Position numbers and translations under genes: made by a program. Under the pieces are notes generated by a model. The model was not told where the DNA came from. It worked only from the letters and a program-made list of their open reading frames with translations, and searched no databases. From contig CM074514.1 in assembly GCA_037379345.1 (NCBI GenBank), positions 2,790,001 through 2,854,000 on the forward strand: DNA of 64,000 bases, in the 5' to 3' direction. This document shows positions 1 to 64,000 of this stretch, one piece after another. This DNA is from Perna viridis. Lineage: Eukaryota. Every line of letters starts with the position of its first letter. Positions within the stretch are counted from its first letter, which is position 1.

Positions 1-12800: not shown

Positions 12801-15800
12801 AGGAATATTAATACTGTTGGATGACTCCTAAGGGAGATAATCCAAATAAAGGTTTTGCATTTAAGTCCATTTGAAGATGGGTATTCTCACAGTATTTCTA
12901 GTTGATCTTTTTATGTCATTCCTTGAAGAGGAGATTGAAGAGGGAAGCAGATTTTGGAAATAGAGATCTTGGCTTGGAAAAAATAATTGAAAGTGAATAT
13001 TCTTGCTTACTCATGCTTAAAAAGATAAATCAAAATTTTGGGCTCAAGTCCAGAGTCTAAAGTACAATAAAATAATTTAGAAATAAATCACAGAAACTCC
13101 ATTTAATCCTTGTTTTACCATGGGCTGACCATTTATGTCACATTATTTTTCCCCAAGCGATAGCGAGGGGTAAAATATCGGCATAAATGGTCAAAATGAT
13201 GAAAAGAAATTTCTGTAGTTTATTTCGATTGTAACAGGACAATAACAGTTTTATTAATAATAAAATAATTTTCGTGACCTATTACGGTAACCTTAGACCC
13301 ACCATATTTGGCTGTACACTTAACGCTATGTTAGTTGAAATAGTTGCTCATGAAACTTTGCTGTATATTTTTATAATAAAGGATAGGGCAAATTAAGTAG
13401 AACGAGGTTAGATATGGCAATAGCTGTTTGAATTATAAGGTCGCAGTGTTCACACATGGACAGATACAATGTTCCATTCATTGACAGTTGTTATTGTTTG
13501 GTTTCATACATGATGGCCCACATGGCATGTGTCGAATGCTACGATTATGTATGTAACTAATTTTTATGAAATATAATATAATTTTTCTAAAAACATAACG
13601 TTTAATATTTTTATTGAATATGAATTTGATGTTCATTTACACTTCTGAAATGAATGAAAACAGCTGTTACACATCGGAATGTTACGTGTGTTTGTTTACA
13701 TGATTGAGGTGAACAGTAATTTACACACACACAAGTCACGCCCAGTAAGTCGCTGCTTTTATAGCAATCAAAATCGATTACAGCTGTGGTCTCAAAGCCT
13801 TTAAAGCATGTCATGTTAGAATAATACAATAACAAATGTAAAGAGTGAATAACCAAAATATGACCAAAAGTGCTAAAAGATGTCTAAGTTTAATGAGTAT
13901 ACGGTCCTTGTTCCACACATGAGTTAAATCTTCAAGCATCCTTGGCATGAGTAATTATATTTTGGTTATCAAGATAACTGATTGGTTATTTTATTTATCA
14001 TATAGGTATTCTCAATAATTCATCACTTTTTTCAACATAAAATTTAAGTTTTATTGATGGAGGATCGATATTTGTGTTGTAACACGTCTGTGAGTAAAAT
14101 TACCTAATTTGTTTCACATGTGAATTATTGAAAAAAATAAATTTTTTGACCAGCAAAATTTCAAAAATAAATATTTTGACCCAAGTTAATTGGCCCTGCC
14201 TCACAAACAAATAGTTCCCTAATTAGAAGGTTACTTTTTTTTAGGTTTTGGATGGTAGACCACAGTTTGTGGAAATGGCTGGAAATTTGATCCCCATTAC
14301 CAAATCAGGTGACCAACTCTACATCAATTTTAAAGCATTTCGAGAAAACCGACTACCATGTACCGTGAGAATCAGAGACATGGATCAGGATCCTGCAGCA
14401 AGAGTCGCATTTATGAAAGAACCAAAAGTGGCAAGGGGAGAAGTACCTCAGACTCCAATTTGTAATCTTAATGTTTCCCTACCAGATATGTCAACTGTAA
14501 GTTATAAGTGAGCACAGCTCACTCTTAAATGTATAGAAATTTGTCTAAAAATCATCATACTGACAGTTGAAAAACTTTTGTCAAAGCAATACGCTACATC
14601 ACCACTAAATGAAGCTTAAGAAATAGTTTAAAAAAAATGCTGCCTCAACAAAATATTTCAAAGACCTCTACATTTTTTTTATTAGAACTACTTGGACTTT
14701 TTAAAAAATGCTAGTTTTGGTTGAAGAGATCATATGATAACCTTGCTTTCTATGCCGTACCTGGAACTGTTTGACTGTTGATTTTACAAATATCTGGAAT
14801 ATTCATTGCTGGCTGTAACAGATGAAAATATCCTTGTCAAACTCTGCAAAAATGGTAAATGACATGAAGTGTACTTCTTATAAAGGGAAATTAGAACTTA
14901 ATGCTTTGCTCGCACTTAAGGCCAATATCTTCCTCTTATTATACTTTCTAGGTTGTTTTTTTTTGTTGTTTTTTTTTTTGTCTAAACTTAAATAGACTTT
15001 TAACAGCTAAAGAACAAGTCTGAAATAGGGTTTTGTGGTTTTATCCATTTTGTTTAGAATTATTTTAAAAAGAAACCTAAGAATTCATGTTTGTTAGGGT
15101 AGATCATACCAATTACACAGATCATTCTTTTCTGTCCTCTTACAAAATCATATTGAAGTATGTATTTCCAATGAGCAAAAATTGTTTAAATTATATTATA
15201 ATATGGTAAAATTAAAGGGATTATATTATTTGAATAAAGCCTCTTTCAAAGGGAGATAATTTGCGGAAAAACGTTTTATAGAAAAGTAATGGGAATTGTA
15301 TTTTTTTTTTAAATATTACTTGAAAAAAAAAGTTTGGTGACTCCCAGTTTTCTTTTTGAAATTTAAAAGGATGTCAGAGTAAGTATTCTTTTTTTTTTAT
15401 TTGTGAAATAGTGAAAATTCCCTACAGAATCTATATAAAGTATTTTTAAAGAATAGTATACATTAAGTTTCAGATATCTTAAAATCAAATTTGGTGACCT
15501 AATATGCCTTTTTATATTGAAATTTTACAGTATGTAATGATTCTTGGTTTTCTTGGAGAAAAAATAAGATAATTTATAAAATTATTAGGTATTGTCAACC
15601 TTAAGAGATTAAGGGAAGTTCCATTTACCCACTACAAAAAAGCAATAGACATCAGAGAATTATTCATACATGTGTAATATTTTTCATTTTACCATTGTAT
15701 GCTCTCTGAAATATTTCCTTATTTTAGCCATATCATTGAGTTAGGTCCCCTTTCACAGTTCCTGCTGTCTGCTTTTTGCAGAAAAATAAAACATTGATCT

Positions 15801-18800
15801 TCTTGAAGAAAGAGATAATTCATATGTTAAAATGTTGTATTTTACCAGTAAGTTTAAGGACAAGTCAATTGAAGAGAAATGAGGCATCTTTGTATAGATT
15901 TTTTTTAACAAAAATTAAAGGTTTTTATTATTATTATTATTTTTTTTTATTATTTTTTTTTTAAATTTTTTTTTAGCTTTTGTTTACTAAAATTCTGAGA
16001 TAATTAATAAATTATTTGTTAATTATAATTTTTGTTACAGTGGAAAGAAATTTTTATATAGTTTTTATTATTTTCAGTCGTCTTCAATGGAAATGGATGG
16101 TGAGGCTGTCAGAGAACTTAGAAACAGGTCATCACTGATAAAAGAACACGACATTGGTATAAATTTAAAATATGTTGCTTGTTTTATTTATGACAATACT
16201 GATGTAATGGGAGAGCATGATTTGCCTCACAAAATTATCGAATCCTAGACTTCTCGGTGACAAGCCAGCGACAAAACCTATTCGGCTAAAGAATTTAGCC
16301 AAGTTAATTAACTGGCTATTTAAGTCTCATTACTACTACAATGCAGGTAGACTGTCCTGCCACATTTCCCCCACCTTAAAAGTCTTCGTACTATGAATGA
16401 CTTTTAATACTAGCTATCAGCTAACAAAACCCTGTGGGCTTTTTAGTCAGCTGCCCAATGTAACAGAAGAGCATGATTTGACTCACAAAATTATACTCCG
16501 CCACTGAGGATTGAACCCTAGACTGCTCGGTGACAAACCAGCTATAAACAGATTTGGCTGAAAAATTAATCCTTTGGCCAAGTCAATTAACTGGCTATTT
16601 AAATCTCACTACCTACTACAACTCAGGTAGGCTGTCCTGCCACACTGAAATTGGCGTTTTCATGGTAATTGTGCCATTGGGAATATATCCTTTTGTATTT
16701 ATTTCTGATCAGACTCAATCAGTACTTGATTGAGAAAAAAAAGCAACACTTTCATGAGAAAATTTTTACAATGTCGTACCAAATTTTTATGGGATATTGT
16801 GCCGTTTATGGAATTTTTTTTCATATGTTTGTATCTAAGAAGTCTGCCAAAAAATTTATAATGGTAATGGAAACAGGATAGCTTCTTAGAAACATGCATA
16901 TAACTAAAAGATGAAAATGGAGGGATCTCTACAAGGATGAAGGCTGGGATTGATTTTTTGGGTTGTGACTTGAGCCAAGTAAGAATAAGGGGCCAGAAAC
17001 AAGTTGTTTTTTTTTATCTCAATTATTTTAGTAAATGGTTATGATTTTTTTTTAAATTGTATCACAAGTACCATATCCACAAAGGATGGTTTGGATTGAT
17101 ATTTGAGGTTTAGACCTCTATTATTCAGGAATAAGAGGACATAAAGTGCCCTCCTCAATTTTGGTCTTGTTCTTATCCTATGTCAGATATCTAATTATGA
17201 TCAATAACTGTTCTGAATCTAGTATGAATGGTGTGTCCATACTTGCCCTAACTGTTTGGTATTAATCTCTGCAGCCCACATTGAGCTGCACCCTGTGAAG
17301 CATTTTATTTTATCCTGTAATGAAAAAGCAAATGCCTCTCATTTTACCCTTTCTTTAAGCTTACATCAATGCTGTATATTTCAACAATACTCTTAATATT
17401 GTTTTTATTCAGCAGTGAAAAATCAATTAAATTGATTTAAATTATTAGTACATTTAAACAAATTATAATTTATCCCTAATGTGCCTATGATCATTGGATT
17501 GATTTCATTTGTAAGATCTAATGTACAAGGAATCCCATAGAATATTGTAGAGAAATCTCAATGTTTCAGTTGTGCAAGACAGAGTGCAGCAAGCTTCCAT
17601 CAGACTTACAGATGTGGCAGATACGGTGAAAGGTGATTGGGTGATGTTAGCTCAACAGTTAGATGTGTCTTCTTCAGAAATAAATGACATTAACAACCAG
17701 TATAAAACAGTTAATGACCAAGGACTTGCCATGTTACAACTCTGGGTTGATAAAGATACTCAACCTAATAAAGGTCAGTATACAAAGATAATGTCATGTA
17801 TTCTACCCAAACAAACAGTTAATGACCAAGGACTTGCCATGTTACAACTCTGGGTTGATAAAGATACTCAACTTAATAAAGGTCAGTATGAAGAGACAAA
17901 ACTTAGTGCTAAATCAGATGGAGTGATAATCTGCTGAATATTCTGGTTCAGTTTTGTGGAATTAATTACCCAGTACATTATGTAATATTTCAAAGACAAA
18001 TTGCTTTAAACATAAAATTGAGCTGTATTTGATTGACATGTGATTTATGTTTTAACAAATATAGCTGTGTATTCTATGACAATAATACACATTTGTGTTG
18101 GTAACTTTTGTTTTGTTATGTTTTGTTTGTTTTTTCTTGTACTGTTTTGTCATGTTTGTAAACAGACTTATGTGTATATAATTCGGTCTCCATTTGTATT
18201 ACATGAGAGCCTCAGGAAAGATTAGTTGTTGTAAACTAACGGTGTTACCCTCTCAAAATAAAGTCTATTATTATTATTATTATTAGTGAAGAGAGATGAA
18301 ACACATAGAAGTACATTGATCTACAAACAGCTTATCAATTTTTTAAAATTTTTTTTCTGTGATACCCACAAAAGAGTTAAATGCTCTCTATATATTGGAA
18401 TCACTTCGTTCATCATCACTCTTTGATTTTTGTCATAATTATCTACGCTACCAATAGATGGATCAATCTTGTTGGTGACTTTATAGATATATTATATGGG
18501 TGTTGTAGTATATCAACTCCATGGGACTTGGCCATTTATCACAACATAGAATGATAAGGAAAATTTTTGTCACAATAATCTTCTTTCCTATTTGATGGAT
18601 TTATTTCAAATTTGGTGTGTGGCTTAAGTAGATGTGGCACATGTTGTAAGTATTTACATATCCCTTCTCTACTGATGACATATAGTATGAGAAAACATAT
18701 TTATTGTGAACATAGAGTTGTATAAAGTCATAATAAGGTCATTATTCAACTCTGTAAAGATATAAAAAATTTTTTATGTAGGCCAAGTGCTAGAGAAAGC

Positions 18801-21800
18801 TCTGGTTAAGATCGGTCGTGAAGATGTTGTGAAGAAATGTATATACAATGTTGAGAATGTTGAAGATGAAATGGAGGCAGCAGCTGCTAGAGTAGCTATG
18901 GATCAATCAGGTATAAATTCTACACCTTTACACATTCTATACAATTTTCTGATAAATCTGTTCATGTGAATTCTGTAGAAATTAAGATAGATAGGCTAAA
19001 AATTACGTAGGTATTAGCTATATTTTCTAGTTCTGGTTGTCTTTAACATTTCAAGCAGCTGTTTTGACCTAGTTGTCAGCTTATTGCATAACTGCTTCAG
19101 CTGATTAGCAATTCTATTAGTATTGAAAGAGCTTATCTCACTCTGTAGAGTGGATCAATTCAGAAAAATTTCTGCCCTCATAAAAAATGTTACATTGTGC
19201 TCATAAAATACATCTTGTCCAATCAGGAATGTCATGATCGACTTACATTTCCAGAATGTCATACGATTTCTGAATTGGTCCGTTATACAAGAATATGTGT
19301 AGTATTAGTTAATGCAGTCCTTCAGAATGGTTGTTGATTAGTAACAATGTTGATATAAAGGCATCTTCACTGTTTCCAGAGAAATCTGCTCATAAGGGAT
19401 TGCCACATAATCATCCTCAACAAGTAAGAATGCTTGTTTGATAGAGAAAAAAAACTACAGTGTAAACATGGTAGAATTATCTAGATGTGGTTTTTTTGAA
19501 GAGTTAATTGGTTATACATTTACATTTGATTTTTTAAGGTTTCGACACATTTACAGAAGAAGTAGGAATATCTAAAGAAGACTCGATGAAGCGGAACATG
19601 TCATTAGATGTACAGTTCGATGAACAAGATATGGTTAAGGTATTGTTAGGGATAAATGGTTTAATTTATTGGTATCATTTCTTTAAATGTGGTAATATCA
19701 CTTTGGCTATCTTTTTAAAGTATCTTCTATTGCTCACTGTGGTTATGAAGTATTAATTTGTTTTATTATTATTCTTGTATTACCATTAATTCAATAATTG
19801 CCCACTTAAATGCAGGTGTTGTGAATGATTAAAACATGCTTTTAGTGAATTTAATATATTTTTTTTTATAAGTTGTTAGGGGACTTCGAGGTGAGAAAGG
19901 TTTGATCAGAGTTGTTAGTGGTAACTTAGCAACATTGATTTTTTATTTTTTTTCCCCTACTTTCTCTCTCAGTAGATGATGTAACTCTATACTTCTATGG
20001 TCTTCTCATTCTATTTCTTATCTGTCTGATTTGTTTGGTAGTGAGATTTGTGTGAGATTTGTTTGGTAGTGAGATTTTTAAAAACTAACCATGATTTAAA
20101 TACAATAGATATTGTACTGTAACAACTGGATCACTATAACTAATAGGGTTTATTCTTTAAAGAGATGTTTCAGGATCTCATTAGTTTCTTACAATGATAA
20201 AAACTTTATAAAAAAGATGAACCTGAGTTACAAGGGTAAAATTAAGTTTCTTGTTAGATTTTCAGAGTATATAATAGAAAGAATGAAAGAAAAAGTTATT
20301 TATCTTTCTTTAATCTCTTCAGTGATTTGCTTTTAAGATAAGTTTTTGTTTTTTATTCTACAGGAATCCGAGTCTATTGCAGAATCTCCAAGCTCAGATG
20401 GCAAGCATGCACCACAGGCTTTAGAAGAAGGTAAATATCTGTATACAACAGAGCTTCCAAACTGTCCTGCTGCATTCCTTTTAGCTTTTCATGAAGGTAA
20501 AGGGTCATTGGAAAATTATCAGTTCATCCATTTTTGTGAAATGAACGGATGAAAAATAAAATACATTTCACAATGCTGACTTAAGAGTGCAATGTAAGAT
20601 GGCGAAAGTATGATACTGTGACATATGCTGCAAGTATTGCATTAAATGATTCCTGTTTATGAAATTAACTTGATTGACAATGTTATGTTATTAATGATTG
20701 CTGAAGTGCTGATCAGTGGTATGAAGATTTCAGTTTTTAAAAAAATTGGGGAAATAATTTTGAAGTATGAAAATGAAATCTCATGTGAGTCTTCATACAT
20801 GCTATCAGTATTTTAGTGGCTGTGAATGCTGTGTTGATTAACTGCTTGAATAGCTGTTCACTTCACATATAGAAACTGAACCTAGAGATGATGAAGTTGT
20901 GGTCCAAGTTGATGAACGAAGACCACTTGCTAAACAGGAGGTCAAAGGTGAAAAACAAGCTGATGATTATATGGATTTGATTGAACAGCTTGATAGATAT
21001 TGTGATGAAAAGGAACAAAAAGAATCAGAGGGCCAAGGTAGATAACTGTGTGTTAACAGAAAGGCAGCCACATCTCTTCATCTGTCTAATACACATGTTT
21101 TAGTTACTAACAATATCATATATTTGTATATATATCTGTTTTTCCTTAACCAAGTAAGGTTTCTCCAGGGTACGATTTAATACAAATTCAGGTCCAGAAA
21201 ACCAATTTTATGTTTTGTAACTGATATTAAACCTGGAGGAACCTTGACTGTAGAATCTTAGTTATCATGCTCATCATTGTCTGATCTATTACCATCATAA
21301 AGTTGTCTGCTGTAAACTCAACAAACTTTCAACATTTGAAATGTACTTTGAAATAAATGTTGCTGAAAACAATGGGAAAAGGAGGGGGTAAAATCAAATA
21401 TCTAAATTATTTGCCAGGGAAAAAAATGATATAAGGTATGGCGTGTTAGAGTTTACACAACAATGGATAGCTGCTGATTTTATTATTTCATACTCTAATA
21501 GCTTTTTTTTCTTTGAAGAAAGTATTAAAAAAAGTTCAGAATGGCTTATTGGTTTGAATTATATTTAGCTTTTTCTTATGCTATATCATAAACCAATGTG
21601 TATTGAGTGATAGACTGTTTGAGCTTGTGATATCAGTGCCAGATTGTAGCTTATTTTGTTTTTAGAACTGTGTGAGAAATTAACAAGATTGGCTAAAACT
21701 GAAGTAGTAAGGAAAGAAGGGAATTACAATTGAGCACAAAACATTTATCTAAATCATATTTACCCGATTACTTCATTTTTGCCAAATCCATCATATGCAG

Positions 21801-24800
21801 TGCTTTATTTTAACTGACCTTTGACCCTCCACAGATACAGACAAGCCACTTGTATTTGAAGATGAAATCACTCATACAAAACATGAGCGTATGACACCGG
21901 AGGAGATAATATCTATTGTTGAATCGATTGGTCAACAGTCGGCTCCTCCTCCTAGACAAGGTACCAGCATGAATGACTGTCTCCCTGTTGTGGTTACTGC
22001 ACCTTAACATTGCATGTCCTATCAGTACTAATCAATGTTGTGTTTTACTTAATTTTAAGTACAGTTATTGTTTCTGGGGATATTATTTAATAAAATACCC
22101 TGCTCTGTCACCCCTCTGATAGTATTCAATTACATGAGAATAATTGGAGTCATCTCCTTTACTATTTATTTCTTTCTTCTTCTGTTTAATTTTTATACTT
22201 TGATTTTTACTTAAAATGGGAGAAATTAAGAGACACTAATATTGTAACTCATAATATAGTTAAGTAGTTAACAGTTAGTGACATTTACAAAGAAATTTAT
22301 CAACATCTATTGAGTATCTGTTATATGTGTATGTATATATTTTGTGTACCTTTGTAATTATTTATATGTATTTGGACATGTTTTACCATCGTACATTTTA
22401 TATCCTTTAACAGTATATTTTACTGTGTCATCCTCTGCGTGTGTGTGTGTGTGTGGCTTATTTTTTACCAAATAATTTGTAAGATTTTTAAAAAGTTATT
22501 ATTTTTTTTGGTTATGATCATTATTTATAAACCCTTGAGGTACTTAACTTACAGAATTTGAAAAATAAAAAAAAATTAATGCATTACATGTAGTCAAATA
22601 AATTTTAGGTTAGTGTTTATGTGATAAGAATTATTATTTTTCAATATAAAACTTGTACTTAGACTTAGAATTGAAAATTATTTATTAGATGACAGAGATA
22701 TAAGGGATGATATAGTGGCTTCTGTAGATAAACGTAGGCCTCAGGCCAGTCCTCAACAGGCTGATCGTGATCATTTTAAAGATGTAGACTTGATAGAGTT
22801 GATTAATCAACTTGATACAGTTCAACACCACTTAGAAAAACAAGGTAGTCAAAACATTCAGAGTGATAATTTTTGGAGCACCTGCAAATTTTTTAATCAC
22901 TTAACTTTCCCTTCCATACTTGTAGACACATTTGTAAAAACTATTTGAAATTGCTTATGAAGTAATAATTTGATAAATTATGACTTATTGATAGAGTTAA
23001 CTTGAGGAGGTAATTGAACCCTTAATAATGGTACATTTGTAATAAAGCCTACTACCATCTTATACTATTTTATGTCAGATGAAGAGCCTCAGAGAGTTGT
23101 AACAGAGGATGAAATAGTTCATGAGAAGCACTCTCGACCGAGTTCTCAAGATGTAGTTCAGGAAATTGTACAAAACACTAGTAAATTAACGACTTTACAG
23201 AAGAATGAAGGTAGAGGCATGAGCTATGTCTTACCAAGCTTTTAATGATTTTTTCCTGTGTGTGCCTTTCTACATTATCTTTTTCAAGAAGTATATATGA
23301 TAAACAAATATATTAAAGACTTGTTATGAGTGTTTATTGTTTCCATGTTTACATGTATCATTATACTTTTGTTTTCAGTAATCATTTTGATAATCCTCTA
23401 TACTTATCAAAGTCCAATTGTCATAAAGTTAATACTGAAGCACAATTACAGAATCTTGATAATTTTTTTTGATAAAAAGAAATACCTCTATTAAAATGAA
23501 GTAAAGCTTTACATAATTTGAATTTATGACTTTATGTCAGGGGATAAATTAAATGGTGATGAAGTAGTCGTCCAAGTTGATACACGAAGACCTCAGGCCA
23601 AACAACAAGTTCAAGTAGAAAAAAAGATAGATGATTTTTCTGATTTGATTGAGCACCTTGATGGAATGAGGGAGCCTCAACAGATAATTTTCCAGCAAGG
23701 TACATAAGCTGGGTCTTGCTTGAGTTCAAAAAGTTAATTGTATTTATCTGAATTGTCTAATTCAGACATGATTTTTTTTTCAGCTTTTTAGCGGACTTTC
23801 GTAATTTCAAATTCGGATTTAACCGCTACGATTTTTTTTTTATTGTTTATTTACTATTGATGTTGCCAATTTCTGCCTTGTTTGTAGACCTCGTAAAATC
23901 ATGTCTGTTAATTGGTTTTTGATATAGGGAATTTGCAAGTGGAAAATCTTTGGAAAAGAACGTTTTGTAAAAGTTTTTTTTTCTCAAGTAAAAAATTAAT
24001 ATGTTGAAATACTTGGGTAACAACATATCAACTTATTTAAGGCATTTGATCTCAGGTTTTGTAATTCACCTCTTGATAAAGTGATAACATTTGTACCTCA
24101 GGTGTAGAGCCTCAGGAAACTGTTACAGAGGAAAATGTTATCTATGAAAAAGACTCAAGGCCAAGTTCTGAGGAAATAGTAGTTGATATTTTAAATTACA
24201 TGGAACATCTATCTTCTAAACCAAAGGTCAAAGGTATCAGATTGCATTACTGTTTGGACGGAGTTCATTCATTCCATTGTTTTGTTTTGTTTATCAGTTA
24301 TGGTAACTTTAGTGCATATGGTGCATCTTAAGCTTAAGCTCCGTCAGTAATAAATACAGACGGAATAACTGTCTGGTTAGAATGATTTCATTATCTGTTG
24401 ACACACACGCAAAGGGACACAGTTAAATATTTCTTAAATTTTTATCTTAGATACAGCATAATATACAATGTAAAACATGTACCTTATTTATACCACATAT
24501 TGATTAGTTTTATGACGTACTCTATTTGTTGTTAGACTTGTTTTATACTTTGCATGTGCATGTTATTCCACTGGATGTTGTCGATAAACAACTAATTGAC
24601 CTCGTTAATATTTAAGATCGAATAGACAACACAAGCTTCTTGGCAGTAACTGTTTATAGTATCTCAGTCTAATATTATGTAAACTTAATGTTAAAAGATA
24701 CTACTTTTTTCAGTATTTAATGCGAATCATGGGCACACTTTTTGCTTTTGTGCATGGCTAATGCTCTGCAAAAGATTTACCCCCTGTAAGAAGTCCAAAC

Positions 24801-27800
24801 TTGAACCTTAATTTAAATTTTTCTCAATCTTAGATTTGAAGAAGTTTTTTTATATTGAAGATGGTTGATATGGCTTGATATCAACATTCATCTACCAATT
24901 TGTGTCTTAATTGTGTAAATGCACTGGTTGTTAGTTAATATCTACTAAATACAAAGTAAGAAAATACCAACTGAACTTTGACCTATTTTTGGGAGAAAAC
25001 CAGTGTTCATTTGTCCTTAGTTTCATTTTTCACAGAAAAATAAAAAATCCAAATGAGTTATTGGGCTTACTGTAATTTGTTTTAGATGATGATGACGAAG
25101 GTGTTCACACCCCTCCTCCCAGTCCCGCAGAAAGAGATCAATATGAAGGTACCAACAATGTAGTCTTGTAACCTATAACTTGTTGTTAACTTACTTCAGC
25201 TTATGCTTTTCTCACTGCAGCTTAAAGGACAATTATACTTCAGGTGCAACTTCAGGAAGTTTTAGCTTCAGTTTCTCTCATTGCAGCTTAAAGGACAATT
25301 ATACTCCAGGTGCAACTTGAGGAAGTTTTAGCTTCAGTTTTAGTAAAAAGAAAATGAGAATTCCGTCCTAGCAATATCAATTGTATATTATATAATTAGA
25401 AATAAGTTCACGGTTATCATTGATGAACACTTATTAAATCATGGTCTGGAACATTTAGATTCTTAATCCATTGCATGAAATACAAAAACCATGCAATTGT
25501 TACCATGTAGAGCCCTTTATGAACGAAGGTTTTGAGTTTTTATGCTTTTTTATTAAAGCCTTTATGGAGATGAGATAAATACATGAAATTGATTCCTGTA
25601 ACTAGATATGATAATCATGGATGTCAGTAACAAAATATCTTTTCACAGAAAAATTTGATGGTTGCATTAGAATTGAGAAACTGTATTTTTTTATATGATT
25701 CTTTGTCATCAATCTTGATTTGTAAATAACTGTTTACTGGTTCTGCTGATACATTAGATTGAGGCTTCACATCTCACACACTACAGATATCTCCCAAACC
25801 ATGTACTGACTGTAGATCAGGAATGAGTGATTACATCATTAGCCTAACATTGAACAATTTCTTTTGTAAATATTAAACCTATGCTCTGGAGTATAACATT
25901 TACACATTTATAGGCTGTGGAGTAGAACCATACACATTTATAGGCCCTGGAATATAACCATACACATTAACAGGCCCTTGAGTATAACCATACATATTTA
26001 AAGGCCCTGAATTATAACCATACATGTTTATAGGCTCTGGAGTATAACCATACACACTTATAGGCCCTGGAGTATAACCATACACATATATAGGCCCTGG
26101 AGTATAACCATACGTATTTATATGCTCTGGAGTATAACCATACACATTTATAGGCCTTGGAGTATAAACATACACATTTATATGCTCTGGAGTATAACCA
26201 TACACATTTATAGGCCCTGGAGTATAACCATACAAAAGTATAGGCTCTGGAGTATAACCATACACACTCATATGCCCTGGAGTAAAACTATTCACATTTA
26301 TAGGCTCTGGAGTATAACCATACACATTTATAGGCCCTGAAGTATAACCATACACATTTATAGGTTCTGGAGTATAACCATACAAAATTATAGGCCTTAG
26401 GTTGAGAATTTTGTATTTTTGTTTATTAAGGCTATGAAACAGTTATACTTTGTTATAAGAATTGCATGAGCTGAAGTCTACTAAATCTAACACTTTTATT
26501 ACTTCACTTTTTTCATATAGATGTGAATTACACTACAAATTTATGAATTTTAAAAGCACTTTGGAAAGGGAATACATCTGCACAATTTTTGCGGTCATAT
26601 GATGGTATGGTGCTATCATTGTCTCTGTTGTCCTTTGTCAGTAGAATTTTGGTATTCTAGCAATATAATTTAATGGGTCTTGATAAAATTTTCTAAGTTC
26701 CATACCACAAAAAGAAGGTTTCTATTGAATTTTGAAGTTGCAGCCTCGGCCATTTGGGAATAAAGGCCAAAAGGATTAAAAATATTTTCTGAAGTTTTTT
26801 ATGGATCTCTATTAAATTGAATTACAATGTTCCATTCATGAGAGTTTTGATTGATTTTGGGGAGTTATGGCTCTGTCTGAATAGGATTGATGTACCAAAA
26901 GTGGACCATTAGCAAGCCATTTATAAAACTGAACTATATAACATAAGTACTACAAGGTGTACTACAAGGCTCCATACCTCACAAGTTAGTGTGTGATTGA
27001 TATTTAAACTACCTTCAACAGAGAAATAAAGAGCTGAAATGGTCCAAAACATGCATTTCCTGATTTCCTGGGAATGAGTAATCCTGAATGGCTCTCTGTA
27101 AAGTCCTTGCCACAAAAAAGGTTTTGTTTTTTTAAAGAGATTATTGTCCGAACCATTATTATGTACCGTAAATGGTGCCAAATATATATATATATATATA
27201 TATCTATATATGTTTCTTTAACTATGTATAAATTGTTCATTTCTTATTTCAAATATTCTTAACCACTTTCATTCTATTCAGAAACATACCCGATATGCTG
27301 TATTAAATATTTAATTGCAAACCAAATTAAGATCTGTATCAGATTTAATGTTGTGTCTAAAACTGTTCAAACTGTTTGGTATTAAGGTGTGCCCTGTGAA
27401 ACATTTGATTAGTGATTGCGTTTTAAGGGACTTGCTGTTACTAGTAAATAACAGAATGTATTCGGCACTAAGTAATACTTTGGGTTACAATAAGTCAGGA
27501 ATTTTCATAAGAATATCAAAAGTCTCAGAAAATTGTCCTCTATTACTTTACTAAGCTTAGTTGACTCTTTAATCATAAGTATCAAAATCTGACAATGATA
27601 AAGTTGACAAATAATTCATCAATGAAGTTCTGTTTAGGTTTGCCTGGCTTCAATGCTATTTGTATCATAATTGCTTAGGCTACATTTACTTCAGTCCTCT
27701 TAAATTAGGCTTTTAACAGACATATGATATGTGTTAAGGTTTTTTAGCTCACCTGGCCAAAGGCCATGTGAGCTATTGCCATCACTTGGCATTCATCGTC

Positions 27801-30800
27801 GTCGTCATCGTTAACAATTATACAAAACTCTTCTCCTCTGAAACTACTTGACTAATTAGAACCAAACGTGGTATGAATGTTTCTTGGGGTATACTGCATA
27901 GAAGTGATGTGGGGATTTTTGATTTGTCAAAAAACATGGCTGCCGTTACTAAAAATAGAACATAGGGGTCAGACATTAGTTTTTCACATATCTCTTAAAT
28001 CGTTAGGTTTAGTTGAATTCTGACATGGGTAAAAGTGTTCAGCATGATGAGATCTATCTCTGGTCAAATTTTGGTTTTAATCCGTTACGCCATGTTGGAG
28101 TTATTGCCCTTTTTCAACAAATTTTGCTATTTTTTATGTTATTTCTTTCAAAAATCTTCTCCTCTGACACTACTTGACCAATTGAAACCAAACTTGGTAT
28201 GAATGTTCCTTGGGGTATCTTGCATAGAACTGTTGTGGGGTTTTTCAATTCGTTACTAAAAATCTGTTACTAAAAATAGAACATAGGGGTCAGACTGTAG
28301 TTTTTCACATATATCTCCAAAACCATTAGGTTTATCCTAATTCTTTCAATGGCTGAAATGATCCATATTATTAGGACTACAAAAGTCTTCAGACTCCTCA
28401 TAAGAGTTATTGCCCTTGAAAGGCAAAAATGACTTTTTTAAATAGTCTTCAGTCAATATCTTGAAAACTATGATAGATTAAAAGAAACTTTCAATTGTCT
28501 AAAAGATCTTATAATAGTCCTACCAATGACTTCTCGAGTCAAAATTGTTGGACAATTTGTTTAATTTATTGCCTTTGAAAGGCAAAATTCAACAAGATGA
28601 GCGATTCAGGCTCCTGGGAGCCTCTTGTTTTTTTTAATCAATTAGATTTTCTGTTAAAGTGCTATGTTGATATCCCATAAACTGAGTCTTTTGCATCTTG
28701 GGCTTTGGCTTGGGCATGAGGCATTGATTAAAGCATAAAATACAATTGGCATGCAGATGATTAGCATGTTCAGGCATGTTTTAGGTTAAACCTAAAATCA
28801 TATACCTGTGTTACAATTAACCATGCAATAACCGGGATAGTAAGGAGATATCTCCACATGGCATTTATTACCAGGGTTATAAGGAGATATCTCCACTTGA
28901 CATATATTACCAGGGTAATAAGGAGATATCTCCACATGACATTTATTACCAGGGTAATAAGCAGATATCAGTGATTTTGTTACTCTTTTTTAAAAGTGTC
29001 CCCCTCCAGTTTGATTTGGGAAGAAAGTAAACCAATCAGGAATCAAAAAAGCTTGGTTAAACTGTGGTTTTTGGTAATATTGTATGATTTTTGAGATAAT
29101 TTTTATTGGGGAAACAGCCTGTACTCCAAGGTAAACTCAAGGTAACAAAATCATTGCTAATAAAATGTGAAAGTATTATGTAAACTTGGTTGTTTTTGTG
29201 ATCATTTGAAACCATTAACTTTATGACTTTATACAAATCTTGTCAAATGGAAGCACAAAAAAATCTTTCTCATATACTGAGTAGTATTGGTACACACTAG
29301 GATGTTAGCTTGTTACATTCATGTTATACATAGTGTTATTCATGGTTAATTAAAAATGCAGGTACCTGATAATTTCAGAATTATCCCAGAAATTTGGCCC
29401 AAAACTATTTCATAGAAAGATTTATAGGGCAGGGTTGTGATCAACATTGGCAAGTTTTTAGTGTTTTTTCTGTCTTTAAATGCTGCTAACATCAGATGAA
29501 GAAGAAGAATGTGAAGAAACTACAGAAATAGTAGAAACGTATACTGAACGTATTGATGATAATACCGTCAGAACTATCAGAAAAACTACCACTATAAACT
29601 CTCATGGTACAACCATACGTACTGAAATACTCAAAGGTATTTCTCACTGCTTTTGGTGGATATATTATTGTTTCCTTTTATTTTACTCTCTCACCAAAGA
29701 CTTTAACAGAATTATTTACAATTTATTTATAGCCATATTCTGGTGTGTTGTGTGGCTTTTGGTGGAATTCTTAACTCTTTACAACATGATTTCGACATTA
29801 TTTAACCTGTGATCAATTTTACTGGGTAATTCTACATTATAATTGCCCTGTACTTTTAGCTTTTGATGTTGTGTCTTTTAACATTTGGTCCTTAACATTT
29901 TTGTAGTCTTTTTAATGATTTAACATTTAACATTGATAGTCCTGATGTTCTATAGTTGCAAGTCCTGTCAAATGTCTAGATTTTTATTTTGAAAAGCTAA
30001 TATCCTGTTAGAATCTTGTTATAAAATAATAATTCATAATATATGTTGTGTGACTGCAAGTTGTTATGACTATGTACATCATATTGCCATGGTTACACAA
30101 TCTGTTCAATCTGGTCTGCATTAAGTGAAACTTGTAAAGTGCACTAAATGCATGTTGGGTATATTCTCTGTAATTTCTTGACAAGTTGTTATGACTATCT
30201 GCATGATATTGCCATGGTTAACAATCTGTTCAGGTCTGCATGTGTTATTTGATTCATCATCAAAGTTTTTTTCTTTTGACTTAAAGTTCACATGTTAATT
30301 ATATCTATTACCCATAAAGTTGACCTGTTAATTATATCTATTACCCATAAAGTTCACATGTTAATTATATCTATTACCCATAAAGTTGACTGTTAATTAT
30401 ATCTATTACCCATAAAGTTGACATGTTAATTATATCTATTACCCATACTCTCTGTTTAATATTTACCTGGACTTTACCTTCTTTCTATTATACTGTTATA
30501 CATCTGTCCTACTCAAAAAACTTCATAGACAGGTTGTTACAGTTAATTCAAACACTGTCATTTACTATTTCGTATTGAGGATATATACTGGTGCATTTAT
30601 TGTGTTTCACTTTATCCATTCTTTTTTCTACATCTCTCTTTTTTATAATTTTTTGATTTTAAGTTTTTTGAGAAATGGGAGAAAATAGAGAGGGAGGATT
30701 TTCTTTTTCGAAATATGCTTTACAAAGCAACACTATTTTTCACAAAAGTTTGGCACATTGTTCCTTAGTACCCACCCATCAACTCTTAACTGAATTGGAC

Positions 30801-33800
30801 TTTATTTTGAATTCTGTCCATCAGTCAGGCAAATCCTCATTGTTTTGGTCATACATTTAATATTTGATACATTGCTTTACCATGTCTAGTTACAGATTAA
30901 GTTTTGTTTGGGTCTGTTTATTTTTTGCTGAGTTATGATCTTTGGACTTTGAAAATTAATGTTGATTCAGTTTTTTACACTTTTCTCCTTAACAAATAAT
31001 GGATAAAGTTTGCATTCTGTTCTCTTCAACAGATTTTTTTCTTCTAGGAGATGTTGTATTGCCATGCAATACTCTCAGAATGCTTGTTTTTAATTGATGT
31101 GAGCTGCATTTTGATTTTTATAAATTTTTAATGTACATTTGTGAGCTATGGGACTTAATCCGATTTTTCTTTTTTGCATAATAACTCAAAAACACCGTCA
31201 GCAATATTCATGAAATTTTGGGTAATTGTTGAGTTCTAAAGATGTAATTTTCCGTTCCATTTCTGAAAAAAGTTTTTGAGCTGTTGGATATTATTCATCA
31301 AAATGGGGTGATTTCCCTATTACAAATATTTTATTAATGTAAATTGTAGGTTCCTAGTTGCTTTAGGGAGATAGTCAAATTATGGAGTGTTCTGAATCAC
31401 CATTACCAGTAGTGATTCATTTTTGTGCATTTTGATTATTAAGACCAGCTTAAATGGGATGGCCGCATAATCAACTGACGTTGCGACTCTATTATTTTGT
31501 TCATGTTCCGGTAATGCCATATTTCAGTATAATGTACATTGATGTATACTGTGAAAGTACTATTATTTGTGGGGTATCAATTTTCATGGTTTTTGTAGGA
31601 AGGCCAAACTACGAAATTTGGTTCCCAATGAAAAGGAGATTTCTATTGATATGGATATTGAAAACCTCAAAACCAAGAATTCAAAAATCCACAAACTTAC
31701 ATTTCTCCCCTAATCTATGAAAATTGGTACCCATGAATTACAATACAATGTTACTTACATGGTAGATTTCTTCTGAACATCTAATATAAAAGAGAATATA
31801 ATGTTAGTGGAAGTAACCATATGATGTTGATGGTAGATTCTCATCTTCAGTTGATTTTCAGATATCACAATGGAGTGTGGTATATATGCTAATCTATGTT
31901 AAAGTGTCCATCATTTTTTAAATAAATGAATTGTTGAAGGAATTTCAATGGTTTGAGAGAAAGTATCTAAGCATGAAGTGTGACAGTTATTGTGACTTAG
32001 AGTTTAATGAGCATGTATATTGTTCTTCCTGTGTATTAATGCCCAGTATTGCTGTGGACAGTAAAAATAATTTTTTTTTTTCTTTTTTGTGGCCACTTGA
32101 TAAATTCAATGTTTAGTCACATACTTCATTTATTAATTTCTAATAGTTTTCAATAACAACCAATTTTCATCAGTCTGTGATATATATAAAGATGTAGGCT
32201 AATATTTGATAAACAAGATTTTGAATTTGTGGTATAAAAAAATCTTGACAGTGAAAAACAAAAGTGAGACAAAATTTGATCCAAATGAAATTCAAGTATA
32301 AAAAAAAAATCCTAGCCTTCCCTTATAAATGCAGTGGTAATTTTATACTGATTTCAATCAGGTTGTAACAGATGTTTTAAACACTGTCAATTTTTATCTC
32401 ATTTCAGAAGAACAGCATCGTGATGCTTCCCTTGACCAACTTGCTGCTCGGTTGTCTCAGACTGACGAACCTGCAGGTGGCGCCAATGAAACTGGTGTGT
32501 AAATGTCTTGGTTGTTATAACGTCTTTGTGTCTCATGTTTTTTATTTGACAAATTGGACTTAGCATCAGGCAATATTTGCAATTCACATATATATGTATT
32601 AGGTTGTTATGTTACTACAACATGAGCTCTTGTAGAATATCCACATAACATAAATTGAGATAACCAGTAAAAAAATTGAAAATAATTTGGCTCTTTCAGA
32701 ACAAATAGTCCAAAAACTAGAATTTGCAAGTTATAGAAAATAGAAATGTGGCTAGTAATTAAGAAATATTGGAATTATGATGTGGATAGTCTAAGAAAGA
32801 TCTCTTTAATGTGGATGTTACAAAATTTGGACCTGACGTGTGACTAACACATTGGTAATATGTCTCCATGTGGAATATGCAGCACTATATGATGTTGTAT
32901 TTTACTAAGTAGCATTTAAATCATAATCAGTAGTTATTTTATATATATTTACATGGGTTGCTGGCAATATTGATATTTTTAAATCAGTGCAATTATATTT
33001 TGCTTATGGCTTTTTTTTTTATTACTAATGATAAGATAAAATCCTATAAAGTATATAGATTTTCCTTTTAATACCATATTTAACTTATTTATTTTATATT
33101 AATACTATTTTATCAGTCAAGGTTTACTATAGTATTACTGGATTGTTGGTGTTGCAGTACCATGTTTTACATGTATGTAACTCCTACAAACTACAAGAAA
33201 GATTTTTCTAAAGACATTTATTCTCAAGTATAATTTGGATGATTATGTGAGAGTATTAATTTCGCTGTTTCGCTTGATTGATTGTCAATCAAGAATTCTC
33301 ACAATCTTATCAGTTTTGAATAAATTACCTCATGGACATTGTGAAGTCAAGTCTTTGTGTTACTTTTGATTAAGCATGTTATTATTCTGTCTCTTTCATG
33401 TTAAATGCTTTTAACAATTTTTTAATTGATTTATGTTTTCATTTCAGTTGTGTTACATTATGTACACTCTCACAGATTATATTTAATGCATTGATTTGAC
33501 TTGACAGTATCATTTTAGGCAGCTACAGCCTATAGTGTTGATATTTTAGGCAGCTACAGCCTATAGTGTTGATATTTTAGGCAGCTACAGCCTATAGTGT
33601 TGACATTTTAGGCAGCTACAGCCTATAATGTTGATATTTTAGACAGCTACAGCCTATAGTGTTGACATTTTAGGCAGCTACAGCCTATAGTGTTGACATT
33701 TTAGGCAGCTACAGCCTATATTGTTGATATTTTAGGCAGCTACAGCCTATAGTGTTGACATTTTAGGCAGCTATAGCCTATAGTGTTGATATTTTCTGTT

Positions 33801-36800
33801 AAAGCAGTTACTGTTTATAAATAAGATTTTAATGCCAGTTGATATTTGTGAAATTTTATCTTATGATATCATTGAAAACCTTTTTCCATTTACTTGAGGC
33901 TTCTTAGATTGCTTGCAGATAATGTCTCCATATAAAGAATAAATACTCAGACACAACAATTTGCTTCCTATCAGTTCAGGTCAATATAAACACTGCCATA
34001 CCAATATAATGGAAGCAGGTTGTTGTGATTCATTTACTTTTTGGTATATCCGTCAATACTTTCTTAGTTTTCTTTGTGTATTTGCTGTGTTGGTTAATAT
34101 AACAGAGAAAACTAGGATTTGAATGTACTTATCACATGGAGGTAGAAGAAAAGCCATGCTTGTAAAGTTAACTACCACTCACTCTCAACATAATTAGATT
34201 GGAATTTGAAGAGAAAAGATCACTGCTTAGTTTACTGACATATCGGCTTTGGAAATATTGTCTGTTTTTAGTAGTTAACTTTACAAGTTAAAGGGTACCG
34301 TATAAACTAAAATACAATATGTCATCAAGATGAAAATGACATACAGTTAAAAAGTTTGATGAGATTTAAAATGCATGCAGTTAATGAAAACTTTGTAAAC
34401 AAGAAGTGAAGGCTAATCCTGGTTTTGATTGGTTTTCAGACTAACTGTATTTCAGTACAATAAATGCAACTTTTTGACTGTGTTTCGTGTTCTCTTGGTA
34501 AAATATTTTGCATGTGTTATATATTTGTGTTTATATTGGAAGAACCTTTTGTCATTACTTAGCTTTTGCACTGTGTTTGTGGCATTACTCCAATAAAATT
34601 GGATCAAGCATCTCATTTTTGCCTTATTTTGGTTGGCCATCTGCTTTGCTCATTGGAATGGCTGTCCAGTCACTGCTCAAGGTCAAAGTTGTTCGTTTTC
34701 TAGGTCACTCTTATTATAATCTTATTTAATGTAAACTTTCATTTTGTTTGGCATATTTATTTTCTTTGTTTAAAATTGAAATGAGGTGCTTAAATTGCTA
34801 GGTGTAACGAAGCTCAATGATTAAAAGCTAATTCAAACGGAATTCACATTTTCCCCTTTTTCTGGTGTCTCATTATTTTGATGTTTTAGTGTTTGATCTG
34901 TGACTTTCTGGACACCTAGCACAATGAGCAAATTAGACTGTCATCCTTTCCTTTGTTTCATTACTTTACATTTATTTTGCTTGCTTCTTAACCTGTGTTC
35001 TTGCATGTGACATTGTTTTGTGAATCTTGGTTTGATGAGCTCTTTTGAAATTTTGGATAAACTTGATTTTTGTTTGAATTTATTTGTTTTTGTTTTTGTT
35101 TTAACAGTATACTTTGAAATTTTGTTACTAAATTAGTTTATCTAAGAGGAAAGAAATCTAATCCGTTTTCAATTGTACAGATTGATATGTATTTTTTCTT
35201 CGTCTAAAGAACAATATTACACTGTTAAAATGCTATTGATAGTGAACATTCTAGTGCATTATTTATGGTTGTTTCTATGGTAACTAATTGAGCAGTTTGA
35301 TTGGACAGTTCCTTGGATATCCCAGTAGTTGATTCTGATCTGTAGTGATTGTCTGATTTTTTGGTTGGTTTGTGATGGATAGTGTAATCTTGGAGTGTCT
35401 TTAACAATGAAGGAACCTTGCTGTTGGCTTTGATTAACGTATGCTAGAATTACTCCTCTACGCTCTACATCTGTCGTCATTCTGAAGCTTTTTTCTAACA
35501 TATCATGTTGAGGTAGTGACATAAAAATGAAAAATCAATTATTTCAACAAAATAACAGTGAAAACCTGAGCAATGAGACAAACACATGGAACATTCAAAC
35601 GAGACAATAACCACTACTTAAACATATAGCATCTGAGATCATTATATTGCTAGCAGTCTGTAGTGAACAGCTTTCTTACTTAACCAATCAAGAACTAGCC
35701 TTTAGCTCTTCTAAGTAGCCAGAGACCAGCTTAAATACCAGAGTAGGACGCTGCTGTTAGACAGATCATCTATCATCATGTTTTACTAAATCTATATCTA
35801 TTTGGATTAAAGTATGTATCTTCTCTTTATATTCCTTAAGGACAGAAAAGGATTCAAACTGTTAAGGAATGATGATGTTAATAAAAAATTACTTGGCAGT
35901 AAAATCATCAGGAGAAAACAGAAAATATTTAAGTGTTACAATACATGTATAATGTGAATGTCTTGTATGTTCAAAATCATCAGAAAATTTACTTTCTTTA
36001 TACTTTCTTTTTTTTTGAAATAAAATGCAATACATATTTGCAATATTTCATCATCAACTGCTTAGAATCTTTTTCTGTTCTGAATACTAGCATAGATAGG
36101 GAAGCATGCTTTGTAAGGACAATCTGACGGAAGTAATAGTAGCATGAGTATTCAGAGTTTTCCATCTTCCACTGTTAAGCATGATAGTTTTGATCTGACA
36201 GGGATATTAACAGCATGCTTCCTTTCCATCTTTAGCAAATCACATCTGAACTTAGAAACTATTTCTGAATAATAACTGTTCCCTTAATTTGGTTGTTTTA
36301 GATGACAACAAAAAAATTGAGCTTTGATTGGGAAGCAGGAAAAGAGAAGTTATTTAATCATATTATGAGTGACAAATATAAATTTTCCAAACAAAACGCT
36401 CTCTCATTGTAGTCATAGATTTTAAAAGAAGCATGTGTATTTCAGTAGGTTGTAAATGGGATTAAAAGTTTCTAAGTCCAGATATATCATGCCAGCATCA
36501 AATATTTCTATGCCAAAAATAAACATAAATATATGAATAGGCAAACATGCAATCCTGTGTAGTATGAGTTTGTATGAATGCTTGTAATGTATCGTCTAGC
36601 ATGTCCATCATGTGTTGTCTTGGCACTGTTTAATTATTGCACTGATTCAAATTTCAGGTCCATTGATCCGGGAGAATATTGTCCAAGTAGAGACATCATT
36701 ATCAACATCAGCAGCTCCTCCTACTGGCAGTGTAGAGAGTGATGTTAGACAGGTAATATCAGAGGATGCCACCACTGTCCAGAAACAAAATCCTCAAACT

Positions 36801-39800
36801 GGGCACGTGGAACCTAATATGGTACAGTTGGTAGAAAGTCTTAGAGAAGATCTCATGCCTGAGGACCATAAGAATCAACAACCAGAAACTAGAAAACGTA
36901 AAATAACAGCATCGTCAAAGTCATCATCATCATCATCATCTTCATCTGATTCCGAATCAGAAAAGGAAGTAGATGGAATTCCACAGGAAACCACCAAAGT
37001 TGTAATCAGAGAAGAGGTTATTAAGATATCTCCTGAAGATCAATATAAGCCTACTTTGCCATCTGAGTCTGAGTCTGAACAGAATCCAAGTCAACAGATA
37101 TCTCCTGAAGATCAACATGAGCCTACTCTGCCATCTGAGTCTGAATCTGAACTAAAACCAAGTCAACAGGAACAATCTACACAACAAGTACTAGATGAGA
37201 AGGTCAAACCTCAAAGATCCAGATCTTTATCCTCCTCTTCATCATCATCTAGCTCAGATGAAGAAAAAGATGATAGAGCTGCTAATGATGAACTAAAAGC
37301 CATGGAAACTGAACCTGCTGTTATTCAAGCAGATGATAAGAATCAAAAACAAATTGAGATGACAGACGATAGGAAGCCTGTAAGGTCACCTTCTACTTCA
37401 ACTTCATCTGATGAGGAAAAAGAAGAAATGTTGGATGACAAGACAAATGTCAAGGAAGCTGAAACTGTGGTGACTACAGCTGCAGCGGCAAAACCTCAGC
37501 AGATAGAAATCTGTGAAGATAGTAAAGAGGTCATGGAACAGGTCAAACCTGACAAATCTAGGTCACACTCTAGTTCATCTGATGAGGGAAGAAGGGAAGT
37601 TGCAGAAGCAGCAGATGATACTAAAGTTGAGAAAAAAGTTGATGGTATACTTGACCCTCAACCATCTAAGGAAGAAAGACCAAGGTTATCCTCATCTAGC
37701 TCATCCTCATCAGAAGGGGGAACTTCTGTTGATATAAGGGATGAAACTAATAGTGAGGTGGTAACAAAAGAGGTTAAGGGATCCAAACCATCAGAAAGGT
37801 TACCATCAACATCATCAATAAGTTCTGACAAAGCAATAGAAAGAACTGAAGAAACTTTAGATGTACAAAAAGAGAAAATTACAAAGTCTGCAGGGGGTCA
37901 GCCACCTGTTCAGATTTCTGAGGCAGATAAACCTAGGTCAAGGTCATCTTCATCTTCATCTTCAAGTAGCTCAAGTTCAAGTGATGAAGACAAAAGAGAT
38001 AATTCTGGAGTTAGGAAGGAGTTTATAGAAGTAACCAAGACTAACATTGTGACAAATCAAGAACCCACTGCAGAACCTATTATTGATATGCCAACTGACA
38101 GTTCCGATGATGAAGACACAAAACCTGGATGTGAGGTTTCAGTTACCCAGAAAACAGTCATAAAAGTGAAAGAGGAGAGACCTGTCAAAACAGAGAAAGA
38201 AATAGAAGGAATATCTGAAGAAGTTAGGTCAAGGTCAAGTTCTTCCAGTTCTAAAAGTTCAGAGTCATCCAGTGAAGGTCAAGATAGCAGTACTAGAATC
38301 TTAACCCAGGTGGAGAGACAAGAGAGATTTGAGACTGTGAAGAAGACAACATTTACGGGACGGTATGGAGCTAAGGATTTATCTGAGACACCAGGTATTT
38401 GATATTGCTGTATTTTGACCAATGGTTGTGATTTAAGTCAAATGTAAGGCAGAAAAATGTTGTGCTGTATTTACTCAGTGTGTATTTGTCTTCCAGCATC
38501 CAACAAGATTTTACACAATTAAATTTGGGCATTTCAAGAAGTTTGAGTTTGAACTATTTTTTGTGAAATTAAAGCCCTCCAAACCTACTGAAGCAATATA
38601 AGTTGCCAAAGAATATGATTTTCAAATTGTAAGTTATAAAAAATCTCTGCCATAGAAATAGGTGTCCAACCTAAAATTCAGTAACTACTTATCAAATGTG
38701 TATTTTTGTGGAGTTAATTTCCTTTAAATCTAACTTCTTCTATGAGAACATTTAATCTTAGTCTATTAACACTTTGGTTATATATCTTTCAATGACTTTA
38801 TGATTTTCTGATGTCTTCCTAACTTTCTACATTATTTGTAATCAAGATGCATCTTATATTGTATATCAATTTATACTTTAATATAACAATGATATAATGT
38901 TGATCTGCAATGGGTTGGTGATGATATATGTAAACATGATGACTAAATAAGAAGCATTTGTAAAGGGAAACTACTGGTACTTGAATGTTCTTTTTGATTT
39001 GACTCAATGGTCTATTTAGGATGATAGAATCTCTGAATAGCTTGCTTTCAACAACTGTACAGCTTTTGCTATAAAGATAAGTAAAATTGACATTAAAAAA
39101 AGAGGGATTCACTAGCTTTTTACACAGCAAATTTTACTGAAACACCAGATGGTAAATCAGTTTAATTGAAAAATGCATTAACTTGTGTGTGATGATATCC
39201 AGTGAAACATAATAAGTGATTAGGAATGTTTTTAGAATTTGTTTTAGAATTTGCATTATTTTATGGATTGGTTTTAGGGAAAGAGTGGTTTGTGTTCAGT
39301 TGTGCTTATTGGTTACATCAAAATCAAGAATTTTTACCAACACACTCCCTGTCTAATTAGGGTTTGACTTTGTGGTTCTGCTAAACATTATGACTGCTAT
39401 AGTTTAGAGCATGATTTCTTTGTTAATGTGTAGCTTTGTCTATTATCTGGTCAGTTACTGTTGTTGTTGCCTACCTCTGTCAAATAGATCTAACTATATG
39501 GGGCATGCAGATAACTTATACAGCTAACAACTCTGGGAAGATTCCAGTCTTAAGCGGTTATGTGAAGCTCCCTGACTATCAGCTGTACTTACTATTCATT
39601 CAAATATGTAAGGTAATAGACAAGAATGTTCCTACATAACTGTAGGAAGCATGTTGATATAGACTGTACTTGTATATCTGGAGGATCCTGTATCTACATA
39701 CTCAACTGTTTCTCAACTGTATCATACTTGATAATTTATGGTATACTTGCACATTTTATCAGCAGAAGAGGTTTTTATTGAAGATACAGAAGATATTGGG

Positions 39801-51800: not shown

Positions 51801-54800
51801 AAATATTGGTCAACAAAGGACAGACCTATGAAGTCAGTGAAATAATAGAGGAGCACTACCCAGGGCAAAGAATTGATGTGTTACAGGAAATTAAACCAAC
51901 AGAAACAATAGAACAATCCAAACTTGAAGAAATAAATCAACAAGAATTGTTCACTCTTACACAGGAAGAAATGATGTATACTGAGAAAATTGATGATCTT
52001 AGTCCTCAAGATGAGGTTATACTTAATGTTCATGAGAGTGATGAAATGCAAAAACCAGAGGAAAAGTTTGATGAGCTACACACAACTCAACAAGAGGAGA
52101 TGATGTTCACAGAGAAGGCTGATACCCTCAGTCCAAAAAGTGAACCTGAAATACTAAGTCATGCTGAAGAGATGGCCCAAATTGAACCTGATCATTTGTT
52201 AACAACAACACAAGAAACTGTTTACACTGAAGAGGCTGAAGACTTGAGTGCAGAAAAAGTTGATTATTCTGTTGAAAAAATTGCATCATTGGAAATTCAA
52301 GCAGTTCCTTATGAACAATCAGAAAAACTGAGCCCTGAAGAAAAAGAGATTTCTGCCCCTAAAGAGGAGGTTATAAAATTAAGTCCAGCAGAAATTCAGG
52401 CAATACATTTTGAACAACCAGATGTCACCAAAGAAATAATTAGTCCGGAGGAAATGGAAGTTCCTGCTCCGAGAGAAGAAGTTATTGAAATATGTCCTGT
52501 AGAAATTAAACCATCAGTAAGAGTTCAATCGGAAGAAATGATCTTTCAGTTGGATGATGTACAAAAACCTGAAGAAGAGACAATACAATTACCAACTAAA
52601 AAATCTGATGTTGACAAAGAAATGTCTTCATCCTCCACAATGTCTGATGAGGACTTGGTAGAAAAACCTCACAGAATTTCATTTTCTGAAGATGTAGATC
52701 CTCCCAAACCAGTCATGGAAGAAGTAGAACATACTATGGAGGCTCCAGAGGTGGATTCAGCTCCTGGAATGTTGAGTAGAGTAGAATCAGACGAGAAACA
52801 GGTATTTAAGAGTAACTCTAGGGAACAACTAATTAATTTGTCCTCTGTTTCATCTAATGCTGATCTACAAGAGGAGATAATTGACATTGATCAGTACCCA
52901 ACTGTTCAAAATAGGATAGACTACAGCCTTCAGCAAGTTGCTGACGAGGAAATGTTTGGTATCCCGGTTGACTTTGTTGCCAGAAAGAATAGTGAGAGTG
53001 ATGTGAAAGCAGAAGAATCTGGTGCACATGTTATTGATGTCATAGAACCAGCTGAACAGGTTGAGGATTTAGAAACGGGAATACCTCCTGAATCAGAAAC
53101 AGGTCTCCCAGCCAAATACTACCAGGATGCTGTAAGTGATGCTGTTTTGTTTAACATGTTACAAGAAGGTGGTAAAGTGGATGAGATACGAGCATTAATG
53201 TCTGATGATACACACAAAATGGAACTAGCTTGGGAACCTCCATCTAAGAAATACACAGATGAGGAAGAAGCAAGAGTACACTTAGTTGAAAAGAAAGTGG
53301 CTTATGATGAGAAACATGACATATTAGAGAGAAAAGAGCATTATAAAGATGGTGAAATGGAGAGTTGTGATGTAAAAAAGGAAGAATTTCGTAAAACTTT
53401 CTCTGCAGAAATAACAAAGGACACATCAGTTGAGGATGTATCATCCTCTAAATCTCTAGATATTGGGGATAAATCATATGGAGTTGAGGAAAGACAACAA
53501 AAGGTTGTTACTGATGATCAGGCTATTGCCAATCTGAAAACTAAGAAAACTGAACATGAATTTCATGCTATAAAACCTAAAGATTCGGATATTGAAATAC
53601 AAGAGACTGAAAAGAAGGAGTTACTTGATGAAACATTTGAAATATCTGTAAAATCTGATATTGAACTCAAAGAGACTGAGAAAAAAAAAGATGGACAAAC
53701 TGATGAATTGATCCATGAAGAGTCTGAACAAACTGTCACTAAAGAAACAAAAAAGGTTGTAGTTGAATCTACAACTGATCAGTTAGAATATAAAGTAGAC
53801 AAAGATAATGAAAAAATAACTAAAATCCTTGATGAACAAGTTACAGAGAGATCTGAAATTAAAGTAGAGGAAGAAAAAATTGATAAAATTAGAAAAATTG
53901 AAAAGATGGATTCTCATGATGAAATAGAAAAATTCATTGATCATAAAGAAATAAAGGAGGAGGTAGATCGTGATGCCACAATTGAGACTGATGTCAGTGA
54001 CAAACATGTTGTCAAATTTTTGTCTGAAACATCAGAAATCCTTGAAGAGGGTGAAGTTATTATAGAACCAAGTATTGATAGAATGGAGAGATTCTTGTAT
54101 CTCCCTGACGATACTGATCCTACTAAACAATTTGATACAAAAACAAGGGAGGATGACTTAACTGGAGAATTTCATGGTGATAATGATGAAGAATTTTTTG
54201 ATAGTCAGCCTGCGGGTGGCAATAGTGATGATGAAGGATTTGGTCCTTCAGATACCCCGCAACAATTAGACAGGGGAGAGTCGGTTGAAAATGATGACTT
54301 TGAGTTTTCACGAAAATTATCGTCTGCTGAGGTAGATGAACTTGAACATGAATTGAGAATGGAACAAACTGAACTGGAAAAAATCATACAGACAGTGAAT
54401 GAAGGCACAGGGACACCACAGAGTGACCGACCATTATCTCCCAGCTCTTATACTCTGGAAACTGACACTGATGTTGAAGCTAGATCTTATGAAAATGAAG
54501 AATTGATGGATGAAAATTTTGACATCTCTCAACAAATATTCATAGAACAAAAAATAGAGTCTCAAAAGCAGCAGCTTGCAAGACCACCTTCACCATCAGA
54601 CTTCACATTGATCACTTCACAAGACCAGGAAGCCCTGACAAATCTTCTAGGTCTGGACAAATCAGAGCATGAGCCACCTCTGCATGATCAAGGTAGAGTC
54701 TGTTTAGTAATATGTATGATCATCACAAATGCTTTTTTAAAAATCCAATTTTAGTTCTTTTTGTTGTTAGTGGATTTTGTTACATAGAATCTGTGAAGTT

Positions 54801-57800
54801 TTAAGTTAGAATGTCCCTGAAAAAAAATTTCTATGTAACATGAAATTTAATTTATTAGTTTACATTAGAAACAATTTCAGAGAGCATGTGTGATGATCAG
54901 ACTGGTATCGTTTTAGATAGTAATGATCAAAACAGCACAAACGTTGCATGAACAACTTTTCATCGTGTGTCAAAGTACTGTATGTTATTGTCTTACACTA
55001 AAAAATGACACTTTATTCACAGAATCAATAACCTTACAAAACAATAAGCTATGATATGAATTGGCAAGTTAGTTCTGTTAAGCTTTGATTGATTACCTTA
55101 GAAACTGAATGATAACTGAAATAAAAAGTATTAAGGAACAAATATAAATAATGTAAGAATTCACTAATAGATAATTATTTTTGTGTTTTGTCATGAAATC
55201 AGTAAAATTTGCTTTTCTAAGGAACATAAAGTGCAGCAACCAAATTACAAATCACACTGACAACACACTTTGATTGACTTGTGTAGTTTCTAATGACACT
55301 TTAACATGTGTAGTTCACAATGAAATGATGCATGGTTACTGTAGGTGACTTAAAAACAGTGCCATTATTATTGTAAAGAGCATCTTATGTTTTAAGAATA
55401 TTATATAGATTTGACTTGTCTTTTTTAGTAGTCTCTGAAGTAAAATATGATTAATACTGTCATTTAAGTATAGGGAAAAATTCACTGTTTTGAGTGATGT
55501 TGTGTCATTTAAACACTCCCTGTTTCATTTCTATTCATTCATATATAAATTCATTGCTTTTTAATTTTATATTTCAGAATCTGAATTTTCAACAACTTCC
55601 AATGAAATTCAGGAAGGTTTTGACATAGAAAACAAAGACAATGTGGTCACACAACAACAAACCACATCAAGTTTACCACCAATAAATCAACAAATGGAGA
55701 ATCTCCAACGGGCTGAAGGCAAAACTATCATTTCAAGTTATGAAAATGTATATGATGGTGTTGGTCTTGATCCTAGAATAAATCGAATGTCTGGAGATGC
55801 TAGTGAATTAGATATAGGTGACAGGTTTGATACAAAGCAGGCTGAACAGCTTCAGGCCTCTGAAAGGTCATCAAGTTATGAACAAATCTATGATAAGGAG
55901 GCAGAGTCAATACTAGGTGAGTCAACCAAACCATCTTTGTCATCTCGCCATGCATGTCCTATCTATATAACTGTCGAGGAAGGACTCGATAAGTTATCGT
56001 CCGAGGAACCCAAATCTGACATACACAAGGATTTTAAAGAGAGATCATTGTCATGTGAAACCCAGCTAGAAGTAGACCATCAAGATTTACGTTACAGACA
56101 CAACTCCTCTCCAGACATGTCTGTTTTTACTCTTGCCTCGTATCAAAATCAATTCAGTCCAGGTAGTTCTCTCCCTTTATGCACTTTAATGTCCTTCATT
56201 TCAGCTTTTGATGTGCTTTTGTTGTTATGGGATTAGCACAGTCATTTAATTTCTCTTAAAAAACAACAATCTATTCAATTTCATATTTTTTTTTACAATT
56301 CTTTTTCTGCATGATTTCTTGGTTCTTAATATTTTTCTGAAAGTTTTCTTTTGTTTTATTGTACTAATAAAAAAGTCTCAATTAAAAGATTGATCTGTAT
56401 GTGAATTGAAGTGAATTATCTTTAATAGTTATTTTCTTTTAAAATTGTGATTTTATCAAATATTAAATATATACATACTTATGATTGTTAAAATTAAATT
56501 ATCACAAAATTGATGAAGAAAACTTTTTTTCCATTTACAATACAAATTTTGATCATGTTTCATTTCATTTTCTCAGTAAAATAAAATACATATTAATTAA
56601 CTTGCTGTCATAGAAAGGCAACACCAAATGTTTCTCTTTTCTTTCACTTTACTTTGATTTCTGCAGGAGCTATTTAACTCGTTTTCAACATTTCCCAATC
56701 GTAGAATACTTTATATGAGCAACTACATTAAAACAGCTGATCGGATTCCTTCTTGTAGGATAAAGTGTGCATACTGTATTGCCAGTTGTTCCTTTCTCAC
56801 TATGTATGATCATGTAGTGCAGATGTTCTCTACTATTTTGATTCATTAGATATTGTAAGAGTTATGAGGTTTAATTTTGCTCCTCTACTCGCCGACATGA
56901 ACTAACACTCAGTAATAGACTCATCTTCTTAGAAACCTCTTGACATATTTTGTCCATATTCAGTAGGATTTATTATTATGATGTGAAGCCATTTTGATTT
57001 GATAATTTTTGTGTGTGTTTCAACATTTATCAATCATAAGAGAACTTGTTGATGCATTTCCTGTGATTTCAAAGTGTAGATGTGCATAATGCACCACAAT
57101 TTTGATTGAACAAATTTCTAAGAAATTTTGGGACTTTGACAAATTCAAATCTTTTGAGCAGTGTGGATATATGGTTAAGTAGATTCAATCCATGTCTTAT
57201 CATGAACACTATTGAAAATTTAGTTGGTAATAAATCCTTTTAAAAAAAAAAAGCATTTGGTGTTTGCAACTTATTAATATGAGGGTATGCTTGATTAGGT
57301 CCGTGTATACAAATACATTATCTTTTTGTGTTTGTTTAAGCTTCCTTGTTATACCTTATGAACTCTTGTTATCACACATATTTATTAAGCATTTTAAAGT
57401 CTTAAATTGTTAGAAAGATAAAAAAGAATAAATTGGTGGTGTCTGGTTTTATTATGTCACTACTGTTAATTTTGCTGATTACTTTACAAATGCCTCAAAC
57501 ACAATTATTGATGATGTATTGTATGCTAGTACATGTATGATTATCATGATAGGACACCATGCATGTGTGTTGTCAATAATGTTGTACACATCTATACATA
57601 TTATTATATTTCATATTAATTTTTTTTATATATTTGTATGTTTTTGCTGGAAAAATGTAATTATCCATAGATACTTTACTAGGTTAATGAAATGTGTGTG
57701 GCCTCAAATTAAATAGAATGTATATTTAGAATGCATTTTGTAGTGAGACTTTTGTGCCATTAAGTATTTTTATTCACCACTTTGGAATGTTGATTTAATT

Positions 57801-60800
57801 TTTCAATTTATAATGTGATCTTTGGTGCTTATGATGACCACTACCGCTCATTATGGAATCCTTTAATTATCATTCTTATTTTTTCTCTACAAGCTGCTGT
57901 TGATGAGGATAAGTCATCAGTATCATCACGTTCTGACGTAGCTCAGCTCGATGATGTCAAAGGTACAATTCACATTCTCATTTAACATGTTGCTTTATAT
58001 ATTTGGTTCATAGTGTGAACTAGATTTCAGCATAAAATTATACATGACTTTTAAAAAAATGTTTATCTGTCTAATAATGAATATGTTTTAGCCATAGTTG
58101 TGTATATTTTTTTGTGCTAGAAATACCCTTCACACTGTAAAATGTGCATTTAAGTATTTAAATTATCATTAATTTTCCACTCTATGCATTTTAAAATTAA
58201 TTTAATATAAGTTAAAAAAAAAAATATTAGAAAATGCTTTATTACAAAAGTTGGAAACTTATTTTGAAAAAATAAATAAAATAAATTCAGGTAGGATAAT
58301 TAGATGTAATGGTATCTAAAATTCTCTTTTGATTTTTAAAGATATATCGACATTCCTTACCCAAAAATGTTTATTGTAATTTTTTGGTCACAGTTATTAC
58401 CGATTGATACTGATGCATTAAGTTACTAACATTTTAACGTTTAGATGCTGAGCTTGGTGATACTACTGAAGGAAAGGTTGTGGATACAGATGTTGAGGAG
58501 CAGTTCTCTCCCCTTCCCCAACCTGATTCTGATCACCCTACTTTTTCTTTCTCTGAGTCTCCTGTTGACAATGTTTCCCCAACCTTTATAGAGGAGCGTG
58601 TCTCCCCTGTTCAGGACACTCTAGGTGTGGTTGGTAATATCTCTGTAGGTGTTTCTCCATCAGATTTTATCATGGAAGAAGATGAATCTGAGGAGGGAGA
58701 GCAAGATGACCACCATTTCAAAGTCATTGAGAAGTCTCAGGAAGACGGTTCTATCGAAGATTATCAAGTGTGCAAAACTGATTCTGTAACAAAATTAAAT
58801 GAAATTAAATCTGCAGAAATATGCCGTGCCAAAGAAATTAAACAAGACATTCATTTTTCTGATTCATTTGATGAACCTGTGTCAGAAGAACGTAGAGAAA
58901 AACTTGGTGATATGGCATTTGAAAACTATGCTTTCAGTGAGGAAGATTCAGAAATGGAGGAAATATCAAAACAGCAGCCTCATTCAGCAGGCAGGGAAAT
59001 ATCACCTGAAGATCTCAAGGAATCTTTCACTGAATTTAGCTTTGATGAGAATCAAATGCAGGACCTTAAAACTGATCTCAGACAAACAGGTCAGCAAGGA
59101 TTGTATGAGGCTAAGTTATTACAAAATCAATGTTTGCCAATTGAGGAAGAGATGCTGGATGAAGCTGCTGGAGGTTATGATATCCCTCAACAACAACCAT
59201 GGGAGGCTGAACATCAGTTTAAACGTCAATTTTCTGATCCTTATGAAGATAAAGCATCAACATTTACACATATGGCAACTGCTCAGTCATTAGACATGGG
59301 AAGTTTTTACCATCATGAACAAATCCTTCAATCCAATATATTAAAATCTGATAGGAAAGAATCAATAGATGAACCATTGCCACAGTCTTGGTTAAATGAA
59401 CCACATGACCTTATTTCAGAAACCCATGAACAGACTGTTATTACCAGTATTCTAGAGAGCAGAAAATATGAATTGGAGATGCTACAAAGAGAAGAAGCAG
59501 AAACTGAAGTAGAATCTGCTGAGGTAGCTGTACAATTCCCAGAATCCTTTGTGCTGAAGACTGTTGTTGTTCCTGTGAGAACTCAAGTGACAACTGCTGG
59601 TGGGACTGAGGCTTCTAGAGAGGAGTTTTCAGGGGAAGATTTGTTTGCACGTGATAATGTCACAACTGATCCCTCTATCACTCCTGTAAAAGAGAGTGTT
59701 CCATTAGATACTGAAGTTGTTAGTAAAATATCAAGGATAGCTCAGGAAGAATTGCTACAAGAAGGGGCAGATGAACAAGATCGTTCTATATCTCCTTCTG
59801 TAGACAGTGAAGAAATACCAGAGGAAGCTACAGAACGACCATCAAGTTTTCCTACAGGGAAATTCCCCATGGGATTGACTCACTTTGGAAAAAATCTAGC
59901 GGACAATGAAGTGTATGAGTCTTCAGAGACTGGTGGAGACACAACAGAGGAGAAGTTATCTCCCATCGAGGAAACACCTACTGATGAATTCCTTGAGGAA
60001 CAAGAAGAAACTCAAGTTCCTGTTACAGCAACAGAAAAGAGGGTTACATTTCAAACAGATACTCAACATTTGACATCTCTCTCTAGTGAAGAATTAATCA
60101 AAACATCAACTTCATCATCAGAAATGGAGCCCACATTACTAGCTGCTTCTTATGACTTGGAATCAGGACATGTTTCTAGAGTAGTTACAACATATGATAT
60201 ATCTCCAGACTCAGTGGAGAAACAGTTTCCCGCTGTACCAGCAATGACTAAGGCCATTTTATCTAGTCCCGAAGATGATGTCTTTGAGGAGGATTCCCAA
60301 GGGGATGTTGCCAGTCCTAACCTCTTGGTTGTGAGCACTCCTAGGAAACAACAGCCTTTACAAGTATCAAGTTCTACTGAGTCTTCTATTCCATCACCTC
60401 CTGCCCCTACACCTAAAGACAATACAATGGACCAACATGAGACAGAACCTGACCTTGAGGGAGCTGCCATTAAGCTTCAGGAAGAAATAACAGAAATGGA
60501 AACAGTCAAATTAAAATGTGATATACAGGAAACTGCCATTAAATTCAAGGAGGAAGTGACCGGTCATGAAACTGTCTCACTTGAATCAGATGAAGAAGAC
60601 AAGACTTCATCATTTGAACTTGTTTCTCCAACAGATGTAGATGGTTATAAGGAGTTCATTGAAGAATATGAGAAAACTCAAATGCTGAAATCTATTGAAT
60701 CGGTGACAACAAGCAGCTTTACAAGTGGCGGTGAAATGGATAAGTCAGGACAATCTTTAGAAATAGTAACTCCTCTAGACACACCTGAGCAGTTACCAGC

Positions 60801-63800
60801 ACAGGCATATGATAAGAGTGAATCTTCATTTGAACATTCTTCCCCAGTCAGCAGTGAAGCTAGTGAGAAAGGATCTCCTTTTGAGATTCCTAATATTTCA
60901 GAATTTTCTTCTGTTCTACCTGATGTGATAGAGGTTTCTGCTGTTACCAGTGATGAACAATCTGAACCTCAAATTGAGGAGACACCATTACCAAATGGCC
61001 CAACAGAAGTAGATTATAGCCCCACTATAGATTTGGATTACAGTTATGGCGGTGAGGCCTCAGCTCCTCAGACACATGAAGTAGAACTGATTCAGTCAAT
61101 ATCACCACAACCAATTGAGACAGTTACTGTCCAGGCTCCAACAGATGCTGCACAGAATATCATGTTTGAATCGAACACTGAAGGGATTATGGAGTCACTA
61201 CAATCAACAGGTGGACAAGATCGTCTATTGATGTCTGATCAAACTCTTTATGGATATGACATGCCATCTGAAGAAAGTGGACTACATTCTTTATCAACGT
61301 CCTTGTTGGAGAGTTCAGTAAAACACGAATCTGAGGCAGAAATTGATTTGTCTACATCTTTACTAGAGAGCTCAGTAAAACATGAAACTGAAGCTGATGT
61401 TGATTCTGGTGCTTTGACATCTCAAGGTGATGAAGAAGTTTCAGATCAAAGTGAAATTAAGGAACTTACAATTAAAACTGAGGAAACTACTCAACGAGAG
61501 CTAATTTTTAATGAGCAAACAATGACACAAAAAGAAAAACAGGAATCATATGCTAAAAGTCCTGGAGAAATTTACCCTGGCAAGCGCTCTTTACAGCTTT
61601 CTGATGATGAACAACAAAAAAGTCTAGAGAAAGAGGTTGAAATGGAGATACTTGTTAGATCGTCAGAAGATATAGAAGATTTATTAGATGAAAAGGAACC
61701 TGAATTGGATGAGGAAATTGCGGAGATATCAAAACAGATTGAGGACCAACAAGAGCAAGAGGTTTCTACCTGTAGAACCGATGAACTAGGTGCTACATGT
61801 TTGATGGATGAGTTAGACACTAGGTCTATGGATGATGGTCAGCGACCAGTGTCTAGTGAATCATATTTCTCTCAGCTGGATTTCCAGGAAGACCAGCAAG
61901 AATTGTTTGATCTGAGAGTTGACTCTGCCGACCTTGAGAGACCTATTACTCCAACTCCTATGGATATGAAACAACACAGATATGATGATGGAGAAGACCA
62001 AGGGCAAGAGGATATTGAGGAGGCAGCTGAAGAACTAGTAGACTCTGTAATATATGAAGCTTGTAATAGAGTTCAAAGGGATGAGAATTCAAACTGTAGC
62101 AATGTAACTGATGAAAATGACAAAGCTGCTGAACCAAATGAAGCCCTGCAACTTGAGTCTGCTATGTTATTAGATGAATTTTTAAAAGGAGACCCAACAA
62201 AAGAAACTGTTGATCAGGTATCTGATTTACCACAAACTGCTGTCAAAACAAGTCCTACAGGTGCCAAACTTATACGTCAGCCATCAGAGGATATTCCTGA
62301 AATCACTATTACTCAACATCTTCATGAGGAACTTGATTCGGATGAGGAGGCAAAATATATTGCAACATACCAAGTCGATAATGAAAAGGAAAAGAATGAT
62401 AACCAGGAACAAGAGGATTTAATATCTGCAAGCCAGTCTCACCAGATTATGTCTCAGATACATGGTCCAGGCATAACACCTACCTGTATTCCAGAGGAGG
62501 ATGAGGAGGTAGAGGATGAAATACTACCTCAAACAGCTCAGCATACTACAGTAAGGAGATATGACCTCACTGACTATGGACCAACATGCATCCCTGAAGA
62601 AGAGGACATTGAAGATGAAATCACAACTGAAACAGTATCTAAGTCATCGGCAACTAGACCTCTACAAATGTTTGTGTGTCCAGGAGCTGATACAACAGAT
62701 TCAACAAACACAAGCTCTGTGATTAGTCAATCTACTTCTAGTACTTCAAAAATCACTCATTCTTCGGCATCTACCTCAAAAACCAAACAGTCCACAATGA
62801 CTGAAGTTACTATTTCTAAATCAAGTACAACAAGTTCATCTTATAGATACTCAGAAACTACACAATCAACACACATAGAAGCAACACAGTCATCTATTCT
62901 ATCACATGATCTTGTTGCCTTGGAGATAGATATTAACAAAGGTGATCAAGGTCAAAAGGAAAGTGACACTGAATCTCTTGAGGAATATGAAGAAGATGAA
63001 AAACCAGAAACTGAAACAAAATCTGAAGAATATAAATCAGCAGCTGAGATGAAGTCTGAAGAATCTAGTCCTGAAACCGATCATTTTTTTGAGTCATCCT
63101 CTGGTCCTGATACACTCATTGAGGCAGCACCTATTCAAAGTGAATCCCTGTCTGAAGCGACTGAATCACCATCAGAGGAACTACCTGGTAGTGCAGAAAC
63201 ACCAACTGAGCAGGAATATAAAAGTATTGTCCCTGAAGAACCGCACACTGATCCCCATGACATGGGATTTGTAGATGATGCAGGTGACTCATCAAGTATT
63301 GATAGTTTTACAACAGTCGTAGCTGCTGATGAACAGGAAGATGATGATGAAAACGTAGATAGTCGATTAGATGATTTTAGTTCAATGACATCATCTATAC
63401 ACTCAGACTTACCTGAAGATGATTCCCATGAGGCTTCAGGGCCTATTATTGACTGGGGACAACAGCCTATGTTTGATTTAGACACAAAGGTCTTTCCTTC
63501 TGAGGAGAAACCGATCGCTGCTACCACCTTGGTCCCAGTTACAGTCAAACATGAAAAGATTACAGAGGAAGTAAAACTTCCCAGGAAACAGGAATCTGAT
63601 AATAAACATTTACCTAAAACAGAAAATGAATTACTGAGACAAAAACTTTTAGAGTTAGAAATCAAACACGACAACTTCATTGACGAAAAGGATGATGAGG
63701 ACTTTGGAGAAGGACCTTTGATAGAATGGGGACCAAGAGAGGAGGAGGGTAGTGAATCTTCCTTCGAGAGTGACAGGTATGAGTACATTGACAAAACAGC

Positions 63801-64000
63801 ATTATCCATCATTACTGAGATTTCTGATGAGGATAAATTTGAAATGATAGATAAAGAAGACATGATGTCAGAGTCATTGTCAGATCGTCATTACAGCTCT
63901 CCTGATTACCCACCTCACAGTCCAGGCATGTTCAAAGGCAAAAGTGGTGAGAAAGATGATATTTCTGTTACCTCTTCACTGCTTGAGTTTGAAAGATTGG
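579..64000 (+). CDS. ANK2: Multi-exon giant ankyrin (ankyrin-2/UNC-44-like), partial: ZU5-ZU5-UPA, death domain and very long acidic tail; 5' ANK repeats and 3' end lie outside the window
   Basis: Exons join in frame via GT-AG sites and give ankyrin hallmark peptides [49 protein letters not shown] and a death domain. The symbol is the nearest conventional label; invertebrate ankyrins are co-orthologous to ANK1/2/3. Confidence 0.93.
1808..2065. repeat. Intronic minisatellite, 52-bp unit, about 5 copies
   Basis: tgagtctgtatccccaggtgtgtctgtaca(a/c)ctgtacctcattacactgtaa recurs at 1861, 1913, 1965, 2017. Confidence 0.92.
2135..2337. repeat. Direct duplication of about 93 bp
   Basis: acttctccacacataatctgatcagtttgataacttcacctgtta...caccagtaacaaca occurs at about 2135 and 2243. 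Confidence 0.85.
3510..4112. repeat. Intronic minisatellite, about 35-bp unit, about 16 copies
   Basis: gaccctgatcattgttgtggcctgtacattggtta repeated, degenerating at both ends. Confidence 0.92.
4210..4364 (+). CDS. ANK2: Ankyrin exon, ZU5-N C-terminal half ([33 protein letters not shown]...)
   Basis: ttacag| acceptor, G|gtaagt donor; PHFASLR and LRSDNG ankyrin motifs; in frame with previous exon. Confidence 0.95.
4345..4935 (+). repeat. About 74-bp tandem repeat containing the exon end and 5' splice site, interrupted by a MITE
   Basis: aggtaag donor copies with GT at 4365, 4439, 4721 and 4795; shared ccagtgtggat..ctggtacag core. Confidence 0.8.
4447..4657. mobile_element. MITE of about 210 bp with imperfect TIRs, copy 1
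   Basis: Ends (t)attgtgaa...ggggtaccaatttt and aaaattgataccc...ttcacagt are inverted; a homologous copy lies at 31547-31745. Confidence 0.75.
5204..5415 (+). CDS. ANK2: Ankyrin exon, ZU5-N/ZU5-C junction ([28 protein letters not shown]...[19 protein letters not shown])
   Basis: ttatag| acceptor, CAG|gtatgt donor; translated by hand (not in the ORF track on +); [18 protein letters not shown] is typical ankyrin sequence. Confidence 0.95.
6447..6651 (+). CDS. ANK2: Ankyrin exon, ZU5-C ([34 protein letters not shown]...LRVLYSIA)
   Basis: caccag| acceptor, G|gtaagg donor; [15 protein letters not shown] signature. Confidence 0.95.
7414..7437 (+). CDS. Candidate 24-nt microexon in ZU5-C (GSNHSLNR)
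   Basis: tttctctcttgtgctttcgctag| then 24 nt then |gtaaat; frame-preserving, stop-free, phase 1-1 matching the host intron. Confidence 0.5.
8290..8690. repeat. Intronic minisatellite, 36-bp unit, about 11 copies
   Basis: ctatctctttgtcagtccacatacactaactccaaa repeated; explains the [12 protein letters not shown] pseudo-ORF. Confidence 0.92.
9614..9710 (+). CDS. ANK2: Ankyrin exon, end of ZU5-C ([33 protein letters not shown])
   Basis: ttacag| acceptor, AG|gtaccc donor; [11 protein letters not shown] matches the conserved ankyrin segment. Confidence 0.93.
9721..9939. repeat. 43-bp tandem repeat, about 5 copies, starting 11 bp after the exon donor
   Basis: taggaactaa..ggtcactaattcaggtccagaccaata at 9731, 9774, 9817, 9860. 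Confidence 0.9.
9971..11276 (+). mobile_element. Degenerate HINE/Helentron-like non-autonomous element, probably with a nested insertion
   Basis: T-rich start with hairpin cccgtc-taa-gacggg, ccgtccatctgtc microsatellite, internal repeats of caataactcaaaaacac...tggtgaattgttcatatctat, 3' end gggtatt...tttctagtt like that at about 12900. Confidence 0.4.
11886..12114 (+). CDS. ANK2: Ankyrin exon, start of UPA domain (FWLMDC...[12 protein letters not shown]...[28 protein letters not shown])
   Basis: gtacag| acceptor, GAG|gttggt donor; highly conserved UPA motifs. Confidence 0.95.
12270..12905 (+). mobile_element. HINE-like element with 3-4 internal repeats of about 135-155 bp
   Basis: ctgtctgtct head; repeated aagggagataatcc and tagatgtgcatga (12497, 12652, 12788); 3' gggtattctc...tttctagtt. 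Confidence 0.55.
14245..14496 (+). CDS. ANK2: Ankyrin exon, UPA domain second half ([25 protein letters not shown]...[13 protein letters not shown])
   Basis: ttttag| acceptor, ACT|gtaagt donor; GNLxP and FxAFRENRL motifs; phase 0-0. Confidence 0.95.
16078..16156 (+). CDS. ANK2: Ankyrin exon, UPA-to-death-domain linker ([26 protein letters not shown])
   Basis: ttttcag| acceptor, G|gtataa donor; 79 nt, exactly converts phase 0 to the phase 1 required by the death-domain exon. Confidence 0.85.
16203..16644 (-). mobile_element. TRIM (miniature non-autonomous LTR retrotransposon) with tRNA-like LTRs
   Basis: Direct repeats 16203-16364 and 16459-16644, each TGT...ACA; 4-bp TSD CTGA on both sides; 94-bp internal part with minus-strand PBS-like TGG next to one LTR and PPT ggtgggggaaa next to the other. 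Confidence 0.85.
17570..17773 (+). CDS. ANK2: Ankyrin exon, death domain part 1 ([33 protein letters not shown]...MLQLWVDKD)
   Basis: tttcag| acceptor, G|gtcagt donor; W-x-x-L-A-x-x-L and ML-x-x-W death-domain pattern. A duplicated in-frame donor follows at 17881. Confidence 0.92.
17705..17889 (+). repeat. 77-bp duplication of the death-domain exon 3' end plus donor, offset 108 nt
   Basis: aaacagttaatgaccaagg...aaaggtcagtat at 17705-17781 and 17813-17889 with one mismatch. Confidence 0.95.
18782..18910 (+). CDS. ANK2: Ankyrin exon, death domain part 2 ([43 protein letters not shown])
   Basis: tatgtag| acceptor, G|gtataa donor; L-x-x-AL-x-x-IGR-x-D death-domain end motif. Confidence 0.93.
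19539..19639 (+). CDS. ANK2: Ankyrin post-death-domain exon ([34 protein letters not shown])
   Basis: tttttaag| acceptor, AAG|gtattg donor; phase 1 to 0, in frame with neighbours. Confidence 0.88.
19873..19890 (+). CDS. Candidate 18-nt microexon (LLGDFE)
   Basis: Poly-T ataag| then 18 nt then GAG|gtgaga; phase 0-0, matching the host intron. Confidence 0.35.
20364..20430 (+). CDS. ANK2: Ankyrin tail exon ([22 protein letters not shown])
   Basis: ctacag| acceptor, G|gtaaat donor; phase 0 to 1. Confidence 0.88.
20873..21037 (+). CDS. ANK2: Tail cassette exon A1 ([55 protein letters not shown])
   Basis: catatag| acceptor, G|gtagat donor; 165 nt, phase 1-1, open; paralogous to 22689 and 23541 exons. 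Confidence 0.8.
21835..21960 (+). CDS. ANK2: Tail cassette exon B1 ([42 protein letters not shown])
   Basis: ctccacag| acceptor, G|gtacca donor; 126 nt, phase 1-1. Confidence 0.8.
22689..22844 (+). CDS. ANK2: Tail cassette exon A2 ([52 protein letters not shown])
   Basis: ttattag| acceptor, G|gtagtc donor; 156 nt, phase 1-1; VD-x-RRP-x-A motif shared with A1 and A3. Confidence 0.75.
23079..23210 (+). CDS. ANK2: Tail cassette exon B2 ([44 protein letters not shown])
   Basis: tgtcag| acceptor, G|gtagag donor; 132 nt, phase 1-1. Confidence 0.75.
23541..23699 (+). CDS. ANK2: Tail cassette exon A3 ([53 protein letters not shown])
   Basis: tgtcag| acceptor, G|gtacat donor; 159 nt, phase 1-1; DEVVVQVD identical to A1. 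Confidence 0.75.
24102..24233 (+). CDS. ANK2: Tail cassette exon B3 ([44 protein letters not shown])
   Basis: cctcag| acceptor, G|gtatca donor; 132 nt, phase 1-1; EPQ..VTE....EK.SRPSS shared with B2. Confidence 0.75.
25086..25148 (+). CDS. ANK2: Tail exon ([21 protein letters not shown])
   Basis: ttttag| acceptor, G|gtacca donor; 63 nt, phase 1-1, GC-rich island in an AT-rich intron. Confidence 0.8.
25208..25340. repeat. Tandem duplication of about 65 bp
   Basis: tgcagcttaaaggacaattatact(t/c)caggtgcaactt(c/g)aggaagttttagcttcagttt occurs twice. Confidence 0.88.
25880..26400. repeat. Intronic minisatellite, 30-bp unit, about 17 copies
   Basis: taggccctggagtataaccatacacattta repeated; explains the [10 protein letters not shown] pseudo-ORF. 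Confidence 0.95.
27740..28630 (+). mobile_element. HINE (Helentron-associated non-autonomous element) of the type common in bivalves
   Basis: Starts ttttttagctcacctggcc...gtgagct (5' IR), (gtc)n microsatellite, two internal repeats about 330 bp apart, 3' gatgagc subterminal IR, hairpin aggctcc-tg-ggagcct, T-run end. Confidence 0.75.
28838..28970. repeat. 39-bp tandem repeat, about 3.5 copies
   Basis: taaggagatatctccacatggcatttattaccagggt recurring. Confidence 0.88.
29496..29636 (+). CDS. ANK2: Tail exon ([47 protein letters not shown])
   Basis: gctaac branch-like site plus atcag| acceptor, G|gtattt donor; 141 nt, phase 1-1. Confidence 0.78.
30282..30447. repeat. 33-bp tandem repeat, 5 copies
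   Basis: taaagttcacatgttaattatatctattaccca recurring. Confidence 0.92.
31547..31745. mobile_element. MITE, copy 2 of the family at 4447-4657
   Basis: Shares tgtgaaa...gtggggta.caatttt, gaaatttggttcccaa, aatccacaaactt and aaaattg.tacccatgaat with copy 1. Confidence 0.75.
32408..32502 (+). CDS. ANK2: Candidate alternative terminal coding exon of a short ankyrin isoform ([31 protein letters not shown])
   Basis: tttttatctcatttcag| acceptor, phase 1 entry, GC-rich open frame ending in TAA, followed by about 4 kb of AT-rich UTR-like sequence with several AATAAA. Confidence 0.7.
33512..33795. repeat. 31-bp minisatellite, 9 copies, in the putative short-isoform 3' UTR/intron
   Basis: attttaggcagctacagcctatagtgttga(t/c) repeated. 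Confidence 0.95.
36658..38394 (+). CDS. ANK2: Large tail exon, 579 codons, Ser-tract/acidic repeats
   Basis: atttcag| acceptor, CCA G|gtattt donor; 1737 nt, phase 1-1; within ORF 36612-38402. Confidence 0.85.
37027..37170 (+). repeat. Coding 72-bp (24-aa) tandem duplication
   Basis: [24 protein letters not shown] followed by [24 protein letters not shown]. Confidence 0.9.
39763..40332 (+). CDS. ANK2: Tail exon, 190 codons ([17 protein letters not shown]...LPSRDSLEP)
   Basis: Tandem cag-cag-aag acceptors (start 39763, 39766 or 39769), G|gtaaag donor; 570 nt, phase 1-1. Confidence 0.8.
41836..42555 (+). CDS. ANK2: Tail exon, 240 codons with three DGT-V/I-V/H repeats ([10 protein letters not shown]...GDEILPEQ)
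   Basis: cttccttccttgcag| acceptor, G|gtaaaa donor; 720 nt, phase 1-1. Confidence 0.85.
43059..43175 (+). CDS. ANK2: Tail exon ([39 protein letters not shown])
   Basis: atacag| acceptor, G|gtatca donor; 117 nt, phase 1-1, open. Confidence 0.75.
43827..43922 (+). CDS. ANK2: Duplicated mini-exon C1 ([32 protein letters not shown])
   Basis: acacag| acceptor, G|gttagg donor; 96 nt, phase 1-1; near-identical peptide to 45082-45174. Confidence 0.82.
45082..45174 (+). CDS. ANK2: Duplicated mini-exon C2 ([31 protein letters not shown])
   Basis: ttttgaag| acceptor, G|gtcagg donor; 93 nt, phase 1-1; differences from C1 are almost all synonymous. Confidence 0.82.
45413..45602. mobile_element. Degenerate TA-flanked MITE
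   Basis: tacagtgtattctgtcta at left versus tagataggtttcaatgta at right (imperfect TIR); internal tgaacacctgtctaaac repeats. Confidence 0.45.
47117..47363. mobile_element. Palindromic MITE-like element with inverted arms of about 70 bp
   Basis: tgtacaataaggattatctcccttgaaaagtaatca...taagtgccctcatga pairs with tcatgagggcactta...tgattacttttcaagggagataatcctaattgtaca. Confidence 0.8.
47871..47877 (+). promoter_or_regulatory. Consensus branch point TACTAAC for giant exon 1
   Basis: Perfect TACTAAC followed by an AG-free pyrimidine tract up to the acceptor at 47935-47936. Confidence 0.7.
47937..54692 (+). CDS. ANK2: Giant exon 1, 6756 nt / 2252 codons, Glu-rich disordered
   Basis: TACTAAC branch point at 47871, long pyrimidine tract, ttatag| acceptor, CAA G|gtagag donor; phase 1-1; within the 2281-aa ORF. 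Confidence 0.9.
48510..48730 (+). repeat. Coding 39-bp (13-aa) tandem repeat [13 protein letters not shown], about 5.5 copies
   Basis: Visible in DNA and in the ORF translation. Confidence 0.93.
50165..50440 (+). repeat. Coding 33-36-bp repeat [35 protein letters not shown], about 8 units with a 3-unit higher-order period
   Basis: Visible in DNA and in the ORF translation. Confidence 0.92.
55578..56162 (+). CDS. ANK2: Tail exon, 195 codons ([15 protein letters not shown]...[10 protein letters not shown])
   Basis: atttcag| acceptor, CCA G|gtagtt donor; 585 nt, phase 1-1. Confidence 0.82.
57894..57962 (+). CDS. ANK2: Small tail exon ([23 protein letters not shown])
   Basis: tttttctctacaag| acceptor, G|gtacaa donor; 69 nt, phase 1-1. 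Confidence 0.7.
58424..58430 (+). promoter_or_regulatory. Consensus branch point TACTAAC for giant exon 2
   Basis: Perfect TACTAAC ending 14 nt before the exon start at 58445. Confidence 0.65.
58445..64000 (+). CDS. ANK2: Giant exon 2, >=5556 nt (>=1852 codons), open to the window end ([14 protein letters not shown]...[13 protein letters not shown])
   Basis: TACTAAC at 58424, gtttag| acceptor, phase 1 entry. Frame +1 was open in every stretch I translated, and the ORF track lists no stop-terminated frame +1 ORF here, as expected if no stop is reached. Confidence 0.9.

What the first reader, a model, noticed from the sequence alone, without database searches (positions are those of the whole stretch)
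16203..16644. Complete miniature LTR retrotransposon whose LTRs carry a tRNA-Asp-like Pol III cassette
Seen: two LTRs (162 and 186 bp, TGT..ACA), exact CTGA target-site duplication, and a 94-bp core with PBS-like TGGGCAGC and a PPT on the minus strand. On the minus strand the LTR reads tagccgaatagg (A-box-like), ttgtcac (GTC anticodon-like loop) and gggttcaatcc (B-box), ending ggcggag, resembling tRNA-Asp. The left LTR has lost part of the B-box arm. Established: plant Cassandra TRIMs carry 5S RNA in their LTRs. I recall tRNA-in-LTR families (Ajax) reported from molluscs, which needs verifying. Inference: a Pol III-driven SINE/LTR hybrid that parasitises an autonomous LTR element.
Basis: partly seen in the sequence, partly recalled or inferred. 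Interest (0 to 1): 0.7.

Follow-up and report, generated by a model that had tools for sequence, protein, structure and literature searches.

The report
Mussel Helenus mini-retrotransposon with Gypsy hybrids
This is an old, decayed copy of a tiny gene-less jumping element with a tRNA-like stretch in each end repeat, a kind already described in mussels (Helenus); sister copies fused to one Gypsy retrotransposon family point to the likely helper that moved it.

Summary
The element is real: two LTRs (186 and 162 bp), a 94-bp core, and a 4-bp target duplication, lying antisense in an intron that RNA reads splice out. It belongs to a dispersed family (at least 311 LTR ends). It is a Helenus TRIM (Kojima 2024), not Ajax, and by eye is homologous to published mytilid Helenus-1 families. 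The tRNA likeness is weak and sequence-level only, and the Asp isotype is not supported. This copy is likely dead: neither LTR keeps both Pol III boxes and the primer site matches 6 of 11. New here: (1) one sister copy carries 60 of 62 bases of antisense host tRNA-Lys-CTT exactly at the primer site, a likely fossil of priming; (2) seven loci join the LTR end of one Gypsy family to the Helenus core (outer 4-bp duplication exact in 3, 3 of 4 bases in 2, not assessable in 2), which points to that family as the helper; (3) a second, 8-base match to the primer's T-stem follows the primer site. Pol III transcription is not shown. The scan has noted Helenus-type elements before in other genomes.

The parts
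16199..16202 (.). 4-bp target-site duplication, left
   Evidence: CTGA on both sides
16645..16648 (.). 4-bp target-site duplication, right
16459..16644 (-). 5' LTR, 186 bp (family length)
16496..16567 (-). tRNA-like segment of the 5' LTR: A box mutated (16549-16560), GTC-containing loop (16530-16536), B box kept (16508-16518); the start at 16567 is inferred from the usual 7-base offset to the A box
   Evidence: not detected in this copy by the host-tRNA models
16487..16490 (-). run of four T just after the tRNA-like segment; predicted leaky Pol III stop (inferred)
   Evidence: element position 155; a T-run follows the B box in 50 of 66 LTRs
16365..16458 (-). 94-bp non-coding core
   Evidence: no ORF of 100 aa or more overlaps the element
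16447..16457 (-). decayed primer-binding site for tRNA-Lys-CTT (6 of 11; 27 of 36 family cores match 10 or 11)
16433..16440 (-). decayed second match to the primer tRNA's T-stem, nt 48-55 (6 of 8 here; 7 or 8 of 8 in 27 of 36 cores); function predicted only
16365..16377 (-). polypurine tract
   Evidence: (same 14 last bases in 23 of 36 cores)
16203..16364 (-). 3' LTR, 162 bp, with 7-bp and 17-bp deletions
16239..16295 (-). tRNA-like segment of the 3' LTR: A box nearly kept (16277-16288), B box cut by the 17-bp deletion (remnant 16239-16245)
16157..17569 (+). host intron that holds the element (GT..AG), in an ankyrin-like gene
   Evidence: 57, 76 and 74 spliced reads in three RNA runs of one study; Pfam Death domain in the next exon
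16078..16156 (+). host exon ending 46 bases before the element
   Evidence: read ends and joint

Best explanation
The element is an old, mutated copy of a gene-less LTR retrotransposon family of the Helenus kind, which likely was transcribed by RNA polymerase III from the tRNA-like boxes in its LTR and likely was copied and inserted by the proteins of a co-resident Gypsy family using host tRNA-Lys-CTT as primer. Shown: two LTRs, primer site, polypurine tract, 4-bp duplications, hundreds of dispersed LTR ends, weak tRNA-like sequence on the sense strand, a primer-tRNA copy at one primer site, and Gypsy-Helenus hybrid insertions. Inferred steps: Pol III starts near LTR base 78, sometimes reads through the four-T run in the 5' LTR and stops at the same run in the 3' LTR, giving an RNA with about 80 repeated bases at its ends; that RNA is packaged with Gypsy RNA; the primer pairs through 11 bases plus a second 8-base box; the Gypsy integrase accepts the DNA because both LTR types begin TGT and end in the same 11 bases. 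This copy has lost a working 5' promoter and primer site, so it is likely inert and is removed with the intron.
For: Family and duplications: 71 exact LTR-primer junctions, control 0; 311 exact LTR ends, control 0. tRNA likeness: a sequence-only model built from 7 host tRNAs hit 43 of 50 LTRs in 25 loci on the sense strand at E<=10 (22 at E<=0.05), with 3 antisense and 1 flank hit; alignment scores to host Lys-TTT, Thr-AGT and Asp-GTC lie 3.3-3.8 SD above dinucleotide shuffles. Primer: 27 of 36 cores match 10-11 of the 11 last bases of host tRNA-Lys-CTT plus CCA; locus L133 holds an antisense tRNA-Lys-CTT copy, 60 of 62 bases, starting at the primer site between a 5' LTR and a normal core. Helper: 7 of 43 matches span a Gypsy-LTR/Helenus-core junction; outer duplication exact in 3, 3 of 4 bases in 2; that family has RT, RNase H and integrase in Gypsy order, Ty3 RT as best solved relative, 4-bp duplications and the same primer site. 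Literature: PMC10886601 (whole text and supplement parts 1, 5, 6, 7, 10 of 11 read).
Against: No tRNA call by Rfam in the window copy or 19 loci or by ARAGORN at default or 90% threshold. With the cloverleaf model LTRs reach at most 18 bits against 48-80 for real host tRNAs. The window copy scores in neither model. The boxes are not clearly better conserved among copies than the rest of the LTR (non-CpG variation 0.022-0.034 against 0.031-0.049), as expected for copies decaying neutrally. Three RNA runs show family reads on both strands, more antisense than sense, with no start or stop piles, so Pol III transcription has no direct support. The energy gain of the second primer box was matched by 17% of shuffles. 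At least six other LTR families with the same primer site exist in the genome, one a young Gypsy, so the hybrid-forming family need not be the only helper. The tree of Gypsy LTR pieces does not exclude one origin of the hybrids.
Confidence: 0.85

Rival explanations
1. An ordinary Pol II TRIM: the tRNA-like boxes are a relic that no longer drove transcription when the family spread.
For: No cloverleaf; no sense-strand start pile in RNA reads; a four-T run in the 5' LTR would stop much Pol III transcription short (PMC5725217 abstract: T4 is a minimal terminator, full efficiency needs six T, in human cells).
Against: A and B boxes sit at tRNA spacing in most LTRs (56 and 41 of 66 for the strict patterns), and the same boxes are kept in the published mytilid relatives while the sequence between them differs (by eye). 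The RNA libraries are not known to keep short uncapped RNAs.
Confidence: 0.12
2. The Gypsy-Helenus hybrids arose at DNA level (recombination or repair at the roughly 24 shared bases around the LTR end and primer site), not inside shared particles, so they do not name the helper.
For: All junctions lie in that shared stretch; two of the three loci with exact duplications have Helenus ends on both sides; hybrid LTR pieces cluster more than shuffled labels and one origin is not excluded.
Against: At C9 a Gypsy 5' LTR and a Helenus 3' LTR share an exact duplication, and at C11 3 of 4 bases; the seven loci lie on six contigs; 11-24 bases is short for homologous recombination (general knowledge); in L141 the first junction carries an 18-base primer site, the length expected when the primer is copied to its A58 stop (PMC8599865 abstract, for HIV-1).
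Confidence: 0.2
3. The LTRs carry a tRNA-Asp-derived or functional tRNA gene.
For: TGTCAC is in 56 of 66 LTRs and the segment ends like host tRNA-Asp; by eye Helenus-3_MyGa also has an Asp-like loop.
Against: Median scores Lys-TTT 50, Thr-AGT 49, Asp-GTC 44 among 8 host types tried; the A box is Lys/Thr-like; closer published relatives have other loops (by eye); stems do not pair.
Confidence: 0.05

Closest known systems
Helenus-1_MoPh / Helenus-1B_MoPh (Modiolus philippinarum), Helenus-1_LimFor, Helenus-1_MyCo, Helenus-3_MyGa (Kojima 2024, PMC10886601, Data S1, Table S1, Fig. S2C)
   Same: LTR length 186 as in Helenus-1_MoPh; 4-bp duplication; tRNA-Lys-CTT primer site. By eye: first 36 LTR bases match Helenus-1_MoPh at 32, last 18 at 16-17; the first 23 primer-region bases of Helenus-1_MyCo occur exactly in 7 of 24 genome hits; core 3' end matches at about 24 of 28.
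   Different: Shorter core (94 against 113-115 for MoPh), different sequence between the boxes; host not identified here beyond a likely mytilid mussel; no helper, hybrid or primer-fossil evidence in the text read.
Cassandra (plants) and Ajax (nemerteans)
   Same: [quoted passage not shown]
   Different: They carry 5S, not tRNA, sequence; Ajax makes 5-bp duplications and uses tRNA-Leu.
biv-TRIM (Satovic et al. 2019, PMC6934838, passages)
   Same: Bivalve TRIM with solo and tandem forms.
   Different: No canonical primer site was found in biv-TRIM; this family has a clear one.
Drosophila gypsy two-site primer binding (Gabus et al. 2006, PMC1635307, passages) and Ty1/Ty3 bipartite sites (PMC5371799, passages)
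   Same: Same 11-base tRNA-Lys primer site plus a second site pairing with the T-stem side of the primer.
   Different: In gypsy the second site lies at the far end of the genome and was not needed for cDNA synthesis; here it lies 3-5 bases after the first and is untested.

Membership tests
Helenus (animal) | TRIM under 1000 bp, two LTRs, no coding capacity | tested here: met
   442 bp here; 458-475 bp in the other two-LTR copies; no ORF
Helenus (animal) | tRNA-derived sequence in the LTR with box A (TRGCY, YGG) and box B (GGTTC) | tested here: met
   Family level: 43 and 48 of 66 LTRs; host-tRNA model hits 43 of 50 LTRs on the sense strand. The window copy has neither LTR with both boxes.
Helenus (animal) | Primer site complementary to a tRNA 3' end, and polypurine tract | tested here: met
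   27 of 36 cores match host tRNA-Lys-CTT at 10-11 of 11; primer fossil L133
Helenus (animal) | 4-bp target-site duplication | tested here: met
   21 of 30 loci exact, none 5 bp
Mytilid Helenus-1 lineage | Sequence homology to the published families | tested here: inconclusive
   Strong by eye; no computed alignment, so identity over the whole element is not measured
TRIMp3 | Transcription by RNA polymerase III | not testable with these tools
   Available RNA runs show no start piles and may not keep such RNAs; also untested for Helenus in PMC10886601
Ajax / Cassandra | 5S rRNA-derived sequence in the LTR | tested here: not met
   No 5S match in Rfam scans at E<=10
Functional tRNA-Asp gene | Cloverleaf recognised by tRNA models, best isotype Asp | tested here: not met
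Ty3/Gypsy (helper candidate L124 family) | RT, RNase H, integrase order; Ty3-like RT; 4-bp duplication | tested here: met
   the copy examined is broken by stops in several frames

The most novel reading that the evidence does not exclude
The genome records the helper of a tRNA-promoter TRIM directly: Helenus RNA was packaged with one Gypsy family that shares only the last 11 LTR bases and the primer site, strand transfer between the two RNAs gave hybrid insertions, and a two-part primer site plus a leaky four-T stop form the small cis-code that lets a Pol III transcript use LTR machinery.
Probability: 0.5. Interest if true: 0.55.

Novelty: new member of a known kind. Interest (0 to 1): 0.38.

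Why it matters
The element class is in print, so the window copy alone is ordinary. The value lies in the sister copies. [quoted passage not shown] Hybrid insertions and a primer-tRNA fossil give a simple way to read helper and primer from genomes, which could be applied to every Helenus, Ajax and Cassandra family. Template-switch hybrids among plant non-autonomous elements are already reported (PMC13570524, passages), so the principle is not new.

Tried and rejected
Rfam scans of the window copy and of 19 loci gave only chance hits. ARAGORN found nothing at default or 90% threshold; at 80% and 70% it gave 56 and 134 inconsistent calls, rejected as noise. Empty site: four DNA runs (three studies) all hold contigs across both junctions and none of the 15 joints shown skips the element, but 98 joints were not shown and contigs drop rare variants, so absence of an empty allele is not shown. 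No RNA holder on record was listed. RNA reads gave no start or stop piles. The first helper search (19 hits, 17 distinct places) found several same-primer LTR families, among them a young Gypsy (LTRs 98.9% alike) with no sequence shared with the TRIM beyond the ends; it is not the hybrid-forming family. None of those 19 loci has the 8-base second primer box within 190 bases, and the pattern for that box listed 24 hits, all of TRIM-like form, 6 checked. A search for further primer fossils gave 2 hits: L133 itself and L140/L141. The tree of 20 Gypsy LTR pieces is mostly unresolved, and 6 of its rows share one flank. The Cassandra paper PMC2311327 is not held. Paper searches for TRIM/helper hybrids listed one unrelated paper each; the library lacks most subscription journals. 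Search of earlier notes by sequence gave one unrelated bacterial note.

Full report
Observation. The window holds, on the minus strand, a 186-bp LTR (16459-16644), a 94-bp core and a 162-bp LTR (16203-16364), bounded by CTGA on both sides. The LTRs are 86.3% alike. The element lies antisense in a GT..AG intron (16157-17569), 46 bases after a donor; 57, 76 and 74 reads in three RNA runs of one study (19-25% of each run read) splice it out. The next exon encodes a Death domain; that the gene is a giant ankyrin rests on this and on motifs I recall. The host is likely a mytilid mussel, inferred from the element's relatives only.

Family. A search of the own genome gave 812 candidates, 40 scored, 48 matches. 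Of 30 loci fetched, 21 scored an exact 4-bp duplication (one on an extrapolated end), 4 more match 3 of 4 bases, none 5 bp; three are tandem arrays of 3-6 LTRs. Exact motifs give lower bounds of 311 LTR ends and 71 LTR-primer junctions, controls 0. Among the first 30 LTR-end loci one is a solo LTR with an exact duplication. LTR pairs of 27 two-LTR elements are 86.3-97.3% alike, median 92.5%, the window copy lowest; CpG columns vary 17% against 3.7% elsewhere. No very young copy was among those examined. Four DNA runs hold both junctions of the window copy.

tRNA likeness. Rfam found no tRNA or 5S match in the window copy or 19 loci, nor did ARAGORN at default. Using host tRNAs, median local scores of 62 full-length LTRs were 50 (Lys-TTT), 49 (Thr-AGT) and 44 (Asp-GTC), 3.3-3.8 SD above shuffles, with antisense scores at shuffle level; five other types gave 1.4 SD or less. 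A sequence-only model from 7 host tRNAs hit 43 of 50 LTRs on the sense strand (best E 5e-4), 3 antisense, 1 flank (counted from the table; copies are not independent). The cloverleaf model gave LTRs at most 18 bits, against 48-80 for held-out host tRNAs. So the segment is a degenerate promoter-like relic, not a tRNA, and its isotype cannot be fixed. The window copy scores in neither model.

Primer. 27 of 36 cores match the last 11 bases of host tRNA-Lys-CTT plus CCA at 10 or 11 positions; the window copy at 6. Locus L133 (C7) has, between a 5' LTR and a normal core, an antisense copy of that tRNA from its CCA end to base 15, 60 of 62 bases (50 for Lys-TTT), starting exactly at the primer site. 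I read this as plus-strand synthesis that ran past the usual A58 stop (shown for HIV-1 in PMC8599865, abstract) and then mis-jumped; it is one locus. Three to five bases after the primer site lies an 8-base complement of the same tRNA's bases 48-55 (7 or 8 of 8 in 27 of 36 cores; an 8-mer match anywhere in the tRNA arose in 1.0% of 20,000 shuffles, but 17% of shuffles matched the energy gain). By eye a similar motif follows the primer site in many published Lys-primed Helenus of mussels, oysters, scallops and wasps. The word 'bipartite' does not occur in the main text of PMC10886601. Drosophila gypsy has a comparable second site, dispensable for cDNA synthesis (PMC1635307, passages).

Helper. 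L141 (C1) has Helenus LTRs at both ends with an exact duplication, but inside: an 18-base primer site, Gypsy leader and gag, the end of a Gypsy LTR, then a Helenus core. The Gypsy part is 78-90% like a broken element at C12 (L124) with 1031-bp LTRs, RT, RNase H and integrase in Gypsy order and Ty3 RT as best solved relative. Its LTR starts TGT, ends in the same 11 bases as the Helenus LTR, is followed by the same primer site and makes 4-bp duplications. A search across the junction gave 7 spanning loci among 43 matches (40 of 308 candidates scored), on six contigs. Outer duplications: exact at C9 (Gypsy 5' LTR, Helenus 3' LTR), C1 and C4; 3 of 4 bases at C11 and C3:38.65 Mb; not assessable at C3:58.76 Mb and C10. 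The simplest reading is strand transfer between co-packaged RNAs before integration. Against over-reading: two of the exact cases have Helenus ends on both sides; most junctions carry the Helenus-length spacer, so the crossover step is not fixed; the tree does not exclude one origin; and other same-primer families exist.

Transcription. A four-T run follows the tRNA-like segment in both LTRs (50 of 66 LTRs); only 1 of 26 elements has a five-T run in the transcribed span. T4 is a minimal, partial Pol III stop in human cells (PMC5725217, abstract). A full-length template would need read-through of the first run and a stop at the second; this is inference. RNA reads over the 5' LTR come from other copies, run both ways (sense 10-25, antisense 23-52 deep) and show no start piles; they neither support nor exclude Pol III.

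Comparison. Kojima 2024 (PMC10886601; whole text and supplement parts 1, 5, 6, 7 and 10 of 11 plus two searches) defines Helenus as TRIMs with tRNA-derived LTR sequence, lists 51 bivalve families with 4-bp duplications, and reserves Ajax for 5S-bearing nemertean elements. By eye the family is homologous to the mytilid Helenus-1 group; no alignment was computed, and Repbase was not available, so this exact family may already be named. A search for Helenus with retrotransposon since 2024 listed 4 papers; I read passages of two others, which add no helper evidence for Helenus.

Verdict. A new member of a known kind, and a likely dead copy. Interest comes from the sister loci that point to primer and helper: 0.38.

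Noticed in passing
L133:595-653 (G000:C7:44477894-44477952): Antisense copy of host tRNA-Lys-CTT, 60 of 62 bases with the CCA end, inserted at the primer site of a family copy; likely a fossil of read-through of the primer.
   Followed up: yes
L141 (G000:C1:58899166-58901784); also C9:42.195-42.199 Mb, C11:24.465-24.466 Mb, C4:12.271-12.273 Mb, C3:38.65 Mb, C3:58.755 Mb, C10:9.71 Mb: Seven Gypsy-Helenus hybrid insertions involving one Gypsy family.
   Followed up: partly
L101:1501-1870, L107:1501-1980, L115:1501-1618, L163:5221-7356: Four insertions with an inverted LTR so that the LTR 3' end faces outward on both sides, each with an exact 4-bp duplication; likely aberrant reverse transcripts that still integrated.
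   Followed up: partly
L161:7901-9120 (G000:C3:38.651 Mb): A second non-coding element: about 280-bp core with a Lys primer site and an LTR 68-70% like the Gypsy helper's, joined in tandem to a Helenus copy.
   Followed up: no
L126/L082 (G000:C5:5268701-5276343): Young Gypsy element, 1332-bp LTRs 98.9% alike, 1460-aa pol frame, 4-bp duplication, tRNA-Lys-CTT primer site; near-identical starts at C1 and C8.
   Followed up: partly
L167, L168, L169, L171, L173, L174: One solo Gypsy LTR with the same flank at six loci, so it was spread inside another repeat.
   Followed up: no
window 16939-17004 and 17221-17316: Two pieces of another high-copy, transcribed repeat in the same intron; reads from other copies skip about 220 bases between them.
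   Followed up: no
window 17705-17899: 108-bp tandem duplication of the end of the Death-domain exon; RNA reads leave at 17774, so the second copy appears intronic.
   Followed up: no
window 36600-38402, 47846-54754: Very long single-exon frames (600 and 2302 aa), as in giant ankyrin isoforms (recalled).
   Followed up: no
G000:C6:28.99 Mb, C8:20.32 Mb, C9:4.45 Mb, C10:41.64 Mb, C15:17.65 Mb: Long tandem arrays of tRNA genes (Lys-TTT/Met, Thr/Gly, Lys-CTT-type, Asp/Arg).
   Followed up: no
window 16555-16600 (LTR bases 45-90): Palindromic stretch just upstream of and overlapping the A box; by eye many published animal Helenus LTRs have a hairpin at this place.
   Followed up: no
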